Shown: positions 1 through 64,000 of the stretch, in pieces | Layout: each line of letters begins with the position of its first letter | How positions within the stretch are numbered: position 1 is the stretch's first letter | Source of the DNA: Parcubacteria group bacterium | GTDB lineage: Bacteria; Patescibacteriota; Minisyncoccia; Moranbacterales; GCA-2747515 | Reading direction: 5' to 3' | DNA length: 64,000 bases | Assembly (NCBI GenBank): GCA_041660065.1 | Contig: JBAZXC010000001.1 | Location: 72,535 to 136,534, forward strand | Made by a program: the position numbers and the translations under genes | Notes under the pieces: model-generated | Told to the model about the DNA's origin: nothing | Databases searched by the model: none | Seen by the model: the letters and a program-made list of their open reading frames with translations, nothing else

Positions 1-1
1 A

Positions 2-1495
2 GGGAGCGTGGCGATCATTCTTATCCTCAATATCTTGGCAATCCCTTTGTTTTATCTTTTTGTGCGACGATTTTTCGATCAAGGACTTTCTGTGGGACTT
101 ACCGGGATATTTTCTGTATCGATCTTTCTTATCACATATAGTCGTTTCGGGTGGAATCCGAATTTGATCTTGCCATTCACACTTCTTTTTGCATATGCGC
201 TCTTGCGCACGAGTGGACAGCAAAACAAAAATGCAGGATGGTGGCTTGTAACAGCGAGTATTGCACTTGCATTTATCAGCAGTATGCATTTTGTGGCTTT
301 TGTGACAATGCCTCTGATCGCAATCGTATATTTTACATGGGCGCGACCGTGGATCGCTGTGCGTTATTGGATATTGGCAGTTGCGGTATTCATATTTCTC
401 AATGTGCCCCTTATTATCAATGACATCAAGACAGGTGGAGATAATTTTGTCGCATTTATCGATGTGGCATTAAATCGTAGCGGTGGTGAAGATGTTGAAG
501 AAGGGGCGGAAGAAACGTCAAAGTCGCCGCATACATTATTGGATAAGGTTGTTTATAATATTGGGCAACATACGCAATTTTATTGGATGATTGTGACGGG
601 AGATCAGTTGGCTGCAATTCCGGAACTTGATGGAAGCGATCTGCAGTGTAGTTATGATTGTCGCTATGGACTTGTACGCGGTGTCATTTCATTTATTATG
701 ATCTTTTGTGCTTTCGGGTGCTGGGTATTTCTTTATCGCGCAGAAGAAGATCGAGAACGAAAGAATTTTCTCCGTCTCATATTGATATGGTCGGCAGTTT
801 TGTTTCTCGTATATACACCTCTGGCATATGATCTTGCTCCGCGATTTTTCCTTCTTAATGCGCCACTGGCTTTTGTGATCGTTGGGCTATTGCCAAAAGC
901 AATTTCCGCAGAGCATCAAAAATCAGGTCAAATATTTGCTACTATTTTAGTTATGCTGTGTATGGGTGCGAACCTCTATTTTCTCGCGCAGTATTACCAT
1001 GAATTAGCACGCGCAACAACGGACGCATCTCTCGTAATTGCACATCATGATCGTATTCTCAAAGAAAAAGTGCGTGTGACATATGCACAAATGATCGAGA
1101 TCGTGGATTGGATGGAGACGAAATATCGTGCGAATGGGGAGCCGCTTTTTGTGCACGCGCAACCGGAGTACAAAAGAGCGTTTTGGGAACGTGTGGATTA
1201 TCGTGATATTCCGCGTGATCATATTCCCGAAGATCTGAAGCCACTTTTCCGACAAGGTAATTATTTTATTATTATCCGTGCGCAATCAGAACAAAAAGAT
1301 TTCTTGGAAAAATTTTTAGTGGGGTTGGATGTGGTTGAAACCAAAAATTTTGGGACGTTGACCGGATATTATTTGCGTGCGAAACCGGAATTTGTCACGG
1401 ATGAAAAAAAAGTATTTCGTGAGAATGATAGGGATCCTGTGTTTGCAGATGGCGTACAAAAACGATATCTCTGGCGACAGATATTTGAAAAATAG
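2..1495 (+). CDS. GT-C type polytopic membrane glycosyltransferase (ArnT/PMT-like), 5'-partial
   Basis: Long ORF with many N-terminal TM helices followed by a soluble C-terminal domain. Frame is open from position 2, so the true start lies upstream of the window. Confidence 0.45.
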   Translation, partial: GSVAIILILNILAIPLFYLFVRRFFDQGLSVGLTGIFSVSIFLITYSRFGWNPNLILPFTLLFAYALLRTSGQQNKNAGWWLVTASIALAFISSMHFVAFVTMPLIAIVYFTWARPWIAVRYWILAVAVFIFLNVPLIINDIKTGGDNFVAFIDVALNRSGGEDVEEGAEETSKSPHTLLDKVVYNIGQHTQFYWMIVTGDQLAAIPELDGSDLQCSYDCRYGLVRGVISFIMIFCAFGCWVFLYRAEEDRERKNFLRLILIWSAVLFLVYTPLAYDLAPRFFLLNAPLAFVIVGLLPKAISAEHQKSGQIFATILVMLCMGANLYFLAQYYHELARATTDASLVIAHHDRILKEKVRVTYAQMIEIVDWMETKYRANGEPLFVHAQPEYKRAFWERVDYRDIPRDHIPEDLKPLFRQGNYFIIIRAQSEQKDFLEKFLVGLDVVETKNFGTLTGYYLRAKPEFVTDEKKVFRENDRDPVFADGVQKRYLWRQIFEK

Positions 1496-1578
1496 CGATG
1501 TGGATGGGTAACGATATGTTGTGAGGGTAATCCGGAGATGTTATAATTGTGGATAATTAAATACATAACAAAAAAAAT

Positions 1579-2553
1579 ATGGAAAGATTGAAGAAATACC
1601 TCGTTATTCTTGTTGTGGCAATTGTCGTGTTAGCGGCGATTATTACAGCATTGCGTATGACGAGCAATTCTCGTCCATCCAATAATACTGTGGGAGTTAC
1701 AAAGGGATTTGGTGCGCCAGGTGTCACGCGATCATCCGCACCGATGGACACAGTGATGTCTGCTACGAGTGGTAGGGATTCTATGGAGGGCATAGCTGTA
1801 GGGGAAATGGCACCAATGGCTGATGTGGAAAGTGTTCCCATAGAGAAAAAAGAGATCAAAAATGGCAGTTTGACGATGCGCGTCAATGATGTGGATCGTG
1901 CGGTAGAACAAATGACTGCAGTTGCTACAGAACACAAAGGTGAGGTCTATTCGTCAAATTTTTATCAAGATACGCAGGATATCAAAAGTGGAACCGTAGA
2001 GGTGCGTGTGCCGGTTGATCAATTTGGCAGTACGTTTGAGGCGCTCAAAAAAGTAGCGACGGTTGTGGTGGGCGAATCAACCTCTGGGCAAGATGTCACG
2101 CTGGCATATCGTGATTTGCAAGCACGGCTCAAGAATAAACAAGCTGAAGAACAATCTTTTCTCAAAATTCTTGAACAATCCGGTAAATTGTCAGATGTGA
2201 TCGATGTAACGCGAGAGGTATCGCGTGTGCGCGGAGAGATCGAGCAATTACAAGCGCAGATCACATATATGGAATCACAAACAGACTATGCCACGATCAC
2301 AATCTCTGTGACAGAGGATGAGAATGTGACTTTTTCCGATCAATGGCGACCATTGCAGGTGGCAAAAGAAACGATCAATGGACTACTGAGTGATATGCAG
2401 GGATTTGTAAATTTTGTGATCGTTTTGGTCATTCGTGTGATCCCGATCATGATCCTCTATGGATTTATCGCATGGGTTTTTTATGTTGTTGTCAAAAAGA
2501 TCATTCACGCACTGAGGGGTAAGAAAAATGATGTAAGTGTAAACAATCAATAA
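1579..2553 (+). CDS. membrane-anchored coiled-coil protein, DUF4349-like
   Basis: N-terminal TM helix, long Q/E-rich coiled-coil middle, C-terminal TM helices. Architecture typical of DUF4349. Confidence 0.45.
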   Translation: MERLKKYLVILVVAIVVLAAIITALRMTSNSRPSNNTVGVTKGFGAPGVTRSSAPMDTVMSATSGRDSMEGIAVGEMAPMADVESVPIEKKEIKNGSLTMRVNDVDRAVEQMTAVATEHKGEVYSSNFYQDTQDIKSGTVEVRVPVDQFGSTFEALKKVATVVVGESTSGQDVTLAYRDLQARLKNKQAEEQSFLKILEQSGKLSDVIDVTREVSRVRGEIEQLQAQITYMESQTDYATITISVTEDENVTFSDQWRPLQVAKETINGLLSDMQGFVNFVIVLVIRVIPIMILYGFIAWVFYVVVKKIIHALRGKKNDVSVNNQ

Positions 2554-2568
2554 TATAAGTTTTTTTCT

Positions 2569-2874
2569 ATGGATTTCTCCCAAATGAATGAAGAGATCAT
2601 TGCAACGGCGCAGGGATATTGTGACACGTATAGTATTGAACCGAGCAAAGAATTTGCCGTACTTAAGCTTTATGAAGAAGTGGGGGAGTTTGCACAGGCG
2701 TTTTTGATCCATGAGCGCATGAGTCGTCCGGAAAAATTCATGGACGAGAAGGATTCGCGGGAACGTATGGCGCAAGAGTTGGCTGATGTTGTCGGCATGT
2801 CACTTTTTGTGGCACATGTGCTGGGCATTGATATGGAGAAAGCGCTCCAAAAGAAATGGACCAACCGGGTTTGA
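2569..2874 (+). CDS. MazG-like nucleotide pyrophosphohydrolase (small all-alpha NTP-PPase)
   Basis: ~100 aa; EExGE-type motif (LYEEVGEFAQA) and downstream acidic metal-binding helix (ELADVV). Confidence 0.6.
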   Translation: MDFSQMNEEIIATAQGYCDTYSIEPSKEFAVLKLYEEVGEFAQAFLIHERMSRPEKFMDEKDSRERMAQELADVVGMSLFVAHVLGIDMEKALQKKWTNRV

Positions 2875-2907
2875 TTTATCAAAATGTAATTTATTAAACG
2901 AAAAAAT

Positions 2908-3657
2908 ATGGACATCAAGTCGACCACTATTACCAATATATGCTTGATCGCGATCGTCATCTGTGTGGCATATATGATCTTTGCGGGAAAAAATATCACC
3001 GTGGATATGAACCAGTCTTCTCTTGAGCACACGATCTCTGTCGATGGTAAGGCAGAAACATTTGTAAAGCCGGATACGGCAAAAGTGTCATTTGGTGTAA
3101 CGTCAAAAAATATATCAACTGATGTGGCGACAAAATCTGTCAATGAACGGATGAATACACTGGTGGGGGAGTTAGCAAAAAATGGTGTAGAGGAAAAAGA
3201 TATCAAAACGGTCAACTATGAGATCTCTCCGGAATATTCATATAATGACGGTGTACAGAGATTTGAGGGATATCGCGTGTCACAGCGTGTAGAAGTGATC
3301 ATGCGCGATTTGGAGAAGGTTTCCGATGTGTTGGGTGTTGTAAATAGTGCTGATCTCGATAATGTGTCACAACTGACATTCTTTGTGGATGACGATGAAT
3401 CGATCAAAAAGGAATTGCGTGAGCAAGCAATTGCTGATGCTGAAGAAAACGCACAGAAAATTGCAAAGAATCTCGGTGTGCAGATCGAAAGTGTGGTGAG
3501 TTTTTATGACTATAGTAACGATACGCCACCGTCGGAGCCTATGTATGCGATGGAAAAATCCGGTATGGGTGGCAGTGACGTGGCATCTGCGCCGGTTGTG
3601 CCGGAGGGAGAAAATCAATTTGTGTCAAAAATTTCTGTAACGTATAAGATCAAATAG
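2908..3657 (+). CDS. SIMPL/DUF541 family periplasmic protein
   Basis: N-terminal TM/signal anchor; length and sequence pattern of SIMPL (26 kDa periplasmic immunogenic protein) family. Confidence 0.55.
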   Translation: MDIKSTTITNICLIAIVICVAYMIFAGKNITVDMNQSSLEHTISVDGKAETFVKPDTAKVSFGVTSKNISTDVATKSVNERMNTLVGELAKNGVEEKDIKTVNYEISPEYSYNDGVQRFEGYRVSQRVEVIMRDLEKVSDVLGVVNSADLDNVSQLTFFVDDDESIKKELREQAIADAEENAQKIAKNLGVQIESVVSFYDYSNDTPPSEPMYAMEKSGMGGSDVASAPVVPEGENQFVSKISVTYKIK

Positions 3658-3705
3658 TATTTTTGGGTGATAGACAGATCATACGTAAACAAAAAGCCAC
3701 TTTTT

Positions 3706-4884
3706 TTAAGTGGTTTTTTGTTGCAACCGAATTGTATTGACTAGCATCGTGGCGATTGCCGCAAGGAGAAATGTCCATTGCAAACCAACAAATATGGCCA
3801 TGACCATCGCTGTAGCATAAAGGAAAATCCTTCCGATGTTTATAGCCATTTCTTTGATGACGGTAAATTCATCCACATAATGTCCTTGATCGGCTGAGAG
3901 ATCATAGGTGATCGCGTCAAGGGAATTTTGTGAGAGAGCTTTGGTGAGTTTGTGGTAGGTATCTGCAAGAAAAATGTGAAAGCCGGTGATAATGAATATT
4001 TTGACGAGCCATCCGAGTGCATAAAGGATGGAATTGATCTTTAGCATTTTTTTCCTTTTGTGGTGGGTATCGGCGTATCTACCGATGAACATTTCCAATA
4101 GCACTGTAACCCCGATCGTGAGTGCTGAAATCATTCCAATCGACATATAATCGCCATTGAGAAGATTGAAAATAAATATTGGCCAAATGATCGTACCGAC
4201 AGAAGATTCTGCACTATCGGCAACATATGCGATCATCGCAGGGCGATACTTTTTCGCGCAGAGGTTTCTCCATGTTTGCATATATGTCCATGAAAATTTT
4301 TCATGAACATTGGAAAGCGAGAGAAGAGGAATGAGTGACGTGGCATAAACGATTATGCCAACGATAAAGAGTAGTTGATAGGATGCATATGCAAGGATCA
4401 CACCCGCGATCAGTGGTGCAATGATGCCAATGATATGCATAGTTGCCATAAATGTGCTGACCTCACGCATGCGGTTGTTTTGATCGGAGAATGTAGCAAA
4501 CATGGTGTGATACGGCAGCCAGTATAATAAGCGAAATGCAGTGATAAAAAATAAGGCGATGCCGATCGTCTGGTGGATGTTTTGAGGTGTGGTGATGCCG
4601 AGAATGAGAAGAAAAAGGATGTCCGCGATCGTTGCAATATAGAGAGAGCCTTTTAAACTGAATTTCTCAATATATTTTGTGGTAAGTGGCAAAGGAAGCA
4701 GATAGAGAAAAGAGCCAATGAGATAGAATAATAGTACTTTTTGGATATTGTGTCCAAGCATTTCATACAAGAAAATTGGCACAAAGATCGCAAAAAATCC
4801 ATTTGAGAAAAAAACAATGGTGCGGCTAATATAAAGATATGTGAGGTCATGAGAAATTTTTCCGGTAAAATATTTGAAATTCAT
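3706..4884 (-). CDS. MFS-type transporter (12-TM membrane protein)
   Basis: 392 aa, highly hydrophobic throughout, with a two-halves architecture. Confidence 0.5.
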   Translation of the reverse strand: MNFKYFTGKISHDLTYLYISRTIVFFSNGFFAIFVPIFLYEMLGHNIQKVLLFYLIGSFLYLLPLPLTTKYIEKFSLKGSLYIATIADILFLLILGITTPQNIHQTIGIALFFITAFRLLYWLPYHTMFATFSDQNNRMREVSTFMATMHIIGIIAPLIAGVILAYASYQLLFIVGIIVYATSLIPLLSLSNVHEKFSWTYMQTWRNLCAKKYRPAMIAYVADSAESSVGTIIWPIFIFNLLNGDYMSIGMISALTIGVTVLLEMFIGRYADTHHKRKKMLKINSILYALGWLVKIFIITGFHIFLADTYHKLTKALSQNSLDAITYDLSADQGHYVDEFTVIKEMAINIGRIFLYATAMVMAIFVGLQWTFLLAAIATMLVNTIRLQQKTT

Positions 4885-4922
4885 TTTTGTTTTTTTATTG
4901 CGCGTAGTAAATTATATGGATG

Positions 4923-6410
4923 TCACATTCTTTTTTTGCGCTTCAGGAACAGTGCGATATCATGATCTGTAAGTTGTCCCGATATGCGTAGTGTCCCAAA
5001 ATAGATCACACACAGAATAATGCTGGAAATGATGAAAGTAAAAGTGCCTGCAGGGAGAAATATGGAGAAAAAGATCATTAGGATCGCGGCAATGATCGAC
5101 ATGATCCACAGCATGATCGGCATGTGCACGGCAAAGTGTTTTTTGATATAGATGAGTGATCCAATCATAAGGAAAAGTGAGGTAACAACAACGGAAAATG
5201 ATGCACCGATGAGTTCAAATTGTGGGATCAATATAAAGTTTAGCGTAACATTGAGAATAAGTCCCCACAGTGTGAGCCACATAGGGATCTTGACCAATCC
5301 GGCGCCGTTCAAAACAAAGCTAAGCACATAAAAAACCGTGAGAAATCCGGCACCGATCACATAAAGACTCATGGGGTACACCGCCTCAAGGTAGTCTTTG
5401 CCATAAATGAGGAGAATGGTTTGTCTGCTGTAGAGTGCGAGAAGTGTGACAAGCGGAAAAAGAACAAAAAGCATCAGGCGGAGAGATTTATTGATTAGGC
5501 TGGAGGTCTCTGTTTCTTTACGTTCGGCTGTTGTTTTGGAGATTGCCGGTAAAAGGATGATGGTAAGCGCGTAGAAGAGAAAATACGGGATCCGTCCGGC
5601 GGTGAGTGCGGCATTGTAAATACCGGTCAAGTGGTCGCTGTGAAGGAGTGATTTGACGAAGTAGAGATCAATTGTCGAAATGAGTTCATAGAAAAGCAAA
5701 AAGAGAGTTAATGGCCATGCGTAGTTGAGGATTGTCTTGGCAGAAAATGTTTTTGCTGTGCTCATGGGATGATCTTTGATCGCGGGAAAATAGCGATGTG
5801 TGATGATGATGTCGCAAATGATCGCAACGGAAAAAACAAAAAGTGGCGCGACGATATAACCTGAAATCGCACCCTTCACGCCAAAGAAATATGCGAGACC
5901 GATGATAAAAATCACGCGACTGGTTGCGCGCACAGTCTTGAGTATGGATTGCAGACGAAAGAAATGCAATCCGGTGTAAAAATAAAAATAAAAGGATGCT
6001 GCGGCGAAAGCGGGAATGATGAGGGCGGAGAGTTGAAAAAGCGGTGTGAGTGATGAATCGCCAAGGAGATAGGCAATGACCGGTGCGAGGATAAAAAATA
6101 CAACAGTGACACTTGCCATGAGAAGTGCTTGCATTTTCATGCTTTTGCGTTTGATCGGTCGAATCTGTTCCGGATCGCTTTCGATGATCTCGCTTAAATA
6201 TTTTGACATGGCGGTGGGGATGCCATTGCCAATCAAAATCACGATCATAGTGGTGAGTGTGATCACGAGACTGTAGCGACCATAATCATCCGGCTCAAGG
6301 ATGCGTCCAAGTGCGCTGTGGATGACATAACCGGCAGCGTTAAAAATGATTTCCGATATGGTGAGCCAGACGAGTGAACGGGAAAAATTTTTCATAAAAC
6401 AGAATGTCAA
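4923..6410 (-). CDS. polysaccharide biosynthesis protein / oligosaccharide flippase (MOP superfamily, Wzx-like)
   Basis: 495 aa with ~14 predicted TM segments; N-terminal motif pattern of MOP flippases. Confidence 0.6.
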   Translation of the reverse strand: MTFCFMKNFSRSLVWLTISEIIFNAAGYVIHSALGRILEPDDYGRYSLVITLTTMIVILIGNGIPTAMSKYLSEIIESDPEQIRPIKRKSMKMQALLMASVTVVFFILAPVIAYLLGDSSLTPLFQLSALIIPAFAAASFYFYFYTGLHFFRLQSILKTVRATSRVIFIIGLAYFFGVKGAISGYIVAPLFVFSVAIICDIIITHRYFPAIKDHPMSTAKTFSAKTILNYAWPLTLFLLFYELISTIDLYFVKSLLHSDHLTGIYNAALTAGRIPYFLFYALTIILLPAISKTTAERKETETSSLINKSLRLMLFVLFPLVTLLALYSRQTILLIYGKDYLEAVYPMSLYVIGAGFLTVFYVLSFVLNGAGLVKIPMWLTLWGLILNVTLNFILIPQFELIGASFSVVVTSLFLMIGSLIYIKKHFAVHMPIMLWIMSIIAAILMIFFSIFLPAGTFTFIISSIILCVIYFGTLRISGQLTDHDIALFLKRKKRM

Positions 6411-7007
6411 TCAATTACTTTTGTGTAAAACAGTTTCCAAAATTTGTGTGGCAATGACGGAACGATCGCGATCGCCGTCCAGGGACACAAAATGGAAAAG
6501 ATCATTGTATGTGTTGTATAAATTGTTTTTGTCGATAAGGTATGACACGCCTTGCGCAGGCGCAATATTGCGTTGCATGATCTTGTAGGGATCAACAGCG
6601 AGATAAAATGCATGGTCTGGCATGATCAGCATATTTTGAAAAAATGGGATGTATTTTTTACGGGAAAGATATGCGATGTTGACGATCATATCAAAAAAGT
6701 ATCGGTCGGATAAAATATAGTCATACTTTTGCCGAGAAAGTCGTGTGACCAATAAGCGAAAGCGCATCAGATCGATCACGAGTGCGATCTTGCGCATGCA
6801 GATCGCGATCCATGACGCATGTGAGACATCATACGTCTTACCGTCGGACGATCTTTTTTTACCTGCGTTGAGGATATTGGCAACAGAAAAGGTGATCGCA
6901 TGGAAATAAAAAACCTTATGACCGCGATTCTCAAGTTCTTTTTGCAATAGATCGATTTGGGTGGATTTTCCTGATCCGTCAAGGCCGGAAATTGAGATGA
7001 TTTGCAT
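6411..7007 (-). CDS. thymidylate kinase-like (d)NMP kinase
   Basis: P-loop ISISGLDGSGKSTQ and DRY motif (LSDRYFFD) typical of Tmk; 198 aa. Confidence 0.55.
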   Translation of the reverse strand: MQIISISGLDGSGKSTQIDLLQKELENRGHKVFYFHAITFSVANILNAGKKRSSDGKTYDVSHASWIAICMRKIALVIDLMRFRLLVTRLSRQKYDYILSDRYFFDMIVNIAYLSRKKYIPFFQNMLIMPDHAFYLAVDPYKIMQRNIAPAQGVSYLIDKNNLYNTYNDLFHFVSLDGDRDRSVIATQILETVLHKSN

Positions 7008-7192
7008 GAGAAAATGGTAATGATTATGCGGATTTTTCTGTACTCAAGTGTAGCACAAAATAGCATGAAATGGTAGTAATTTTACTGTGTTGATTATTAT
7101 TCTTCAAGCAGGTATTATTATGGTAGGTTTGCAGATTGTTCTTTGGCAAAAAGGCCGTGTTTGTTTTTTTATGCTTTTTTGAGAGGTGATCT

Positions 7193-7300
7193 ATGGAAAG
7201 TGTAGGGTGGGTCGTTCTTTGTGTGGCTGTTGTGATATTCACATTGCGTAAGAGAATTTATGAGAAGGTACAGTATTTGCTGTATAGACTTGGCTTTTGA
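7193..7300 (+). CDS. small hydrophobic peptide (35 aa), hypothetical
   Basis: ATG preceded by GAGAGGTGA RBS; single TM-like segment; followed by a strong terminator. Not in the ORF track (<60 aa). Confidence 0.25.
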   Translation: MESVGWVVLCVAVVIFTLRKRIYEKVQYLLYRLGF

Positions 7301-7312
7301 AAATCTGATGAT

Positions 7313-7347
7313 CGGGAGATCCACATACGGATCTCCCGGAATTTTTT
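7313..7347 (+). terminator. rho-independent terminator
   Basis: CGGGAGATCC-ACATAC-GGATCTCCCG perfect 10-bp stem followed by a T-run. Confidence 0.6.
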
Positions 7348-7352
7348 AAATA

Positions 7353-7916
7353 GTGTATCAAAGATATATGGCAGATGAACGTATAGATATTTGCGATGAG
7401 ACTAATCATCTGACAGGTTTTCAACGGATGAAAAGTGAAGCGCATGAAAACGGTTTATGGCACAGAGTGGCGCATGTGTGGATTTATAATACAAAGGGAG
7501 ATATCCTCATACAATTACGCGCAAAGGAGAAATTGCTGTATCCGAATAGGTGGGATGTATCGGTTGCAGGACATGTGGGTGCGGGGGAAGAACCTCTTGC
7601 ATCGGCACTGCGAGAAGTACAAGAAGAGATCGGACTCACGGTCAAAGAAGATGATCTGCAATTTTTTATGATCAGGAAAGTCGCTATGGTCTATGAAAAT
7701 ATACACAACAATGAATTTTATTACGTGTATTTCTTACCATTTGATGGAGATATTGCACAGGTGAAACTGCAAAAGGAAGAAGTGCAAGAAATTCGATTTG
7801 TCTCTACGCGGTGGATCACAGCAGATCTAAAAAATAATCCCGATAGATATGTGCGGCATGGCAAATACTGGAATGATGCAATAGATGGAATTGAAAGTAT
7901 TTTGCATAAGAAATAA
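7353..7916 (+). CDS. NUDIX hydrolase
   Basis: Nudix box GHVGAGEEPLASALREVQEEIGL. Confidence 0.75.
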   Translation: MYQRYMADERIDICDETNHLTGFQRMKSEAHENGLWHRVAHVWIYNTKGDILIQLRAKEKLLYPNRWDVSVAGHVGAGEEPLASALREVQEEIGLTVKEDDLQFFMIRKVAMVYENIHNNEFYYVYFLPFDGDIAQVKLQKEEVQEIRFVSTRWITADLKNNPDRYVRHGKYWNDAIDGIESILHKK

Positions 7917-7971
7917 ATAATTTTGTGAAAAAATCAATCGTAAAAAGAGATTAAATCATTATCGAATACAC

Positions 7972-8556
7972 ATGGACGAAATTCAAACACGAGATATTAT
8001 CAAAAAAGCACGTGAGATTTTTTATGTGATGGTTGATAATTTTGGATCAGATCCATACGGATTGCTTTCTCATGTGCCAGAAATGGAAAAATGGGCACAT
8101 TTTATGTTACGACGATATCCAAATGCTGATGCAGAAGTAGTGTTATTGGCAGTGTGGTTGCATGATATCGGACATTACCCGGTACCAACAGAAGAGGATC
8201 ACGCAGTGCGTGGAGAAATACGGGCGCGCGATTTTTTTGAAAAAGAAAATTATGCGACAGATCGTATGCACGCAGTATTGCATTGCGTGCGGGCGCATCG
8301 CTGTCGCGATGTTATGCCGGAAACCGTGGAAGCAAAGGTCGTCGCATTTATTGATTCTGCCAGTCACATGACAGATGCAATGTACTTCAATATGATGAAA
8401 GAAGATAAAGAAAAAAATGCACAGTTCAGGGTATACGCAAAAATGGAACGGGACTATCGAGACCTGGGTTTCTTTCCAGAGATGCAAGAGGAATTGAGAG
8501 GTATGCATGATGCGTGGAAGAACTTATTGCAAGAATATGAAAAAATTGACGTGTAG
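7972..8556 (+). CDS. HD-domain phosphohydrolase
   Basis: H..HD motif (WLHDIGHYP) and downstream His/Asp residues. Confidence 0.7.
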   Translation: MDEIQTRDIIKKAREIFYVMVDNFGSDPYGLLSHVPEMEKWAHFMLRRYPNADAEVVLLAVWLHDIGHYPVPTEEDHAVRGEIRARDFFEKENYATDRMHAVLHCVRAHRCRDVMPETVEAKVVAFIDSASHMTDAMYFNMMKEDKEKNAQFRVYAKMERDYRDLGFFPEMQEELRGMHDAWKNLLQEYEKIDV

Positions 8557-8603
8557 GAAATGTGATTGCACAGCATGTGGTATATAAATGTTAATGAAAT
8601 GTT

Positions 8604-9173
8604 ATGAGTAGAAGCACCCTGATCATTGTATCCGGTCTTCCCGGGACGGGAAAAACAACTTTGTCCAAAAGGATCTCTGATCAATTCGTCTTGCCTTTGG
8701 TTAGTATGGATGCAGTCAAAGAAACGATGTGGGATACCATGGGACATAAATTTGATTTTGAATTCAGTGACAAGATCGGTCGAACGGCATTTGAATTGGT
8801 GTTTTATTATATCAATGAAGCTTTGTCTAAGGGCGTCTCTTTGGTGGTCGAGGCACATTTTAGTCCGAAAAGAAATAATGAAAGAATAAACAAATTAAAA
8901 GAAATGTATGATGTCAATCTCTTGCAGATCCATTGTGACTGCGAAACAGAACCTTTGCGAAAAAGATTCAAAGAACGAATGAAAAAGGACAGCTATCATA
9001 AAGGACATAAGCACACCATAGATCTTTATGGGGAAGAGAGAATCTTGCATAGTTTGGGAATAAAAGACAAACGATTGGATATCAATGGCGTTACGTATGA
9101 CCTTGACACTACAAATCCGGAAGCAATCAATTATGAGAAATTATTTGGGTTTATAAAAGAACATATAAAATAG
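8604..9173 (+). CDS. P-loop kinase (AAA_33 / polynucleotide-kinase-like ATP-binding protein)
   Basis: Walker A GLPGTGKTT at the N-terminus; ~190 aa. Confidence 0.55.
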   Translation: MSRSTLIIVSGLPGTGKTTLSKRISDQFVLPLVSMDAVKETMWDTMGHKFDFEFSDKIGRTAFELVFYYINEALSKGVSLVVEAHFSPKRNNERINKLKEMYDVNLLQIHCDCETEPLRKRFKERMKKDSYHKGHKHTIDLYGEERILHSLGIKDKRLDINGVTYDLDTTNPEAINYEKLFGFIKEHIK

Positions 9174-9184
9174 ACAAAATTAGT

Positions 9185-9601
9185 ATGACAAGATTATGCA
9201 GTGCCTGCTTACTTGGTGTGCCGTGTCGCTATAATGGTGCGAGTAAGCCAAATGAAAAAATTTTAGTATTGGCAAAAAATGAAATGCTAATTCCCGTATG
9301 TCCGGAACAACTTGGTGGTTTGTCTACCCCACGCAAACCGGCAGAACGGTGTGGCAAATGTGTTGTTGCACGTGACGGAGAAGATGTGACAGAGCAATTT
9401 ATGCGTGGAGCACAAGAGGTTTTGAAAATCGCAAAACTTTATGATATAAAAAGTGCAATTTTCAAACAATGCAGCCCGTCATGTGGGTGCGGACAGATCT
9501 ATGATGGCAGTTTCACAGGAAGGATCATTAAAGGGGATGGCATTACCACGCAATTATTAAAAGAAAATGGTACAGAAGTTTTAAGCGATGAGGATGTGTG
9601 A
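9185..9601 (+). CDS. DUF523 protein (TudS-like putative Fe-S thiouracil desulfidase family)
   Basis: Conserved Cys pattern CLLGVPCRYNG ... CPE ... CSPSCG typical of DUF523. Confidence 0.55.
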   Translation: MTRLCSACLLGVPCRYNGASKPNEKILVLAKNEMLIPVCPEQLGGLSTPRKPAERCGKCVVARDGEDVTEQFMRGAQEVLKIAKLYDIKSAIFKQCSPSCGCGQIYDGSFTGRIIKGDGITTQLLKENGTEVLSDEDV

Positions 9602-9734
9602 TAACACAAGTATTTTTTGAACGAACCTTTACATCTTTTCATTTTTTTGTTAGACTTGGCACAATAAATTTTTTGCTCTTTAAACATCAATGAAATCGTA
9701 ATTTTAGATTGTAAAAAAATTAGAATCTGGAGGT

Positions 9735-10148
9735 GTGCTTATGGGCTGTCCATTTTGTGATGTAGTCAATATTAGTAAAATTGTGCTTTTCCAGACGGAT
9801 TTTGCAATTGCGATCATGAATCTTTACCCTGTGACACGAGGACATTTGCTCGTAGTGCCGAAGTTGCATGTGAGTTCTCTATCTGAATTGGGATATTCCT
9901 CTTGTTGTGATTTGATCACATCAATACAAAAGGTGACAAATATCGTTAAAATGCATTTAAAACCTGAGGGTGTAAATGTTTTTTTGAACGAAGGGAAAAT
10001 CGCCGGACAAACTCTCGAGCATTTACATGTCCATGTTGTTCCAAGATATATTGATGATAATCTAAGAAATTTTGAGAGAATGAATTCTGAGCGCATCCTA
10101 TTGTCAGAAAATGATAGTGCTAGGCTTAGAGAGATTTTTGGTCAATAA
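9735..10148 (+). CDS. HIT family hydrolase
   Basis: Histidine triad HLHVHVVP; N-terminal CPFC. Confidence 0.75.
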   Translation: MLMGCPFCDVVNISKIVLFQTDFAIAIMNLYPVTRGHLLVVPKLHVSSLSELGYSSCCDLITSIQKVTNIVKMHLKPEGVNVFLNEGKIAGQTLEHLHVHVVPRYIDDNLRNFERMNSERILLSENDSARLREIFGQ

Positions 10149-10304
10149 TCATTTTGCAATTAATATGCAGATGTATCTAGGAGCTCGATCAATATTGCAT
10201 TGGGCTCTTTTTGTAACCAATGTATCCGAGTATAAAATAGTATTTTTTGAAAAATCAGTTATTATATATAGCAAGTTTCATTAATAGTAAATTTTGGATA
10301 AAAT

Positions 10305-10877
10305 ATGATTTTTTTAGAAAAAGGCGAGATTTTGAAAAATAGAGAGTTCTATATTAATGAAATAAAGAATGGCAAGGTTTTTATATATCCTACTGATACG
10401 TTGTTAGGACTTGGGGCTGATGCTACAAATAAGAAAAGTGTGCAGAGGATTTTTTCTATCAAAAATCGCCGGAAAAAACCATTACTTGTTATTGCGCCGT
10501 CATTTCAGTGGATCAAAGATTCCTGTGTTATTTCATCATCCAATCTTTTGATGTTGAAAGAAAAACTTCCTGGGCCATATTCTTTTATTTTGACACTGAA
10601 AAATAATAATGCTATTGATGCGTTGGTAAACGCTGGGAAAGATAGTATAGGGATCAGGATGCCGGACTGTTGGTTTACGGATCTCGTTTGTCAATCAGGT
10701 GTTCCGTTCGTGACAACTTCTGTAAATGTATCCGGACAAGTTTCCATGCTAAAAATAGCTGATATTCCACAGTCTATGGTGGATCAGGTTGATTATGTAG
10801 TTGATGATGAAGCATCATTAAGCGGGGTGGCTAGTACGATCATTGATATAAGAGGAGAGGAAAAAGTGTTGCGCTAA
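10305..10877 (+). CDS. tsaC: L-threonylcarbamoyladenylate synthase (YrdC/TsaC/Sua5 domain)
   Basis: YrdC-domain motifs: YPTDTLLGLGADATNKKSVQRIFSIKNR. Confidence 0.7.
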   Translation: MIFLEKGEILKNREFYINEIKNGKVFIYPTDTLLGLGADATNKKSVQRIFSIKNRRKKPLLVIAPSFQWIKDSCVISSSNLLMLKEKLPGPYSFILTLKNNNAIDALVNAGKDSIGIRMPDCWFTDLVCQSGVPFVTTSVNVSGQVSMLKIADIPQSMVDQVDYVVDDEASLSGVASTIIDIRGEEKVLR

Positions 10878-10975
10878 GTTAGTCCAATATAGTACAAAAA
10901 AATAATATAGAAATGTTAAAAAATTGGAATGCAAAATGTGCTATAATACAAACATAATTTTTTCTTGAAACATCT

Positions 10976-11257
10976 ATGCAGATCAAAGAATTATTGAATC
11001 AAGGGCGTGATATATGGGGTGATCAAAAATTAACACTTTCGCAGGTCATTGTGCGTATGGGCAAAGTTTTTGGTGATCTGTGTCGATGGGAGCGTAATGC
11101 TAGTAAAGATCGGCAAATGCATACGGATGAAGAAATCAAAAAAGAACTTGGCAATATCATCTTTTCAACTATTCGCTGGTGTGACGATCTGGGATACGAT
11201 CCGGAAGAATGTGTGCAGATCGCAATCGATTGTCAGAAGAAATTTCCTAAATTATAA
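10976..11257 (+). CDS. MazG-like pyrophosphohydrolase domain protein
   Basis: ~90 aa all-alpha protein with a MazG-like acidic helix pattern; weak call. Confidence 0.4.
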   Translation: MQIKELLNQGRDIWGDQKLTLSQVIVRMGKVFGDLCRWERNASKDRQMHTDEEIKKELGNIIFSTIRWCDDLGYDPEECVQIAIDCQKKFPKL

Positions 11258-11276
11258 TAGACCATTTAATTTCTAT

Positions 11277-11346
11277 GTCATCCTGAACTTGTTTCAGGAT
11301 CTCGCAATTATATCTTGTATAGATGCTGAAACAAGTTCAGCATGAC
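11277..11346 (+). terminator. long inverted repeat / terminator-like hairpin
   Basis: 24-nt arms GTCATCCTGAACTTGTTTCAGGAT / ATGCTGAAACAAGTTCAGCATGAC are near-perfect reverse complements, 22 nt apart. Confidence 0.4.
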
Positions 11347-11412
11347 AAAATCCTGTTTCAACTATTTCTTGAGTAAAAAGAAAAAATGACATTTATATTA
11401 CCTAACTATTAA

Positions 11413-11877
11413 GTGGTTACTATGAAACATCGTATTCGTGCTGCAGCGATCATTATAGATGAAGAAAAGATCTTACTCATAAAACATGTACATCCCGTGA
11501 CTCAATTTACCTGGTGGGTCCCGCCAGGTGGCGGTGTTGAATTGGAAGACGCATCAATTATTGATTGTGTGAAACGTGAAGTATTTGAAGAAACAGGATT
11601 GCAAGTGGATGTAGAATCAGATCTCAGATTTATACGAGAATTTTTTGATAAGACGTATGATACGCTCAATATAGAAATCTTTTTTGACGCACGCGTCGTC
11701 GGTGGCAATTTATCGATGGAACATATCGCAGGAAATGGCGTTGATGAAGACTTTATCAAGGATGTAAAATGGTGCACGATCGCAGATTTGCAAAACGTCA
11801 TTGTTTATCCCGAAATTCTCAAAGACAATTTTGGCAGAAATGCAAAAAATATTTATCTTGGCAGACAAAGGGGTTAG
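11413..11877 (+). CDS. NUDIX hydrolase
   Basis: Nudix box GGGVELEDASIIDCVKREVFEETGL. Confidence 0.75.
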   Translation: MVTMKHRIRAAAIIIDEEKILLIKHVHPVTQFTWWVPPGGGVELEDASIIDCVKREVFEETGLQVDVESDLRFIREFFDKTYDTLNIEIFFDARVVGGNLSMEHIAGNGVDEDFIKDVKWCTIADLQNVIVYPEILKDNFGRNAKNIYLGRQRG

Positions 11878-11903
11878 CTTTTTTAGGGAGAGAGGTGTGA
11901 ATA

Positions 11904-13079
11904 TTATTGATTGATCTGCAGTTTGATCGATTTTGCGTAGTCGAGAAGGTGTGAAGAGAATGTTGCTGTCGTGGCATTCTTTTTTTTGTGTTTGTCCAGA
12001 GCGAGGTTGATGAGTTTTTGCAATAGCGTGTGAATATCTGTACCGCTTGCTTTCCATAAATGATGATACAATGTGCCGGGCATCGTGTTGATCTCATTTG
12101 CATACAATGTCGCATTTTTTTTGTCGTAGAGAAAATCAACGCGTGCGATGCCACTACATCCGAATAGTTTGTAAATTTCTACAGCCATATCTTGTACGGT
12201 TTTGGTCGTTTGCTTGTCGATGCGCGCAGGGATCACGATACTGCTTTGATCGTTGCCGAGCTGTGCGCCACCGTTTTCGAGATATTTTGCTTCATAACTG
12301 AAGTGTTCTCCGGCAAATGTGGATTCTTGTACGAGAGAGGGAACTGGTTGTGCATTTCCGAGAACCGCACAGGTGATATCCATGAGATTTTCCACGCTTT
12401 CCTCCACAATGATGCGTGTGTCATAATGTAGTGCGACTTCGCATGCATTGAGCAATTCTGCATCATCATGTGCTTTTGCAATACCGATGGACGAGCCAAG
12501 TCGTGCGGGCTTGATAAATACCGGCCAGTGTAAATTTTTGATCTGTGCAAGCACGTGATCTCTGTCGGCGTCCCAATCATCCTGTGTAAAATATGTAAAT
12601 GCTGTTGTGGGGATCTGTGCGCTTTTGTAGAGTTGCTTGGTGATGATCTTGTCCATGGTCATCGCGGAACTTGCGACATCGCAGCCGACGTAGGGGACAT
12701 TGCTCAATTCAAAGAGGCCTTGGATCGTGCCGTCCTCGCCATTCATGCCGTGAAAAGCCGGAAAGGCCAGATCAATGACTGTTTCTTTGGAGAAAAGACT
12801 TTTGGTTTTGATGATTAGGGTATTGTTCTTTGCATTGCAGAGAATCTCGCATGGAGGCATGTTTTTCAGCGTATCGGTAAAATCTTTCTGCGTAAAAAAT
12901 TTGAGCGAACCGATATCGTCATGAGAAAACCATGTGCCGTCCTTGTCTATATAGACAGGCACGACAGTATAGTTGAGTTTTTTGAGTTCGGCAATGATCA
13001 TTTGCCCGGTGATGATGGATACATCATGCTCGGGGTTTCTACTGCCAAAAAATACGCCAATTGTTAAATTTTGAGACAT
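11904..13079 (-). CDS. ddl: D-alanine--D-alanine ligase
   Basis: ATP-grasp Ddl N-terminal pattern (IGVFFGSRNPEHDVSIITG); length matches. Confidence 0.85.
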   Translation of the reverse strand: MSQNLTIGVFFGSRNPEHDVSIITGQMIIAELKKLNYTVVPVYIDKDGTWFSHDDIGSLKFFTQKDFTDTLKNMPPCEILCNAKNNTLIIKTKSLFSKETVIDLAFPAFHGMNGEDGTIQGLFELSNVPYVGCDVASSAMTMDKIITKQLYKSAQIPTTAFTYFTQDDWDADRDHVLAQIKNLHWPVFIKPARLGSSIGIAKAHDDAELLNACEVALHYDTRIIVEESVENLMDITCAVLGNAQPVPSLVQESTFAGEHFSYEAKYLENGGAQLGNDQSSIVIPARIDKQTTKTVQDMAVEIYKLFGCSGIARVDFLYDKKNATLYANEINTMPGTLYHHLWKASGTDIHTLLQKLINLALDKHKKKNATTATFSSHLLDYAKSIKLQINQ

Positions 13080-13090
13080 AGTGTGTATGA

Positions 13091-14455
13091 TTAAAAATAA
13101 TTATCAGTGAGGTCATTTTGAAAAATGATCGTGTCGCCACGACGGAGCACATTTTGCAGGTCATCGTGGGCGGCCTGTGTTGTGGGATATATTTTGTAAT
13201 TTGTAAATCCGTTTTTTTTCAAACTGTCGATGATGTATTGTGTTGCTGTGTTTTCGATCAGCAGTACGAGGTCGACATTTTTTGCATAAAGCTCTCCAAT
13301 AGTATTATGCACTGTTTTGGCATACGAGCCAAGCTCGACAAGTCCCGGCGTCAACACCACTTTTCTCCCAGTTGCTCTGCCCAAAACAGCAATTCCGCTC
13401 TGGATGCCATTGATATTTCCATTGTAACTGTCATCGATAACCATGATATCGGTTGTGGTGTTGTGGATCGGTTGCAATCTGTGAGGAATGTGTTCGATCT
13501 TGGATACACCGCGTTGCATATCTTCGAGTGATAGTGAGAGTTCTTGCGCGAGATGGAGGCATAAAAGGATCAACGTGACGTTGTGTTCTGCGAGGAGGAT
13601 TGTGTGAAATGGCGTACCATGCCACGAGAAATTCCAACCGCCAAAGTTTTCTTTTGCGCAAATGTTTTGTGCTTCTGTAAGGGAAACGGTGAGAGTATTT
13701 TTGAGAGAAAAGCGTTGAACGTTTTGTTTTATGATCGCATCATCAATGTTTAGCACGGAGAGACCGCTCGTGTTTTGTGGTAACTCGAATTTCGTTTGAG
13801 TGATCTTTTCGATACTGCCAAATCGTTCGATGTGGGATTGATTGATGCCGGTGAGAATAGAATATTGCGGTTGGACTATGTGGCAGATCGTCGCAATTTC
13901 TCCAGTGTGATGCGCTCCCATCTCGATGACAAACACATCGTATTTTGCGAGAGCGTCTTTGTTTTTTATGATAAAGTCGGCAATCCCGATGTCGGTATTG
14001 ATATTTTCCGGTGTTTTCAATACGGTGTATTTTTCTGCAAGGATCGTTGATAGAATTTCTTTTGTGCTGGTTTTGCCATAGCTTCCTGTGATGCCGATCG
14101 TGATGAGATTGCTTCGTGCAATGATGCGCTTTGCCTTGTTTTTTCTTGCATATTTCACTAGTGTGTCACATGGCTTCATGACAAAAAGTGCCATGCAAAG
14201 AATGATCGGCAGTATGATGATGAGAATGGGGAGGATAAAAAGCCATTGCAGTGCGTAAATGTATAGTGGCATGATGAATACACCCCAAAAGAGCATGACT
14301 GTTATGATCCACAAAACAGAGGCTTTTGTCGTCCAAACGATTTTTTGTCTTTTTTCCAACTGCCACCACAATGGATGTGTGTATGCAAAATTCAAAAACC
14401 GCTTACAGTCGTAGTTTTCGCTTTGGAGGATGTAAATGAGGTTTTTGAGGATCAT
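13091..14455 (-). CDS. murF: UDP-MurNAc-tripeptide--D-Ala-D-Ala ligase (Mur ligase family) with N-terminal TM extension
   Basis: Mur ligase P-loop GITGSYGKTSTKE; adjacent to ddl. Confidence 0.75.
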   Translation of the reverse strand: MILKNLIYILQSENYDCKRFLNFAYTHPLWWQLEKRQKIVWTTKASVLWIITVMLFWGVFIMPLYIYALQWLFILPILIIILPIILCMALFVMKPCDTLVKYARKNKAKRIIARSNLITIGITGSYGKTSTKEILSTILAEKYTVLKTPENINTDIGIADFIIKNKDALAKYDVFVIEMGAHHTGEIATICHIVQPQYSILTGINQSHIERFGSIEKITQTKFELPQNTSGLSVLNIDDAIIKQNVQRFSLKNTLTVSLTEAQNICAKENFGGWNFSWHGTPFHTILLAEHNVTLILLCLHLAQELSLSLEDMQRGVSKIEHIPHRLQPIHNTTTDIMVIDDSYNGNINGIQSGIAVLGRATGRKVVLTPGLVELGSYAKTVHNTIGELYAKNVDLVLLIENTATQYIIDSLKKNGFTNYKIYPTTQAAHDDLQNVLRRGDTIIFQNDLTDNYF

Positions 14456-15213
14456 ACAATTGCAGTTAAAAATAGATCGTCAAAAGCGTCAGAATTGTCG
14501 ATAAACACATAATGCCCTGCATGAGGAATGACGTGCAATTGAGAATTTTTGATCAGTCGCTCCATCAATTTGCCGTTTTCGAGCGGTGTTTCCGTGTCAT
14601 TTTCTCCCCAGATCAGCACTGTGGGTACAGTGATCTTTTGCAGGCGTTGTGTCAGGTCGTCAGTAATAATTTTTTGATATGTTTCGGTCAGTACGCCTGC
14701 GTGCAGATAATCCTCGGAGTCAATTTTTTTGTAAAACCATTTTCTCACGGAGTTTCTTAGTGTGCGCATACCCGGCAATGCAAATGGGATCTTGAAAATT
14801 TTTGCGATGATATAGAATCCGTATTTTTTTATATTTTTTTTGCGGATGCCGGCACTGCCGATCAAGATCAGCTTCTTGACGAGATTGCCGCGCGCGCAGT
14901 AGACGATGCCGATACTGCCGCCAAAAGAATGTCCGGCGATGATGGGATTTGTGATCTGCAATTTCTCTATGAAATGTGCAACAAAATCGACATAGTCATC
15001 CAGCGACCATGCTGTGGATGGCGTGTCACTCTCGCCAAATCCCGGCAGATCGACTGCGATCGCATTGGGACATTTTTGGAGCGTCTTGGCGAAGTGTGAT
15101 GCTTGTGATTGCCACCCATGGAGAAAGAGCAATGTATCTTGCGGATCAAAGTTTTCTGTGTGATAGTAGGTTGCACACATACCATTAATGATGATTTGTC
15201 GCTTGTTAAGCAT
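14452..15213 (-). CDS. alpha/beta-fold hydrolase
   Basis: HGW oxyanion motif and GHSFGG nucleophile elbow. Confidence 0.7.
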   Translation of the reverse strand: MLNKRQIIINGMCATYYHTENFDPQDTLLFLHGWQSQASHFAKTLQKCPNAIAVDLPGFGESDTPSTAWSLDDYVDFVAHFIEKLQITNPIIAGHSFGGSIGIVYCARGNLVKKLILIGSAGIRKKNIKKYGFYIIAKIFKIPFALPGMRTLRNSVRKWFYKKIDSEDYLHAGVLTETYQKIITDDLTQRLQKITVPTVLIWGENDTETPLENGKLMERLIKNSQLHVIPHAGHYVFIDNSDAFDDLFLTAIV

Positions 15214-15383
15214 GATCGTAATGATTTATAAGCTCTCTTCATGATGCCATAATTTGTTGTGCGGGTCAAAAGAAAAAAATGTAAATAATCATCTTTCTCT
15301 AAAAAACACCTTTAAGATTTCGTCGTTTTTCCTCGCAAAGACGTGTATTTTGTGAGATAGCTGATTGGCTTTTGGAAAAAAGT

Positions 15384-15419
15384 GAATAATTACAAAAAAA
15401 TTCTCCCACAAAATGCTTT
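15384..15419 (-). terminator. rho-independent terminator (minus strand)
   Basis: TCTCCCACAAAA-TGC-TTTTTGTGGGAGA stem; on the minus strand it is followed by a T7 run. Confidence 0.55.
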
Positions 15420-15447
15420 TTGTGGGAGAATGTGATGAATGATCTGA

Positions 15448-15678
15448 TCATTCCGGGGAGCCGTTCGGATCATGCTTTTTGTAAAAGATTGCAATGACGA
15501 TATCTCCATCGGCGCTCCTTCTTGTCATGAGTCTCTGTGTGACATAGATTTTGTTGCCCATTTTTTTGAGCCAAATGTTGATATCTGACATAAGATTAAG
15601 CAAACTACCATTTTCAAAAATCATCATTTGTTCCATGAAAGAACTCCTTTTTAGTGTTGGAAGAGTATTTACATACAA
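15448..15678 (-). CDS. hypothetical small protein
   Basis: 76-aa ORF whose start overlaps the stop of the upstream ORF; no recognisable motif. Confidence 0.3.
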   Translation of the reverse strand: MYVNTLPTLKRSSFMEQMMIFENGSLLNLMSDINIWLKKMGNKIYVTQRLMTRRSADGDIVIAIFYKKHDPNGSPE

Positions 15679-16073
15679 TCTCCGCAGAATGGTTCGAGGA
15701 TGTGCAGAGGTACCAATTCCAATGTAACGGGTTTTTCATCCGTAAGGGGATAGAGCATGGGACCAAAACAGCCGGATTGAGAAATGGTCGTAATGCATTT
15801 TGCGCCGTCTTCGTGTTCAAAATATACTGCGAGGCGATCTGTAGTATCCTCGATCCTAATTGGTCTGCATATACGCAATCCTTTTTCCAATGTACCGCTG
15901 CATACGATGAGTGATTCATTATAATCCGTGAGCATCATGAACAAATCATCCGTCTTGGGATGTTTCGCCAAGAATGCACAGATTAGTTCCGGATCCAATT
16001 CTTTTTGCAACACGTAGACCCCGTGCTCGCTCTGTGTGAGAGGGTATACTTTATTAAAAAGATCATTAGGCAT
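15669..16073 (-). CDS. hypothetical protein (134 aa, Cys-containing C-terminus)
   Basis: Perfect AAGGAGG RBS 7 nt upstream of the ATG; no recognisable family. Confidence 0.45.
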   Translation of the reverse strand: MPNDLFNKVYPLTQSEHGVYVLQKELDPELICAFLAKHPKTDDLFMMLTDYNESLIVCSGTLEKGLRICRPIRIEDTTDRLAVYFEHEDGAKCITTISQSGCFGPMLYPLTDEKPVTLELVPLHILEPFCGDCM

Positions 16074-16175
16074 AGAGACCTCCTTATTATTGAGTGAATG
16101 GATGAGATATAACGTTGTTAAAGAATCACTGTACTGTACTACAAAACTATGGATTTGGTCAAGGTTTTTTTATAT

Positions 16176-16209
16176 ATAAAATAAAAGGAGCAGATTATAA
16201 ATCTGCTCC
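16176..16209 (-). terminator. rho-independent terminator of rtcB (minus strand)
   Basis: GGAGCAG-N9-CTGCTCC hairpin followed on the minus strand by TTTTATTTT. Confidence 0.6.
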
Positions 16210-16228
16210 TGCAAAATTCTCTAGCCGT

Positions 16229-17728
16229 CTAATACACGATCACGCTCACCGGTTGCATCTTGGCGACGACGTGTGCGATGCCGTTTGCTTCGACGCCTTC
16301 GATGACGCGATTGATGTTTTTGTACCGTGCGGAGTCCTGGTTGACGACGATGGATGATTTGGCGTTATAGAGGCGTACGCCTTTTTCTTCCATTTTGGCA
16401 AAGAGCTCTTCTTTGTTGGTGATGGATTTTTCATTGATATTTTTGCCTTTGCCGGTTCCGTGCGGTGCGGAATAAAAACTTTCTGCATTACGGTCTGTGC
16501 CGACGCATATGTACGCATCAGTGCTCATGGACGAAGGGATAAATACCGGCTCGCCTGTGTCACGGTAGACGGGATGGTGTTGCATTTTGCTCGGACCATA
16601 GGCGCGGGATGTATTGTTGCGGTGTACCCATACGTCTTTGTCAAAGTGGTTTTCACGCGTGATCGAAATGTGAGGGAGATCATAGATGAGATCCATCTGT
16701 GGATCACGGTTGAGCGTTTTTTTGATCGTTTGGGAAATATTGTGCGCAATCACGGCACGGTTTGCCGTGCCAAAGTTTGATGCGGCGGCGCGTGCATTCA
16801 TATAAAGCTCGCCGTCAGGTCCACATGCATCATAGGTGAGCAATGATTGGTCGCCGGACATGTGTCGTGCGACTTTCTTTTGCATCTTTCGGTAGATCTC
16901 TTTTTTGGTCGAGTTGAATGTCATGCGACCGAGTGCGACCATGATCGCTTGTGAGAGATGTTCGCGTTTTTTTGCGGTGTGGGTGTACATGGTGTATTGA
17001 CCCAAGATGCCGGAACCCGTATGGATCATAAAAAGATATTGTCCTTTGGCGATGCCGAATTTTTCTGCGATTGTTGGGTCGATGATGTCGGTCACTTTCA
17101 TGAGATCGAGGAAATGATTGCCGGCGGCGCCGAGAATACCGAGGCGATATTGCGCAAAATGTAAATAGAGGCGGGGAATCGCGTCAAAAATATCTTGTGC
17201 CGTCATTTCTCTATCAAAGAAATTCCCGCCACTTTGTGTATTGGACAATTCATTTCGTGTGGTGATGCCAAAGTGATCGATCGCAACCGATGTGCCCTTG
17301 CGGCAGATGTCCACGATCGTATCAAATGGCGCATATGTGCCAACGAGTTTTTTGGTAGGGACTGTCTCAACGAGCTGTTCAAATAGCATCCGTATCTCTT
17401 CCGGTGATATATTGTCTTCGGTAAGAGATGTCTTGAGCAGGCGCATGCCACAGTTTGGGTCGGAGTCATTGACTTGTGGGAGGATATATTTATCCGATAC
17501 GATCGTTGTGCCGGAAGCGTTCTTGCGCCCGGGCTTGGAGCACACATCAGGCAGTGCGACTGTGTAACGGAAGAATATGTCTTTATTTGATGCGATGTTT
17601 TCGACTTGAATAAATGTTTGTTCTTCCGGCAAAATATCTTCGCTCATGAAAAATTGCGCCGGAACGGACATTTTTTCTGTCTTGAATTCGTGTAAATGTT
17701 CGGATTTTTTAGTGCAATGTGTTGACAT
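16229..17728 (-). CDS. rtcB: RtcB-family RNA ligase
   Basis: RtcB-like motifs PDVCSKPG, NCGMRLL, HTGSGILGQ, APHGTGKG; ~500 aa. Confidence 0.7.
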   Translation of the reverse strand: MSTHCTKKSEHLHEFKTEKMSVPAQFFMSEDILPEEQTFIQVENIASNKDIFFRYTVALPDVCSKPGRKNASGTTIVSDKYILPQVNDSDPNCGMRLLKTSLTEDNISPEEIRMLFEQLVETVPTKKLVGTYAPFDTIVDICRKGTSVAIDHFGITTRNELSNTQSGGNFFDREMTAQDIFDAIPRLYLHFAQYRLGILGAAGNHFLDLMKVTDIIDPTIAEKFGIAKGQYLFMIHTGSGILGQYTMYTHTAKKREHLSQAIMVALGRMTFNSTKKEIYRKMQKKVARHMSGDQSLLTYDACGPDGELYMNARAAASNFGTANRAVIAHNISQTIKKTLNRDPQMDLIYDLPHISITRENHFDKDVWVHRNNTSRAYGPSKMQHHPVYRDTGEPVFIPSSMSTDAYICVGTDRNAESFYSAPHGTGKGKNINEKSITNKEELFAKMEEKGVRLYNAKSSIVVNQDSARYKNINRVIEGVEANGIAHVVAKMQPVSVIVY

Positions 17729-17847
17729 GATTTTAATTTTATGATAAAAATATTCATTGGCTTCTTTATGAGATTTATGGTATCACAATCATAGCGAAAA
17801 ACCAATGACAGATGATCATTTTTCACAAAATTTTATAGGAGAAATTT

Positions 17848-18174
17848 ATGAAAAAATCATTTTTTGTTCTTTTTTTCCTTCTCAACCTCTTATTCTCTCA
17901 GGTGTGCGTGGTCACGGCAGAAGAGATCCCTCTCGGTAAAACGGGGGCGTTTCAGATCAATGATGAAACGTGGCGCGTTCATTTCAAAAAAATGGAAGGC
18001 CGTGTCTGCCGTGTCGATCTGCAAAAAATCGATGGGGAGGCAGTTGTTTTTTCTGAACCTGTCACATTTGATTTTGCGAGAGAGGAACGATATATCTGGA
18101 AGTCGGGCGTCAAGCTCACGATCTTCTATGTCCAAAAAGGGGTGATCGTTCTCGTGAATGGGGAAGAAGTGTGA
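17848..18174 (+). CDS. secreted hypothetical protein
   Basis: N-terminal signal peptide (MKKSFFVLFFLLNLLFSQVCVVTA). Confidence 0.5.
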   Translation: MKKSFFVLFFLLNLLFSQVCVVTAEEIPLGKTGAFQINDETWRVHFKKMEGRVCRVDLQKIDGEAVVFSEPVTFDFAREERYIWKSGVKLTIFYVQKGVIVLVNGEEV

Positions 18175-18184
18175 TGTATGAACA

Positions 18185-18224
18185 AGAGGATGTTTTCCGG
18201 CAGTATCGGAAACATCCTCTTTTA
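18185..18224 (+). terminator. rho-independent terminator
   Basis: ~14-bp stem AGAGGATGTTTTCCG / CGGAAACATCCTCT followed by TTTT. Confidence 0.6.
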
Positions 18225-18225
18225 G

Positions 18226-18345
18226 TTTATAAAGTTGAAAGTCTGTGAAGTCCATAAAGTAGAAAGTCCATAAAGTCAAAAGTCCGTAAAGGTAAAAGTT
18301 TGTAAAGTAGAAAGTCCATAAAGTCCGTAAAGTTATAAAGTTTTT
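18226..18345. repeat. degenerate 16-17-bp tandem repeat array (AAGTCCRTAAAGTNRA-like, ~7 units)
   Basis: Repeated AAAGTCCATAAAGT / AAAGTCCGTAAAG / AAAGTTTGTAAAGT units visible by eye; non-coding. Confidence 0.6.
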
Positions 18346-18410
18346 TCGCAATAGGTAAATAGGTCTTGCTTTACGCGTGGTGAAGTTGTTCGATAGACTG
18401 AAAAATTCTT

Positions 18411-18435
18411 GTCATTCCCGTGAAAACGGGAATCC
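18411..18435. repeat. REP-like palindromic element copy 1 (GTCATTCCCG-N6-CGGGAATCC)
   Basis: GTCATTCCCGTGAAAACGGGAATCC; same family as the copies at 55.9, 56.3 and 59.8 kb. Confidence 0.6.
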
Positions 18436-18448
18436 AAAACCATTCTAT

Positions 18449-19591
18449 TTACAGTGTATTATAGAGTGTGATGTATTCTTGGGCGGATTTTTGGATGTTG
18501 AAGTTTTGGTGTGCGTATGCGGAAGCGTTTTTGCCGAGCGTTTCTCTTTTTTCTTTGTTCTCGTACAGGTCAATGATGGCAGTAGTCAATGCTTTTGGAG
18601 AGTTTTTTGGGATCATGACAGAATTTTTATCATTGGAAAACTCTTGTAGGATCGGCAGATCGGAAATAATGACCGGCTTGCCACAGGCCATTGCCTCGAT
18701 CACTGCCAGAGGGATATCGAATTTACCGCGCATGTCTGAGACCGGGAATACGCTTATGTCCGACAAGTTATAGATGTCACTCATCTTATATATGCCACTG
18801 TCATGAAATGACACCTTGTGGAGGAGGTTGTTTTCTTTGAGTTTTGCGATCACCCTTTTTTTCTTTTGGGCATCTCTTTCGTTCTTTACGCGGACAGCGA
18901 GGGAGAGGCGGGCGGAGGGGATCTTTTGCGCTACGCTGATAAAGCTCGTGATCACCGTGTCCATCGCGCCGAGGCGGATGTATTCTCCGGTAAAATTGAT
19001 GATGAAATCATCTTTCGTAAAACCGGAACTTTCCAGCAAAGTGTGATCTTTTTCTCGCGGTTGATAGTCGGTGAGATCTATGCCCGGGTAGATTTTGTGG
19101 ACATTGACCAGTCCCAGCGCTTTTAGTTTATTTTTCGCATAGTCCGAATATGTGGTGATGATATCGCCAAACATCATTTCTTTCATTTCCATATCGCTAA
19201 ACAAGTCTTCGCGGAGCGTGGCGACGGTTTGGATGGTTTTGGATCGGCCTTTCAACAAATTTTTGATGACCCATGAATTGCTCTTTGTGGGGGTAAAGAA
19301 ATAGTGTGTGATGTCAAAGGTATTTTTGTGGAAAAATTGAAAAAACAACGAGCGTATCTTGTCGGAAAGTTTAAAGTCTTTTTGTGAGTATTTGTAGATC
19401 CTCTCTTGGATGACAGTGGCGGGTAGTTCCGGCAGTTGTTTTGCTGTTATGAGATGGATTTCTGTGGCGGGTGAAACAGTGCCGATCTCTCTGGACAAAG
19501 CATAGGCAAAATTCTTGCTCGCCTCATCCCACGGGGGCGTGATCGGGCGGGAAACATAGAGGATTTTTCTAGGGTTTTGGGTCATTGACAT
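18449..19591 (-). CDS. glycosyltransferase family 1 (GT4-like)
   Basis: GT-B fold with a C-terminal EAMACGKPVI-type motif. Confidence 0.75.
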   Translation of the reverse strand: MSMTQNPRKILYVSRPITPPWDEASKNFAYALSREIGTVSPATEIHLITAKQLPELPATVIQERIYKYSQKDFKLSDKIRSLFFQFFHKNTFDITHYFFTPTKSNSWVIKNLLKGRSKTIQTVATLREDLFSDMEMKEMMFGDIITTYSDYAKNKLKALGLVNVHKIYPGIDLTDYQPREKDHTLLESSGFTKDDFIINFTGEYIRLGAMDTVITSFISVAQKIPSARLSLAVRVKNERDAQKKKRVIAKLKENNLLHKVSFHDSGIYKMSDIYNLSDISVFPVSDMRGKFDIPLAVIEAMACGKPVIISDLPILQEFSNDKNSVMIPKNSPKALTTAIIDLYENKEKRETLGKNASAYAHQNFNIQKSAQEYITLYNTL

Positions 19592-19635
19592 GTGATTAAA
19601 TTTATGCTATAATAAACAGTTGTTCGTTAATATAT

Positions 19636-19941
19636 TTGAAAAGATCAATTGAATCCATTATAGCACATAGAGTGTGCAAGGGAGGGATTATGTTTATACC
19701 TTATGCTATATTAAATCTGATAATGTTCATTGTTTTTACGGTCACTGGAAATTGTATTATTATTCTCTTAAACTTCGTTGTCGTTGTATTCGGTTATAGA
19801 GAACTTCCGTACGAATATCTCAGTTCTTATGTCACTTCTATTGCACTCTGTTTGATAATGGCGGTGGATTGTGTTCTCATGAGCCGCTCCGTGAAACCTG
19901 CCATAAGAAGTGGAAATTTAAAGAATGAAGAAAGCTTCTAA
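19636..19941 (+). CDS. small integral membrane protein, hypothetical
   Basis: Three hydrophobic segments; followed by a terminator. Confidence 0.4.
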   Translation: MKRSIESIIAHRVCKGGIMFIPYAILNLIMFIVFTVTGNCIIILLNFVVVVFGYRELPYEYLSSYVTSIALCLIMAVDCVLMSRSVKPAIRSGNLKNEESF

Positions 19942-19957
19942 TTAGACTTTCTTCAAG

Positions 19958-19997
19958 AACGACCTTATATTCATATATGAGGTCGTTTTTATTTTTT
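19958..19997 (+). terminator. rho-independent terminator
   Basis: ACGACCT ... AGGTCGT stem followed by a T-run. Confidence 0.55.
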
Positions 19998-20056
19998 CTC
20001 GAGTCGTTGCAGGAGCAGGTTTTACAACCTGTTCCTTTTGTTTATGCAAAACAAAT

Positions 20057-20106
20057 AGGAGGAGCGCAGTACAACTGTGCTCCTGCGAATTCGTTTTTAT
20101 TTTTTC
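20057..20106. terminator. bidirectional terminator hairpin (GGAGCNCAG...CTGNGCTCC family)
   Basis: AGGAGGAGCGCAGT-ACAA-CTGTGCTCCT followed by a T-run on the plus strand and a T-rich tract on the minus strand. Confidence 0.5.
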
Positions 20107-20441
20107 TCGATCATTTTTTCTTTGCCATCTTTTGTGACAGTGATCGTGATGGGATTTGTTGTTTTTTCCACGGTGATGATCTGGTGATTATCTTTTGTGA
20201 TGAAAACATCTTCAGAAACAAGTGTGATTTCACCAGCGATTGCAGTATAGTGAAATGTTGCGTCGGCGGAGTGATTGTCGATCGCGAATGAGTGATTGTC
20301 CTGAGCAAACGGATCGACAAAGTAAATGCTCCAGAAATTCTCATCGTGTTCACGTTGGGTTTTTTCGGTGTATGCCAAGAACAGTATGCTTGCGCTGAGG
20401 CAGATGAGGATGGTTGCGATGATCATGATCTGATTTTTCAT
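20097..20441 (-). CDS. secreted/anchored hypothetical protein
   Basis: N-terminal signal anchor (MKNQIMIIATILICLSASILFLAY). Confidence 0.45.
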   Translation of the reverse strand: MKNQIMIIATILICLSASILFLAYTEKTQREHDENFWSIYFVDPFAQDNHSFAIDNHSADATFHYTAIAGEITLVSEDVFITKDNHQIITVEKTTNPITITVTKDGKEKMIEKK

Positions 20442-20450
20442 AATAGAGAG

Positions 20451-20517
20451 TTTATAAAGTTATAAAGTCTCAGCCAAAGGCTGACCCGCCTCGGGCGGGA
20501 TAAAGTTGAAAGTTTTT
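20451..20517. repeat. intergenic block with TTTATAAAGTT motif repeats and two short GC hairpins
   Basis: TTTATAAAGTTATAAAGTCT ... CAGCCAAAGGCTG, CCCGCCTCGGGCGGG ... ATAAAGTTGAAAGTTTTT; shares its motif with the 18.2 kb array. Confidence 0.4.
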
Positions 20518-20521
20518 AAGG

Positions 20522-22504
20522 TTATTGTTTTCTGATGAATAGGCTGAGTTTGTCATTTTGGTAGATGCGGGAGAATTGATCGTTGTGGAGGAACTGTCCG
20601 GCATCTTGTTCTGTGGAGACCAGTACTGCGCCAATGTGGAGGTTGTCATAGCATTGCACTGCCGTGGAGGAGTCCGGTGCGGTGATCATATCCAGTGTGC
20701 ATGTCTCGCGATCCGGATTGGTTTCATAGCGTGCAAGGAGTGCGCGGGAGAGAGGATACGAGTAATCATAGGCGAAAAAGATCTTGAGCCACGTGTCTGC
20801 GGTGATGTAGTTGTGATCTTTGATCATCCAAAAATCGTTTTGGACAAGTTTGCTCTTGAAAACGGTGCTGGCGTATTCACCGGCGTGAAAGGTTTGGAGT
20901 GCATCGTTGGTCTGCGGCGCGTTGTTCATCGATGTCGCGTTGTCGCGCAGTCCTGTGGTGCAGATGAATGTGAGGATGAGCAGGCATGTGGCTGAGAGCA
21001 TCCACTGGGGTACAGCGAGAGAGTCTTTGTTGATCAGTCTGTCAAAAAGCCATGTAACGGCAAAAGCAGTGAGAATTGCGAGAGGAAAAATATTGTACGT
21101 GGCGATACGGCTGGAGATGATATTGATGTAAAGCGTCTGCGGTGCGAGACTCATGAGAAGTATGGATGCTCCCCATCCGATAAAAAAAGCACAACCAAAA
21201 ATATTGATACGCACAGCATCATGTCGCACTTTTGCGCTAAAGAGATATTTCCTGCCAGCAATCGCTGTGAGGAGAAATAATCCGATCACGCCAAAGACGA
21301 AGCGTGCTTCGCCGGTCATGGCAAGTAAGTCTGCGAATGGTGTGCCGGTGCGTGATGACTTGCTCGGTGCACCGACAGAATCAGCAATGACGGAGCTGTC
21401 GAGATATGCGGGTGGTGCGATCACAAAGAGCATCGTTGCGGCAATGATGATGAGGGGAATGATGTAATAGTTTTTGAGAAGTCCAAAGATCTTTGTATAA
21501 TCCGACCAGCGATTTCTTTGCAAAATGATAAAAGTGAGCAAACTAAAGATAAATACATAACCAAAAATGAGTGTGCTCAAGTGATGTGTATACGCAAGTG
21601 CGGTGGTGAGGATCACAGCGGGCACAAGAAGAAGGGCTCTCTTTTCGGTGAAAGCACGATAAAAGAAATAGATGATCGCAGGAATGAGGAGATTGCCGAG
21701 GAGATTGCCGATCACACCGCCACTGACAAATTTTGCCTGCGCTCCGCTGATCGCCCAGAGCGGTCCGATCACGAGGAGGGTGACGATGGCGATCAATGCG
21801 CCACGGGGATGTTTTTTACATACTCTGCGTACGAGGACAAACATCATAAGTGCTGTGAAAATATTGATCACGAGGAGAAACAGTGATGGGAATGTGCTGA
21901 TGACGGATAGATGGGTGAGAATTGCGATCACGCCGAGAAAGATATGCTCGCCGACGATAAAGTCTGCAATTTTATGTGGTGCTGTAAGTTGGGCTGGATC
22001 GGAACTCGTGTCAATCTCGATCTTTTGATAATCAGGCAATGATTTGTCAACGGCAATTTTTTCTACCCAATAGAGATGATGACCGAGGTCGGTCGCTGTG
22101 GGGAAGATCGCATTGATGAGAAAGATCGATTTTATGCAGATCATGAAAAAAATGAGAAACGCGATCACAAAGGTTTGTGTGTGAGAAAATGTGAAGATGT
22201 CGGTGTGTGTCTGTGTCGTTTTTCTGTGTAAAAATAATGATGCAATGAGAAGCGGGACAATGATGCTCGCAAAGAGTGTCAAGAGATGTGCGGGCGTGAG
22301 GGATATGTTGAAATGATCGATGCCGATCACGGACAATGTGATGAGCGCAAAACCGATCGGCACGCTGAGCACGAATTTTTCCAACAATGCGAATTGGTTG
22401 CGTGCAAAGAATGCACGAAGAAAAAGCCATCCCGGCACGATCAGTAATCCAAGTGTTACGCTGATAAACAGGATCTGCTGTACGAAAAAATCATCTATGG
22501 ACAT
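20522..22504 (-). CDS. large polytopic membrane protein (possible GT-C/YfhO-like glycosyl- or polymer-transferase)
   Basis: 660 aa; >12 TM segments in the N-terminal two thirds, then a soluble C-terminal domain. Confidence 0.5.
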   Translation of the reverse strand: MSIDDFFVQQILFISVTLGLLIVPGWLFLRAFFARNQFALLEKFVLSVPIGFALITLSVIGIDHFNISLTPAHLLTLFASIIVPLLIASLFLHRKTTQTHTDIFTFSHTQTFVIAFLIFFMICIKSIFLINAIFPTATDLGHHLYWVEKIAVDKSLPDYQKIEIDTSSDPAQLTAPHKIADFIVGEHIFLGVIAILTHLSVISTFPSLFLLVINIFTALMMFVLVRRVCKKHPRGALIAIVTLLVIGPLWAISGAQAKFVSGGVIGNLLGNLLIPAIIYFFYRAFTEKRALLLVPAVILTTALAYTHHLSTLIFGYVFIFSLLTFIILQRNRWSDYTKIFGLLKNYYIIPLIIIAATMLFVIAPPAYLDSSVIADSVGAPSKSSRTGTPFADLLAMTGEARFVFGVIGLFLLTAIAGRKYLFSAKVRHDAVRINIFGCAFFIGWGASILLMSLAPQTLYINIISSRIATYNIFPLAILTAFAVTWLFDRLINKDSLAVPQWMLSATCLLILTFICTTGLRDNATSMNNAPQTNDALQTFHAGEYASTVFKSKLVQNDFWMIKDHNYITADTWLKIFFAYDYSYPLSRALLARYETNPDRETCTLDMITAPDSSTAVQCYDNLHIGAVLVSTEQDAGQFLHNDQFSRIYQNDKLSLFIRKQ

Positions 22505-22621
22505 AAGAGGTCAATTAATTCTTCTCCCATTAGCATAACATAATAGTGTATTATAAAACAGATGCGTTTTGATGAAGAAAAAATCATCGCTTGCGATTTG
22601 TATGTGTATCAGTGGCAACTG

Positions 22622-22695
22622 TTGCAGGATCACAGTTAAGTGGTGCTTTATGTGTAAAAAATGAAAGAAGCAGGTTGTAAACCTGCTCCTGCAAG
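22622..22695. repeat. direct repeat copy A (terminator-containing) flanking the nitrilase-family gene
   Basis: TTGCAGGATCACAG...GTGCTTTATGT...GAAAGAAGCAGGTTGTAAACCTGCTCCTGCAAG; near-identical to 23678..23763. Confidence 0.6.
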
Positions 22696-22784
22696 AGGAC
22701 TACTTATTTAAATTCACCCGTTGTTCATTGTCTAAGAAAAAGCTATACTGACAATATATTTTTATATCAGGAGATAATAGCTCT

Positions 22785-23594
22785 ATGAAGTTTAACATTG
22801 CTGTTGTACAATTTGAAACCATACGAAAATCTCCAAAAGAAAATTTGCAAAAAGCGGAGCAATTTATAAAAAAAGCAGCATCGTCACATGCAAATATTAT
22901 CGTCTTTCCTGAGAATTTCATCGCTGGATCAATGGAAGAACAATTCAAATATTTCTCCGATTCACGTGAATATTGCACGTATTTTCAACGTCTTGCCAAA
23001 AAATATGCAATTGATATCGTTCCGGGTTCACTTGCCGAAAAAAGCATGTCCAATCTTTATAATACTGCCTATTACATTGACGCAGAGGGAAAGATACGAT
23101 CACGATATCGAAAGATCCACCTTTGGCATCCCGAAAAACCGGTCTTTCGTTCGGGAAAAAAAGTTTTTGTTTTTGATACAAGGTACGGAAAAGTCGGGCT
23201 TATCATTTGTTGGGATCTATTTTTTCCTGAAATGTTCAGGAAAATGTTAAAAATGGGGGTTTCGACCGTTATTTGTCCGAGTTATTGGAGTTATGGAGAT
23301 GCTGGGAAAGGCTTGAAGTATAACAAAAATTCTGAGGCTACACTAATTGATTCGCTTTGTATTGGTAGGGCATTTGAAAATGAAATTATTTTTGTGTATT
23401 GTGGCGCTGTTGGAAAAATAGATACAAATAAAAAACAAGATCTATTGATAGGACATTCTCAGATAACAGTACCATTCAAAGGAGTTTTAAAGAAGTTTGA
23501 CCACAATCGAGAACAGATGTTCGTTCAAGAAGTGGACACTGCTATCCTTGATGATGCTGAACATGTGTATAGGGTTAAGACTGATCTATCTTAA
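22785..23594 (+). CDS. carbon-nitrogen hydrolase (nitrilase superfamily)
   Basis: Catalytic triad context: FPE (Glu), Lys region, IICWD (Cys). Confidence 0.8.
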   Translation: MKFNIAVVQFETIRKSPKENLQKAEQFIKKAASSHANIIVFPENFIAGSMEEQFKYFSDSREYCTYFQRLAKKYAIDIVPGSLAEKSMSNLYNTAYYIDAEGKIRSRYRKIHLWHPEKPVFRSGKKVFVFDTRYGKVGLIICWDLFFPEMFRKMLKMGVSTVICPSYWSYGDAGKGLKYNKNSEATLIDSLCIGRAFENEIIFVYCGAVGKIDTNKKQDLLIGHSQITVPFKGVLKKFDHNREQMFVQEVDTAILDDAEHVYRVKTDLS

Positions 23595-23602
23595 AGCTGA
23601 TA

Positions 23603-23645
23603 TGAGGTTGATAAAAAAATAGCTATCATTCGTTTATGTAAACGA
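23603..23645 (-). terminator. hairpin terminator (minus-strand orientation)
   Basis: Perfect 15-bp inverted repeat GCTATCATTCGTTTA / TAAACGAATGATAGC; T-run on the minus-strand side. Confidence 0.45.
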
Positions 23646-23677
23646 ATGATAGCGATCGTAGTGTGAACGGGAATCTA

Positions 23678-23763
23678 TTGCAGGATCACAGCTATACCGT
23701 GCTTTATGTTTTTGTTATGTGTAGAAAAACGAAAGAAGCAGGTTGTAAACCTGCTCCTGCAAG
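23678..23763. repeat. direct repeat copy B (terminator of the downstream minus-strand GT gene)
   Basis: Same ~85-bp sequence as 22622..22695, with an internal indel. Confidence 0.6.
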
Positions 23764-23804
23764 GTCTGAAAATTCTCTCTTAAGAGGAGAAGGTGTAATG
23801 AGGT

Positions 23805-24935
23805 TTATAAATTTTTCAGAACATCGAGATATTTTTGGGCGATCTTTTCCCAGCTAAAATGTTCAATGGTATAGAGACGTGCATTTTTGCCAAAAGACTC
23901 TCGATCGAAATCATCTGAGAGAACTTCGATGATCTTTTTAATCCACATCTGCGCATTCTCGTGTTCGATGAGAAAGCCGTTTTTGCCATCGTGGACGGCA
24001 TCTTTGAGTCCTTGAAAATTTGATGCGATGACGACACGTTCGCATGTGGCGGTTTCGACGGCATTGATGCCAAAGCCTTCCATAGATCCCGGGATGTCAA
24101 TATTGGGAGAGATGACGAGATCGACGGTGTTGAAGAGGATGATCTTCTCCGCGTCTGGACGATTGGGGAGGAGAAAGACGCGATCATGGAGGTTGTGCTT
24201 TTCTACCATTTTTTGCGCAAGCGGGAGGACATTGTCATCGCCGGCGGTTGTGTTTGATACAGCGCCACCCATTGCGACAAAGATGATATCTCGCGGGAGA
24301 AATGGCATCACCTGATCCAAAAACCATGCAACGCCTTTGTGTGGCACAAAACGACCCATGCGCAAGATCACTTTTTTGTCTGTGAGGTCGGTATGTAATA
24401 ATTGTGCCAATTCTTCGCGCGTATGGGTGAAGAAATACTCCTGTGGGTCAATGCCGTTTGGGATGAATGTGCATCTGTCTCTGTCGATCTCAAATCGTAC
24501 AGCCTCCGTGATCGTGTGCGTGCCGACGGCGATCAGTTTGTCCATGTGGCGCAATGCGGGGATGTTGACGGTGCGATAGACTTTGCCGAGGAGAGAGTTC
24601 TTTTGCGCATAGGTGATATCAAGTCCGTGCACGATGGAGATAAATTTTTTGTGCGGATAAAATATGTGTGCGATGCGACCGAGCGGGGATAATACACCAT
24701 CGCCAAAAAGCACCGCGTCATGTCGTGGCAGGAGAAAAAGCATTTTGCACAGTGCATACGGCAAAAAGAATGGCAAAAATTTCTTGCCTTTTGTGTTGGC
24801 GAGGATCGTGGTCGGCGTGATATCCTTTAATGCGTGCGCGATGCCGTAGTTTTGATTTTCGATCCCGCCAAATACCGGTGGATACGCGCGTGAGATGAAT
24901 AAGATGCGCAAATCCTTATCGGATAATGTAGACAT
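23805..24935 (-). CDS. glycosyltransferase family 1 (GT4-like)
   Basis: GT-B fold, N-terminal LRILFISRAYPPVFGGIE. Confidence 0.8.
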   Translation of the reverse strand: MSTLSDKDLRILFISRAYPPVFGGIENQNYGIAHALKDITPTTILANTKGKKFLPFFLPYALCKMLFLLPRHDAVLFGDGVLSPLGRIAHIFYPHKKFISIVHGLDITYAQKNSLLGKVYRTVNIPALRHMDKLIAVGTHTITEAVRFEIDRDRCTFIPNGIDPQEYFFTHTREELAQLLHTDLTDKKVILRMGRFVPHKGVAWFLDQVMPFLPRDIIFVAMGGAVSNTTAGDDNVLPLAQKMVEKHNLHDRVFLLPNRPDAEKIILFNTVDLVISPNIDIPGSMEGFGINAVETATCERVVIASNFQGLKDAVHDGKNGFLIEHENAQMWIKKIIEVLSDDFDRESFGKNARLYTIEHFSWEKIAQKYLDVLKNL

Positions 24936-24939
24936 GGTT

Positions 24940-25902
24940 TTATAAAATTACTTTGAAGTTATATTTTTGTTTACGCATACGGTACATGGTTTCCTCTGTG
25001 AGTTGGCGGTTGGTCTTGATCATATCGGCGATGAGTGCAAAAACGAGAAATTGCATTCCGACAAAAAACAGTACGATTGATACGAGGAGATAGTTGCGGT
25101 AGGGTGTGATCTGGAGTTCGGGGAGATAGAGCGCGAGGAATAAGATAAACACGAGCACTGATAAAAGGACGACAAAAAGTCCCGGGATGCCAAAAAACTT
25201 CATCGGACGCACATCGCGTATGGCTTTGATGATGATCTTTGCGCTGTTGTTGACAAAATTCCACACACCTAAAACGACGCGCGATTTGCGACCTTCAAAA
25301 TATTGGACGGTTACGGGGACCCATGTGAGTTTGAGATTTTTGCCGATGGCATCGATGATCGTTTCTTGGGTATAAGTAAAGCCAATCACAGTATTGAGTC
25401 GCAAGAGCGCTTCGCGATTATGTGCGCGGAATCCACACGTGAGATCGTGGATCTCGACATTGAGAAATGCGCCAACAAGCTTTGCGGCGAATTTGTTGAG
25501 AACTTTTTTGATCAGAGGGATACCGTTTGCTTTACCGGCTTTGAATCGATCGCCAATCGTCATGTCTGCATCTCCATCCAGAATTGGTTTGAGCATGGCG
25601 CCGATCTGTTGGGGATCGAACTGACCATCTGCGTCAATGTTGACCATGATGTCAGCGCCGTTCTCCAGTGCACTGCGTACGGCGGAGTTAAATGCAATGC
25701 CGAGACGGCGGTTGGTCTTGTGGACGACAACAATATCTGCGCCGGCTTCTCTGGCGGCATCTGCCGTGCCATCGCGTGATCCGTCATCGACCACTTGGAT
25801 AAGTACCTCGGAAATGCCGTCAAAAGAGCGGGGGATTGCGCGAATCGTTTTGCCAATGGATTTTGCTTCGTTGTATGCCGGCATGTTGATGATCAATTTC
25901 AT
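24940..25902 (-). CDS. glycosyltransferase family 2 (polyprenyl-phosphate sugar synthase, DPM1/GtrB-like) with C-terminal TM helices
   Basis: PAYNE..., VDDGS.D.T motifs; two C-terminal TM helices. Confidence 0.8.
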   Translation of the reverse strand: MKLIINMPAYNEAKSIGKTIRAIPRSFDGISEVLIQVVDDGSRDGTADAAREAGADIVVVHKTNRRLGIAFNSAVRSALENGADIMVNIDADGQFDPQQIGAMLKPILDGDADMTIGDRFKAGKANGIPLIKKVLNKFAAKLVGAFLNVEIHDLTCGFRAHNREALLRLNTVIGFTYTQETIIDAIGKNLKLTWVPVTVQYFEGRKSRVVLGVWNFVNNSAKIIIKAIRDVRPMKFFGIPGLFVVLLSVLVFILFLALYLPELQITPYRNYLLVSIVLFFVGMQFLVFALIADMIKTNRQLTEETMYRMRKQKYNFKVIL

Positions 25903-25989
25903 AATGTTTTATCAGCGTTAGTATTTAGGATAATACATGATATATGTTTCCGTGAGATTTGTCTATATTATACACTATAGGACGTCCTC

Positions 25990-26018
25990 TTGACAAAAAA
26001 ACATTTTTCCCCTATAAT
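25990..26018 (+). promoter_or_regulatory. consensus sigma70-type promoter (TTGACA-17-TATAAT)
   Basis: TTGACA at 25990-25995, a 17-nt spacer, TATAAT at 26013-26018. Confidence 0.6.
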
Positions 26019-26024
26019 CACCTT

Positions 26025-26205
26025 AATATTTAAACCAGTTCCTTAATTGAAAAAGTGTGTGGTGACCGCCTACGGCAACACCTCCATGTCAATGCTTCCC
26101 GCTCGCGATACACCTCCTTTCTCTTCGCGCACAAGACCGTATTTTTATGGTTGCCACACACTTTTTCTTCTTTTGCAGCTTCGATCATTCGAGGCTGTTT
26201 TTTTA
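26025..26205 (+). ncRNA. candidate small structured RNA of unknown class
   Basis: Canonical promoter, then a 19-nt closing stem (26049-26067 pairs with 26149-26167) enclosing ~80 nt, then the terminator CAGCTTCGA-TCAT-TCGAGGCTG + T7 (26176-26204). No convincing ORF. Confidence 0.3.
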
Positions 26206-26346
26206 TGACTTTTTGCCATAATTGTAAAAGTGTGCAAGAATACGCGGTTGAATGTCTGTGTGTGCGGGTGTATAATGATTGCATACAAAAAAACATTCAT
26301 TGATCAATGGAAAGTATATAAATATTTTTGGTAAGGGGCATTATAT

Positions 26347-27501
26347 ATGAATATTGGTATCAACGCATCGTTCATGCGAAAGCCCGGTACGGGCATTGGA
26401 CAGGTGACGACGCATTTTCTTCATGAGCTCATTCGACGGTCACATACTGATCGATCGTTCAAAAATCATAAATTCTTCATCTATAGTGAAGAGCTGATCG
26501 ATATGGATTTCCCCAAGAATTTTACGTGCAGACATTTCTTGCCACATTACTATCGACGGGATGATCTTTTCCGCAGACTGTTGTGGGAGAAATTTTCTTT
26601 ACCGTGCTGTGCGCATCGGGATAAATGTGATGTGCTCATCAGTTTGTATCAGTCGGCGACTGTGATCAAGTACACGGACATGCGTCACATCATGGTGGTA
26701 CATGATGTGATCCCGCATATTTTTGCAGAGTATTTGGACAATATGCGGAAGAAAATTTATTGGAAATATGTTGAAAAAGGGATGTATGGATCACATAAGA
26801 TCATCGCTGTATCCGAGTATACAAAGATCGATCTTGCAACGCGACTCAATATCAAAGAACAAAAGATTACCGTTGCGCCAATTGCTGTGGATCCGATTTT
26901 TAGCAATATCGTGTCACAAGAAGAGATGGATCGTGTGATGGATGTATATAAACTTGAAAGTAAGAAGTACATATATACAGGTGGCGGTTTGGAGTTGCGC
27001 AAATGTGCGGATCGTACATTGCGTGCATACAAGATGTTGCGTGAACGGATACCTGATGCGCCGACCCTTGTCATTTCAGGAAAACTGATGCCGGAGCTTG
27101 CCCCGCTTATTGTTGATGTGGAACAAATCGTTTATGATCTGGGACTTGTGGATCACGTGCGCATCATCGGATTTGTACCGCAGGCAGATCTGCCGGCACT
27201 TTATAAAGGCGCAGTTTGTTTTGTCTTTCCGTCATTGTACGAAGGTTTTGGCATGCCGGTACTGGAGGCAATGAATATTGGCACACCGGTGATCACGTCA
27301 AGGGATTCCAGTTTGTCGGAAGTTGGTGGTGATGCGGTTGTGTATGCCGAGCATGATGATGAAGCGTTGTGTGAAAAAATGCGCGAGGTGATCCTCGATC
27401 ACACATTACAAGAAATGATCAGTGCAAAAGAAAAAGAACAAGCACAAAAATTTTCTTGGCAATCTTTTGTTGAAAAGATTTGGGAAACGGTTACAATGTA
27501 G
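26347..27501 (+). CDS. glycosyltransferase family 1 (GT4-like)
   Basis: GT-B fold; C-terminal FVFPSLYEGFGMPVLEAM motif. Confidence 0.75.
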   Translation: MNIGINASFMRKPGTGIGQVTTHFLHELIRRSHTDRSFKNHKFFIYSEELIDMDFPKNFTCRHFLPHYYRRDDLFRRLLWEKFSLPCCAHRDKCDVLISLYQSATVIKYTDMRHIMVVHDVIPHIFAEYLDNMRKKIYWKYVEKGMYGSHKIIAVSEYTKIDLATRLNIKEQKITVAPIAVDPIFSNIVSQEEMDRVMDVYKLESKKYIYTGGGLELRKCADRTLRAYKMLRERIPDAPTLVISGKLMPELAPLIVDVEQIVYDLGLVDHVRIIGFVPQADLPALYKGAVCFVFPSLYEGFGMPVLEAMNIGTPVITSRDSSLSEVGGDAVVYAEHDDEALCEKMREVILDHTLQEMISAKEKEQAQKFSWQSFVEKIWETVTM

Positions 27502-27503
27502 AT

Positions 27504-29054
27504 ATGAAAAGTCTTTTGGAGAATACGAAGATACTTGCTGTGGTCACTGCACTTTTTGGTGTGTGTATGATCATGATTGGTCGTGCGGATTTTTTTGCCT
27601 CGATGCCACTTTTTGTTGTGGGTGGCGTTTTTTGCGTTGCAGTCGGCATTGCTATTTTTCGTCCGGCATTTGGCTTTGCGTTGTTTATTTCTGCATTGCC
27701 TTTTGAGATCATAAGCGTCTTGCCCGAGAATGTCGGATTGTCTGTCCGTCCGTATCAACTATTGGGTGTGGCATTGTGCTGTGCGATCCTGTGGATCTAT
27801 GTGCGCAGAGATGTGACTATTACGGATGTGCGAGCATCCATTATGGATTTTTTGGTCGGTATTTTTCTTTTAGTGAGTTTTATGACTGTGCGATGGGCTG
27901 TCGATCCGTCGCTGGCATTGCAACAGACGATCATTCTTGCGTCTTTTGTTGTGTTGTATTTTGTGTCGCGATTTTTCGTCACGGATGTGCATCGAGTGAT
28001 TGCGGTCTTGCCGATCATTGTTGTAAGCGGAGGTGTAATGAGTGTCTATGCGATCGTACAAAATATTCTTTTTTTGCAAGGAGGCGATCATCAAGAATTT
28101 ATGCCGGGACGTCCAAATGCGTTTTTTGCGGAGCCGGATTGGCTGGGAGTATATTTCGTCTTTGTCTTTGCGGCATGCATTGCATACCTTTATTACAACG
28201 CGCATCACAAACATGTGTGGCGGTTTTTCGATGTGTCTTTGTGGAGCGTAACGACTACAGTTGCGGTTGCGATGATCCTGACGGTTGCGCGGAGTGCATG
28301 GGTGGGCGTTGCGTCTGTGAGTGCTGTATATTTGCTCGTTGTTTTTCTCTCGCGGAAGTATAAAATGTTTGCACGGCATGCTCTGTGGCTTGGGAGTGTC
28401 GCGGTTGTCAGCATGGGGGTCGTGCTGTATGCACCTGTGACGAATTTTGAATTGGACAATCGTATCCAAAGCACAACTACGGGATTGCAAGAAATTACCG
28501 TGTCATGCACACAAGAGAGTGCGGGTGCACAACTCAGTGCACAAAAAGAAATTGATGATGTTGCGGAACTTTCTGCATATGGCTGTCGTCATATTGATCT
28601 CGAAGAAATTGAGAAGGAAAAAATGACGGGGCATACGGTTGTAAAGGTTTTGCGCAATGATCCCAATGTCGCTGTGCGTGCAAAGACTTATGATCATGTG
28701 ATCCAGCTTGTCCGTGCGCGTCCGTTTACCGGTTATGGGTGGGGGAGCAGCGGTGATTTGCTTGGCAATGATGAACAGGGCACACCACTCAATGCGAGTA
28801 ATATCTTTTTGGAGACGGCGTTGTCGATCGGTGTGATCGGTCTGGGAGTGTTGGTATTGTTTTTTGGTGCAATTGGTGTCCGTGCGCTTCATGTGATGTA
28901 TTGCGCGCATGATGAAGTGACGCGGAGCGTGGCTGTGTTTAGCGTGATCGGACTTGTGGCGATCATCGTACCAAATCTTTTTAATGCGGGATTGTTTTTG
29001 GGTTTTGTGTGGGTGTATTTTGCACTGGTTGCACCTTTGTTCAAAAAGATATAA
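27504..29054 (+). CDS. O-antigen ligase/polymerase-like membrane protein (Wzy_C family)
   Basis: ~12 TM helices with a large periplasmic loop; start taken as the ATG right after the upstream stop (the ORF-track start 27480 overlaps the previous gene). Confidence 0.55.
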   Translation: MKSLLENTKILAVVTALFGVCMIMIGRADFFASMPLFVVGGVFCVAVGIAIFRPAFGFALFISALPFEIISVLPENVGLSVRPYQLLGVALCCAILWIYVRRDVTITDVRASIMDFLVGIFLLVSFMTVRWAVDPSLALQQTIILASFVVLYFVSRFFVTDVHRVIAVLPIIVVSGGVMSVYAIVQNILFLQGGDHQEFMPGRPNAFFAEPDWLGVYFVFVFAACIAYLYYNAHHKHVWRFFDVSLWSVTTTVAVAMILTVARSAWVGVASVSAVYLLVVFLSRKYKMFARHALWLGSVAVVSMGVVLYAPVTNFELDNRIQSTTTGLQEITVSCTQESAGAQLSAQKEIDDVAELSAYGCRHIDLEEIEKEKMTGHTVVKVLRNDPNVAVRAKTYDHVIQLVRARPFTGYGWGSSGDLLGNDEQGTPLNASNIFLETALSIGVIGLGVLVLFFGAIGVRALHVMYCAHDEVTRSVAVFSVIGLVAIIVPNLFNAGLFLGFVWVYFALVAPLFKKI

Positions 29055-29110
29055 TATCTATTTGAATGAGTTGCATGATCGATCAATATCAGAATAAAGG
29101 AGAAAAAAGC

Positions 29111-29329
29111 ATGGCAGAGAAGATCAATATGTTACACGGCAAAAAAGTCATCGTGGCTTCCTGTGACGACAATGGCGATCGTCAATGTACGATTCGATCG
29201 GGATGTGAAAAACCACATCCATTTGAAGCTGTTGATGATAAAAGTGGCACTGTAGTACACGCATTTCCGGCGTATGTCGCCAAAGAGTTGCGCGAGAAAG
29301 GATGCACATCAAATATGATGCTTGTATAA
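29111..29329 (+). CDS. small Cys-containing hypothetical protein (72 aa)
   Basis: AAGGAG RBS 7 nt upstream of the ATG; own terminator; four Cys residues. Confidence 0.35.
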   Translation: MAEKINMLHGKKVIVASCDDNGDRQCTIRSGCEKPHPFEAVDDKSGTVVHAFPAYVAKELREKGCTSNMMLV

Positions 29330-29350
29330 CACAGCGCATCATCAATCCAA

Positions 29351-29387
29351 ACAGGATCGTTGCGACGATCCTGCTTTTCTTTTTTTT
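29351..29387 (+). terminator. rho-independent terminator
   Basis: CAGGATCGT-TGCG-ACGATCCTG followed by a T-rich run. Confidence 0.55.
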
Positions 29388-29434
29388 GTAAAAGCTGGTA
29401 TGATGGATGATATAAATATTTGTATGTATGAAAT

Positions 29435-30580
29435 TTGTATTTTCGTATGAAAATCGCGATCGACATTCGTAATATTGGCAAAGGGCGCACCGGTGATGAA
29501 GTGGTGTTTTTTGAACTTGTGCGGCATCTCGCGCAGATCGATGCACAAAACGAGTATCATCTTTTGATCGATATGCGTGCAGATGATGCATTGCGTCGCA
29601 TTGAAACGCAATTGGACATCACGGGCAAAGAGAATTTCCAATTGGTTCCATGTGGAACGGGTAACAAATTTGTCTGGAACGCGATTACAGCGTCGCGATA
29701 TTGTCGCCGGAAGAAAATCGATATCTATCACACACAATATATCATTCCATTTTTTATGCCGTCATGGACAAAGATTGTGACGCATATCCATGATGTGTCA
29801 TTTTGTGCCCATAAAGAATTGATCAAAAAGAGTGATGCTTTTTTCTTGAATATCCTAATCCCCCGCGCGATCAAAAAATCGCATGCGGTGGTCGCTGTGT
29901 CGCAATTTACTAAAGACGAGATCGTGCGATATTATCATTGTCCGCAGGAGAAGGTGTGTGTCATACCCAATGCGGTGAGTATGTACTGTGATCCGCTTTT
30001 GCGCGCAGAGGATGTGCGTGCAAAATATCATGTGCCGGAGATGTTTATCATGGCGCTTGGGACAATGCAACCGCGCAAAAATATTTCTTTTCTTATTGAA
30101 GTGTTTGTCTCTCTTGCACAGGAGCGTGGCGATGTGTCTTTGGTTTTGGTGGGTAAAAAAGATCACAATTTTGATCTGATGATCCAACGTGTGCTTGGGA
30201 GTTATCCACAGGTCGCAGATCGTGTGATTTTTACCGGATATGTGTCGGATGCGGAAAAATGTTGTTTGTACAAAATGGCACGTGTTTTCGCTTTCCCGTC
30301 AATTTACGAGGGTTTTGGCATCCCAATCCTTGAGGCTTTTTCTGTCGGGACGCCGGTTGTTGCCAGTGATATTTTGCCACATAGAGAGGTGGCGGGAGAG
30401 GGCGCTTTGTACTGTGATCCACAGAGTATTGACCAATGGAAAAAAATGTTGTATGATGTTTTGGATAATGATAAAATGCGGAAAGATTTACAAAAAGGAT
30501 CACAAGAACAGATAATAAAATTTTCATGGAAAGAATCAGCTCAAAAACTCGTATCACTCTATAAGTCCCTTTGTGGATGA
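29435..30580 (+). CDS. glycosyltransferase family 1 (GT4-like)
   Basis: GT-B fold; FAFPSIYEGFGIPILEAF motif. Confidence 0.8.
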   Translation: MYFRMKIAIDIRNIGKGRTGDEVVFFELVRHLAQIDAQNEYHLLIDMRADDALRRIETQLDITGKENFQLVPCGTGNKFVWNAITASRYCRRKKIDIYHTQYIIPFFMPSWTKIVTHIHDVSFCAHKELIKKSDAFFLNILIPRAIKKSHAVVAVSQFTKDEIVRYYHCPQEKVCVIPNAVSMYCDPLLRAEDVRAKYHVPEMFIMALGTMQPRKNISFLIEVFVSLAQERGDVSLVLVGKKDHNFDLMIQRVLGSYPQVADRVIFTGYVSDAEKCCLYKMARVFAFPSIYEGFGIPILEAFSVGTPVVASDILPHREVAGEGALYCDPQSIDQWKKMLYDVLDNDKMRKDLQKGSQEQIIKFSWKESAQKLVSLYKSLCG

Positions 30581-30645
30581 TAATTATGATAAAGAATGGT
30601 TGGAGCACAAGGGGGATTTTTGTTTTATATAACTAATTTTAAGAT

Positions 30646-31824
30646 ATGATGAGAAACAACATGACGTCGCGACAATCTGTCGATAATAATCCTGTGGCAA
30701 AAAAGAGAAGCAAGAAAAAGGTTGTAATTGCTATAGCTGTTGCTGTGCTTTTATTAGGTGGGTGCGCATTCGCTGCAAACACAGTACTTAACAAGGTTGC
30801 GCCAAATAGCAATATTTTGAGGAGTTTGGTCAAAAATTTACCTTTGGTGGAAGATAGATTGGATGGCGAGTCTGATGGACGCATCAACATCGTTCTTTTA
30901 GGCATGCGTGGCAAAGGTGTCACGGGCGGGGGCACGCTTGCTGATACGATCATGGTGTTGAGTATTCGTATCGCAGAAAATGCAGAAGGAAATAAAGAAT
31001 ACAAAGCATCAATGATCTCAGTGCCACGTGATCTTTATGTGACGATTCCCGGCACAACAACCAACACGAAGATCAATGGTGTGTATGCATATGGAGAAGA
31101 GAAAGGAAAGGGTCGGGGCATGGAGGCGATGAAGCAGATATTGCAGGATATTTCCGGTCAGCCGATGCAATATGCAGTGGAAATCAATTTTGAAGGGTTC
31201 AAGCAGGTTGTTGATGCGCTTGGTGGCGTGGAAGTGAATCTCGCACAAGACTTTATCGAGCCGGTGCAATTTCATGAGGCTAAAGTGTGTGATCCAAATG
31301 TGTTTACGGTGAAAAGCGGACAATATGAGACAAAGATCGATAAGGATCATGGAGGTAAGATTGTAGCGCAATATCCGCTTTGTTACAATGCACATGAAGA
31401 ATGTGGTGGAGTGTTCAAGGTGCCGGCCGGCGTGTCTATTCTCGATGGAGAAAGAGCGTTATGTTATGTACGCGCACGCTATACATCCAGTGATTTTGAT
31501 CGCGCGCGTCGTCAGCAGGAAGTGATCGGTCAGATCAAACAGAAAGCTCTTTCTATGGGTGTATTGACTGATTTTGGCAAAGTACAAGGAATCTATAGTG
31601 CCTTGAGTGATAATGTCAATACGGATATGGAACTCTGGGAGATGCAACGATTTTTTGATCTGTATAAAAAGATGGGTGACGATGTGGTGATCACACACAA
31701 GGTCTTGGATAACTCGGAAGAAGGATTGTTATATTCTCATGAAGGCGATGAGCGTGGATACATTTTGATTCCGCGCGGTGATACATATGATCGCATCCGA
31801 GAATTATTTGCAAACATTATCTAG
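30646..31824 (+). CDS. LytR-CpsA-Psr (LCP) family cell-wall glycopolymer phosphotransferase
   Basis: N-terminal TM anchor; LCP core motifs (INIVLLGMRG ... DTIMVLSI ... SVPRDLYV). Confidence 0.8.
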   Translation: MMRNNMTSRQSVDNNPVAKKRSKKKVVIAIAVAVLLLGGCAFAANTVLNKVAPNSNILRSLVKNLPLVEDRLDGESDGRINIVLLGMRGKGVTGGGTLADTIMVLSIRIAENAEGNKEYKASMISVPRDLYVTIPGTTTNTKINGVYAYGEEKGKGRGMEAMKQILQDISGQPMQYAVEINFEGFKQVVDALGGVEVNLAQDFIEPVQFHEAKVCDPNVFTVKSGQYETKIDKDHGGKIVAQYPLCYNAHEECGGVFKVPAGVSILDGERALCYVRARYTSSDFDRARRQQEVIGQIKQKALSMGVLTDFGKVQGIYSALSDNVNTDMELWEMQRFFDLYKKMGDDVVITHKVLDNSEEGLLYSHEGDERGYILIPRGDTYDRIRELFANII

Positions 31825-31894
31825 GGAGTAGGTGGTGGGGAGTAGGTTGTAGAAAACAAGCATTCCACATCCTGCATTCTCTAGTCTAAATTTC

Positions 31895-32716
31895 ATGCCA
31901 AAAGTTTCTATTGCTGTACAAAGTTACAAAAATCCCGAGATGCTCTCGTTGTGTTTGCGTTCTGTTCGTGAACATTGCGCGCAGATCGATTACGAGCTTA
32001 TTGTTGCGGATTGTGCAACGGAAGAGGTGACGATCGCGATGATGCGTGAGGATTTCCCCGAGGCAACATTCATTCCGCATGAGGAGAATGTCGGTTTTGG
32101 TGCAATGGTCAATGCGTGTATTGATCATGCACAAGGAGAATATATTTTCTTTATCAACCCGGACACGATCTTGGAGACGGAAACTGTTCCGCGGCTGATC
32201 ACATTTATGGATGCGCATGCACAAGTTGCATTGTGTGGTCCGCGACAAAAGAATTTCAATGGAAAAATAGAAAATACACGGTTTCGGTTTTATCAACCGA
32301 TGACGATCGTTTATCGGCGTACGTTTCTCAAAAAGTTTGCATTTGCCAAAAAACATCTTGCACACTTTGAGATGAAAGATGTTGAGCGAAATGAACCATA
32401 TCCTGTGGAATGGGTGATTGGCAGTGCGATGTTCGTGCGTCGCAGTGCGATGGAAGAGGTTGGCAAGATGGACTCGCGGTTTTTTATGTATATGGAGGAT
32501 GTGGATTGGTGTCGACGATTTTGGGAGAAGGGGTATGTCGTGTGCTATAATCCACAAGTGACGATGTATCATTTCTATGGTAAGGGTAGTGCAAAAGGCG
32601 GATTTTTTAGAGGATTGCTTTTTAATCGCTTGACGTGGATTCATATCGCAAGTGGGATCAAATATTTTCGTAAATATCGCAATCGTCCGTTACCGGATAT
32701 TGCACAAAAAATTTAA
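31895..32716 (+). CDS. glycosyltransferase family 2
   Basis: GT-A fold, DxD context (IFFINPDT). Confidence 0.8.
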   Translation: MPKVSIAVQSYKNPEMLSLCLRSVREHCAQIDYELIVADCATEEVTIAMMREDFPEATFIPHEENVGFGAMVNACIDHAQGEYIFFINPDTILETETVPRLITFMDAHAQVALCGPRQKNFNGKIENTRFRFYQPMTIVYRRTFLKKFAFAKKHLAHFEMKDVERNEPYPVEWVIGSAMFVRRSAMEEVGKMDSRFFMYMEDVDWCRRFWEKGYVVCYNPQVTMYHFYGKGSAKGGFFRGLLFNRLTWIHIASGIKYFRKYRNRPLPDIAQKI

Positions 32717-32727
32717 CAAAAAAATTC

Positions 32728-34017
32728 ATGAATGAAGAAATAATCATTGGGGCTGAAAAGGATGTAAAAAAACAAAACAAAATCATTATGCGTGTCATGA
32801 CAATTTTTGTTGCGTTGTTTTTTTCTGCGATCTTTTTTATTTTTGGATATGGAGTTGGGCGTGATCATCGCGTGAAGGATGTGCCATTTGATTTTGCCAC
32901 GATAGAAAATAAAACAGGCGAGGAAAGTGTTGATTTCTCGTTGTTTTGGGATGTGTGGGATCTTGTAAGGGAAAAATACGTCGATCATGACAATCTTAAA
33001 GCGCAAGATATGATCTATGGTGCGATCAACGGTATGCTTGCGGCAACAGGTGATCCGTACACAGTATTCCTCAATCCGGAAGATAATGCGGCACTTAATG
33101 AAGAATTAAGTGGTAGCTTTGAGGGCATTGGTGCGGAAGTGGGCATAAAGGATAGTATTGTGACGATTGTGGCACCGCTGGAAGATTCACCGGCACAAAA
33201 AGCGGGACTTCGCGCGGGAGATAAGATTGTGGAAATTGAGGGACAGACGACAGCGGAGATGACGATCGATGATGCGGTAAAACTGATGCGTGGACCAAAA
33301 GGTACAGAATTACATCTTAAAATTTTCCGCGTGGGTGATGGAAATAACACGGATACACAGGACATTGTTGTTGTGCGCGATACAATTCATCTCGACAGCG
33401 TGCGTGTGGATTTCTTGGAAAATGACAGTATTGCACATATCAAGATCTTGCAATTTGGGGATGATACGATCCGTGAGTTCAATCAGGTCGTTTCCGATGT
33501 GATGAATAAGCATGTGAGCGGCATCATTGTGGACGTGCGTAATGATCCCGGAGGAATTCTTCATACAGCTACGGTGGTTGCGAGCAAGTTTTTGCCAAGT
33601 AACGCCGTTGTGGTGATCGAGGAGGATGCACAGGACAAGCGTACCAATCTCTACACAACAGGGGCGCATCCTTTTTTGGATGTGCCGGTAGTCGTGCTTA
33701 TCAATGAGGGGAGCGCAAGCGCATCGGAAATTTTAGCTGGAGCATTGCGTGATAATCGCAGTGATGTCGTTTTGGTTGGAAAGAAATCGTTTGGCAAAGG
33801 ATCTGTTCAAGAGTTGATCCCGACAAGTGATACGACAGCGGCAAAGATCACTGTGGCAAAGTGGCTTACACCAAAGGGTGACCAAATAAATCAAAAGGGC
33901 ATTACGCCTGATGAAGTAGTTGAATATACAGAAGAGGATTATAAGAATGATCGGGATCCGCAACTCGATAAGGCGATCGAGATCATGAAAATAAAAATTC
34001 AGCAAACAAAAAGGTAG
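32728..34017 (+). CDS. ctpA: carboxyl-terminal processing protease (S41) with PDZ domain
   Basis: PDZ segment (AGLRAGDKIVEIEG) and S41 catalytic region (GSASASEILAGAL); N-terminal TM anchor. Confidence 0.85.
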   Translation: MNEEIIIGAEKDVKKQNKIIMRVMTIFVALFFSAIFFIFGYGVGRDHRVKDVPFDFATIENKTGEESVDFSLFWDVWDLVREKYVDHDNLKAQDMIYGAINGMLAATGDPYTVFLNPEDNAALNEELSGSFEGIGAEVGIKDSIVTIVAPLEDSPAQKAGLRAGDKIVEIEGQTTAEMTIDDAVKLMRGPKGTELHLKIFRVGDGNNTDTQDIVVVRDTIHLDSVRVDFLENDSIAHIKILQFGDDTIREFNQVVSDVMNKHVSGIIVDVRNDPGGILHTATVVASKFLPSNAVVVIEEDAQDKRTNLYTTGAHPFLDVPVVVLINEGSASASEILAGALRDNRSDVVLVGKKSFGKGSVQELIPTSDTTAAKITVAKWLTPKGDQINQKGITPDEVVEYTEEDYKNDRDPQLDKAIEIMKIKIQQTKR

Positions 34018-34069
34018 GTGTGTACAAAGGTGATTTTTTCTGCAGATATTCGAAATAATGTTTTGGTGA

Positions 34070-34096
34070 TTAGCACTGTACTTGACCGAGTGCTAA
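34070..34096 (+). promoter_or_regulatory. CIRCE operator (HrcA binding site) upstream of groES
   Basis: TTAGCACTG-N9-GAGTGCTAA, one mismatch from the CIRCE consensus TTAGCACTC-N9-GAGTGCTAA; immediately followed by TGATATAAT (extended -10). Confidence 0.75.
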
Positions 34097-34154
34097 TTAT
34101 TGATATAATGAGAGAGGATCATACGTAAAATGTTATCAGTAAATTGTAAATACT

Positions 34155-34427
34155 ATGAGTACGAAAATTACACCACTTGGTGAGAATGTTTTGATCAAAA
34201 TGGCCACGCCAGAAACAAAAACAGCATCGGGAATTTTTATTCCGGAATCGGTAAAAAATGAACGATCGCAAAAAGGTACTGTAATTGCAGTGGGAGAAAG
34301 CAAAAAGATCACAGTAAAAAAAGGACAGGTTGTCATGTTCAAAAAATATGGTGGCGAAGAAATAACTGTTGATGGGGTGGATCATGTAATCGTGAAGGCA
34401 GAAGAAATCATCGCAGTTGTAGCATAA
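34155..34427 (+). CDS. groS: co-chaperonin GroES
   Basis: 90 aa, canonical Cpn10 sequence (ITPLGENVLIK ... GIFIPES ... GTVIAVGE). Confidence 0.9.
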   Translation: MSTKITPLGENVLIKMATPETKTASGIFIPESVKNERSQKGTVIAVGESKKITVKKGQVVMFKKYGGEEITVDGVDHVIVKAEEIIAVVA

Positions 34428-34451
34428 ACAACATATGACAGAAAACCCGAA

Positions 34452-34478
34452 TACATGTATTCGGGTTTTGATGTGTAA
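34452..34478 (+). terminator. rho-independent terminator after groES
   Basis: AAACCCGAATACA-TGTATTCGGGTTTT, perfect palindrome followed by T's. Confidence 0.7.
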
Positions 34479-34707
34479 ATTCAATATTAAACAGTTGCAT
34501 TGTAAAAAATCTGTGATTGTTTAAGCAGTTTTTGTTATATGGATGTAAAAAACAGTGGGTGTACAATATTTGCATAGAGGGCTAAAACGTGGTATGATAA
34601 TCACGTTTTATGAATTAATCTATATTATATCTACAAAAACCGCGTAGTCTTGGACATGTAGGATAGGAGCGGTGTATGCGGATGATTTTTAAGAGACACA
34701 AAAAAAT

Positions 34708-35310
34708 ATGATTGAACAAAAGGAGCAGGAAAGCATGAAAGATTTTATCATCGAAGTGGTCAAGATGTTTTTTTTGGCACTTGTGATCATTGTGCCGGTG
34801 CGCATGTTTCTCGTACAGCCGTTTATCGTGCGTGGAGCAAGTATGGAGCCGAATTTCCATGAAAAGGAATATTTGATCATCAATGAATTTGGTTATAAAA
34901 ATACACCAATCAATATTTTGGGAAAAGAGATCGTGACGGTAAAGCCACATAAAGACTTTGATCGTTTGGATGTGATCGTCTTTCGCGCACCACACGATGA
35001 GAAACAATTTTATATCAAGCGCGTTGTAGGGTTGCCGGGTGAGACGGTTTTGGTTGATAATGGTGATGTAACAATTATTAATGTGGAACATCCGGAGGGA
35101 TTTACTCTTTCTGAGGGAGCATATCTTCCGGAAGGACGAAAAACAAATGGTTCGCAGAAAGTCGTTTTGAAAGAAAATGAATATTATGTATTGGGAGATA
35201 ATCGCCCGGCAAGTAGTGATTCGCGTGTTTTTGGTCCGCTTAATAAGGATGCAATAATCGGCAGAGTATTACTTCGCGCATGGCCGGTCAGCCAAATTAC
35301 GATGTTTTAA
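34708..35310 (+). CDS. lepB: signal peptidase I
   Basis: S26 motifs GASMEP, KRVVGLPGE, GDNR..S.DSR. Confidence 0.85.
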   Translation: MIEQKEQESMKDFIIEVVKMFFLALVIIVPVRMFLVQPFIVRGASMEPNFHEKEYLIINEFGYKNTPINILGKEIVTVKPHKDFDRLDVIVFRAPHDEKQFYIKRVVGLPGETVLVDNGDVTIINVEHPEGFTLSEGAYLPEGRKTNGSQKVVLKENEYYVLGDNRPASSDSRVFGPLNKDAIIGRVLLRAWPVSQITMF

Positions 35311-35373
35311 ATGCGGTGACACAAAAAATACAAAGTATCACATAGTTTCTAAAATCATTTATTTATAATAATT

Positions 35374-36732
35374 ATGACTCGACAAGTATCGGCAAAAAAG
35401 ACGGTAAAAAAACGCGAAACAACAAAGGCGGAAGAGCAATTGGTGTTGCAAACAGTGCGCGGCATGCGTGATATTTTGCCCGGAGACCAGCCATATTGGC
35501 AGCAAATCAGGAAAGTGTTGGAAAAGCGATCGATCGAGTACGGGTTTTCTCGTATTGATACGCCGTTGGTGGAGTTTGAAAACATTTTTACACGTCCGAT
35601 CGGTGAGGGTACGGATATTGTCGATAAGGAGATGTACACATTTCGTACGAAGGGTGGAGATCAGGTGTCGTTGCGTCCGGAATTGACGGCGTCGATCTGT
35701 CGCGCATACATTCAGCACGGCATGTCTATTTTGCCAAAACCAATCAAGTTGTTTTCTCTGGGACCGGTATATCGATATGATCGACCGCAAGAGGGGCGAT
35801 ATCGTGAATTTTATCAAACAGAGTTTGATATTTTTGGAGAGATTGATCCGATCTTGGATGCACAGGTGATGCAAATCGCACACCGTGTTCTCAAGAGTCT
35901 TGGCATCAACAATGTGCAATTTAGTGTGAATTCTATCGGAACAGTAGAGTCACGCAAAGAATATTTGCGTTTGCTCAAGGCGTATTTTCGATCAAAAAAA
36001 GCCAAGCTTCCGACGCGATTTCGTGATATGATCGAAACAAATCCATTGCGCATTTTTGATGCAAAAGATGATAAATGTATGCAGGTATGTGCTGGTGCAC
36101 CACAGGCGATTGATCATTTGGACAAAGAATCACGTGATCATTTCAAGCATTTATTGGAATATTTGGATGAACTGGATCTGCCATACACTATTGATCCGCA
36201 ATTGGTGCGGGGGTTGGATTATTATACGCGAACAGTTTTCGAAATTTATGCAAATGACGGTGAAGGTAAGCGCCATGCTCTTGGGGGTGGCGGACGATTT
36301 GATGGTTTGATCGATTTGTTTGGTGGAGAATCGACGCCGGCAATTGGTTTTGCTTTTGGTATTGATCGATTAATCATGGAGATGAAACGTGTAAAAGCAA
36401 AAAAGTATCAAACGCCTCAGCCGCATGTCTTTATGGCGCAATTGGGTGATTTGGCAAAGAAAAAAAGCCTTAAATTGTTTGCAGAGATCGAACAGGCAGG
36501 CATTCTGGTTGCGGAAAGTTTTGGACGCGGCAGTCTCAAGACGCAATTGCGTCATGCGGGGAAATTGGGTGTGGATCTTACATTGATCATCGGGCAGCAG
36601 GAGGCATTGGACGAGACTGTCATTGTCAAAAATATGATGACAGGGACACAAGAGACGGTTTCTCAAAAGAAGATCGTTAATTTTGTCAAAAAGAATTTGA
36701 AAGAATCTGCAAAACTTGTAAAATCAAGGTAA
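35374..36732 (+). CDS. hisS: histidine--tRNA ligase
   Basis: Class II aaRS HisRS motifs (GMRDILP ... FRPEL). Confidence 0.9.
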   Translation: MTRQVSAKKTVKKRETTKAEEQLVLQTVRGMRDILPGDQPYWQQIRKVLEKRSIEYGFSRIDTPLVEFENIFTRPIGEGTDIVDKEMYTFRTKGGDQVSLRPELTASICRAYIQHGMSILPKPIKLFSLGPVYRYDRPQEGRYREFYQTEFDIFGEIDPILDAQVMQIAHRVLKSLGINNVQFSVNSIGTVESRKEYLRLLKAYFRSKKAKLPTRFRDMIETNPLRIFDAKDDKCMQVCAGAPQAIDHLDKESRDHFKHLLEYLDELDLPYTIDPQLVRGLDYYTRTVFEIYANDGEGKRHALGGGGRFDGLIDLFGGESTPAIGFAFGIDRLIMEMKRVKAKKYQTPQPHVFMAQLGDLAKKKSLKLFAEIEQAGILVAESFGRGSLKTQLRHAGKLGVDLTLIIGQQEALDETVIVKNMMTGTQETVSQKKIVNFVKKNLKESAKLVKSR

Positions 36733-36742
36733 TCATGGTACC

Positions 36743-37096
36743 ATGGAAGACTGTATTTTTTGTAAAATTGCACATAAGGATATTCCCACAAAATTTTTGT
36801 ATGAGTCGGAGCGTGTTGTGGCATTTCGGGATACTCATCCGATTGCGCCGGTGCATGTTTTGGTCATACCAAAAAGGCATATTCCTTCAATGAATGATGT
36901 GACCAAGGATAATGCGGAATTATTGGGGGAATTATTGCTTGTCGTACAAAGTGTTGCAAAAGATCTGGATATTGCACAAAGTGGATATAAAACACTTATC
37001 CGCACAGGGAAGCACGGTGGACAAGAAGTGCCCCATATCCATGTGCATCTCATTGGCGGTGCGCGACTATCGGAAAATATTCGTCCGATTGCGTAA
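36743..37096 (+). CDS. HIT family protein (HinT-like)
   Basis: CIFCKI N-terminus and HIHVHLIGG histidine triad. Confidence 0.8.
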   Translation: MEDCIFCKIAHKDIPTKFLYESERVVAFRDTHPIAPVHVLVIPKRHIPSMNDVTKDNAELLGELLLVVQSVAKDLDIAQSGYKTLIRTGKHGGQEVPHIHVHLIGGARLSENIRPIA

Positions 37097-37185
37097 AAGT
37101 GATGACGTAGAGCAAATTCAACACAGCGTTTGTTCTATCGTCCACATTTTTGTGGAGGCATTAGTAGAAAGGAGAGTGACCTTAT

Positions 37186-37441
37186 GGTTTACGTATACAA
37201 GAAAAATGATCGTGAAACAACTGAAAATTTGATTAAACGCTTTACGCGACGTGTGCAGCAAAGCGGTGTTTTGATGCATGTGCGAAGGAACCGTTTTGCT
37301 TCTGATGAAAAAAGCAAGATCGAACGCCGACAAGAAGCATTGTATAAGAATAAGATGCGTAAAGAAGTTGGAAAACTTAAAAAACTTGGACGTTTTGACG
37401 AAGATTCTTTTAAAGAATTGAAGAAAAAAATTAAAGGTTAA
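37186..37441 (+). CDS. rpsU: 30S ribosomal protein S21
   Basis: S21-like basic pattern (LIKRFTRRVQQSGVL.HVRRNRF); AAGGAGAG RBS upstream. Start trimmed relative to ORF-track start 37130. Confidence 0.65.
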
Positions 37442-37530
37442 AAAAGACGTCGTGGTGTTTCATGCACAAAATATTTTTGTGCATGTATACAGATTATGTC
37501 TTGAATATATATAAAATTTAAAAAAAGCAT

Positions 37531-37983
37531 ATGTTGCTACGCAAACAAATCCTTGAAGATCTCAAAACTGCGATGAAAAATGGAGAAACCGATATTCGTG
37601 ATACATTGCGCGTTATCGATAGTATGATCAAAAATGAAGAAATCGCACAAAAGAAACGAGAGGATGGTTTGGATGATGCAAATACGATTGCGATTGTAAA
37701 GCGTGCAATCAAGCAAAGAAAAGATAGTGCGCAACAATTCCGCCAAGGTGGCAGAGAGGATCTTGCGCAAAAAGAAGAACGCGAGATCGCGATCGTTGAA
37801 AAATATTTGCCACTGCAGATGGGTGAAGAAGAGGTGCGTGTAGTCGTCAAGAAGATCATTGAAACCGTTGGTGCGTCTTCAAAGGCCGATATGGGTAAAG
37901 TGATGGGGCCAGTGATGAAAGAAATTGGCGATACGGCAGATGGTGCTGTCGTGCGAACAATCGTGGAAGAATTTTTGTCATAA
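37531..37983 (+). CDS. GatB/YqeY domain protein
   Basis: Full-length YqeY-like sequence (~150 aa). Confidence 0.8.
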   Translation: MLLRKQILEDLKTAMKNGETDIRDTLRVIDSMIKNEEIAQKKREDGLDDANTIAIVKRAIKQRKDSAQQFRQGGREDLAQKEEREIAIVEKYLPLQMGEEEVRVVVKKIIETVGASSKADMGKVMGPVMKEIGDTADGAVVRTIVEEFLS

Positions 37984-37997
37984 GCAGCAGTTGTTTT

Positions 37998-38465
37998 ATG
38001 GGAATCAAAGTCGAACTTAACGCTGGTGAATATACACGTTGCTATAGTCGGAAATTATTGCAATGCATTGCACGTAAGACGGTTGATGCATCACAGAAAG
38101 TGAATAGCAAACTCAAAAATATCACTATTAGTGTTGCAATTGTAGATGAAGATGAAATTCAGCGTGTCAATAGAGAATTTCGTGGTAAAGATCGTGTAAC
38201 GGACGTGATTTCTGTCGGAGATTATAGCGATGATCGTGATATAACATCAGAAAGGGAAAAAGAGATTTTTCTCGGGGAGGTGATTTTGTGCTATAATTAC
38301 ATTATTAGATCTGCGCAAGAGAACGGTGTTTCTGCAGATGAGGAGTTTTTTTCTGTCTATACACATGGTATACTACATTTACTCGGTTTTGTGCATGGAA
38401 AAAAGATGTTTCTATTGCAGGATGCGATTGTGGGAGATGTTAACTCATGTTTAGTGTCTTTATGA
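37998..38465 (+). CDS. ybeY: rRNA maturation endoribonuclease YbeY
   Basis: H..HGxLHLxGxxH zinc motif (HGILHLLGFVH). Confidence 0.8.
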   Translation: MGIKVELNAGEYTRCYSRKLLQCIARKTVDASQKVNSKLKNITISVAIVDEDEIQRVNREFRGKDRVTDVISVGDYSDDRDITSEREKEIFLGEVILCYNYIIRSAQENGVSADEEFFSVYTHGILHLLGFVHGKKMFLLQDAIVGDVNSCLVSL

Positions 38466-38827
38466 AAGGATATACAATTGTAGGGAGTATAAAAGCCGCT
38501 ATGCGAGGATTGATTTATGCCTTTCAACGTGAAAGGAATTTCCGTGTAGAAACATATGTTGCTGTGGTTATTATTGGTGCGCTTTTTGGCTTGCATGCGT
38601 CATTGATACATTCAACAATTATTGTCACAATGATTTTTTTGGTTTTTATGATAGAATTGATGAATACTGCTATCGAGCGTGTTGTGGATATTTTAAAACC
38701 GCAGAAACATCCATATGCGGGTGTAATTAAAGACGTGTCAGCTGCCTCCGTGCTTGTTCTCAGTATTGGTGCAAGTATCGTTGGCGTTATGATCTTTGTG
38801 CCACTGATTATTGCGGCAATAAAGTAA
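38447..38827 (+). CDS. dgkA: diacylglycerol/undecaprenol kinase (DgkA family)
   Basis: Three-TM small kinase with E.LNTAIE..VD motif. Confidence 0.7.
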   Translation: MFSVFMKGYTIVGSIKAAMRGLIYAFQRERNFRVETYVAVVIIGALFGLHASLIHSTIIVTMIFLVFMIELMNTAIERVVDILKPQKHPYAGVIKDVSAASVLVLSIGASIVGVMIFVPLIIAAIK

Positions 38828-38839
38828 AAAAACAGTATT

Positions 38840-40093
38840 ATGAAAACAAACATCATTACAAGTATTGATCTCGGATCATCAACAGTGCGATGTGTCGTTG
38901 CGGATGTGTCGCAGGATGATGGACAGGTGCGTGTCTTGGGTGCCGGTATTGTGCCATCTGCCGGTATGCGACGAGGTGCAGTTGTAGACATCAATGATGC
39001 AGCGGATGCAATTGCTTCTGCAGTGGAAAAAGCAGAGCAGATGAGTGGAGAAAAAGTGAGAAATGCTATTGTGAGCATTGGTGGTGTTGGTATTATCGTT
39101 AAGGAAACACAAGGCGTCATCGCAATTGGACGTGCTGATGGAGAAGTGAATGAGGATGATGTTGTCCGTGTGATCGATGCTGCACAAGCGATTTCTATCC
39201 CAACAAACAATGAGATCATCCACGTCATTCCCCGATCTTTCCGTCTTGATGATCAGAGAGACATAAAAGACCCTGTAGGATTGAGGGGCGTGCGTTTGGA
39301 AGTTGATGCGGTAATTGTGGAAGCGCCTGGCAATCATGTAAAAAATCTTACAAGCGCAATGGAGCGTGCGGCTGTCGGCGTGGAGGACTTTATCATTGAG
39401 CCGCTTGCAGCTGCTGAAGCGACGTTGACAAAAAAACAAAAGGAGCTTGGCGTTGTCATGATCAACTTGGGAGCGAGCACGACATCACTCGCTGTATACG
39501 AGGAGGGAGAGTTGATTCACACATCAGTTTTGCCCGTTGGGTCTGATTTTATTACACATGATATTGCTATTGGATTGCGCACAGAAATTGATATTGCTGA
39601 AAGGGTGAAATTTGAGTTTGGGAGTGCTGACATCAATAGTGTTGACAAAAAGAGTATGATCGATCTCTCGCATTTTGATGATCGGGAGAAAGATCTGGTG
39701 TACCATCAACATGTTCTAGAGATCATCCAAGCACGTCTTGATGAAATTTTTGATCTTGTCGTGAAAGAATTGGAAAAAATTGGCAAAGACCAGTTGCTTC
39801 CGGCGGGCGCGGTACTGACAGGTGGGGGAGCGCACTTGCCGCATATCGTTGACTTCGCAAAAGAAAAATTACGGTTACCCGTATCAATTGGGCAGCCGGC
39901 ACATTTACTTGGTGTCGTGGATCATGTAGATGATTCATCGTACGCGACAGTCGTAGGCCTTTTATTGTGGGCTTTGCATGAAGGAAATCATGGTGGCTCA
40001 CATTTTGGAACAGGCGCAATCAGTTCACTTGGCGGAAAAATCAACGACATGTCGGCGAAATTGCGTAGCACTTTTGGCAAATTTTTGCCATAA
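38840..40093 (+). CDS. ftsA: cell division protein FtsA
   Basis: Actin-like ATPase; IDLGSSTVRCVVA N-terminus; adjacent to ftsZ. Confidence 0.9.
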   Translation: MKTNIITSIDLGSSTVRCVVADVSQDDGQVRVLGAGIVPSAGMRRGAVVDINDAADAIASAVEKAEQMSGEKVRNAIVSIGGVGIIVKETQGVIAIGRADGEVNEDDVVRVIDAAQAISIPTNNEIIHVIPRSFRLDDQRDIKDPVGLRGVRLEVDAVIVEAPGNHVKNLTSAMERAAVGVEDFIIEPLAAAEATLTKKQKELGVVMINLGASTTSLAVYEEGELIHTSVLPVGSDFITHDIAIGLRTEIDIAERVKFEFGSADINSVDKKSMIDLSHFDDREKDLVYHQHVLEIIQARLDEIFDLVVKELEKIGKDQLLPAGAVLTGGGAHLPHIVDFAKEKLRLPVSIGQPAHLLGVVDHVDDSSYATVVGLLLWALHEGNHGGSHFGTGAISSLGGKINDMSAKLRSTFGKFLP

Positions 40094-40178
40094 TGTACAA
40101 GCTGTGTATATTGTTCATATTGACAGTAGTCTTACACGCATGGTACAGTGAAAAACTGTAGGATATAGTTAATTTTTT

Positions 40179-41585
40179 GTGGACTTTCTAACTACTATAA
40201 TTAATGTTATGGCGGAAGTAAAAACGGATATAGAAACATTTTCACGAATTAAGGTGATTGGTGTCGGTGGAGGTGGTGGAAACGCGATCACGCGCATGAT
40301 TGATGCAAATCTTAAGGGTGTGGAGTTTGTTGCGATCAATACCGATACACAAGCATTGCATCACTCTCGTGCGGAAGAAAAGGTGCATATCGGCAAGAGT
40401 CTTACAAAGGGATTGGGTGCCGGAATGAATCCTGAAGTTGGAAGACAGGCTGCAGAAGAAAGTCGAGAAGAAATTCAAAATGTGCTCAAGGGTGCAGATA
40501 TGGTTTTCGTGACGTGTGGCCTTGGTGGTGGCACAGGAACAGGTGCGGCACCAGTGGTTGCGGAAACGGCAAAAGAACTTGGTATTCTTACTGTTGCAGT
40601 TGTGACAAAACCATTTTCTTTCGAAGGGTCGCGCAGACGGGCGATTGCAGAAGAAGGTCTTGCTGCGTTGAAAAAAAGAGTTGATACGATCATCACAATT
40701 CAAAATGACAAGATTCTCTCGATCATCGATAAGAAGACAAGTCTCGTGAATTCTTTCCGTATTGTTGATGATGTTTTGCGACAAGGTGTGCAGGGGATCT
40801 CGGATATTATTTGCAATAGTAGTTCGGAAAGCGTTAATGTGGATTTTAAAGATGTGGAGACAACGATGTCAAATAGCGGAGATGCCCTTATGGGTATTGG
40901 GATTGCTACGGGAGAAAATCGTGCTTCTGAAGCAGCAAGAGCTGCTGTGAACAGCCCTTTGCTTGACCTCTCAATTGATGGAGCAAAGCGCGTGCTTTTC
41001 AACATCACAGGAAGTAGTGATATCACAATGTTTGAGGTTGAAGAAGCATCAAACGTTATCACAGAATCAGTGGATCCTGATGCGCGTATCATTTTTGGTA
41101 CGGTTATTGATGATAATTTACCAAAGGGTGAGATACAAATCACTGTCGTGGCTACAGGTTTTGACGATGATGATGGATTTCAAGAAGATGCGGAGATAAA
41201 AAAGAAAGAAGATGTGGCAAGTACTAGAACTCGTGGTTTTGGCGTTACTGGTCGTGCTGCTGTTGCGGCGGGTAATGAAGAATACGATGGGTCATATGAG
41301 ACAAAAGGGGACTATGATCAGGAGTCTCGCTATAGGGAGCCTGTACGAGCCTCATTCAATGGCACAAGACGAGGCGTTGGGAGCGTCAATAGTGATATGC
41401 GGTCCAAGATAACGAATGATATCGATATTGCGTCACAAAATTCCATGAAGCCAAAGATGATCATTGAGGAACCGATCAATATATCGCCACGTGCAATGAC
41501 GCCTTCTATAAAAAACATTATTGCAGAGGATGACACGGATTTTGACATACCAGCATTTATCAGAAAAAAAATGAAAAAAAATTAA
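40179..41585 (+). CDS. ftsZ: cell division protein FtsZ (with ~130-aa C-terminal extension)
   Basis: Tubulin signature [14 protein letters not shown]; [13 protein letters not shown]. Confidence 0.9.
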
Positions 41586-41597
41586 TGATCTTTTTTA

Positions 41598-41625
41598 CAC
41601 TCGCAATACCAGCGAGTGTTTTTTA
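41598..41625 (+). terminator. rho-independent terminator after ftsZ
   Basis: CACTCGC-AATACCA-GCGAGTG + T6. Confidence 0.6.
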
Positions 41626-41694
41626 TTTAGCTTTTTTTAACATGTTGACACAAGCATTAATCTTTTTGGAAGGTGAAAAAACTCTTAAAATGCA

Positions 41695-41727
41695 CAAAAC
41701 CTCCGGATCGCTGCCGGAGGTTTTGTG
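41695..41727. terminator. bidirectional terminator hairpin
   Basis: AAACCTCCGG-ATCGCTG-CCGGAGGTTTT, T/A-rich on both sides. Confidence 0.5.
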
Positions 41728-41776
41728 TTAAGAAGGTACGCATGATATTTTAGATATGCATTTTTTGTAAAATCGG

Positions 41777-42583
41777 CTATAAACCGGTCACATGTTGTGC
41801 ATATGTGTTGAGATGCTCAAGTTGTCTATCGTTGAGCGTTCGCGCTTTCATGATCGCATCGTTGATTGATGTATTGGAGAATGAAAGGGATGTTTCAGGA
41901 TGAATTCTCTGGGTCGTTTGTATGCGACGCAAGTAGTCTTCGATATAGATTTTGTGCGCAGGGGTGAGGTCGGTAATATTGTTTTGTGCAATATGTTGTG
42001 CGACAGCCTTGCGCGCAAGTGTCGTTACGCTATCTCCTGGTACTGCTGTAACCGTAATAACACCATCTTTGCTTTGGGATTCAATGACTTCTTGCACGAC
42101 ATCTTTTGCTGATTTCTTTTCTGGTTCTTGTGATGTCGCTGGTTCCTCAGTGCTTTGTTGCTCCGCGGCAATTTCATTTTTTGTTGTTTCTTGCGCATCA
42201 GGTATGACTGCGGCGGAATTTTCTTCCTGCACTGGCGTGTCCTTGCCTACGGACATGGCGGTTGTATCGCTGGTAGATTTTTGTTTTTCTTCATCCTTTA
42301 TTTCATCAATGATCTCATTGACCTCACTATTTTTTTCCGTACCTATGGCAACGTCTTTTAGCTGAGAGTCGTCAATTACAACATTGGAATGAGAATTTCT
42401 TTTTGAATAAGAATAAATTGCAAAAACCAATAGTATTACAATGCCGATACTTATGATAATGCGGAGATTGTCTTGAATCCAGTGGGACATATTGTTATCT
42501 TCAGTCATTGGATATAACACCATCCTTTCTAGTTTTAAATTGTTAAATAGCTTGCGTTGAAGCCGTCCGCCATAGGCGGACAA
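41777..42583 (-). CDS. membrane-anchored hypothetical protein with acidic/Ser-Thr-rich linker
   Basis: One TM helix near the N-terminus, low-complexity E/S/T-rich middle, conserved-looking C-terminal domain. Confidence 0.45.
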   Translation of the reverse strand: MSAYGGRLQRKLFNNLKLERMVLYPMTEDNNMSHWIQDNLRIIISIGIVILLVFAIYSYSKRNSHSNVVIDDSQLKDVAIGTEKNSEVNEIIDEIKDEEKQKSTSDTTAMSVGKDTPVQEENSAAVIPDAQETTKNEIAAEQQSTEEPATSQEPEKKSAKDVVQEVIESQSKDGVITVTAVPGDSVTTLARKAVAQHIAQNNITDLTPAHKIYIEDYLRRIQTTQRIHPETSLSFSNTSINDAIMKARTLNDRQLEHLNTYAQHVTGL

Positions 42584-42691
42584 CGAAATTCTTTATTAAT
42601 TGTACAGTCATTATCAGTAGCGTCAACATAGACAAACAGTAGTTAATTTGGTCTAATAAGGAGATGGTAACATAGTGATAATTATTCGTTT

Positions 42692-43180
42692 ATGTCAATA
42701 TCTGCGATTTTGCTGTTTATTATGGTCGTTGTGTTTTTTATTGTGGGTCTTTTGGGTATTTTTCTTCCGGTTATTCCAAGTTTGCCTGTGGTGTGGTGTG
42801 GTATTTTTTTCTATGGTGTTTTGACGAATTTTTCTGAGGTGACGATCACGGTCGTAGTTATTACGGGTGCGCTTATGATCATTGGAACCGTATGTGATCT
42901 TTTTGTCGGTTCATTTGGTGCAAAAAAATATGGAGCGAGTTGGGCAGGAATCTGTGGTTCATTTTTTGGTGGCATGATTGGTGCGATTATTTTTAATATT
43001 GGTGGATTTATTATTGGAACTTTCGTTGGTGCATTTGTCGGTGAATTTATTTTTTATAAAAAGACGCATGCGGCATTGAAAGCAGGTGCGGGAACGATCG
43101 TGGGATTTCTCTTTGGCATTGCGATAAAAATATTTATTGCGTTCGTCATGTTCGGTATTTTTATTTTTGCCCTTTTCTAA
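42692..43180 (+). CDS. DUF456-like small membrane protein
   Basis: Four TM segments, Gly-rich helices. Confidence 0.5.
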   Translation: MSISAILLFIMVVVFFIVGLLGIFLPVIPSLPVVWCGIFFYGVLTNFSEVTITVVVITGALMIIGTVCDLFVGSFGAKKYGASWAGICGSFFGGMIGAIIFNIGGFIIGTFVGAFVGEFIFYKKTHAALKAGAGTIVGFLFGIAIKIFIAFVMFGIFIFALF

Positions 43181-43316
43181 TTTGCAAACTATTGATATAA
43201 TAAAATAAGTTTGATATAATATTAATATAAAACAAAATTATTTTTTAAATAAAAAATAATTTGTGTGTAAATAGAAAATAAAAATAGAAAGGAAGGTGAC
43301 ATTATTTTATGGCAGC

Positions 43317-43448
43317 AAAGAAAAAAGCAACAAAGAAAAAAGTTGCAAAGAAAGCAACAAAGAAAAAAGTTGTAAAGAAAGCAACAAAGAAAAAAGCAGT
43401 AAAGAAAGCAACAAAGAAAAAAGCAGCAAAGAAGAAATAGTGTTTTCC
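43317..43448 (+). CDS. Lys/Ala-rich histone H1-like small basic protein (43 aa) built from 24-nt tandem repeats
   Basis: ATG with AAGGAAGGTGA RBS; sequence MAAKKKATKKKVAKKATKKKVVKKATKKKAVKKATKKKAAKKK; followed by a terminator. Not in the ORF track (<60 aa). Confidence 0.5.
43321..43440. repeat. 24-nt tandem repeat (x5) encoding ATKKKxxKK units
   Basis: Repeated GCAACAAAGAAAAAAGTTGCAAAGAAA-like units. Confidence 0.7.
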
Positions 43449-43480
43449 TCAACTGTTTATATCTGAAATATTTAAACCAG

Positions 43481-43512
43481 AAACCCCGGCAATGTCCGGG
43501 TTTTTGGTTTTT
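43481..43512 (+). terminator. rho-independent terminator
   Basis: AAACCCCGG-CAATGT-CCGGGTTTTT. Confidence 0.45.
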
Positions 43513-43578
43513 GGTGAAATTGCACGAGATGAAGCAAGGATCTTAGGTGGACTATACGGTGCATTTATATGAGAAGCT

Positions 43579-44475
43579 CTATATGCGAGCAGAAAATAGG
43601 CGAGTCTTTCCAGTCAGATCGCAAAAAAACGTCATGTCTTTTTTTGTGCAGTTGTTTTTGTGCATAAACTCTGTGAGGACATCTTTTTGCTTAGGGTCGA
43701 TTTCATAAAAAAGTAAGAATGTCTTTTGGGGATTATTCTTTTTTAGAGATAGGATCTGTCTTGTAAGTTTTTTGTAATAGGCTAGTCCACCATCATCTGC
43801 CCATAAGGCAATTGACGGTTCGTACTGCAGTGCAAAAGATTCTTTTTTTGTCATGAGGGTAGATTTTTCTTCTATGTCTACATAGGGAAGATTTGCGATG
43901 ATGATTATTTGTGTATAATGTGATGCGGATAGCAAGTCACGCAAACAATTATTATGAAGAAGGTCAGACACGTAAAAGCGGATGCAATCATCAACTGAAT
44001 GACGTGTGGCATTTCTTTTTGCAACTGTGAGCGTTTTTGGCGATATATCGGTTGCGATCATATCCAGGTGCTTCTGTGAGGGCAATAATTCTTTGGCGAG
44101 TGTGATCGCGATTATGCCACTACCAGTTCCAATATCAATAATTGCGGTATCTGAGAAATTTGTGGAATGTAGTTGCTTGATCACATCAATGATGAGCTCT
44201 GTCTCCGGGCGAGGTATGAGCGTGTCAGGTGTTACAAAAAAAGAGCGGTTGTAAAACTCTTTTTCTCCGGTGATATAGGCAAGGGGAGTATGTTGGGCTC
44301 TTTTTTTTAGGGCGACAATGATTTCTTGTTGTACGTGCGGAGTAATGATGTCGGTATTGTGTGCAAGGACAAAATTGCGATCTTTCTTTAAAACAAAGGC
44401 AATAATCAATTCAATGTCAATGCGATCAAGTATTTCTTGCCAATCATGGATGATGTCTTCTATTGTTTGTAGCAT
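43579..44475 (-). CDS. prmC: HemK/PrmC-family protein-(glutamine-N5) methyltransferase
   Basis: SAM-binding DIGTGSG and NLPY(V) (NPPY-like) motif. Confidence 0.7.
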   Translation of the reverse strand: MLQTIEDIIHDWQEILDRIDIELIIAFVLKKDRNFVLAHNTDIITPHVQQEIIVALKKRAQHTPLAYITGEKEFYNRSFFVTPDTLIPRPETELIIDVIKQLHSTNFSDTAIIDIGTGSGIIAITLAKELLPSQKHLDMIATDISPKTLTVAKRNATRHSVDDCIRFYVSDLLHNNCLRDLLSASHYTQIIIIANLPYVDIEEKSTLMTKKESFALQYEPSIALWADDGGLAYYKKLTRQILSLKKNNPQKTFLLFYEIDPKQKDVLTEFMHKNNCTKKDMTFFCDLTGKTRLFSARI

Positions 44476-44499
44476 GATTTTATAGGGTTATGGGTAAAA

Positions 44500-44528
44500 T
44501 TGACAAAAATAGGGACTTTTGATACAAT
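44500..44528 (+). promoter_or_regulatory. sigma70-type promoter (TTGACA-17-TACAAT)
   Basis: TTGACA at 44500-44505, 17-nt spacer, TACAAT at 44523-44528. Confidence 0.55.
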
Positions 44529-44613
44529 GGGCAGTCATGTAATAATTGACGATTCAGTTGGTTGCTTCTTGTTGATTTTTGCGTATTTTTGTTTTATATG
44601 AAACGATAGTGAT

Positions 44614-45540
44614 ATGATCAGATTATATACAGTATTGATGTTTGTAGCAATTCTTGGCATGGGTGCATATGCAGTTTTTGTTGTGTTGCAACCGCAATAT
44701 GTTTCACACACCTCTTTTATTATTACACAAAAAGATCATGCGATACAATTTACACAGATGGATCGTGTCGTAAATGATATTGTGTTTATTGCGCAGGAGT
44801 CCATATATGATAATTCTGTCGTCAAACAATATAATGCACGTGTGAACATTGCGTCTGCGGGCGACGCGAATGTCATTTTGATCGATGTATATGCAAAAGA
44901 TCCGCGTGTAATAAAAAACGTGGAAAAAAATGTTTTTGAGGAAATGACAAAAAGTGTTCGTATGTATTATACAGAGGATGCGGTGTCGATGCGTACACTG
45001 CACCATGATCGTATGCCACAACATACGAGATTTTCACGCTTCTTTACATATGGGATTATGGTGGTCATTGTTGCTGGCATAGTTGCCGGTGTGCGTGTAT
45101 TATATTACTATATTGATCAGACGCGTGATAAGCGTGTGCGTGTGACATCACTTGACGGTAAAAAAATTTTTGAGAAGTTCCATTTCAATCCTGTGATGGA
45201 AAAACATGAGGAAGATGCGCAACCTAAAGCGCAAAAGGATAAAGAAGAGGAAATTATCATAAGTGAAAGCGATCACAAAATAGACCAGCAATCAAAAGAA
45301 GAGACAAAAAAAGAACAATCACTTGCATATACAGAAGCGAAAGATGTGCGTACAATGAATGTGGCGACAATCCCGGGGGGATTAGCTGCAACTCCGGGCA
45401 ACCTTCCGGTAGTTGATGTTGGTGCGTTAGGTTTTGTGACGACACAATCGCGCATAAATGAAAGCGCAGTTGAAACAAATGAACCGACAGAAGATGAATT
45501 GAAGGCACGACTCAATGATTTATTGCGAGGTAAATTATAA
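44614..45540 (+). CDS. bitopic membrane protein, Wzz-like chain-length-determinant topology (hypothetical)
   Basis: TM at the N-terminus and a second TM at ~aa 150-175 flanking a soluble domain; C-terminal low-complexity tail. Confidence 0.35.
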   Translation: MIRLYTVLMFVAILGMGAYAVFVVLQPQYVSHTSFIITQKDHAIQFTQMDRVVNDIVFIAQESIYDNSVVKQYNARVNIASAGDANVILIDVYAKDPRVIKNVEKNVFEEMTKSVRMYYTEDAVSMRTLHHDRMPQHTRFSRFFTYGIMVVIVAGIVAGVRVLYYYIDQTRDKRVRVTSLDGKKIFEKFHFNPVMEKHEEDAQPKAQKDKEEEIIISESDHKIDQQSKEETKKEQSLAYTEAKDVRTMNVATIPGGLAATPGNLPVVDVGALGFVTTQSRINESAVETNEPTEDELKARLNDLLRGKL

Positions 45541-45544
45541 AAAT

Positions 45545-46921
45545 ATGATGCAAAAAAAATTAGTGAAAAATGTGATATTTTTTGTACTTGTGGCTGTGAT
45601 CATTGCGATGATCATCTTGTTTTTTTCTCTAAAAAATAATCCACAAAAATTGGTTAACATTGCATATACAACATCAAAAATTTTACCACTTGGAGATCGA
45701 TATAATACAGCTGTAGCATTGGCACACTATATTTTACAAAACGACGATCAAGAACGAACGTTCTTGATTCTTTTGCAAAATAATATGGAATTGCGTCCCG
45801 GTGGCGGATATATCGGCTCATTTGCCATTGTGACGGTTAAAAATGGCGCTGTGGTCAAGAGTGCGGTGCATGATACGGCAAATTTTGACGGGAGGATCCC
45901 TGATGCTCTGGAGCCGCCATATCCGATGAAAGAAACGATGCATATTCCATCATGGAAACTGCGCGATAGTAATTGGATGCCTGATTTTCCAACAAATGCA
46001 CGTGTTGCAGAAAATTTTTATACATTGGGCGGCGGTACGGAAAAATTTGATGGTGTGATTGCTGTCAATGCGACAATTCTTGACATGATTCTCGATGTTA
46101 CCGGTCCGATTACGCTTGATGATTATCCGCATACGTTTAAAAGTGGCGATGCAATCATGACGTTGGAATATCAAGTTGAGAAAGGATATAAGGAGCAAGA
46201 TATTGAAAAAGGTGATCGCAAGGTTATCATGGATGCATTGATGAAAGAAATTGTGCGTCGTGTTGCGGATGTCTCTGTACAAGAAAAGATTGGTTTGGTA
46301 AATATGTTCGTCCAATCGTTTGATAATAAAGACATACAAGTGTATCTCGATGATGAAAAAATGGCGCAGATGATCAGCGCAGTCAATTGGCAGGGATCTG
46401 TTGACGCAACATGGGATAAAGATTATTTGATGGTTGTTGATGCGAATCTGGCATCATATAAAACGGATCATGTTGTAAAGCGCAGTGTGGATTATGATAT
46501 TGATCTTTCTGGTACGATTCCCCAAGCAGTGCTCACTGTTCATTATGAAAATACTGCAACACAAAAGGATTGGAAGACATACGATTATCAAACATATCTC
46601 AGGATATACACGCCAGAAGATACATGGTTTACAGAAGTACCACAATGCGTATTACCACCGCAATATGGATCAAAATATGGCAAACGATATGTAGGTTGTC
46701 TCGTGCAGGTGCCACTTGGGACAGAAAAAGATGTGGTTGTGCGATATAATTTGCCGATTGATATGAAGAATAAATATCCATATGATCTTAAAATTCAAAA
46801 ACAATCCGGCGTACATGATGTGCCGGTTGCTGTCCACGTACATAATCCTGGATCAACGGTAGCAGATGAATATTCGTTTGTGATGGACATGGATACTACA
46901 CTGTCTGAATTGAAGAAATAA
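45545..46921 (+). CDS. DUF4012 domain protein
   Basis: N-terminal TM anchor and RPGGGYIGSF motif characteristic of DUF4012; start moved to the in-frame ATG after the upstream stop. Confidence 0.6.
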   Translation: MMQKKLVKNVIFFVLVAVIIAMIILFFSLKNNPQKLVNIAYTTSKILPLGDRYNTAVALAHYILQNDDQERTFLILLQNNMELRPGGGYIGSFAIVTVKNGAVVKSAVHDTANFDGRIPDALEPPYPMKETMHIPSWKLRDSNWMPDFPTNARVAENFYTLGGGTEKFDGVIAVNATILDMILDVTGPITLDDYPHTFKSGDAIMTLEYQVEKGYKEQDIEKGDRKVIMDALMKEIVRRVADVSVQEKIGLVNMFVQSFDNKDIQVYLDDEKMAQMISAVNWQGSVDATWDKDYLMVVDANLASYKTDHVVKRSVDYDIDLSGTIPQAVLTVHYENTATQKDWKTYDYQTYLRIYTPEDTWFTEVPQCVLPPQYGSKYGKRYVGCLVQVPLGTEKDVVVRYNLPIDMKNKYPYDLKIQKQSGVHDVPVAVHVHNPGSTVADEYSFVMDMDTTLSELKK

Positions 46922-46946
46922 CAGTGGAATGAATATTGTGGACAAG

Positions 46947-46976
46947 AAAAACACGTGTTTATAGCACGTGTTTTTT
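46947..46976 (+). terminator. rho-independent terminator
   Basis: AAAACACGTG-TTTATAG-CACGTGTTTT + T's. Confidence 0.6.
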
Positions 46977-47033
46977 GTGGTATAGTGATACGTGGGAAAT
47001 GAGTATTTATAATATACACTAATTTATATCATT

Positions 47034-47540
47034 ATGAATAGATTTGAAGGTGGTATACAAGATGTGGCACATAAGAAAGTAGAAAATGGTTTCGATCCCG
47101 ATAAAACAATTCGGATAGAACCTATGGAAAACGACAAAGATGAATTGTCACAGCAACTCCGTGAATTAGAAAATTGGAAAAAAGGGATTATTGATGTACG
47201 AGATCGTCGTCATTCAGATGATGATACAATTCTAAAAAAAATTGATGAAAAGATTGCACAAATAAAACTTGAAAAGGAAAAGAGAAGAATATTCAATATC
47301 ATTGATAATGTTGGCGGAGCATATTCTCCGCCAGATGATCGTGAGATCTCTGCAGAAGAAATGAAAAAAACTATTGAAACCGTTTTGATTACTCATATGA
47401 TCGATGATGATCCGAGATCATCGAACTATATTCCAGAATCGCCGATTTATGGTACAAGAAAAAATTTACGTGACAAGGTGCGAGAACTATTGGATATTGC
47501 ACCGAAAAAACCAGATATCAAAAAAGATTTCATGATATAA
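47034..47540 (+). CDS. hypothetical charged/coiled-coil protein
   Basis: 168 aa, K/E/D-rich, no recognisable motif. Confidence 0.4.
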   Translation: MNRFEGGIQDVAHKKVENGFDPDKTIRIEPMENDKDELSQQLRELENWKKGIIDVRDRRHSDDDTILKKIDEKIAQIKLEKEKRRIFNIIDNVGGAYSPPDDREISAEEMKKTIETVLITHMIDDDPRSSNYIPESPIYGTRKNLRDKVRELLDIAPKKPDIKKDFMI

Positions 47541-47719
47541 CAGGGAGTATTCGAGTGGAAAAACAAATATACACACCCGCGTGGTCTTTTTTGTCACTAC
47601 ATATGGAAATCTTGCAAAAATCGAGAAAACCTGATATACTGATTATATTGAATTCTTCACATCGGGGATGTGGCGGTTTCTGTTGTTTATAGGGTATAAT
47701 CTGTTTTACAAATGATTCT

Positions 47720-47917
47720 ATGGCTGTTCCAAAGCAAAGACATAATGTTTCGCGTCGCGAGCGACGGCGCAAACACAATATTTCAAAAATTGCAGTAAGC
47801 ACAACGCAAAAATGTGCTTCATGTGGCGAGGAGAAGTTGCCACATCGTGTATGTGTTTCGTGTGGCATGTATCGTGGGACACAATACAAAGAAGTGGTGA
47901 AAAAAGTGAGTGCATAA
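47720..47917 (+). CDS. rpmF: 50S ribosomal protein L32
   Basis: [18 protein letters not shown]-terminus and C-x2-C ... C-x2-C zinc ribbon. Confidence 0.85.
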
Positions 47918-47957
47918 AGGACGAGCGTATATTTTAAAATACAAAAGTAACATTATT

Positions 47958-48446
47958 ATGGCAAATCGACATCTCCAACGTTCAATCGCAATGCAAAGTC
48001 TTTTTGAATGGGATTTTCGCGGACAAGAAGATGATCGTGTTGTTATGATCGTGACACATAATTGTGCGGAGTTTGCACCCGGTGCGGACAATTTTGCTTT
48101 TGTAAATGCTCTTGTTTCCGGTACTGTGGAAAAAATTGATGATATTGATCCACTGATCTCCAAGTGTGCGCCAGAGTGGCCACTTGAGCAGATTGCTACA
48201 GTAGATCGAAATATTCTTCGTTTAGGCACGTATGAATTGCTCTTTGGTAATTATGATGAAACTCCGCCAAAAGTTGCGATCAATGAGGCTATTGAGCTTG
48301 CAAAGACCTACGGTGGCGATAGTAGTGCACGTTTTGTTAATGGTGTTTTAGGTACGATCTATCGTGAAATGGGTGAGCCAATGAAGGATGATGATGCATC
48401 AAAGGCCAAGCAACGTCGAGTGAAAACAAAAGAAAAAACAACATAA
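47958..48446 (+). CDS. nusB: transcription antitermination factor NusB
   Basis: NusB-like helical domain ([12 protein letters not shown] ... [10 protein letters not shown]); start set at MANRHLQR. Confidence 0.7.
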
Positions 48447-48538
48447 GAATTTTTATAAGTAATTCAAAGCATGTTCAATGTGTTTTCATGTCAGTAAATG
48501 ATTACTGATTTACATACATAGGACATTCTTTACGTGGC

Positions 48539-49228
48539 ATGATGGATATTCACGCTTTTTCACATACATGTGGGATTAGTATTGTTAATCCTGATCTTTT
48601 TATTGAGGCGATGACACATCGCTCATATCTCAATGAGAACAAAAATCACAAGCATCCGCACAATGAGCGCTTGGAGTTTCTGGGCGATGCTGTTTTGGAA
48701 CTCATTGTGACGGAATATCTTTTTCAGAATTTTCACAATCCTGAAGGTGAATTGACGGCATGGCGCGCAGCACTCGTCAATGGAGAAATGCTTGCAGTCG
48801 TTGCGCATGAGATTGGCATTGAGAGTTTTTTGCTTATGAGTAGAGGAGAATCCAAGGATACAGGCAAGGCGCGTAATTACTTATTGGCAAATGCAATTGA
48901 GGCGATCATCGGAGCGATCTATTTGGACCAAGGATATGACGCGGCAAAAGAATTTATCACTATGCACATTATAAAGCATATTAATGAAATTTTAGAAAAA
49001 AAATTATATTTGGATCCAAAAAGCTTTTTCCAAGAAAAGGCGCAAGAAGCGGTAAATGTTACGCCACATTATAAATTGATCAGCGAGTCTGGGCCGGATC
49101 ATGATCGTGTGTTTATTGTGGGCGTGTATCTGAGTGATGAAAAAGTGGCAGAAGGCAGTGGTAGAAGTAAACAAGAAGCACAGCGCGAAGCGGCACGTAT
49201 TGCTTTGGAAGTTAAAAAATGGCTCTAG
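48539..49228 (+). CDS. rnc: ribonuclease III
   Basis: RNase III signature ERLEFLGDAVLE plus a C-terminal dsRBD. Confidence 0.9.
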   Translation: MMDIHAFSHTCGISIVNPDLFIEAMTHRSYLNENKNHKHPHNERLEFLGDAVLELIVTEYLFQNFHNPEGELTAWRAALVNGEMLAVVAHEIGIESFLLMSRGESKDTGKARNYLLANAIEAIIGAIYLDQGYDAAKEFITMHIIKHINEILEKKLYLDPKSFFQEKAQEAVNVTPHYKLISESGPDHDRVFIVGVYLSDEKVAEGSGRSKQEAQREAARIALEVKKWL

Positions 49229-49245
49229 CTCAAATGATACGGTGA

Positions 49246-49288
49246 ACAGACTTTTGTAAAAAAGCATCATGCGTTTGTCGCATGATAC
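49246..49288. terminator. bidirectional terminator between convergent rnc and rhodanese genes
   Basis: TCATGCG-TTTGT-CGCATGA hairpin with A/T runs on both sides. Confidence 0.45.
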
Positions 49289-49295
49289 GCTTTTT

Positions 49296-50144
49296 TTATT
49301 TTACGACAGGATAGTTGTATTTTTCCCATGCGTCAAAACCACCTTTTATTGTTTTTGTGTTAATGAAATTGAGATCATAGAGGAGGGCACCTGCTTCAAA
49401 GCTGAGGGTGTCATTTGCGCCATAAACAAATATTTTATAGCCACTTGGCAGTGTATCATAGTGATATTCTAATTCAGAGAAGGGAATATTAATTGATCCT
49501 GCAATGTGACCTGTCGCAAAATTACCGGGACGTCGCGTATCAAGGATGACGGTCTTTTTCATCTCTTCCAGATTTTTAATGATCATGAAAACATCACGTG
49601 GTTCTACAAACTGCACTTTGCTTGTGTTTGCAAATGTTTGTTCCGTTGTTGGTGCAATGAGGGAATAACCGTTATTTGTCCATTGCGCAATGCCACCAGA
49701 GAGATTAAAAACCGTATTATTGGTCGGGGTGATGTCCTTATAGTAGGAGATGATCGTAGACTCGTCACCGGTAGCTGTGACGAGTATGATCGTGTCATGC
49801 AATTGCGTTGACGCAATATCGTTAATGGGATAGCTGCCCGCAATATGACCGGCATCGAATAATGATCTGTCGCGCATGTCAATGATCATCATATGTGCAC
49901 GATCTGTAAGGATTTTTGTGGAAAGTTCCTTTGCATCGATCTGTGGAATAACGGTTTTGACAGCGGGGGTTTCATCAGCATTGCTTATTTCTGTGTCAGA
50001 AGATTTTGTGCTAGTCTCGATCATTGTGTCATCTTTTGCATCTTTTTCATTTTTGATGGTAGTATAGCGTGTCATTGTCCACACCAAAAGACCTACAATG
50101 ATAATTGCAAGTGCAACGATAATGTTTTTATCAGTCTTTTTCAT
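49296..50144 (-). CDS. tandem rhodanese-domain sulfurtransferase, membrane-anchored
   Basis: N-terminal TM anchor; two rhodanese-like modules with conserved GH/CxxG-type loops. Confidence 0.65.
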   Translation of the reverse strand: MKKTDKNIIVALAIIIVGLLVWTMTRYTTIKNEKDAKDDTMIETSTKSSDTEISNADETPAVKTVIPQIDAKELSTKILTDRAHMMIIDMRDRSLFDAGHIAGSYPINDIASTQLHDTIILVTATGDESTIISYYKDITPTNNTVFNLSGGIAQWTNNGYSLIAPTTEQTFANTSKVQFVEPRDVFMIIKNLEEMKKTVILDTRRPGNFATGHIAGSINIPFSELEYHYDTLPSGYKIFVYGANDTLSFEAGALLYDLNFINTKTIKGGFDAWEKYNYPVVK

Positions 50145-50162
50145 GATATTTCTCGCATAATT

Positions 50163-51410
50163 TTAGTGAAGGACAGCACCTTCGAAATCTTTGTATCCGT
50201 TCAAAAAATCATATACTGGCATGACAGCTTTGCATTCCGGCTGGATTGATTCGAGGATGATCGCAGTGTCAAAGGTTTTTATACATAGTTGGTCACGCGC
50301 AATAAATACTGTCCCTGGGAGAAGATCTTTTTGTTCATCTGATAATTCGCCCGTAAAGGGATAAATGCCACGAAGCTTGATGCGGATGATGTGGCTTTCT
50401 CGAACCTCCCAATATCCAAAAATGCCAGGCCACGGATACAATGCGCGATAGCGATTGTAGATCTCTTCCGTTGTATCAGTCCATTGGATATGGCCGTCTT
50501 CACGGTCGATCATTTGACAGAGTGTTGCTTGCGCAGAATCCTGCTCCGTCGGTGTGATGGAGTGATCTAAGATTTTTGGGCATGTTTCGATGAACAACTT
50601 TGCGCCAACGCGAGAGAGTTTTTGCGTAAGTTCATCTGCTTTTTCATGATCCTCAATCGTCACTTTCTCTTGTGCAAAAATAGCACCGGTATCCATACCA
50701 GTATCCATGCGCATAATGGTTACACCAGTCTCTTTGTATCCAAGGAGAAGAGCATTTTGAATTGGGGATGATCCGCGTAGTTTTGGAAGAAGTGATGTGT
50801 GAATGTTTATGGCGCCAATTTTAGGAATTTTAAGGACTTCTTGCGGTAATATTTTGCCATAAGAAGCAACGACGATCGCATCTGGTGCGATGCTCTTTAT
50901 TTTATCAATAGTTTCTGCATCAAACTTATATGGTTGGATGAGAGGGATATTGTTCTGCATGGCGACATCTCGAACAGGATTTAAGGCAAGTGCACGATTG
51001 ATCCCGGTTTTTTTTCTGCCAAGTTTTTTTTCTGGCTGTGTTATGACTGCTGCGAGATTGCATTTGGCATGTGCAAGCATTTCATTGAGAATGTGCGATG
51101 CAAACTCTCCTGTACCCATAAAAATCGTTTTGATCGTGCCGGTATGCTTTTTGGGAAAAGGTTTCTTTTCTTGTGTTGGCAAAGGGGCTTCTGCCGGCGA
51201 GGGCGATTGCGTCAGCGGTGTTTCGGCAGGTGTAGAAGTCTCTGCATTTTGCAGTTGCGTCTCATCTGAATCTTTCAAAAGAGAGACCGGGTTTTCCTGG
51301 AGGTTTTCTGTTGAGATGTCTTCGTGCACAGACACAGGCGACTCGTGTGTGTCGGCATCAATAGTGATGTTTTTTGGTTTAACCTTTTTGATGTCTTCTA
51401 ATATGCTCAT
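50163..51410 (-). CDS. fmt: methionyl-tRNA formyltransferase with ~95-aa low-complexity N-terminal extension
   Basis: Fmt N-domain (IFMGTGEFA ... HTSLLPKLRGSSPIQ) and C-terminal domain; Pro/Thr/Glu-rich leader. Confidence 0.8.
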   Translation of the reverse strand: MSILEDIKKVKPKNITIDADTHESPVSVHEDISTENLQENPVSLLKDSDETQLQNAETSTPAETPLTQSPSPAEAPLPTQEKKPFPKKHTGTIKTIFMGTGEFASHILNEMLAHAKCNLAAVITQPEKKLGRKKTGINRALALNPVRDVAMQNNIPLIQPYKFDAETIDKIKSIAPDAIVVASYGKILPQEVLKIPKIGAINIHTSLLPKLRGSSPIQNALLLGYKETGVTIMRMDTGMDTGAIFAQEKVTIEDHEKADELTQKLSRVGAKLFIETCPKILDHSITPTEQDSAQATLCQMIDREDGHIQWTDTTEEIYNRYRALYPWPGIFGYWEVRESHIIRIKLRGIYPFTGELSDEQKDLLPGTVFIARDQLCIKTFDTAIILESIQPECKAVMPVYDFLNGYKDFEGAVLH

Positions 51411-51424
51411 ATGGATTTTTATGA

Positions 51425-52003
51425 CTATGAAATATTTATTTCTTCACGAATGGCCTTCTGTTGAGCATAACGATCGGTGATCAATATACCATTTAAATGG
51501 TCGATCTCATGCTGGCAAACAACGGCGAGAAGGGCGCTGGCCTTTAGTTTATTTTTCATCCCGTTTGCATCAATGTACTGTACAGTGATTTTTTGATGGC
51601 GGATGATCGGTAATTCTTGATCGGGCACACTGAGACAGCCCTCCGTAAAGATGATCATTTCCGGCGATCGTGTGATGATCTTTGGATTGATCAGCGTGAA
51701 CTGCTGGCCGTCGAGATCGATCACAGCGATTTGTTTTGACACATTGATCTGTGGTGCCGCGAGTCCGACGCCGTTCTCAAGTTTCATGATCTCATACATG
51801 CGCGTGATAAGACCTTGCATTTCAGCACTTCCGATGTCTGACGCGGACGCTGCCTTTTTGCCCAAAACAGGATCACCAATCTCTATAATATTGCCACTGT
51901 GGGCATTTTTCTGATGGTATAACATACCTGTATTATGACGTATTTTTTGACTGTAGTCAAAAAGAATTGCGGCTACGAATTTTTGACATTTGGGGTGTGT
52001 CAT
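51425..52003 (-). CDS. def: peptide deformylase
   Basis: Motifs GVGLAAPQ, EGCLS, HEIDHLNG. Confidence 0.85.
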   Translation of the reverse strand: MTHPKCQKFVAAILFDYSQKIRHNTGMLYHQKNAHSGNIIEIGDPVLGKKAASASDIGSAEMQGLITRMYEIMKLENGVGLAAPQINVSKQIAVIDLDGQQFTLINPKIITRSPEMIIFTEGCLSVPDQELPIIRHQKITVQYIDANGMKNKLKASALLAVVCQHEIDHLNGILITDRYAQQKAIREEINIS

Positions 52004-52110
52004 GCGATGATGGTCTATTCAGTCCAATGGGGGACTGAGAACGTGTTTTTTTACATCATACACAAAGAAAAGGGAGGTGATGAGTATGCGATGCCTTTCG
52101 CGAGGCATAT

Positions 52111-52794
52111 ATGCTGTGCCCCACAGACACATGGATCAAGGGATTGGCTTGTGCGGTGGCAGTGCGGCATCCGGTATTTTTCCCCGAAGTGAATTTTGGC
52201 GGGGATAATAAAATGGAACAGCTGATCGAAAAAGTCGATCTGGCAACGCTTGACGGTGTGATCAAAGATGAAAACCCGGATCTGTGGCGCAGACATCGAT
52301 TTGTCGCGGTGAAATTTATCGTCAATCGCGCAGTGACACATGAGCTCGTCCGGCACCGCCCGTGTTCGTTCTTGCAGGAAAGCCAGCGGTACTGTAATTA
52401 TGGTCTGGACCGTTTTGATAAGCGGGTGACATTCATCAAGCCGTTATTTTTCCCCGAGGATTCAGAGGAATATCAGGATTGGCTGGAGGCTGTAGAATTC
52501 ACAGCAAAAAAATATTTTAAGCTTCTCAAAACGTCAACACCGCAGGCGGCACGTACCGTATTCGCAAACAGTTGCAAGACGGAGATCATCGTTTTTACCA
52601 ACATCGAACAATGGAATCACATCCTGCATCTTCGCACAAGTTCCGCAGCAGAGCCGTCCATGCGCGAGGTTATGATCCCATTGCAAAAGGCAATGCAGGA
52701 GATGTTCCCGCGAGACTCATTTGATAAGCGGATTCCCGAGGCATATGCTCAGTTTCCATGGGAGTGGGATGCATTTTGTCTGGAATATCCGTGA
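52111..52794 (+). CDS. thyX: flavin-dependent thymidylate synthase ThyX-like (N-terminally short)
   Basis: ThyX signature RHR-X7-S (VRHRPCSFLQESQRY) and downstream LHLR...E motif; start may be the internal MEQL (52213). Confidence 0.55.
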   Translation: MLCPTDTWIKGLACAVAVRHPVFFPEVNFGGDNKMEQLIEKVDLATLDGVIKDENPDLWRRHRFVAVKFIVNRAVTHELVRHRPCSFLQESQRYCNYGLDRFDKRVTFIKPLFFPEDSEEYQDWLEAVEFTAKKYFKLLKTSTPQAARTVFANSCKTEIIVFTNIEQWNHILHLRTSSAAEPSMREVMIPLQKAMQEMFPRDSFDKRIPEAYAQFPWEWDAFCLEYP

Positions 52795-52820
52795 CGCGCT
52801 GTTTTTGTGAGATGTATTAT

Positions 52821-52860
52821 ACCGCCTATGGGAGAATTCCTGTAGGCGGTCTATTTTTTG
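52821..52860 (+). terminator. terminator-like hairpin
   Basis: ACCGCCTATGGG ... CCTGTAGGCGGT + T6. Confidence 0.45.
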
Positions 52861-52913
52861 AGTTATTATATAAATAATGGTACGATAGCTTTGATAAAAG
52901 ATGTATCAAAAAT

Positions 52914-53398
52914 ATGTTAAAAATTGCGTGTAAAAATAATTTTGACAAAATAGTTGATGTGCCAGCGGATAAATTCGTCTTTCGTCCCAGTGCGTACGGT
53001 GTGATCGTTCAAGATGATCGTGTGCTTATGTTGCGCAATAGAAGTAATGGAAAATTGTGGTTTCCTGGTGGCGGTGTGGATATTGGTGAAAAGATCGATA
53101 ATGGATTGTACAGAGAAATGCAAGATGAGACGGGGTTGCAGGTCGAGATCAATAATATGGTTCTTTTTAAAGAGAATTTTTTTACTATCAACCATTAGAT
53201 GAGGCATATCATGCGTTCCTATTCTTTTTTGCATGTACTGTGACGGGTGGCACATTGCATCATGATGAGCTTGTAGATGATCGAGAGTCCACAAAACCTC
53301 GATGGATTGATCGCACAACGCTTAAAAAAGAGGATATAAGCGATTTACAAGATGATCTGTACCATCTCATTACTCATTTTGAGGAATATATTTTTTAA
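52914..53398 (+). pseudogene. NUDIX hydrolase with frameshift (N-part 52914..53198, C-part frame 2 from ~53201..53398)
   Basis: N-part carries the Nudix box (GGGVDIGEKIDNGLYREMQDETGL) and stops at TAG 53196; the NUDIX C-terminal segment (EAYHAFLFFFACTVTGG...) continues in another frame. Shift is at or just after a T7 homopolymer (53177-53183). Confidence 0.5.
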
Positions 53399-53590
53399 AT
53401 AGTCCAGTCGTATTTTGTCAGATTGTTAGTTGATCTCACTAAAATCCTGCGTCTTGTCAGGTCGCAATTACTGAGAGAAGTTGTCTACAGGTCTACCTAT
53501 CTAATTATCTAATAATCCAGTTATTTTTTTCTTTGAATATTATAAAAAAAGTGGTAGAATGGTGGGGTTAAATCCTTACTTTTTGATCCT

Positions 53591-53920
53591 ATGAATTTCA
53601 GTGAATATCAAAGTGAATCACGCAAAACAGCGCTGTATCCTGATGTGGGGAAGAATTTCGTCTATCCGACGCTTGGGTTGGCGGGTGAGGCGGGGGAAGT
53701 GGCGGACAAGCTCAAAAAGACGATCCGTGATGATGGCGGTGTTTTGACAGCAGAAAAAAAACAGGAAGTAGGCAAGGAATTGGGCGATGTGCTTTGGTAC
53801 GTGGCACAGGTTGCGTCGGAGCTTGGACTGTCGCTTGATGAAGTCGCACAGGCAAATTTGGAGAAATTATTTAGTCGTAAAGAGCGCGGGACATTGACCG
53901 GGAGCGGAGACAATCGATAG
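53591..53920 (+). CDS. MazG-like nucleotide pyrophosphohydrolase
   Basis: AGEAGEVAD ... ELGDVLWY motifs. Confidence 0.7.
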   Translation: MNFSEYQSESRKTALYPDVGKNFVYPTLGLAGEAGEVADKLKKTIRDDGGVLTAEKKQEVGKELGDVLWYVAQVASELGLSLDEVAQANLEKLFSRKERGTLTGSGDNR

Positions 53921-53966
53921 AAAGAAGAGGTATATGTCATTGGAAATAGGATAAGAAATACGATGT

Positions 53967-54365
53967 ATGTCAGAAGATTATCACAAAAGCATTTATAGTT
54001 ATACGGATTTGGATGTTTATAAGAGAGCATATAAATTGTCTATTATTGTATGTACAAAGTTGATCATCAAGTTGCCAAAAGAAGAGCAATTCGTTCTTGT
54101 GGATCAGTTGCGAAGATCGTTCAAAGCAATACCGCGTTTGATTGCAGAGGGATTTGGTAAAAAACATCAGAAAAAAGGTTTTCAAAAATATTTAGATGAT
54201 GCAATTGCTGAAAATAATGAAACGATTGTGAGCCTTTCACATGTACGAGATATTTACCATAAGTGTGTAAATAAATCATCAATAGAAAAAATGATCAGTG
54301 AATATGAGATTGTGGGCAAACAACTGTTTAGATTAAAACAAAGTTGGAACAAATTTTCTCAATGA
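53967..54365 (+). CDS. four-helix-bundle protein (23S rRNA intervening-sequence protein family)
   Basis: DLDVYKRAYKL ... LPKEEQFVLVDQLRRSFKAIPRLIAEGFGKKH matches the family signature. Confidence 0.7.
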   Translation: MSEDYHKSIYSYTDLDVYKRAYKLSIIVCTKLIIKLPKEEQFVLVDQLRRSFKAIPRLIAEGFGKKHQKKGFQKYLDDAIAENNETIVSLSHVRDIYHKCVNKSSIEKMISEYEIVGKQLFRLKQSWNKFSQ

Positions 54366-54422
54366 ACCAAAAAACAAATATCCGATGACTATTCCTAATG
54401 CTAATAACTTAACCTTATAACT

Positions 54423-55898
54423 ATGTCAAAAAAGTATAACGTGACAATCGGTATGGAGATCCATGTGGAGCTCAAGACAGAGTCAAAGATGTTTTCCGGT
54501 GCGCCAAATCATTTGGGTATGGAGAAGACGCCAAACATGTCGATCGATCCCGTGACGATGGCGCTGCCGGGCAGTTTGCCGGTGCCAAACAGGAAGGCGA
54601 TCGAATTTGTCCAAAAAGCGGGACTCGCATTGGACTGTGAGATCGCGCGCAAAAGCAAATTTGATCGCAAAAATTATTTTTATCCCGATCTGCCAAAGGG
54701 GTATCAGATCTCGCAATACGATATGCCTCTGTGTGAGCATGGCAAGGTGATGATCGGCGATAAAGAGGTTGGCATTACGCGTATCCACATGGAAGAGGAC
54801 ACAGGGAAATCCACGCATCCGGCCGGTGCGTCATATTCCCTTGTGGATCTCAATCGTGCGGGTGTGCCTCTTATGGAACTCGTGACCGAGCCGGATATCA
54901 CCAGCGGAGCGCAGGCGAGAATGTTTTGTCAGAAGTTACAGCAGATCTTTCGCTATATCGATATCGCCGATGCGGATATGGAAAAAGGACAGATGCGCTG
55001 TGAGGTGAACATTTCTCTTTATAAAGAAGGTGCCGATCGTCTTAGTGGACAGAAGGTGGAGGTAAAAAATCTCAGTTCATTTCGTGTTGTAGAAAGAGCG
55101 ATCGATTATGAGATCGAACGGCAAGCCAAGGCGTTGGATGGTGGCGAAGTGATCGTGCAAGAGACGCGCGGATGGGATGATGCAAAAGGTAAGACTGTAT
55201 CACAACGCAAAAAAGAAAATGCGCATGATTATCGCTATTTCCCGGAGCCGGATATTCCGCCGATGACATTTACCGACGAGTACGTGGAGCAATTGCGTCG
55301 TACTTTGCCGGAGTTGCCGCGACAAAAGGAAGAGCGTTTTATCAAAGAATACGGTCTGAGTGTGCAAAACTGCTCTGTAATCACGGCGGATATCGCGATG
55401 GCAAATTACTTTGAGCATGTTGTCAGTGAGATCATGGAAAAAAAGGCGTCCGGTGAAATGCGATCCGAACCCGAAAAGGCCATAAAACTTGCCGCAAACT
55501 ATTTGGTCAGCGAAGTGCAAAAACATCTCGTCAAAGAAGGACAGAGCATTGATGATATAAAAATTTCCGCGGAGAATTTTGCCGAACTCATGGCAATCGT
55601 TGCAGATGGCACGATCAATTCGTCGGCGGCACAGATCGTTTTGGAAGAAATGTTTTATGGTAAGGACGATGACCCAAGTCATATTATCGAAGCAAAAAAT
55701 CTCTCACAGGTGTCAGACACGGGTGCATTGGAACAGCATGTCGATGACGTTCTTGCGCAGAATGCACAGTCTGTGGAGGATTACAAAGCCGGCAAAGAAA
55801 ATGCGATCAAGTACCTTATGGGACAAGTAATGAAAGTTTCCGGCGGAAAAGCCAATCCACAAATGGTGATGGAGATCTTGAAAGAAAAGTTGAAATAA
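54423..55898 (+). CDS. gatB: Asp/Glu-tRNA amidotransferase subunit B
   Basis: GatB N-terminal (IGMEIHVEL) and C-terminal GatB/YqeY domain. Confidence 0.9.
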   Translation: MSKKYNVTIGMEIHVELKTESKMFSGAPNHLGMEKTPNMSIDPVTMALPGSLPVPNRKAIEFVQKAGLALDCEIARKSKFDRKNYFYPDLPKGYQISQYDMPLCEHGKVMIGDKEVGITRIHMEEDTGKSTHPAGASYSLVDLNRAGVPLMELVTEPDITSGAQARMFCQKLQQIFRYIDIADADMEKGQMRCEVNISLYKEGADRLSGQKVEVKNLSSFRVVERAIDYEIERQAKALDGGEVIVQETRGWDDAKGKTVSQRKKENAHDYRYFPEPDIPPMTFTDEYVEQLRRTLPELPRQKEERFIKEYGLSVQNCSVITADIAMANYFEHVVSEIMEKKASGEMRSEPEKAIKLAANYLVSEVQKHLVKEGQSIDDIKISAENFAELMAIVADGTINSSAAQIVLEEMFYGKDDDPSHIIEAKNLSQVSDTGALEQHVDDVLAQNAQSVEDYKAGKENAIKYLMGQVMKVSGGKANPQMVMEILKEKLK

Positions 55899-55972
55899 TC
55901 ACTGTTGCGGTGTAATGCTCGTTGTCATTCCCGCGCAGCCTGCCTGCCGGTAGGCAGGGCGGGAATCCAGAT
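55875..55972. repeat. direct repeat left copy (last 8 gatB codons + spacer + nested REP)
   Basis: ~85% identical to 56306..56415, which encodes ILKEKLR* in place of gatB ILKEKLK*. Confidence 0.65.
55921..55972. repeat. REP-like palindromic element copy 2 with nested inner palindrome
   Basis: GTTGTCATTCCCGCGCAG-CCTGCCTGCCGGTAGGCAGG-GCGGGAATCCAGAT. Confidence 0.6.
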
Positions 55973-55978
55973 TTGTCT

Positions 55979-56263
55979 ATGAAAAACTATTTTGTTTATA
56001 TATTGGCAAGCAAAAGAAATGGCACTCTTTATATTGGTATAACGAGCAATTTGCAAAGACGCATATATGAGCATAAAACAAAACAGATTAAAGGATTCAC
56101 AGAAAGATATGGCGTAGATCATCTTGTATATTTTGAGCAGACGACGGATGTGTACAGTGCTCTAACAAGGGAAAAACAATTAAAAAAGTATAACAGACTA
56201 TGGAAATTGCGATTGATTGAAGAACAGAATCCGCAGTGGCAGGATCTTTCAGAAGATTTGTAA
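55979..56263 (+). CDS. GIY-YIG nuclease family protein (UPF0213/YhbQ-like, ~94 aa)
   Basis: YFVYILASKRNGTLYIGITSNLQRRIYEHK = GIY-YIG core with Arg and Glu. Start set at MKNYF; the ORF-track start 55922 lies inside the repeat. Confidence 0.7.
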   Translation: MKNYFVYILASKRNGTLYIGITSNLQRRIYEHKTKQIKGFTERYGVDHLVYFEQTTDVYSALTREKQLKKYNRLWKLRLIEEQNPQWQDLSEDL

Positions 56264-56266
56264 TAT

Positions 56267-56297
56267 TCTAGATTCCCGCCTTCGCGGGAATGACAAC
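56267..56297. repeat. REP-like palindromic element copy 3 (inverted relative to copy 2)
   Basis: TCTAGATTCCCGCCTTCGCGGGAATGACAAC; its reverse complement matches the ends of copy 2 (GTTGTCATTCCCG...CGGGAATCYAGA). Confidence 0.6.
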
Positions 56298-56305
56298 ATA
56301 TAATA

Positions 56306-56415
56306 ATCTTGAAAGAAAAGTTGAGATAATTATGTTGTGATATTGGGAATGGGCATTGTCATTCCTGTGCAACCTGCCTGCCGGTAGGCAGGGTAGGCAG
56401 GGCAGGAATCCAGAT
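56306..56415. repeat. direct repeat right copy (gatB-tail-like fragment + nested REP copy 4)
   Basis: ATCTTGAAAGAAAAGTTGAGATAA ... ATTGTCATTCCTGTGCAACCTGCCTGCCGGTAGGCAGGGTAGGCAGGGCAGGAATCCAGAT. Confidence 0.6.
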
Positions 56416-56418
56416 CTA

Positions 56419-56994
56419 TTAGATCAACACATTGATGTGGAAGAAATAGTAGATCGTGCCAATCACTTCATGGATGAAAAATTGGGGCTCTTTGAAGTAG
56501 CGACCGTGATAGTAGTTTGCACGGTGGAGAGAAAAATCTGTAATGCCATGTTGTCTCGCAAGGACGGCGATGCGTCCGAGATGAAAGTCATTGGAAACAA
56601 AGACAAAACTTTTATTTTTGGGGAGATTTTTGATCGTGGCGTGCGTGTTGAGTCCGTTGTAATCCTCGATGATGTCTTCGGTGGCAACGTTGTTTTTTTG
56701 CGCCAAGTCTAGCATGACGTCTACTTCGTGTGCGCCATACGTACTGGGACCGCCGGAAAGAACAAGGCAGGACACAGTATTATTCTTATATAATCCAATG
56801 CCGGTCATTGTGCGGTCATAGAGTGCATGTGATGGGATGGCATCACGCCACACGGCAGCACCAAACACCACAGCGCAATCTTTTGGCTCTGTGGATGCAT
56901 GGAAATAATTTGCAATTGTGTAAAATGCGCTTGCAAAGATGACTGTAAATATTATAGCAATCAGCGCAATGCAGATCTTGATGAATTTTTTCAT
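56419..56994 (-). CDS. DUF218/YdcF (SanA/ElyC-like) membrane-anchored protein
   Basis: N-terminal TM anchor; DUF218 motifs (VVFGAAVW ... LVLSGG). Confidence 0.65.
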   Translation of the reverse strand: MKKFIKICIALIAIIFTVIFASAFYTIANYFHASTEPKDCAVVFGAAVWRDAIPSHALYDRTMTGIGLYKNNTVSCLVLSGGPSTYGAHEVDVMLDLAQKNNVATEDIIEDYNGLNTHATIKNLPKNKSFVFVSNDFHLGRIAVLARQHGITDFSLHRANYYHGRYFKEPQFFIHEVIGTIYYFFHINVLI

Positions 56995-56997
56995 GAG

Positions 56998-57948
56998 TTA
57001 TGGTGTGTATAAAAATTTCTTTGCAAATGTATGTGCTTCTTTCTCTTTTGTAATACGCCTGATCGGTGCATTTTGTTTCTCCCAGCGGCGGATCCAGGTC
57101 TCTTGTCTTTTGGCATAGTGTTTGAGGTCGCGGATCGTATTGTCGCGCATGAGATCAAATGAGACTTGTCCTCGCACATAGCGTGTACACCACTTGTACT
57201 CCAGTCCAAAGCTTTCCAAACGTGACCAAGGCACATGAAGGGTATGATGTGCATGGATGATCTCGTCAAAAATGCCGGTATCAAACCATGTGTCCATGCG
57301 TTTTTCAATGCGCGCGTTTAGTATATCACGCGGATGCATGATTGCGAGGATGAGGTCGCTCTGCGGATCGATCGGTATGCGCTTTTCTTGCGGTACGCTT
57401 CCAAGTGCTGTGGCGATTTCGATCGCGCGGATGAGTCGGACAGGATTATTGGGATCGATCTTTTGCGCATAGATGGGATCCAGTGATCGCAGTGTGGCGA
57501 GTAATTGTGTGCATGTTGATTTTTGCAACGATGTGCGTAAAGGAGGATTTGGCAGTACGGAGGGGAATACCGCATTTTCAATGAGTGCTTGTGCCCAAAA
57601 CAGTGTGCCACCGCAGATGATCGGCAATTTTTTCCTTTGCTGGATGTCTTTTTGAATGCGCATGGCTTTGCGAACAAATTTTCCTGCGTTGTATGGGGTG
57701 TTGGGATGGACAATATCGATCATGTGATGACGAATGCCATTGGAAAGATAGACGGATTTCTTGCAACCGGAAAAATCCGTATACAACGTAAGATGTCCGG
57801 GTTCTTTGCCGGTGCCAATTGTAAGGTTGCGGTGGATTTGGCGCGAGTCTGCACTGATGATCTCACCGGAAAATTGCTTCGCCAGAGCAATGGCGATAGC
57901 TGATTTGCCTGAGGCAGTCGGTCCGATGATGGTGATACGCTTCGGCAT
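56998..57948 (-). CDS. miaA: tRNA dimethylallyltransferase
   Basis: P-loop GPTASGKS and MiaA-conserved regions. Confidence 0.85.
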   Translation of the reverse strand: MPKRITIIGPTASGKSAIAIALAKQFSGEIISADSRQIHRNLTIGTGKEPGHLTLYTDFSGCKKSVYLSNGIRHHMIDIVHPNTPYNAGKFVRKAMRIQKDIQQRKKLPIICGGTLFWAQALIENAVFPSVLPNPPLRTSLQKSTCTQLLATLRSLDPIYAQKIDPNNPVRLIRAIEIATALGSVPQEKRIPIDPQSDLILAIMHPRDILNARIEKRMDTWFDTGIFDEIIHAHHTLHVPWSRLESFGLEYKWCTRYVRGQVSFDLMRDNTIRDLKHYAKRQETWIRRWEKQNAPIRRITKEKEAHTFAKKFLYTP

Positions 57949-57971
57949 ATGGTTTTTTGTGCATATGACAA

Positions 57972-59723
57972 TTATTGTGATTGTAGTTTTGTGATGAAAT
58001 CATCCACGCTGGTTGTTCCTTCGTCATCATTTTCTCGTGAACGGATGGATACGGTTTTATCAGCGACTTCTTTTTCGCCAACGACAAGGATATAAGGCAC
58101 TTTCTCTTTTTGTGCAACGCGCACGCGTTTGCCGAGTGTTTCGGATTGGTCATACAGTTCTACGCGAAAATCGTCTTGCATCAATCGATCACACACCTCT
58201 TTGCCATAGTCATTGAATTTGTCCGATACGGGGATGACAACAATTTGTACAGGAGAGAGCCAGAGGGGAAATGCGCCGGCAAAGTGTTCGATGATCACCG
58301 AGAGAAAGCGTTCCAATGAACCGGCGATTGCGCGGTGGAGCATGACGGGGGTTTGTTTGGCGTTTGTTTCGTCGGTATATTCCAATCCAAATCGCTCCGG
58401 CATCACGAAGTCGAGTTGTGCTGTTGCCAATTGCCACTCGCGTCCGATCGCATCACGGAACATGAAGTCTAATTTCGGTCCGTAAAATGCGGCTTCACCT
58501 TCTACACGTTTGTAAGGGAGGTTTTCTTTTTTAGCGATGTCTTCCAATGTTTTCTCCGCTTTGTCCCATTTGGCGGGGTCGCCGAGATATTTTTCCGGTG
58601 TCTTGGGATTGCGCACGGAAACAGAAACCCAATAATCACCCTCATTGAACATGTTGAGCGATGTGTAGAAATCCTTGATCACTGAGACGATGCCACCGAC
58701 CTCTGTTTCGATCTGAGCGGGTGTGCAAAATACGTGTCCATCGTCCTGAGAGATCGAGCGTACGCGCGAAAGTCCCAAGAGTTCTCCCGCTTGTTCATCG
58801 CGATATACCATAGTCGTTTCCATATAACGCACCGGTAAGTCGCGGTACGAGCGTTGGTGTGATGCATAGATCTGTGTGTGATGGGGGCAGTTCATCGGTT
58901 TCATCACAAACTCTTGATCGGACTGACCTTTGACTTTGAATAATTCATCGCCAAACTTTGCCCAATGTCCTGATTTTTCGTAGAGATCTTTTTTGGTGAT
59001 GTGAGGGATCGTGACTTTTTGATAACCGAATTTTTTCTGGAGGTTTTGGATCTTTTCGACGATCAGATCGCGCAGAAGTGTGCCTTTTGGTGTGAAGAGA
59101 GGAAGTCCGCCACCGACAAGTTCGGAGAATGTAAAGAGATCCAGCTCTTTGCCGAGTTTGCGGTGATCGCGTCGCTTTGCTTCCTCGATGCGCGCAAGGT
59201 AGATATCTAATTCTTCTTTGGTGTCAAAGAGTACACCGTAAATACGCGTAAGCTGTTCGCGCTTCTCGTCGCTTTTCCAGTATGCGCCGGCCAGACGTGT
59301 GATCTTGAGTGCAGATGCGTCGATCTCTTTGCTGTTTTCCACGTGTGGGCCACGGCAGAGGTCGGCAAAATCTTTGGATGTATATACTGAAACGATTGCT
59401 TCACCACTAGTTGCGAGATCGTCAATGAGCTCCAATTTGTATTTTTGATCCTTGAATTGACCTTTTGCTTCGGCGATAGAAATTTCTGATCGCTCAAACG
59501 GGATATTGTGACTGATCATTTTTTTCATGCGCTTCTCGATCTGTTTGAGGTCAGCCTCCGTGATCGGTTGTGCGGTTTCGATATCATAATAAAATCCGTC
59601 ATCGACAATCGGTCCGATACCAAAGAGTGCATCGGGTCGGATCTCTCGCACAGCCATTGCGAGGAGATGGGCGGCGGAATGGCGTTTTTTATTTAGCTCT
59701 TCTGATGGGTTGTGTGAACACAT
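57972..59723 (-). CDS. thrS: threonine--tRNA ligase
   Basis: Class II ThrRS catalytic and anticodon-binding domains (e.g. FMFRDAIGREWQLATAQLDF); lacks a long N-terminal TGS region. Confidence 0.9.
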   Translation of the reverse strand: MCSHNPSEELNKKRHSAAHLLAMAVREIRPDALFGIGPIVDDGFYYDIETAQPITEADLKQIEKRMKKMISHNIPFERSEISIAEAKGQFKDQKYKLELIDDLATSGEAIVSVYTSKDFADLCRGPHVENSKEIDASALKITRLAGAYWKSDEKREQLTRIYGVLFDTKEELDIYLARIEEAKRRDHRKLGKELDLFTFSELVGGGLPLFTPKGTLLRDLIVEKIQNLQKKFGYQKVTIPHITKKDLYEKSGHWAKFGDELFKVKGQSDQEFVMKPMNCPHHTQIYASHQRSYRDLPVRYMETTMVYRDEQAGELLGLSRVRSISQDDGHVFCTPAQIETEVGGIVSVIKDFYTSLNMFNEGDYWVSVSVRNPKTPEKYLGDPAKWDKAEKTLEDIAKKENLPYKRVEGEAAFYGPKLDFMFRDAIGREWQLATAQLDFVMPERFGLEYTDETNAKQTPVMLHRAIAGSLERFLSVIIEHFAGAFPLWLSPVQIVVIPVSDKFNDYGKEVCDRLMQDDFRVELYDQSETLGKRVRVAQKEKVPYILVVGEKEVADKTVSIRSRENDDEGTTSVDDFITKLQSQ

Positions 59724-59800
59724 ATGTTTTTTAATTAGTCCTGTCGCTCACGAGCGACGGGATGATTGGTTAATAATTAATAATGAATTTATTGATTTAA

Positions 59801-59828
59801 TGTCATTCCCGTGCAGACGGGAATCTAG
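59801..59828. repeat. REP-like palindromic element copy 5
   Basis: TGTCATTCCCGTGCAGACGGGAATCTAG. Confidence 0.6.
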
Positions 59829-59846
59829 TCAATAAAATATGTTGTG

Positions 59847-59876
59847 CTGGATTCCCGCCTATGCGGGAATGACAGC
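59847..59876. repeat. REP-like palindromic element copy 6 (inverted; 18 bp from copy 5)
   Basis: CTGGATTCCCGCCTATGCGGGAATGACAGC. Confidence 0.6.
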
Positions 59877-59954
59877 TATGAGATATTTTTGCAGTGCTGC
59901 CTTGATCTTGCCGAGAGGTATTCGTTTTTGTTGAGGAGAGATCCACCCGAGGCG

Positions 59955-59974
59955 CCTGCCTGCCGGTAGGCAGG
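59955..59974. repeat. stand-alone copy of inner palindrome CCTGCCTGCCGGTAGGCAGG
   Basis: Identical 20-mer to the inserts in REP copies 2 and 4. Confidence 0.5.
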
Positions 59975-60218
59975 GATTAATTTTTCTTTTAGAAAAATTA
60001 AAAAGCGTCAACAACAAATACTGCAAACTTTGTACTGAGACCCTTCTTTGGAGAGGGGCGGTTCCACTCAGTTTCCCGTTTTTGTTGTGGGCGCTCTTTG
60101 GATCGTGCATCTCACGTGTACACGTCATTACGCAGACTCCATAGTTTGGTAGGCTATATCATCATCTGTATGAAATTGTACTTGTATTGTGGCATGAAAA
60201 ATGGCAGGATGTCAAGCA

Positions 60219-60247
60219 TTGACAAAATACAAATCGTATGCTATAAT
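60219..60247 (+). promoter_or_regulatory. consensus sigma70-type promoter (TTGACA-17-TATAAT)
   Basis: TTGACA at 60219-60224, 17-nt spacer, TATAAT at 60242-60247; AAAGGAGA RBS before the ATG at 60319. Confidence 0.6.
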
Positions 60248-60318
60248 GTACGGTTGTTATTTTTTGTTCGTTTTATCATCAAAAAAGCGCATATTGCGCA
60301 CAAAAAAGGAGAAATGGT

Positions 60319-60879
60319 ATGAATACTGTTGCGAGAAGTTTGTCAGATTTGGGTTTGGCCATTGCTTCATATGATCCGTCTCACAGGGCACCAAAAGTCC
60401 GGCGACCGAAAAAAGAGAAAAAGAGGATCGTCGTCATGCAGAAAGTCAGTGAAACGAAAGGCGGGTCACAGACTACCGATGAAAAAGTCGTAAAACCTGT
60501 AGCTCCTCGGTACACATCCATCACGACAGAAACCGGCGTAAAAATCCGGGTGCCAAAAAAGAATGGTCTGGAGTATAAGGAAGAGTATTTCTTAAGCGGA
60601 AGGTGCATTGAAGCGCACTATCATCATGTGTGTGGACTCGACAAGAAAGGCGTTCTCAATAGATTCTTTTATGGGATCAAAGAAGAGCATTTTGGTAAAA
60701 ATATTATTACCACAGTTGTCGTTGTGGAAAAAACAATGCCGGACGGTCATGTGTTCACGATGACTAATATCTACAACACGCCGGAGGCTGTGAAAAAAAG
60801 TACGTTCACCATGCCAATCGGAGGTGACAAGGGCATAAAGATCATCCAGTCACAGTCGCAACACATCGTATTTGCGTAA
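60319..60879 (+). CDS. hypothetical protein (basic disordered N-terminus + ~120-aa C-terminal domain)
   Basis: Good promoter, RBS and terminator; no recognisable family. Confidence 0.45.
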   Translation: MNTVARSLSDLGLAIASYDPSHRAPKVRRPKKEKKRIVVMQKVSETKGGSQTTDEKVVKPVAPRYTSITTETGVKIRVPKKNGLEYKEEYFLSGRCIEAHYHHVCGLDKKGVLNRFFYGIKEEHFGKNIITTVVVVEKTMPDGHVFTMTNIYNTPEAVKKSTFTMPIGGDKGIKIIQSQSQHIVFA

Positions 60880-60894
60880 CCGATGTCAGTCTCC

Positions 60895-60932
60895 ACAGGA
60901 AAGCAAAATGCTTTCTTGTGGGGATTTTTTAT
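60895..60932 (+). terminator. rho-independent terminator
   Basis: CCACAGGAAAGC-AAAAT-GCTTTCTTGTGG + T-run. Confidence 0.5.
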
Positions 60933-61056
60933 TTCATTGTGGTTACAGATGTATTAATATTGACTTTGTGGTGTATATTATGATACGATGATCTGTCGTT
61001 GGGAATATGTGATAGTCACTTAGTTTGTTAACAAATAGGAGAGGAGAAGTAAAACA

Positions 61057-61773
61057 ATGGCCAAAAAAATGACAGGGGAAGTGGTAAGGAAGCGGTATCA
61101 GGGTCGACTGGAAAAAACTGCGAAATATGTCGCGAAACTGATTTGCAACGAAATTGATAAAAAAATAAATGCTTATAGCAGTCAAGATGCGAGTCAGCAT
61201 GCAAAGTTTAGCGTTTTTATCGACAAAATAACCAGTGGCAATAAGTATAAATTACCGCAAGGGATGTTGGAATGGCGGTTTGCAAGTCCTATAAACTCTT
61301 GCAATTACCAGCCTCTGGTTGATCGGATTGTCGAACACATACGTGCGTATTACGCTGATTGGTCGAGAGTAGAACTGAATGGTTTTAAAGATAAGTTGAG
61401 AGAGGCATATATCGTTTTGGATGCCGGCTTCAAAGTGTCGACCGAGATCCGTCATCCGTGTGATCTTGATAATATCTTTCGAGATCGCAGAAGAGAAATG
61501 GTGCTGTATTTTGTCAATGGTATCCGTGCGGAGATCGAAAAGAGATACGGAAAGCAGTCTTCGTGCCAACAGATCTTTACTGATGATATGATATATCAAT
61601 CAGACCTATCGCTTGATATGAAGGAGGCACAGGAACTCTTCCAGGATGTACGGCGTGTATTATTGGATGATAAATGGCAGATTGACCTCTATCCAAAACC
61701 GGACAATGTTGCTCAAGAAATGTTGTTTGCAAATAAGAAATATGCATTTTGTATCACTGCATTTAAGTTGTAA
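61057..61773 (+). CDS. hypothetical protein (238 aa)
   Basis: Strong RBS (AGGAGAGGAG) and terminator; no recognisable family. Confidence 0.5.
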   Translation: MAKKMTGEVVRKRYQGRLEKTAKYVAKLICNEIDKKINAYSSQDASQHAKFSVFIDKITSGNKYKLPQGMLEWRFASPINSCNYQPLVDRIVEHIRAYYADWSRVELNGFKDKLREAYIVLDAGFKVSTEIRHPCDLDNIFRDRRREMVLYFVNGIRAEIEKRYGKQSSCQQIFTDDMIYQSDLSLDMKEAQELFQDVRRVLLDDKWQIDLYPKPDNVAQEMLFANKKYAFCITAFKL

Positions 61774-61787
61774 ACAACAGACGACAC

Positions 61788-61827
61788 AGCCGCCACAGCT
61801 TAGGTAAAAGCAGTGGCGGTTTTTTTT
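61788..61827. terminator. bidirectional terminator (convergent with dnaE)
   Basis: CCGCCAC-N-GTGGCGG + T8. Confidence 0.55.
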
Positions 61828-64000
61828 ATTCCTGCGTAATTGCTGACGCGTCAACGATCGTGCACAGTTTTGCTTTGCATGCGTCGGTAAATGTGATGAT
61901 ATAGGATGTGCGCATTTTTTGTCCGTTGTGGATGAGAAATACATGAGCATTGCCACTCTCGCAGGTATCGAGAATTTCTTTGATCTGCGCGATGGTCTCG
62001 TAGGTGCTGTTGTCGGGGAGGGTGATAAATAATTTGGTTTTGGTGAGAAGGGTATTTTTTTCTTCCTTCTTTTTTGTGATGCTTTCTTTTGTGTCACCGT
62101 ATTTTTTGCGGGTACTCATGATGCTTTTTGCGTAGTCATTTTTTTCCGGTACGATCTCTTCGATCTCGTTGGCGATAAATTTGAGTTCATCGTCTTTGTC
62201 GGAAAGATTTCCTTTCATCACAACAGCCTTGCCTTCTACGAGGAGGTCTTTGTGTTCTTCCAGCATCTTGGGAAAAATCAGACATTCCGTTGTGCTTTTG
62301 CCGTCTTCGAGTGTGACAAATGCCATATTTTTTCCACTTTTTGTCAGGATGATTTTGATCGCGATGATGATGCCACCGATCGAGATCATTTTATTTGCTT
62401 TGTCTTTTTTGAGATCATTGAGTGGTGTACACATATAGTCGAGGAAATCGCGGTATTCGTTGGATGGGTGATCGGAGATGTATAGACCGATGAGTTGTTT
62501 CTCCCATGCGAGGTGTTGTCTTTTGCCGGAGTCGATGCCTTTTTTGAGTTTGATCTCTGCGCGCGAGAGGAGTTCGGTGCCAAAAAGGGAATGCTGATTG
62601 GTCTGTGTGCTGGAACGCAAGTCTTTGACAAATGCGAGAATGGTGTCCATGGTAGCAAGGATATCATCGCGTGATGCAAAACTGTCGAACGCGCCAACCA
62701 TCGCCAGAGCGTCAAGTGATTTTTTGTTGAGATCGCGGATGGTAATGCGTGTGCAGAGGTCGGAGAGATCTCTATATTTTCCACCGCGTTTGCGCTCTTC
62801 GACAATTTCGCGCGCAACAGGACGTCCGACGTTTTTGATCGCATTGAGTCCGAAGCGGATGCGCGGATTTTTCTTTTTTATGTCGGCGGGATCATAGATC
62901 ACGGCAAACTCCTGGAAACTTTCATTGATATCGGGTGGAAGGACGGTAATGCCCATATCGCGACACTCGGCGGCCTCGATCGCGATGCGGTCGGTGTTGC
63001 CTTGGTCGGATGTCATGAGCGCGGCCATGAATTCTGCTGGATAGTGCGCTTTGAGATAGGCGGTCTGATAACCGATGAGACCATAGCACGCCGCATGCGA
63101 ACGATTGAATCCATAACCGGCGAATGGTTCGATGAACGCAAAGACTTTTTCTGCGATCTCTTTTTTCACACCATGAGCAACACATCCTTCGACAAATTTG
63201 ATCTTTTGCTCTTTGATGAGTTTGATGATCTTTTTGCCCATCGCCTTGCGCAAGATGTCCGCTTCTCCCAGTGTGAATCCTGCCAAATCCTGTGCGATAC
63301 GCATGACTTGTTCTTGATAGACGGCAACGCCATAGGTGTCAGCGAGGATCGCTTCCAGCTTGGGGTGGAGATAGGTTACTTTTTTCTTGCCGTGCTTGCC
63401 ATCGACGAAATCAGGGATCCATTCCATCGGTCCCGGACGATAGAGAGCAACCATTGCGATAATATCTTCCAATACAGTTGGCTTGAGTGCTTTGAGATAG
63501 CGTTTCATGCCACTGGATTCCAATTGAAATACGCCGGTGGTATGCGCGCTTTGTAAGAGTTTGTATGTTTTAACATCGTCAAGAGGGATTTGCTCGATGT
63601 CGATCTTGCGTCCGTGGATCTTTTTGACAATGCGGAGGGTGTTTTGGATGATCGTAAGGTTTTTGAGTCCCAAGAAGTCCATTTTGAGTAGCCCGATCTT
63701 TTCGACGGCGGAGAATTTGGTGCTGGATGCATATTGCGTCACTGTTGCTTCATCATCACCGGAGACGCGTTGCATTGCGGTGTATTCTACAACGGGTTTG
63801 TCTGTGATCACAACGCCGCATGCATGTACGGAAGAGTGACGGCACAAACCCTCCAAGCGTCTGGCGGTATCAATGAGGTCGCGTGCATCGGAATTTTCCT
63901 TATGGAGACGCTTGAAATCCGGTACTTCTGCCAGTGCTTTGTCAATCGATGTAAGCTCGGGGATGAGTTTTGCCACTTGATCGCAAAAATTATATGGATA
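61826..64000 (-). CDS. dnaE: DNA polymerase III alpha subunit, C-terminal ~720 aa (5'-partial; start beyond window end)
   Basis: DnaE palm/fingers/OB-fold regions (e.g. GLLKMDFLGL, FNRSHAACYG); ORF runs to the window edge. Confidence 0.85.
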   Translation of the reverse strand, partial: YPYNFCDQVAKLIPELTSIDKALAEVPDFKRLHKENSDARDLIDTARRLEGLCRHSSVHACGVVITDKPVVEYTAMQRVSGDDEATVTQYASSTKFSAVEKIGLLKMDFLGLKNLTIIQNTLRIVKKIHGRKIDIEQIPLDDVKTYKLLQSAHTTGVFQLESSGMKRYLKALKPTVLEDIIAMVALYRPGPMEWIPDFVDGKHGKKKVTYLHPKLEAILADTYGVAVYQEQVMRIAQDLAGFTLGEADILRKAMGKKIIKLIKEQKIKFVEGCVAHGVKKEIAEKVFAFIEPFAGYGFNRSHAACYGLIGYQTAYLKAHYPAEFMAALMTSDQGNTDRIAIEAAECRDMGITVLPPDINESFQEFAVIYDPADIKKKNPRIRFGLNAIKNVGRPVAREIVEERKRGGKYRDLSDLCTRITIRDLNKKSLDALAMVGAFDSFASRDDILATMDTILAFVKDLRSSTQTNQHSLFGTELLSRAEIKLKKGIDSGKRQHLAWEKQLIGLYISDHPSNEYRDFLDYMCTPLNDLKKDKANKMISIGGIIIAIKIILTKSGKNMAFVTLEDGKSTTECLIFPKMLEEHKDLLVEGKAVVMKGNLSDKDDELKFIANEIEEIVPEKNDYAKSIMSTRKKYGDTKESITKKKEEKNTLLTKTKLFITLPDNSTYETIAQIKEILDTCESGNAHVFLIHNGQKMRTSYIITFTDACKAKLCTIVDASAITQE

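Follow-up and report, generated by a model that had tools for sequence, protein, structure and literature searches.

A run of nucleotide-handling genes probably gathered by lineage-specific pile-up at a rearrangement-prone site

Introduction

Positions 6,411 to 11,877 of the window, the 64,000-nucleotide stretch of Parcubacteria group DNA analysed here, carry nine genes that were originally predicted to form a dedicated system for importing, sanitising and re-phosphorylating nucleotides. Do these genes belong to one such system, or have they come together independently? The cluster is real and its house-cleaning enzymes are plausible, but we found no sign of a dedicated pathway. As a finding it is largely ordinary, in that the genes appear to have been gathered by repeated local rearrangement and not kept as a conserved dedicated system.

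Results

Organization of the array

All nine ORFs were found at the predicted coordinates. The HMM check placed eight of them (Tmk-like, NUDIX, HD, AAA_33 kinase, TudS/DUF523, HIT, TsaC and NUDIX) above the Pfam gathering cut-offs, and the ninth, ORF93, has no Pfam match. The extra MazG-like gene at 2569 and the second group at 52.1-53.9 kb were also confirmed, the NUDIX gene of the latter being truly frameshifted. The features are as follows.

2569-2874, plus: MazG-like NTP pyrophosphohydrolase (PF12643 29.3 bits, gathering cut-off 27; PF03819 25.2 bits)
6411-7007, minus: Tmk-like kinase (Thymidylate_kin PF02223 34.5 bits, gathering cut-off 27)
7193-7300, plus: 35-aa small ORF (homologues at the equivalent position in relatives)
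7312-7349, plus: intrinsic-terminator-like hairpin and T-run (11-pair stem)
7353/7368-7916, plus: NUDIX1 (PF00293 66 bits)
7972-8556, plus: HD phosphohydrolase (PF01966 43.7 bits)
8604-9173, plus: P-loop kinase, 2RHM family (AAA_33 42 bits, also AAA_18)
9185-9601, plus: TudS (2-thiour_desulf, DUF523; PF04463 150 bits)
9735/9741-10148, plus: HIT protein (PF01230 76 bits)
10305-10877, plus: TsaC/YrdC (Sua5_yciO_yrdC 147 bits; TIGR00057 142, cut-off 123)
10893-10940, plus: probable decayed TudS 3' remnant (alignment to L024)
10939-10947, plus: extended -10 element of ORF93 (read from the sequence, TGCTATAAT)
10976-11257, plus: ORF93, putative remote MazG-superfamily protein (family profile, fold matches)
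11276-11347, no strand: palindromic element of 72 nt (folding, repeat matches)
11413-11877, plus: NUDIX2, MutT-like (PF00293 61 bits)
52111-53920, plus: second group, made up of the next three entries
52111-52794, plus: ThyX (RHRxxSxxxxSxRY motif)
52914-53198, other frame 53171-53398, plus: frameshifted NUDIX (T7 run near 53176)
53591-53920, plus: MazG (47.7 bits)

The nine genes had been described as consecutive. The plus-strand run is real, but the Tmk-like gene lies on the minus strand as the first gene of a Tmk-like/flippase/MFS unit, and the 35-aa ORF with its terminator had been overlooked. The product of this ORF, MESVGWVVLCVAVVIFTLRKRIYEKVQYLLYRLGF, has a predicted N-terminal hydrophobic helix, and the Shine-Dalgarno-like GAGAGGTGA lies upstream. 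The hairpin after it, with seven G-C pairs in its stem, is followed by AATTTTTTAA and is located about 20 nt 5' of the NUDIX1 start codon. Homologues of the small ORF occupy the equivalent position in the related loci L021 and L022/L023, with a 3' remnant in L024, and an equivalent hairpin lies 3' of the small ORF in L021, L022 and L024. The Tmk-like/flippase adjacency is conserved in these three loci as well.

Several genes were said to end within a few base pairs of the next start, which holds for the kinase and TudS (11 bp) but not for the remaining plus-strand gaps of 47-156 bp. The spacers are AT-rich (21-30% GC), and L021 and the two junction copies of L024 keep TGnTAyAAT at the equivalent place upstream of ORF93. 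The original caution against one single operon was right in view of the wide spacers, the -10 element of ORF93 and the terminator ahead of NUDIX1. The array is probably transcribed from several promoters with read-through, and a single regulated operon is unlikely. The hairpin reported at 11277-11346 is present, with 27-nt arms (11276-11302 and 11321-11347) that are 93% complementary (-40.9 kcal/mol, z=-6.7) and no T-tail after it. A 20-mer of the arm matches 24 IMG/VR contigs exactly, as inverted pairs or tandem copies, and the element was not found in the relatives, whose ORF93 and NUDIX genes are 11-17 bp apart. The palindrome between ORF93 and NUDIX2 is an inserted copy from a repeat family that is widely dispersed.

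Predicted functions of the proteins

A role as nucleotide-pool or house-cleaning enzymes, as originally proposed for several proteins, is credible for TudS, the two NUDIX proteins, the Fhit-like HIT protein and the YedJ-like HD protein. The product of 9185-9601 is a predicted TudS-type [4Fe-4S] thiouracil/4-thio-UMP desulfidase that matches 6z92 with E=1.7e-30 and shares with it Cys10, Cys43, Cys104, Glu45, Ser101, Ser103, Arg17, Tyr18 and Tyr110. Known TudS substrates are 4-thio-UMP and, less well, 4-thio-UTP (PMC10611767). The Nudix-box cores of both NUDIX genes are intact. NUDIX1 (GX5EX7REVQEEIGL) is a predicted YfcD/DR_0079-like hydrolase with YfcD 2fkb (E=1e-8) and DR0079 as best solved relatives, and it stays under all NCBIfam equivalog cut-offs, Idi included; NUDIX2 is predicted to be MutT-like, its best PDB matches being the MutT/NUDIX proteins 3fk9 and 3id9. 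The putative stand-alone HD phosphohydrolase is weakly YedJ-like (3gw7, E=0.036, the sole PDB sequence match). The HIT protein, with the motif HLHVHVVP and best PDB matches to 6af2, the Ap4A phosphorylases 3wo5/3ano and Fhit, is assigned by sequence to the Fhit/Ap4A-phosphorylase branch; a second HIT paralogue lies at 36743-37096. TsaC had been counted among the nucleotide-phosphate or modified-nucleotide enzymes; the equivalog-level call predicts an L-threonylcarbamoyladenylate synthase, not a nucleotide-pool enzyme. TsaC/YrdC is a universal housekeeping gene for tRNA t6A synthesis.

The Tmk-like protein, a predicted divergent thymidylate-kinase-like P-loop kinase, contains the motifs GLDGSGKST (P-loop) and DRY and matches the PHROG thymidylate kinase over its full length (E=6e-12), with a TIGR00041 score of 32.5 bits, well under the cut-off of 83. 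The AF2 model of the second kinase (pLDDT 93) superimposes on 2rhm with a TM of 0.88, followed by mixed kinases at about 0.6, and the uncharacterised 2RHM is its only close structural relative. The P-loop, D36, E40, R121, R125 and H132 are invariant and K39, G134 and H135 nearly so. We place this protein among the P-loop kinases (AAA_33/AAA_18) of the 2RHM family, which is uncharacterised.

Of the by-products of the analysis, the ORF93 family is the most interesting. The protein is a four-helix protein of 92-93 aa (AF2 model pLDDT 83) with 923 homologues, the best 120 of which are 72-89% identical and come from Falkow-, Magasanik- and Moranbacteria and WS5. The family forms 209 clusters at 50% identity and is widespread across candidate-phyla bacteria. 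Its profile matches E. coli MazG (E=1.8e-4) and 5ie9 (E=5e-3), 17 of 62 members give sub-threshold PF12643 matches, and in the fold comparison RS21-C6 and MazG rank highest (TM 0.55, E about 2). Conserved residues are IW, GD, R40, E57-x-G-N60, S64, R67 and Q87. The MazG-like call for this gene therefore survives as a remote superfamily relation, and not as a Pfam match or a canonical acidic tetrad; such remote evidence suggests a MazG-superfamily protein with a non-canonical active site. In 79 other metagenome loci TudS was never found within 6 kb of ORF93 and NUDIX2 was nearby in two, and the commonest immediate neighbour repeats in only 4 of 59 loci.

Conservation and rearrangement

L021, L022/L023 and L024 have both flanks in common with the window (64-94% amino-acid identity), namely the left block PMT_2/DUF4349/MazG-like/SIMPL/MFS/flippase/Tmk-like and the right block Ddl/Mur ligase ... 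RtcB/glycosyltransferase. Orthologues of the MazG-like gene at 2569, 73-93% identical, hold the equivalent place in L021, L022 and L024. The core in these relatives consists of Tmk-like (minus strand), the 35-aa ORF with terminator, and TudS-ORF93-NUDIX2, of which ORF93 and the two enzymes beside it are conserved members. Between Tmk-like and Ddl, L021 and L022/L023 hold only small ORF-TudS-ORF93-NUDIX, with NUDIX2 orthologues (66-67% identical) directly 3' of ORF93 in L021 and L022. In L021/L022, Ddl and an HhH-GPD glycosylase follow the core co-directionally, separated by gaps of 4-37 bp, and co-direction there mixes unrelated functions. NUDIX1, HD and HIT are absent from the syntenic relatives, and HD also from all kinase-orthologue loci. 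By sequence comparison NUDIX1, HD, kinase, HIT and TsaC are apparent lineage-specific additions.

The order in L024/L025 is TudS-[ORF93 5' fragment]-kinase-[TudS 3' fragment]-ORF93-[NUDIX2 3' remnant]-[Tmk 5' fragment]-Nuc_deoxyrib_tr, the NUDIX2 remnant in L024 being 67 bp long. Direct repeats flank the L024 kinase (251 bp, diverged) and the Nuc_deoxyrib_tr module (37 bp, 95% identical). The TudS 3' end at window 9489-9602 has a copy in L024 at 8135-8251, and window 10893-11251 aligns with L024 8206-8565. Window 10893-10940, just 5' of ORF93, is thus probably a decayed TudS 3' remnant left as a junction-duplication scar. The partial duplicates at junctions (TudS 3' end, ORF93 5' end, NUDIX2 3' end and Tmk 5' end) point to a rearrangement hot spot.

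Kinase orthologues (67-74% identity) lie downstream of hrcA-grpE-dnaK (L016, L017, L020) or after an alpha/beta hydrolase, with no other cluster genes within 5-8 kb. TsaC in the nearest GTDB relative (L002, 67% identity) adjoins RtcB without other cluster genes, and other lineages have TudS between SecDF and PheST. The neighbourhood is therefore largely not conserved: core recurrence is limited to three close syntenic loci.

Discussion

We propose that the array is probably a gene pile-up specific to this lineage, in which small, independent housekeeping genes of nucleotide-pool and RNA-nucleotide chemistry collected at a site prone to rearrangement and flanked by two conserved blocks. Their functions would be separate, and the shared theme would stem from gene mobility and need no multi-step pathway. 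The ancestral order would have been Tmk-like on the minus strand, then the plus-strand 35-aa ORF with terminator, TudS, ORF93 and NUDIX2. In the window lineage a NUDIX1-HD-kinase block may have been inserted ahead of TudS and a HIT-TsaC block into the TudS/ORF93 junction, and the dispersed palindromic element would have entered the gap between ORF93 and NUDIX2. The proteins most likely act individually. Judged by its conserved active site, TudS would desulfurate 4-thio-UMP/UTP from tRNA turnover or scavenging; by family, the two NUDIX proteins, HD, the Fhit-like HIT protein and perhaps ORF93 may hydrolyse non-canonical or surplus nucleotides and dinucleotides. TsaC would make threonylcarbamoyl-AMP for tRNA t6A, and the 2RHM-type kinase may phosphorylate some hydroxyl substrate. 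The shared theme most likely arises as nucleotide-handling genes account for much of the small, movable gene complement of these reduced genomes and accumulate at sites tolerating insertion.

Several observations sit uneasily with a pile-up and would suit an integrated sanitation and salvage module held by selection, comprising the array or at least TudS-ORF93-NUDIX2. In such a scheme NUDIX, ORF93 and MazG-like proteins would turn modified NTPs into NMPs, with TudS repairing thiolated UMP, HD and HIT disposing of by-products, and the Tmk-like and 2RHM-type kinases re-phosphorylating the cleaned products. The nine-gene run far exceeds random-order expectation (p about 3e-6, counting 14 genes of this kind out of about 65 in the window), a value from a naive null with a gene category picked post hoc. 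All three syntenic relatives still carry TudS-ORF93-NUDIX2, decayed in L024, and the genes swapped in at the site are again nucleotide-related (kinase, nucleoside 2-deoxyribosyltransferase-family protein, HhH-GPD glycosylase), which could reflect selection for co-location. A second ThyX-NUDIX-MazG group exists at 52-54 kb, and the preference of TudS for 4-thio-UMP, with activity on 4-thio-UTP too, would suit an upstream NTP pyrophosphatase (PMC10611767). Against this, conservation stops at close syntenic relatives, TsaC has no tie to pool sanitation, ORF93 departs from canonical MazG, promoter-like spacers and an inserted repeat separate the genes, in relatives the core shares its direction with Ddl and a DNA glycosylase, and Tmk-like sits in another transcription unit. 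Since the syntenic relatives are all close and a handful of relatives was examined, inheritance and selection are inseparable here. We consider such a module doubtful. The originally suggested import, sanitise and re-phosphorylate system is not supported: only TudS-ORF93-NUDIX2 and Tmk-like recur, orthologues of kinase, TsaC, ORF93 and TudS lie elsewhere in unrelated contexts, and the plus-strand array has no transporter gene.

A split system for RNA end-healing and sealing, made up of HD and the P-loop kinase and possibly of HIT and RtcB as well, is very unlikely, and we find no evidence for an RNA-repair cassette. RtcB joins 3'-P or 2',3'-cyclic-P to 5'-OH ends, and its chemistry has no need of a 5'-kinase. 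The HD-kinase gene order does mirror the domain order of HD-Pnk, with a HIT gene and the RNA ligase RtcB nearby, on the model of the Runella cluster of HD-Pnk, ligase, Tpt1 and MTase-HIT (PMC6097658), and the kinase matches the PHROG 'polynucleotide kinase' weakly (E=1.2e-7). However, neither an HD gene nor RtcB lies near the kinase orthologue in any of five independent contexts, and RtcB (16229-17728) is on the opposite strand 7 kb off, past Ddl, Mur ligase and hydrolase, holding its place in relatives without HD or kinase.

That the cluster is a horizontally acquired island of phage-derived auxiliary nucleotide genes or anti-phage nucleotide-depletion defence is scarcely credible. In its favour, GC falls to 0.356 at 10-12 kb, all families have PHROG counterparts, HIT is similar to the ThsC HIT model, as are the NUDIX genes to PDC-S07, and the dispersed repeat also occurs in IMG/VR contigs. 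Against it, integrase, transposase and phage structural genes are all missing, the PADLOC matches are domain-level only with partner genes absent and give no defence-system signature, GC3 (0.32-0.40, within the range of other plus-strand genes, e.g. FtsZ 0.35) gives no compositional sign of foreign origin, and in related MAGs the orthologues lie on the chromosome among housekeeping genes.

The kinase shares with CthPnk the P-loop, an Asp 19 residues past the P-loop Lys and lid arginines (PMC3902929), but its D-x-x-R motif reads D-x-x-K and its model fits CthPnk at TM 0.55-0.58, which does not exceed the fit to adenylate, sugar or PSTK kinases. ORF93 differs from MazG in lacking the canonical EExxE...ExxD acidic tetrad. 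In TudS, all catalytic residues known from the characterised 4-thio-UMP desulfidase are preserved.

Gene content and organization of the cluster

ORF listing and profile searches recovered all nine genes of the originally predicted island of nucleotide house-cleaning enzymes. The family assignments hold by profile for eight of the nine ORFs, which pass the Pfam gathering scores, but not for the ninth gene ORF93, a remote relative of the MazG superfamily.

Table. Genes of the cluster and of its two flanks
6411-7007, minus strand, Tmk-like, Thymidylate_kin 34.5 bits (Pfam gathering score 27)
7368-7916, plus strand, NUDIX1, PF00293 66.2 bits (gathering score 21.1)
7972-8556, plus strand, HD protein, PF01966 43.7 bits (gathering score 22)
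8604-9173, plus strand, kinase, AAA_33/AAA_18
9185-9601, plus strand, TudS, PF04463 '2-thiouracil desulfurase' 150.4 bits (gathering score 34.7)
9741-10148, plus strand, HIT protein, PF01230 75.9 bits (gathering score 21.5)
10305-10877, plus strand, TsaC, PF01300 Sua5_yciO_yrdC 147 bits
10976-11257, plus strand, ORF93, no Pfam hit
11413-11877, plus strand, NUDIX2, PF00293 61.4 bits (gathering score 21.1)
Left flank: PMT_2, DUF4349, SIMPL, MFS, Polysacc_synt/MurJ-like flippase
Right flank: Ddl, Mur ligase, alpha/beta hydrolase, RtcB, glycosyltransferase

Both flanks consist of cell-envelope and housekeeping genes, and the remainder of the window encodes glycosyltransferases, aminoacyl-tRNA synthetases, FtsA/FtsZ and similar proteins. 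The minus-strand Tmk-like gene adjoins the genes for the flippase and the MFS protein in a unit of its own, which is kept in relatives. A run of nine has a p value of about 3e-6 under random gene order (14 genes of the loose category among about 65 in the window), a null that leaves out the tendency of small accessory genes to lie together and a category that was defined after the data were seen. The clustering is real, but it does not by itself establish a function.

The tight spacing described for several genes is found only between the kinase and TudS (11 bp), whereas the remaining gaps among the eight plus-strand genes range from 47 to 156 bp, with a GC content of 21-30% in these spacers. 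An extended -10 element, TGCTATAAT, lies before ORF93 at 10939-10947 and is kept in relatives. The window has no tRNA genes as integration targets, and no remnants of cluster genes were found elsewhere in it besides the true paralogues, a second HIT gene and a frameshifted NUDIX gene. The latter belongs to the ThyX/NUDIX/MazG group at 52.1-53.9 kb, which is real, as is the MazG-like gene at 2569. It occupies 52914-53398 and is split at a T7 homopolymer near 53176; the frameshift may stem from an error in sequencing or assembly, mark a pseudogene or point to slippage-prone expression. In addition, GC skew, (G-C)/(G+C), is positive in all 2-kb bins of the window (1-64000), ranging from +0.08 to +0.25. 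It is independent of gene strand, strikingly strong and uniform, and does not switch within the window.

Predicted functions of the cluster proteins

TudS aligned over its full length to the desulfidase structure 6Z92 (E=1.7e-30). Comparison at the key residues listed for the characterised enzyme (Fuchs et al. 2023, PMC10611767) revealed that the [4Fe-4S] ligands Cys10, Cys43 and Cys104 and the catalytic residues Glu45, Ser101 and Ser103 are identical, and the phosphate-binding Arg17/Tyr18 are likewise kept. With all catalytic residues of the characterised enzyme retained, the window protein is a putative desulfidase. The same paper reports that characterised TudS prefers 4-thio-UMP and also accepts 4-thio-UTP, a preference pointing to the recycling of tRNA breakdown products.

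TsaC passed the equivalog model TIGR00057 with 142 bits against a cut-off of 123.2. The Nudix box core REUxEExGU is present in both NUDIX1 and NUDIX2 (REVQEEIGL and REVFEETGL, respectively), and neither protein received an equivalog-level assignment. NUDIX1, with its Nudix box intact, is closer to YfcD and DR_0079 than to Idi, and NUDIX2 is MutT-like. The HD protein carries the dyad as 'LHDIGH' and is weakly YedJ-like (E=0.036). The HIT protein carries the HxHxHxx triad as 'HLHVHVVP', and among solved structures it is nearest to Ap4A phosphorylase and Fhit rather than to Hint1. The second HIT gene (36743-37096), directly after the histidyl-tRNA synthetase gene, has the stronger Pfam HIT match (99.7 bits), making the cluster protein an extra Fhit/Ap4A-phosphorylase-like paralogue. 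In the Tmk-like protein the P-loop and 'SDRYFFD' are present and the arginine-rich LID has no clear counterpart; TIGR00041 aligned to the P-loop region alone, scoring 32.5 bits against a cut-off of 83.25.

The model of the kinase (pLDDT 93) matches the fold of 2RHM at a TM-score of 0.88, and the two sequences align over the whole length (E=7.6e-23). All other kinases match at TM-scores of about 0.55-0.65, including CthPnk at 0.55-0.58. The P-loop, D36, R121, R125 and H132 are invariant, and K39 and H135 nearly so. CthPnk uses a general-base Asp with a partner Arg (D-x-x-R) together with lid arginines (PMC3902929); the kinase reads D36-x-x-K39 in place of this motif, and R121 and R125 are conserved. 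Judged from its invariant and nearly invariant residues, the protein would be a hydroxyl kinase, without any pointer to its substrate. Its orthologues (67-74% identity) lie downstream of hrcA-grpE-dnaK in three Moraniibacteriota contigs and next to an alpha/beta hydrolase in one further contig, and no other cluster gene was found within 5-8 kb of the kinase in those four contigs.

The ORF93 family

ORF93 belongs to a family of proteins of about 92 residues that lacks a Pfam model and forms 209 clusters at 50% identity. The best 120 of its 923 homologues, from Falkow-, Magasanik- and Moranbacteria and WS5, are 72-89% identical. The Pfam scan of ORF93 gave no match at E<=0.01, the best being PF12643 with 16.3 bits against 27; sub-threshold matches to PF12643 occur in 17 of 62 family members. 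The predicted structure has four helices (pLDDT 83), and its top Foldseek matches, 2oig (RS21-C6) and 3cra (MazG), are non-significant (E about 2, TM-score 0.55). The family profile matches MazG at E=1.8e-4. At the first motif ORF93 has G-D-i-a-R in this alignment, and at the second it has E-L-G-N, with Asn replacing Asp. The canonical acidic metal-binding residues EExxE ... ExxD are not conserved in the family; W14, G33-D34, R40, E57, G59-N60, S64, R67 and Q87 are conserved instead. Since the canonical residues are not conserved and the profile and fold matches are remote, ORF93 can be called MazG-like at the superfamily level only, and since its conserved residues differ from the canonical tetrad, pyrophosphatase activity is not assured. 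A role as a metal or Fe-S protein, considered from four conserved cysteines in close homologues, was rejected because conservation breaks down at three of the four across the wider family.

Some ORF93 homologues have long N- or C-terminal extensions, and no Pfam domains were found in the extra regions of ten longer homologues. Among 79 metagenome loci (L026-L104), no neighbour family recurs next to ORF93 in more than a few loci; TudS was found nearby in none of the 79 and NUDIX2 in two. A 92-aa ORF near TudS in another comparison locus (L106), taken as a candidate second TudS-ORF93 linkage, is not an ORF93 homologue. ORF93 represents an unannotated, very strongly conserved protein family of candidate-phyla bacteria with a putative MazG-like fold, and this by-product of the analysis, which merits biochemistry, is of some value.

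Intergenic elements

A 35-aa ORF with a strong Shine-Dalgarno sequence lies between the Tmk-like gene and NUDIX1 at 7193-7300. Its N-terminus is hydrophobic and its C-terminal LRKxIYEKxQYLLYxLG[FY] is conserved. Downstream of the ORF, a canonical terminator-like hairpin at 7312-7349 ends only about 20 nt before the next start codon. The same unit of ORF and hairpin is found upstream of TudS in two syntenic loci (L021 and L022), whereas a third (L024) has a truncated version. In its layout the unit is reminiscent of a possible attenuator of the leader or arrest-peptide type, and a conserved small ORF with a terminator directly ahead of the first gene of the array is a second by-product of some value.

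The hairpin reported between ORF93 and NUDIX2 is real, measuring 72 nt (11276-11347, z=-6.7). Its candidacy as an intrinsic terminator failed, as it has no T-tail and proved to be a dispersed repeat. Exact copies of the 20-nt arm CCTGAACTTGTTTCAGGATC occur in 24 unrelated IMG/VR contigs, either as inverted pairs whose loops differ or as direct copies in tandem at a distance of 94 nt, and every arm of the palindrome is an 8-bp stem-loop in its own right. Copies lie at 2817-3024 in contig L125 and at 2286-2363 in contig L126. In relatives the palindrome is missing and the ORF93-NUDIX gap is 11-17 bp. Its occurrence in these contigs and its absence from relatives mark the hairpin as the insertion of a palindromic repeat that is dispersed. 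Rfam at the gathering threshold found no structured RNA or riboswitch anywhere in the window, and structured RNA in the spacers was rejected after a permissive Rfam scan of 6.9-12 kb returned spurious hairpin-type hits only.

Gene order in relatives

Three loci are syntenic with the window and carry the closest TudS homologues (72-79% identity): L021, L022/L023 and L024/L025. They share both flanks with the window at 64-94% amino-acid identity. From Tmk-like to Ddl, L021 and L022 contain only the small ORF, TudS, ORF93 and NUDIX. These core genes are tightly packed, with gaps of 37 and 11-17 bp, and the array continues directly into a different Ddl and an HhH-GPD glycosylase. The closest relative, L024, has the order TudS, an ORF93 5' fragment, the kinase, a TudS 3' fragment and ORF93, followed by a NUDIX2 3' remnant, a Tmk 5' fragment on the minus strand, Nuc_deoxyrib_tr, a 94-aa ORF and Ddl on the minus strand. 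Its kinase is flanked by a diverged direct repeat of 251 bp (L024 7308-7552 / 8135-8384) made of the TudS 3' end and the ORF93 5' end. The Nuc_deoxyrib_tr module is flanked by a 37-bp direct repeat (95% identical, 8757-8793 / 9790-9826), and the Tmk 5' end is duplicated together with its upstream region (8811-8972 / 6559-6717). These flanking partial gene copies have the look of scars left by duplication or by gene shuffling through recombination. In the window, about 45 bp directly before ORF93 resemble a decayed TudS 3' end.

The syntenic comparison and the scars in L024 therefore indicate repeated insertions and duplications at this site, especially at the TudS/ORF93 junction, and the gene orders suggest that NUDIX1, HD, kinase, HIT and TsaC were added to a smaller ancestral core. 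Such an insertion hot spot, in which partial-gene scars document small-gene shuffling, is a third by-product of some value. The neighbourhood was not found conserved in independent lineages, and the core TudS-ORF93-NUDIX2 recurs only in close syntenic relatives; in another lineage, TudS is flanked by SecDF and PheST.

Two further observations concern the comparison loci. L002 is the closest GTDB relative in which TsaC was found (67% identity). There TsaC lies next to RtcB (79% identity), and the two genes are convergent (L002 2994-5108); in the window a distance of 5 kb, occupied by Ddl and the Mur ligase, separates them. Under genetic code 11, hardly any long ORFs are seen in L003, a Gracilibacteria MAG, which fits the alternative code known for Gracilibacteria, in which UGA is read as an amino acid.

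Interpretation of the clustering

All cluster genes belong to known superfamilies, and their clustering lacks wide conservation. The original prediction of a dedicated salvage system is not upheld, since neighbourhood conservation fails outside a small syntenic clade. We propose that, in this lineage, small housekeeping genes that act independently probably accumulated around a modest conserved core, at a site that tolerates insertions. Such accretion is the most economical reading.

An integrated sanitation module made up of the core TudS-ORF93-NUDIX2 is unlikely. The nucleotide theme survives gene swaps, and delivery of 4-thio-UMP to TudS by an NTP pyrophosphatase would make chemical sense; the core is, however, conserved among close relatives only, for which inheritance accounts equally well. 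There is a slimmer chance still that the three genes form a detoxification trio for thio- or other modified nucleotides. ORF93, with a MazG-like fold and a rewired active site (GD..R / ELGN / S..R / Q), would then be a new nucleotide-handling enzyme or specificity factor feeding or partnering TudS.

RNA end-healing by the HD protein, the kinase and RtcB, the alternative put forward in the original prediction, fails the adjacency test, has no specific structural support and is highly improbable. Its precedent is the HD-Pnk cluster of Runella slithyformis (Munir & Shuman 2017, as cited in PMC6097658), in which genes for an HD phosphoesterase, a P-loop kinase and a HIT protein are likewise close to one for an RNA ligase. 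HD and Pnk are fused there, whereas in the window they are separate genes whose adjacency is not conserved, and the window ligase is RtcB, which has a different end chemistry and is not adjacent. Neither an HD gene nor RtcB was found near the kinase orthologues (L016, L017, L018/19, L020 and L024/25), and the kinase falls structurally into the 2RHM family (TM-score 0.88, against 0.55-0.58 for CthPnk). A defence island was rejected because the PADLOC scan gave generic domain-level hits only (HIT to ThsC, NUDIX to PDC-S07) and no partner genes, and a phage or foreign origin because PHROG hits are generic, GC3 is not aberrant and mobility genes are absent.

A dedicated pathway would reveal how scavenged nucleotides are cleaned and reused in ultra-small bacteria with poor biosynthesis, a process at the heart of their dependence on hosts or community. 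The evidence points instead to accretion, that is, to ordinary independent house-cleaning genes gathered by local rearrangement, and the cluster itself thus teaches little new.

Comparison with known systems

Similar to the TudS desulfidase (PDB 6Z92/6Z96), the window protein is stand-alone, unlike the DUF1722 fusion RudS. The accessible text on that enzyme (PMC10611767) describes no specific genomic partner, and the link to ORF93 and NUDIX2 belongs to this lineage only. ORF93 shares with the all-alpha NTP pyrophosphohydrolases, a group of 'house-cleaning' enzymes (E. coli MazG 3CRA, YpjD 2GTA, 5IE9, RS21-C6/DCTPP1 2OIG) a predicted four-helix structure and the helix 3-4 signature 'KELGd/N-hydrophobic ... 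LG-D-E'. However, the first-helix EExxE is G-D-x-x-R in ORF93, and the Asp of ExxD is Asn. The kinase shares sequence family and fold with the putative kinase Caur_3907 (PDB 2RHM, structural genomics), a protein without assigned function, so that the match yields no substrate.

Reduced genomes of candidate phyla contain mixed strings of 'housekeeping' genes, which are not a curated family. The window cluster likewise consists of short co-directional genes with unrelated functions between conserved blocks, with content varying among relatives. It differs from such strings in its unusually high thematic purity and in the partial-gene scars that record its assembly.

Follow-up and report, generated by a model that had tools for sequence, protein, structure and literature searches.

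Introduction

MITEs include elements that bear terminators or promoters, the Correia elements of Neisseria being an example, and can also flank cargo in composite units, as exemplified by the integron mobilisation units. Ordinary intrinsic terminators are, to our knowledge, not sequence-conserved between loci or genomes. The REPINs or BIMEs have been described as doublets of REP sequences that are mobilised by RAYT transposases, the examples treated in these studies originating from Pseudomonas and Enterobacteria (PMC3337134, PMC3116915). For CPR bacteria/Patescibacteria, no description of MITE- or REP-like elements or of mobile terminators was found in the full-text literature.

Here, we describe a small, dispersed and probably mobile family of hairpin doublets predicted to carry terminators, belonging to an already known type of element in a phylum that has received little study. 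The family was recognised in a 64-kb stretch of DNA, referred to in its full length as the window. The source of this DNA is a Moraniibacteria-like CPR bacterium; among the named homologs of a membrane protein and a glycosyltransferase encoded next to the repeats, most belong to Moraniibacteriota.

Two directly oriented repeats bracket a hydrolase gene

In the first-pass annotation of the window, a nitrilase-superfamily gene had been described as being bracketed by a pair of direct repeats within a glycosyltransferase locus. The repeat pair was confirmed: the two repeats, designated copy A and copy B, are 89% identical over the element and differ by one 12-nt indel, and the sole gene located between them is, as had been proposed, the carbon-nitrogen hydrolase gene (22785-23594). 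The region comprises the following features:

20522-22504, minus strand: DUF6541/DUF1616-type membrane protein, 660 aa
22614/22622-22695, minus strand: repeat copy A, full element, inverted doublet; hairpin-model score 59.7 bits
22622-22647: module 2 of copy A, degenerate
22666-22690: module-1 hairpin of copy A, T-run on the minus strand
22696-22784, plus strand: unique, AT-rich putative leader of the hydrolase gene, with a GGAG ribosome-binding site and promoter-like hexamers
22785-23594, plus strand: carbon-nitrogen hydrolase (nitrilase superfamily), 269 aa, the cargo of the variable slot
23619-23656, minus strand: AT-rich hairpin, 18-bp stem, separating the hydrolase stop codon from copy B
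23670/23678-23763, minus strand: repeat copy B, full element, 12 nt longer than copy A; 59.0 bits
23734-23758: module-1 hairpin of copy B, T-run on the minus strand
23805-25902, minus strand: glycosyltransferases of the GT1/GT4 type (23805-24935) and GT2 (24940-25902)

Copy A is located 109 nt upstream of the start codon of the DUF6541 gene and 89 nt upstream of the hydrolase ATG, and no minus-strand gene lies immediately upstream of it, in agreement with the earlier description. Copy B had been proposed to be the minus-strand terminator of GT1 (23805-24935); its position, 41 nt past the GT1 stop codon, fits this predicted role.

The repeat search of the window resolved the pair into two conserved segments, namely 22657-22695 versus 23725-23763 (97% identity over 39 nt) and 22614-22653 versus 23670-23709 (80% over 40 nt). 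Copies A and B have an exact 33-nt 3' part in common, and the 33-mer GAAAGAAGCAGGTTGTAAACCTGCTCCTGCAAG occurs exactly two times in 64 kb, with zero occurrences expected in shuffles. The local-alignment score of 89 obtained for A and B was reached by none of 2000 shuffles. In the MAFFT alignment, the length difference is confined to the single 12-nt indel, which looks like the result of a slippage event, since it is bounded in copy B by a TTATGT direct repeat. In both copies, the terminator scan flagged the 11-bp hairpin AGGAGCAGGTTTACAACCTGCTTCT and an adjoining T-run on the minus strand.

The repeats are members of a dispersed family of hairpin doublets

The repeats had previously been interpreted as copies of the GT1 terminator, possibly duplicated during capture of the gene. 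They do not represent a one-off duplication, but belong to a dispersed family with further members in the window (copies C and D) and on other Moraniibacteriota contigs. Given such a family, duplication of the terminator during capture is one possible route to the A/B pair, independent insertions or recombination between copies being the others. The additional members in the window are:

16186-16215, minus strand: copy D, hairpin-only singlet TTGCAGGAGCAGATTTATAATCTGCTCC with T-run; 57.7 bits; found by pattern search
20003-20090, plus strand: copy C, full element in opposite orientation to A and B, between convergent genes
20007-20035: module 1 of copy C
20053-20089: inverted module of copy C

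Copy C, being 73-78% identical to A and B, was found by a BLAST search of a short public contig against the window. In total, three full copies (A, B, and C) and one singlet (D) are present in 64 kb, all of them extragenic. Extrapolation from these four copies per 64 kb to about 30 copies per 469 kb is speculative. The full copies are 74-94 nt long and do not contain any ORF. The inverted ends of the elements, as well as family members C and D, had been overlooked in the first-pass annotation.

The hairpin unit of the family has the consensus TTGCAGGAGCAGGTTTACAACCTGCTCC, followed by a T-run. The ends of each full copy represent inverted repeats (TTGCAGGA...TCCTGCAA), the terminal inverted repeats across the copies reading TTGCAGGA(G/T)CA... 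and ...TCCTGC(A/G)A; the element ends may also be given as TTGCAGGAGCA-type. The predicted folds, with z-scores of about -3, all pair the ends of a copy around an inner GC hairpin. When the 64 kb were searched with a covariance model of the hairpin module, copies A, B, C, and D scored 53-60 bits (E<1e-14), and on forward reading no further match above 21 bits was obtained. On the opposite strand, the same model scored the second module of copy C with 20.6 bits (E about 4e-4). The corresponding modules of A and B are degenerate, that of B reaching 9 bits. Since the second module of C matches the hairpin model in inverted orientation, the full element is regarded as an inverted doublet, in which one hairpin unit occurs twice around a T-rich spacer.

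Over seven copies, the hairpin is 97% paired and features one compensated pair, found in copy D (GCAGGTT/AACCTGC changed to GCAGATT/AATCTGC). All three one-sided changes in these seven copies are of the G-U type on the strand carrying the T-run. This pairing pattern fits selection on an RNA hairpin. The covariation signal is weak, the observed value being reached by 75 of 500 shuffles, because the sequence of the hairpin barely varies.

Outside the window, an exact core of 22-25 nt was detected at the ends of two contigs of the Moraniibacteriota MAG ELA282 (L002 and L003, resolved as locus L004), and identical stretches of 26-28 nt are present in at least two other genomes, namely ELA282 (L004) and the genome represented by locus L005. 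In L004, a metagenome contig, two tandem units of 165-172 nt are located just behind an ABC-transporter-like gene, and in L005 the core is present once, behind another gene. Beyond the shared hairpin, no DNA similarity was found between loci L002 to L005 and the window. Exact-core scans of genomes and metagenomes yielded only 2 + 2 loci, suggesting a family that is rare or whose members vary too much to be captured by exact patterns; scanning of viral contigs for the core gave no match. Furthermore, no Rfam family was assigned at gathering thresholds (whole window) or at permissive E-values (22450-23900), the best permissive match being at chance level and located on the AT-rich hairpin.

A target-site duplication at copy C

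Evidence for the insertion of a family member was obtained for copy C, which is flanked by a duplicated stretch of 20 nt:

19983-20002: left target-site duplication of copy C, TCGTTTTTATTTTTTCTCGA
20091-20110: right target-site duplication of copy C, holding the stop codon of a 114-aa gene (20097-20441, minus strand)

In two related loci (L007 and L009), the 114-116-aa gene orthologous to 20097-20441 ends with GAGAAAAAATAA and is directly followed by a lineage-specific terminator hairpin. In the window, the 20-nt stretch (TCGAGAAAAAATAAAAACGA on the minus strand) is found on both sides of the 88-nt copy C, with one duplicate located at the gene end and the other directly before the hairpin of the ancestral type. 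The duplication is perfect and adjacent to the element, a match which none of 300 shuffles reached. Its perfection, taken together with the single copy in the relatives, identifies C as an insertion with target duplication.

In view of these sequence features, the element family is probably mobile; the 20-bp duplication at copy C is the sole direct sign of this mobility. No transposase, integrase, RAYT or other recombinase was found among the annotated ORFs of the 64-kb window (Pfam). A target duplication of 20 bp is not expected from the chemistry of Y1 transposases. With regard to REPINs, no statement on target sites was found in PMC3337134. A duplication of this length is unusual but has a precedent in the IS1202 family, in which a subgroup produces target duplications of more than 15 bp (PMC10132070).

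Predicted role of the repeats as terminators

The terminator scan flagged a hairpin with a T-run in copies A, B, C, and D, with B, C, and D being located directly behind genes. The hairpin may work as a Rho-independent terminator on the strand where the T-run follows, and the doublet, the T-rich spacer of which faces both hairpins, could terminate transcription from both directions. Accordingly oriented assignments can be proposed for each copy. Copy D is predicted to terminate the RtcB gene (16229-17728), and copy C, residing between convergent genes, would offer a hairpin and a T-rich tract both ways. Copy B is likely the terminator of the GT2-GT1 genes, while its second module, the T-rich spacer, and the AT-rich hairpin would face the convergent hydrolase gene. 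Copy A, in turn, may shield the DUF6541 promoter from read-through or antisense transcripts.

The hairpins of L004 and L005 are not followed by a good T-run on either strand, so that termination does not appear to be the conserved property of the family. Conservation of the hairpin sequence across genomes is more suggestive of recognition by a protein than of termination as such.

A variable slot between the glycosyltransferase and DUF6541 genes

To evaluate the proposed insertion of a single gene into the glycosyltransferase locus, seven related loci were compared with the window, the flanking genes of which are 54-82% identical at the protein level. At this degree of divergence of the closest relatives, the timing of the insertion can only be given coarsely. 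The arrangements found include the following (protein identities to the window in brackets):

L007 (DUF6541 74%): GT4, 546 nt of non-coding DNA, DUF6541; without GT2, GT1, and hydrolase
L008 (DUF6541 66%): 341-aa gene on the opposite strand
L009 (DUF6541 59%): GT2-GT1, 176-aa gene on the opposite strand, DUF6541; a single bidirectional terminator and no repeats
L012 (GT1 82%, DUF6541 57%): GT2-GT1, 138-aa gene on the same strand with its own terminator, DUF6541
L014/L015 (GT1 79%): GT2-GT1, 95 nt, DUF6541, representing the empty site

The hydrolase gene is absent from this position in all seven loci, and synteny thus supports the insertion proposed in the first-pass annotation. An orthologous hydrolase gene accompanied by the same repeats in relatives, which had been named there as the observation speaking for an inherited arrangement, was searched for in the seven loci and not found. 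The genes of 138, 176, and 341 aa occupying the slot in L012, L009, and L008, respectively, are unrelated to the hydrolase. Members of the hairpin family were likewise absent from the slot loci of the relatives compared.

At the DNA level, the GT2-GT1 block is 75% identical to that of L012. As deduced from blastn, homology to L012 extends as far as the GT1 stop codon (position 23804 of the window) and is found again from about 22560, at the DUF6541 promoter; copy B, the hydrolase gene, and copy A all reside within the non-homologous gap. The position of copy A, just upstream of the DUF6541 promoter, corresponds to a terminator site in L012, and that of copy B, just behind GT1, to a terminator site in L009. 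Two candidates for remnants of the element in the slots of the relatives were dismissed: the best z-score of 3.7 was obtained on an A/T-rich stretch only, and the 11-mer CAGGATCACAG in the empty slot of L007 (z = 2.5) was treated as a chance match.

The locus has a mosaic composition, with GT1 being closest to L012 and DUF6541 being closest to L007, the locus without GT2-GT1. This mosaic structure suggests that a recombination junction lies at the slot, which forms a hot spot of gene turnover. The comparison supports the view that the hydrolase gene is a lineage-specific accessory gene residing in a variable slot between GT2-GT1 and DUF6541.

The hydrolase gene and its surroundings

The hydrolase matches Pfam family PF00795 (CN_hydrolase) with E=7e-37 over positions 2-248 of 256. 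Its Glu-Lys-Cys motifs are intact (FPE, RKIHL, and ICWD) and align to those of PH0642/1j31, and its scores remained below the cut-off of every NCBIfam equivalog. The closest homologs other than the protein itself share 55-65% identity with it, and most of them are unnamed. Among the matches, the named homologs originate from CPR bacteria (Falkowbacteria and Nealsonbacteria) or DPANN archaea, in addition to single matches named Promethearchaeota and Acidobacteriota; none of the named homologs belongs to Moraniibacteria. No copy of the element was found beside the hydrolase homologs in the two loci checked (L010 and L011).

The hydrolase gene has a GC content of 0.36 and a GC3 value of 0.30. The comparison of GC content and codon usage, suggested in the first-pass annotation, gave a divided result: the gene contrasts with its neighbours (GC3 of 0.55-0.56), but is only 1.5 SD below the mean of the window. 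With a z-score of -1.5 within the window, composition was dropped as proof of a foreign origin of the hydrolase; it is supportive of such an origin but not decisive.

The leader function of the stretch 22696-22784 is proposed on the basis of its ribosome-binding site and promoter-like hexamers; a consensus promoter scan left this stretch unflagged. The T-run of the AT-rich hairpin at 23619-23656 is on the minus strand, so that the hairpin points against the hydrolase gene; this is a hint that it was carried over from a convergent neighbour in the donor.

Origin of the A/B pair

We consider it fairly probable that A and B are sister copies, the hydrolase gene having entered at a resident element, by duplication or recombination, and having left flanking copies. 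For the origin of the pair, a resident element that was duplicated, or at which recombination took place, is the favoured starting point because A and B are without target duplications and share derived changes. While A and B are 89% identical, each of them is 73-78% identical to C. The change from CTCC to CTTC (G-U) is derived and common to A and B, and it is absent in C, D, L004, and L005. Even when two mismatches were allowed, target duplications were found at neither A nor B, and the A..B composite likewise has none, whereas that of copy C measures 20 bp. The homology between A and B stops exactly at the element ends, and a larger segmental duplication was ruled out, since the flanks of A and B resemble each other no more than shuffles do. 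Only three full copies are known, and the sister copies could also represent two recent products of one master copy.

According to the proposed course of events, one resident element would have been located behind GT1, serving as its terminator. A hydrolase fragment, equipped with its own leader and the foreign AT-rich hairpin, would have entered at this element, either through a break-and-fill-in event duplicating the element or because the incoming DNA bore an element copy and recombined through it. In both cases, one copy would have come to lie on each side, with B terminating GT2-GT1 and facing the hydrolase gene, and A shielding the DUF6541 promoter.

Two independent transpositions, by which element copies landed by chance on either side of a hydrolase gene that was present beforehand or had arrived separately, represent an unlikely alternative. 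Insertion of the family is demonstrated by copy C, all known copies reside at gene ends or between genes, and a homology confined to the element is what separate insertions would produce. However, the roughly 20-bp duplication of C is lacking at A and B even at two mismatches, the simulated probability that two of three copies fall into adjacent gaps in the same orientation is about 0.04, and A and B are each other's closest relatives, having derived changes in common. Integration of a cassette-like unit at the resident element, composed of the hydrolase gene and one element copy, for example as a 1,068-bp circle, appears rather improbable. The element would then act as a recombination site, analogous to attC or to a Campbell-type integration. 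A direct repeat on each side of a self-contained gene is the pattern of single-crossover integration, different single genes occupy the slot of different relatives, and the hairpin-bounded contig L001 of a k=31 graph (Logan; window positions 22666-23760) fits a circle plus an empty site equally well. These observations are opposed by the cargo genes of the relatives, which are without flanking repeats, by the mismatch of the element ends to the attC R''/R' consensus, by the window, which contains neither an integrase nor a second cassette or array, and by the two hydrolase homologs checked (L010 and L011), beside which no element was found.

Ancient vertical inheritance, with the hydrolase gene and both repeats being ancestral to the lineage, is barely credible. 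The divergence between A and B of about 11% plus one indel implies that the pair is not brand new, but all seven related loci are without the hydrolase gene and the repeats at this place, one of them being an empty site. An assembly artefact, by which a 1-kb, low-GC fragment of another population was threaded between the repeat copies, was also considered and is very improbable, even though the segment is bounded by an exact repeat of 33-49 nt, an independent k=31 assembly breaks at this exact repeat, and the segment departs from its neighbours in GC content. A sequencing read is far longer than the exact repeat, and beyond this repeat the copies A and B can be told apart, so that reads can resolve the path. 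Furthermore, contig L001 joins the unique left part of B to the hydrolase gene, and both NCBI and JGI list the hydrolase protein on the 469-kb contig, with Logan containing it as well.

Implications for gene gain in CPR genomes

The arrival of the hydrolase gene at a resident element, the origin favoured above, is an otherwise ordinary gain of an accessory gene. CPR genomes are very small, and a dispersed palindromic element that is able to insert between genes, brings ready-made terminators and borders a newly acquired gene suggests a route by which such genomes may take up and insulate foreign genes. A farther-reaching interpretation, in which the element is a mobile 'terminator cassette' of CPR bacteria that generates duplications of about 20 bp and whose copies serve as landing or recombination sites capturing single foreign genes, is regarded as doubtful. 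If true, such a cassette would be a driver of gene gain in streamlined, repeat-poor genomes. At this locus, a cluster for cell-envelope glycans harbours a hot spot of gene turnover, and the hydrolase clade, being common to CPR bacteria and DPANN archaea, is of some interest with respect to gene flow between episymbionts.

Comparison with known systems

The arrangement of one gene between imperfectly palindromic direct repeats of 74-94 bp, which is within the size range of attC sites, resembles an integron cassette. In contrast to integrons, the window features no integrase or array, the relatives are without cassette-like organisation, and the hydrolase gene has its own leader and is oriented opposite to its neighbours. 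An attC/integron assignment was rejected, the R'' (RYYYAAC) and R' (GTTRRRY) motifs being absent from the ends on both strands (TTGCAGGA... and ...TCCTGCAAG); the sole GTTAAGT is located inside copy A and is not conserved in B. The bracketing of cargo by two directly oriented miniature elements is also reminiscent of MITE-flanked composite units, from which the locus differs in that no target duplication is present outside of A and B and no sign was found that the unit has moved.

With intrinsic terminators, copies A, B, C, and D share an 11-bp, GC-containing stem and a loop of 3-4 nt followed by a T-run. Unlike such terminators, the hairpin is identical over 26-28 nt across loci and genomes.

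Similarities to MITEs comprise the small size, the non-coding nature, the terminal inverted repeats, the multiple copies, the intergenic location, and one target duplication; moreover, an effect on neighbouring transcription, as expected for MITEs, is predicted here. In contrast, the inverted repeat measures no more than 8-11 bp, only one full copy out of three has a duplication, and the duplication found is 20 bp long, compared to 2-10 bp in most families. Assignment to a specific MITE family would need the parent IS.

With REPINs/BIMEs, the elements share the organisation as short, extragenic, imperfect palindromes composed of two inverted units with a variable spacer and complementary ends. 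Singlet remnants (here D and L005) and tandem clusters (here the two units of L004) are further common features, as is the co-option of some classes as terminators with flanking A/T runs (PMC3337134). They differ from these systems in the absence of a RAYT or IS200-like gene from the 64 kb, the so far low copy number (four in 64 kb, compared to the tens to hundreds of extragenic copies of REPINs/BIMEs), the CPR host, and the 20-bp target duplication of one copy. Membership would need a RAYT and a copy-number census; with regard to architecture, it is the REPINs/BIMEs that the family fits best.

Mosaic Structure of the Glycan Locus

Comparison of window positions 20522-27501 with the related loci of two other genomes, L007 and L012, showed that the glycan locus is a mosaic. 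The glycosyltransferase pair GT2-GT1 (23805-25902, minus strand) shared 75% identity with L012 at the DNA level and 82% at the protein level, while the protein encoded by the membrane protein gene DUF6541 (20522-22504, minus strand) was identical to its counterparts by 57% for L012 and by 74% for L007. GT2-GT1 was wholly absent from L007.

In L007, the closest relative, the slot occupied in the window by the hydrolase gene (22785-23594, plus strand) was found to be empty. An 11-mer in this slot (CAGGATCACAG, L007 7595-7605) was identical to part of the end of the palindromic element; since the surrounding local alignment reached a z-value of only 2.5, this match is probably due to chance. Directly 3' of the hydrolase stop codon, an AT-rich hairpin with an 18-bp stem was detected (23619-23656), whose T-run lies on the strand opposite to the hydrolase gene. 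The hairpin resembles a terminator belonging to some convergent gene absent at this locus, and may have been brought in from the donor.

The Hairpin Family in Other Contigs

Two contigs otherwise lacking DNA similarity to the window, L004 (ELA282-like Moraniibacteriota) and L005, also carried the family hairpin. Within L004 (6877-7212), the hairpin was embedded in a unit of approximately 165-172 nt, present in two tandem copies with 95% identity, and in front of each unit stood a copy of the terminal stretch, approximately 21 nt long, of the gene upstream (AAACG..CGAGCTAGG..TTCT). This duplicated gene end recalls the perfect 20-bp duplication (19983-20002 and 20091-20110) flanking family copy C in the window. 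The ELA282 MAG assembly was broken at this tandem repeat. Adjoining the hairpin in L005, a 171-nt inverted repeat (1233-1399) was composed of hairpins with stems of the GCAGGTT...AACCTGC type, suggesting further and more diverged relatives of the hairpin unit.

Other Repeats and the Lowest-GC Gene in the Window

18229-18341: tandem repeats, periods of 16 and 25 nt, AAGTCCATAAAGTAGA
43324-43433: tandem repeat, 27 nt, 4.1 copies, 95% matches
53967-54365: '23S rRNA intervening sequence protein' gene (PF05635)
55875-55975, 56306-56412, and 59954-59975: nested-palindrome repeat family

The first tandem repeats lie inside or adjoining an unannotated ORF (17890-18351), and the second is intergenic, with a DUF456 gene on one side and the gene for a PrmC-like methyltransferase on the other. 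Self-BLAST of the window also revealed a perfect 28-nt palindrome (34442-34469) and a near-perfect 32-nt palindrome (15400-15431), both probably representing terminators. The PF05635 gene, featuring the lowest GC content among the genes of the window (0.313), stands alone between a MazG gene and a GatB gene.

The nested-palindrome family (GTCATTCCCGCGCAGCCTGCCTGCCGGTAGGCAGGGCGGGAATCCAG) is unrelated to the hairpin family. A GIY-YIG nuclease gene (55922-56263) and the following ORF (56356-56712) each had one copy at the 5' end, both being preceded by a duplicated 25-nt stretch, and a third core copy was located at 59954-59975. This family may represent a GIY-YIG-associated mobile unit.

Follow-up and report, generated by a model that had tools for sequence, protein, structure and literature searches.

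A candidate gene for a small structured RNA beside envelope-glycan genes in one lineage of uncultured Parcubacteria

The locus and the elements of the unit

The stretch of DNA analysed (64 kb in all, hereafter the window) comes from an uncultured bacterium of the Parcubacteria (CPR) and contains, between two sugar-transferase genes, a unit of approximately 180 nt that is a candidate RNA gene. The genes around it have envelope-glycan and cell-wall functions and include, besides GT2 and the GT1 gene that lies downstream in the same orientation as the unit, another GT1, a Wzy-like protein gene and a gene for a LytR-CpsA-Psr protein, with Mur/Ddl ligases farther off. Relatives of the GT1 protein encoded at 26347-27501 carry the names Moranbacteria/Moraniibacteriota and Patescibacteria. 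The genes adjoining the unit include none of the reverse transcriptase, Ro/TROVE or CRISPR types. The features of the locus are the following:

23805-24935, minus strand: second GT1 gene, on the other side of the unit
24940-25902, minus strand: GT2 gene
25990-26018, plus strand: sigma-70-type promoter of the RNA gene, with the -35 box TTGACA (25990-25995), a 17-nt A-rich spacer and the -10 box TATAAT (26013-26018)
26025-26048, plus strand: 5' leader, its start placed at about 26025 from the position of the -10 box
26049-26067, plus strand: 5' arm of the closing helix P1, 19 nt, GAAAAAGTGTGTGGTGACC
26071-26075, plus strand: 5' strand of a candidate inner helix, UACGG, pairing with CCGUA at 26137-26141
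26076-26089, plus strand: motif 1, CAACACCUCCAUGU
26091-26134, plus strand: variable pyrimidine-rich interior, holding the hairpin CGCGA/UCGCG (26104-26108 with 26125-26129)
26137-26141, plus strand: 3' strand of the candidate inner helix, CCGUA, inside the conserved segment CCGUAUUUUUAU
26149-26167, plus strand: 3' arm of P1, 19 nt, GGTTGCCACACACTTTTTC
26175-26204, plus strand: intrinsic terminator, a 10-bp stem (26175-26198) with a 4-nt loop, followed by a U7 run
26213-26241: upstream promoter of GT1, TTGCCA-17-AAGAAT, carrying a TG
26248-26276: second promoter of GT1, TTGAAT-17-TATAAT, with no TG
26347-27501, plus strand: GT1 gene downstream of the unit
27480-29054: gene for the Wzy-like protein

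An earlier note, made by reading the sequence, had described a promoter, a pair of long complementary arms with smaller inverted repeats between them, and a rho-independent terminator, and all of these were found. The TTGACA-17-TATAAT promoter is present as claimed, scores 12/12 and is the sole perfect match within 24900-27500; the terminator has the T run reported, ending at 26204. The two 19-nt arms pair through 17 Watson-Crick and two G.U pairs and enclose 81 nt, where about 80 had been given, and the smaller repeats are exemplified by CGCGA (26104-26108) with TCGCG (26125-26129). With up to three mismatches allowed, the arm sequence matches only itself and its partner in the 64 kb, 0.04 matches being expected by chance. 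The minimum free energy of a 186-nt stretch covering the unit is -55.2 kcal/mol versus -32.4 +/- 3.9 kcal/mol in dinucleotide shuffles (z = -5.9), with none of the 200 shuffles folding as well and with z = -3.5 for the opposite strand. The unit is real and stands well above chance. The sequence ACAAAAAAACATT occurs both in the spacer of the RNA promoter and in the GT1 leader, as a possible shared operator.

Relatives, closing helix and selective constraint

Relatives of the locus were traced through the contigs of GT1 homologues and a 93%-identical cluster member (P0122). The promoter-to-terminator cassette immediately precedes the orthologous GT1 in four lineages, namely the window, L216 (GT1 93% identical to that of the window), L004 (83%) and L005/L006/L007 (79-80%), and is confined to the clade with GT1 at least 79% identical to the window's. 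It is not at the locus in L088-L095, where GT1 is 65-72% identical; in L088, L090 and L094 the intergenic region opens directly with what, in the window, comes after the terminator (TTTTGCCAT...ACAAAAGTRTG...). The distribution is a gain or loss of the whole promoter-to-terminator unit in one narrow clade, and the cassette is dispensable, since it is missing from close relatives. The gene on its far side is GT2 in the window and L216 and unrelated genes in L004 and L005; as the far-side gene varies and GT1 is constant, the cassette travels with GT1. REP-like inverted repeats adjoin the cassette in L004 and L216. Wider searches added little: the search of genome contigs with GT1 gave one unrelated archaeal locus only, the GT1 alignment search of metagenome contigs gave generic GT4 patterns, with homologues all at or below 46% identity among the matches listed, and the protein search for close truncated relatives with the first 100 residues of GT1 gave no candidates.

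The four lineages share the layout of the unit. The 12/12 promoter was found by scoring in the window, L004 and L005, and L216 has the same hexamers and spacing by eye. The terminator hairpin is kept in all four, being scored as a terminator in L004 and consisting of an interrupted stem plus T7 in L005. In L004 and L005 the 5' leader contains a hairpin, P0 (GCUA...UAGC), seen in single-sequence folds and in the RNAalifold consensus. P1 was compared in a P1-to-P1 alignment (A7) of the four distinct sequences (window, L216, L004, L005), in which standard pairs occupy 89% of the P1 cells and both sides have changed in 8 of the 19 pairs, counts that are phylogenetically dependent, as they rest on four lineages of one narrow clade, and that are no probabilities, as the sequences are just four and related. 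None of 500 column shuffles did as well as the real alignment in pairing, in both-sided changes or in covariation score, and sliding the 3' partner by 1-3 columns brought the pairing down to 35-53%; a three-sequence version of the test gave the same picture. Between the window and L216 there is one recent compensatory swap, from U.A to C.G at P1 pair 8. RNAalifold finds P1 and the terminator unaided, with 14 of 25 pairs compensatory, and the terminator hairpin is itself recovered with compensatory changes. In view of the slid controls and of the swap, which is recent and independent, a selected helix is the only reasonable reading, and the maintenance of P1 (15-19 bp across lineages) by selection is strongly supported by these alignments. 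Conservation and covariation of the stem in homologous intergenic regions, on which the earlier note had made its proposal of a structured RNA depend, were thus found in the form of compensatory changes.

The same data point to the transcribed strand. P1 has six G.U cells and zero A.C cells, which fits only an RNA of the plus strand, and in every lineage the better fold is that of the plus strand, with z = -5.3 to -6.2, the minus strand giving -4.3 to -4.7; together with the promoter and the U-run, these observations assign the RNA to the plus strand.

The comparison of the window with L216 gives a map of constraint along the unit. Divergence at 4-fold degenerate sites is 23% and 34% in GT1 and GT2, respectively, which sets the neutral identity at about 66-77%. 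Against this yardstick, the RNA promoter is 97% identical, the linker plus terminator 95%, the CCGUAUUUUUAU segment (26135-26148) 93%, the P1 arms 84-85%, with compensation, and the segment of motif 1 (26068-26090) 83%. The 5' leader, at 67% and with a 5-nt indel, is at the neutral level, and the interior at 26091-26134, at 57%, is at or below it, so that the 5' leader and most of the interior are unconstrained. As judged from these substitution patterns, selection is demonstrated for the promoter, the end-clamping helix, one short motif and the terminator.

P1 encloses an interior of 67-82 nt across lineages that is mostly free-evolving and pyrimidine-rich. The inner helix of the window has counterparts in L216, which can form UACGGCAA/UUGCCGUA, and at the equivalent place in L004 and L005, as GAGCGG/CCGCUC, a helix that RNAalifold recovers when L004/L005 are included; whether the inner helices of the window and L004/L005 are homologous is uncertain, as the internal loop next to them has a different geometry. 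Motif 1 is the sole interior sequence common to all four lineages, in the versions CAACACCUCCAUGU (window), CAAAAACCUCCAUGU (L216), CAACCAACCUCCUAUAUGU (L004) and GUCCAACCUCCACUGU (L005), with the consensus A(A/C)(A)CCUCC followed by A/U..UGU and with ACCUCC in 4/4 lineages. Its mean unpaired probability is 0.81 in the window, 0.87 in L004 and 0.12 in L005, where CCUCC pairs with an internal GGAG in the minimum-energy fold; in the minimum-energy fold of L216 it is unpaired. Motif 1 is proposed as the functional (seed) segment, with the reservation that a motif of 6-7 nt is thin ground for naming a seed.

The window has a second copy of ACACCUCC at 26110-26117, in the loop of the CGCGA/UCGCG hairpin and within GAUACACCUCCUUUCU, a sequence in which 15 out of 16 positions agree with the 3' end of Bacillus-type 16S rRNA (P<0.001 in a shuffling test, significant for the window only). 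L004 and L005 share just ACCUCC(U) with the 16S tail (P = 0.29-0.71, with one borderline value of 0.04), the second copy was not found in L216, L004 or L005, and L216 has CUCUCUUUCUCUCUCC in its place. Mimicry of the 16S 3' tail was rejected as a conserved feature on account of its absence from these three lineages, and the likeness of GAUACACCUCCUUUCU is probably accidental, since it also sits in the unconstrained part.

Possible action of the RNA

The features above are best explained by a self-contained gene for a structured non-coding RNA of about 170-180 nt, and we put the probability that such a functional gene exists at about 0.85. The earlier note had suggested a self-contained, non-coding and structured small RNA; its proposal gains support, at the level of sequence comparison, from the covariation, from the lack of a conserved reading frame and from the separate promoters of GT1 (see below).

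For the mode of action, the translational signals of the host are of importance. Shine-Dalgarno (SD) use is scarce in the window, GGAG, GAGG, AGGA or GGGG being found at -20..-5 in 7 of 41 genes, and the upstream regions of the genes are 46% A and 11% G. This agrees with a published survey, in which only 48% of the 16S genes of Parcubacteria have the anti-SD motif (PMC9297842). In the mechanism that we tentatively favour, the RNA would act in trans as a base-pairing riboregulator, whose CCUCC segment, unpaired in the predicted folds of three of the four lineages, would pair with purine-rich sequences of the GGAGG(U) type. The targets would be the few mRNAs that have GGAGG(U)-type ribosome-binding sites in an SD-poor genome, and the pairing might block initiation or trigger cleavage; P1 could serve as a nuclease-resistant clamp or as an RNase III processing site. 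The RsaE/RoxS, LhrC and RNAIII-type RNAs work by such a mechanism. In an SD-poor genome a CCUCC seed has few partners, and so it could be specific. The whole explanation, that is a functional RNA gene together with base pairing, is given slightly less than even odds, and this particular trans-acting mechanism through CCUCC is rated lower still, at odds clearly against it.

The search for partners within the window was made from several sides. The GT1 leader and ribosome-binding site gave no significant pairing partner in three genomes (P = 0.64, 0.41 and 0.06). Among the 43 translation-initiation regions of the window, the sole notable match (-15.2 kcal/mol, gene 61057) is made through the second loop, which is not conserved. 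A match of 14-16 bp between loop 1 and 2822-2837 was set aside, as it lies inside the coding sequence of a MazG-like protein, has a chance probability roughly estimated at about 0.05 and is probably due to chance. No convincing mRNA target was found within the 64-kb window.

The main rival to base pairing is an RNA that binds a protein, as a sponge, decoy or scaffold, with P1 clamping its ends and with the pyrimidine-rich ACCUCC interior titrating a protein that binds such a sequence, for example, a factor recognising the ...ACCUCC 3' tail of 16S rRNA (an Era-type KH domain, bS21 or a maturation nuclease). Stable RNAs bound by proteins typically have long terminal helices, and P1 is of this kind; the interior has few G and for the most part no structure, SD sequences are hardly used in the genome, and both the empty target search and the 15/16 resemblance of the window's second loop GAUACACCUCCUUUCU to the 16S 3' end fit this explanation. 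However, this resemblance is lost already in L216, whose GT1 is 93% identical and which has CUCUCUUUCUCUCUCC there, L004 and L005 have no more than ACCUCC(U) in common with the tail, and the genes next to the cassette include none for a candidate protein partner; protein binding is considered unlikely, about a one-in-five prospect in our estimation. In a lineage that has all but given up SD-led initiation, a free-standing, trans-acting anti-SD (ACCUCC) that couples envelope-glycan expression to the control of translation initiation would be a bolder proposal, in either of two modes, as a dedicated repressor of the few mRNAs retaining GGAGG or as a decoy that imitates the 16S 3' tail and titrates a factor binding to it; even jointly, the two modes are regarded as improbable.

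Comparison with known regulatory RNAs places the unit near several of them, with a homology to none in Rfam: the families of RsaE, LhrC and csRNA gave zero matches. The C-rich motifs of RsaE/RoxS pair with G-rich/SD regions of mRNAs, forming duplexes that turn into sites for RNase III (PMC6158497). Like the unit, RsaE/RoxS is non-coding and stands alone as a gene, with a promoter and an intrinsic terminator of its own, and both have a short C-rich motif; that of RsaE/RoxS lies in unpaired regions, and that of the unit is predicted to be unpaired in three of the four lineages and is duplicated in the window's copy. The two have no similarity in sequence or by covariance model, the motif being CCCC in RsaE/RoxS versus ACCUCC here; RsaE/RoxS lacks the 19-bp helix that clamps the 5' and 3' parts of the unit, and it belongs to Firmicutes, whereas the host of the unit is a CPR bacterium hardly using SD sequences. 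LhrC of Listeria monocytogenes responds to envelope stress and uses redundant CU-rich sites, independently of Hfq, for pairing with the ribosome-binding region of the mRNA of a cell-envelope protein (PMC4132741). The CU-rich character is common to both RNAs, and the unit sits in an envelope-glycan gene cluster; in contrast to LhrC, it is single-copy and has just one conserved copy of the motif, and the sequences are unrelated. The csRNAs of Streptococcus are controlled by CiaRH and carry anti-SD and anti-start-codon sequences. As small, terminator-ended RNAs that display the anti-SD core CCUCC they resemble the unit, which differs from them in having no CAU upstream of CCUCC at the SD-AUG spacing, no Rfam match and another fold.

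Relation to GT1 and other readings of the unit

The position of the cassette, which in every case directly precedes GT1 and shares its orientation regardless of the far-side gene, raises the question whether it is a 5' leader acting in cis on the GT1-Wzy glycan operon, with a strong upstream promoter that would feed the operon on terminator read-through. Variants of this explanation include a protein- or RNA-controlled attenuator and processive antitermination by analogues of EAR, the LoaP leader or ops/JUMPStart. The length of the operon and its coding for envelope-glycan enzymes, as well as the 13-nt sequence common to the RNA promoter spacer and the GT1 leader, would suit such a leader. However, P1 (ending at 26167) and the terminator (starting at 26175) do not overlap, are separated by a linker of 7-10 nt across the lineages and form together in every minimum-energy fold, so that nothing points to an antiterminator/terminator switch. 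Downstream of the terminator, which is strong and conserved, lie the promoters of GT1. The earlier note had given GT1 a promoter of its own with an extended -10 at about 26268; the scan bears out the promoter, and indeed found two, but TGTATAAT is no canonical extended -10, as its TG is one base too close.

Both GT1 promoters, as TTGCCA-17-TGnAAnAAT and TTGART-16/17-TATAMT, are kept in all lineages with the cassette, and the TTGCCA element is found also in the cassette-less L088 and L094, with TTGCTA at this place in L090. The same promoters serve relatives without the cassette, and L216 tolerates a 136-nt insertion that separates the terminator from them. The interior, with 57% identity to L216, is without the conservation expected of an aptamer or of an element binding RNA polymerase, and Rfam gave no match to EAR or a riboswitch. 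A leader is, on this balance, distinctly less probable than protein binding, and the view of the earlier note that the unit is not simply a leader of GT1 holds, since the GT1 promoters persist where the cassette is missing. Their retention in distant relatives lacking the cassette argues for a young, independent small RNA gene instead. A riboswitch or attenuator was rejected, having neither a conserved core inside P1 nor a mutually exclusive terminator, with GT1 independent of the unit's promoter. A likeness to the RfaH ops element (GTAGCG, in the P1 5' arm of L004/L005) was also rejected, being missing in the window and L216.

The narrow distribution, with the cassette missing at the same locus in near relatives, the REP-like repeats beside it in two lineages and the lack of constraint in most of the interior could all be expected of a decaying, non-functional remnant, such as a MITE/REP-like palindromic insertion with chance promoter- and terminator-like sequences. 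Against such an origin, the cassette is single-copy in the 64-kb window and in every fetched locus, which argues against a MITE. The covariance model of the core (R1) scores the unit at 84.8 bits and nothing else in the window above 14 bits, and its search of 91 loci gave matches in L004-L007 only; viral contigs gave at least 120 chance motif matches, and none of the 80 listed loci that were screened fit the covariance model. Moreover, the arms change by compensation and not by decay, the identities of the promoter (97%) and the terminator (95%) are well above the neutral 66-77%, and a perfect 12/12 promoter in four diverged lineages would be unexpected without selection. A remnant is, therefore, held to be improbable, to a degree beyond that of the leader.

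Coding potential offers still less. Open frames exist on both strands, and public gene calls give a minus-strand ORF of 52 aa at 26030-26188, which would permit a small protein gene on either strand. Nevertheless, the window, L004 and L005 do not agree in frames, starts or peptides, nor in the frame that holds the conserved CAACCUCC motif; a ribosome-binding signal is missing, the plus-strand ORFs traverse the terminator, and the substitutions are compensatory in the helix and not codon-periodic, all of which makes a protein gene very improbable. The 82-codon ORF of the plus strand (26055-26303), whose translation the earlier note had named as an outcome that would speak against an RNA, has a GTG start, no purine-rich (Shine-Dalgarno-like) sequence upstream and a course through the terminator, and neither its frame nor any other is conserved in the window, L004 and L005. 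The public minus-strand ORF calls here, of 52 aa in the window and 65 aa in L004, are spurious.

Among the known RNA families, Rfam 15 gave zero matches in the whole window at gathering thresholds, and at E<=10 the locus (25900-26360) and L004/L005 gave noise only (ncr982, RsaF, a microRNA and a snoRNA), far below threshold. The 6S-like nature that the earlier note had suggested was not borne out. A divergent 6S RNA or another housekeeping RNA (SRP, Y RNA-like) would match the unit in the length of the primary transcript, about 180 nt, and in the long closing helix, but there is no match to 6S, SRP or YrlA at E<=10, the paired-end core is just 97-120 nt and too short for 6S, and the folds of all four lineages consist of P1, a one-sided or small internal loop, a short helix and an unstructured interior of 40-60 nt, with no two-sided, open-promoter-like central bubble and no long terminal stem; the limitation to one narrow clade, with the cassette missing at the locus in relatives, and the lack of a Ro/TROVE gene nearby make this reading, too, very improbable. 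Identity as a tRNA, tmRNA, SRP RNA, RNase P or Y RNA-like RNA was rejected (ARAGORN 0 genes, Rfam 0 matches), as were, from the sequence and common knowledge of these elements, a retron msr/msd, for the absence of an adjacent reverse transcriptase gene and of a long msd hairpin, and an integron attC site, for the absence of a GTTRRRY core.

The unit is most likely a new candidate small RNA gene of one CPR lineage without an Rfam entry. As a kind of object it is ordinary, being an orphan, young, lineage-restricted and dispensable bacterial small RNA gene. It is of moderate interest for its host group and for carrying an anti-SD-like motif in a genome poor in SD sequences. To our knowledge, CPR/Patescibacteria are uncultured organisms with tiny genomes, mostly without known RNA chaperones, and a full-text literature search found no described regulatory small RNA in them. 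The locus, thus, offers a concrete candidate with cross-genome support, having a defined promoter, ends, a helix and one conserved segment, which could be sought in groundwater metatranscriptomes and could seed a covariance model. The interest of the CCUCC segment lies in the scarce use of SD sequences by the host, owing to which the RNA could single out a few mRNAs.

Gene calls and possible mobile elements around the candidate RNA gene

The public gene calls that span the gene of the candidate structured RNA comprise a 52-aa protein in the window (26030-26188, -) and a 65-aa protein in the related lineage L004 (2120-2317, -), which have neither frame nor sequence in common, and these minus-strand calls look spurious. 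In L216, the closest of the related lineages carrying the RNA cassette, 136 nt (1227-1362) are inserted relative to the window between the RNA terminator and the promoter of GT1, the downstream sugar-transferase gene. An inverted repeat (GGTCATTGCG...CGCAATAATGAC) lies within the insertion, as does a mini-ORF of 14 codons with a strong GAGGAGG in front of it, and the insertion resembles a small palindromic mobile element. REP-like inverted repeats of the same kind, CATTGCGAGGGAATGAAATGACCGAAGCAATC and GATTGCTTCGTCGCTTTGCTCCTCGCAAAG, are found in L004 (1740-1960), directly 5' of the RNA promoter. Further features recorded in the window were the following:

11283-11340, both strands: near-perfect palindromic hairpin, covariance-model match
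16229-17728, -: RtcB RNA ligase gene, 8 kb from the RNA
20522-22504, -: 660-aa ORF without Pfam match
41693-41727, both strands: near-perfect palindromic hairpin AAACCTCC...GGAGGTTT, covariance-model match, with convergent genes on either side

Both hairpins look like bidirectional terminators, and no Ro/Y-RNA partner was seen for the RtcB gene.

Shine-Dalgarno usage and complementarity to motif 1

The region from -20 to -5 of the starts was surveyed for the 41 ORFs in the window that begin with ATG and reach 150 aa or more, and GGAG, GAGG, AGGA or GGGG was found in only 7/41 genes, as compared with 8.6% among random 16-mers. The base composition upstream of these starts was 46% A and 11% G. 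The window genome is Shine-Dalgarno-poor, the clear exceptions among the 41 ORFs being GT1 (26347) and the genes at 22785, 60319 and 61057, the last two of which have no match in Pfam. At 2822-2837 (+), in coding sequence within the MazG-like ORF 2569-2874, a stretch of 14-16 bp is complementary to the RNA's CCUCC-containing motif-1 region (GCAUUGAUAUGGAG with CUCCAUGUCAAUGC); its chance occurrence was roughly estimated at ~0.05.

The GT1 leader and the repeats shared with the candidate RNA gene

The GT1 5' leader (26283-26346) is strongly conserved as ACAUUCAU..AUGGAAAGUAU..AAUAUUUUUGRUAAGGGGCAUU in the window, L004, L005, L216 and the more distant, cassette-lacking L088 and L090, its G-rich RBS being retained by every orthologue seen, and this leader may itself have a regulatory role. 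Such an RBS is unusual for this Shine-Dalgarno-poor genome.

Two repeats are shared between the RNA gene and the stretch that separates it from GT1. In the window the ancestral GT1 promoter resembles, in its spacer, the 5' arm of the closing helix P1, the direct repeat being at 26041-26059 and 26216-26234 (CCTTAATTGAAAAAGTGTG and CCATAATTGTAAAAGTGTG), so that the P1 3' arm (26157-26165) could also pair with 26226-26234; the downstream copy is also present in L216 (GTAAAAGTGTG), and no such likeness was found in L004 and L005. The other, an exact 13-nt repeat ACAAAAAAACATT, lies in the RNA promoter spacer (25993-26005) and just 3' of the GT1 -10 (26285-26297), with the counterparts TGACAAAAAAACATTC and TGACAGAAACATTC in L004, and ACGATTC and ACGTTC, respectively, in L005. 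The 13-nt repeat may be a shared operator, by which the RNA and GT1 would be co-regulated.
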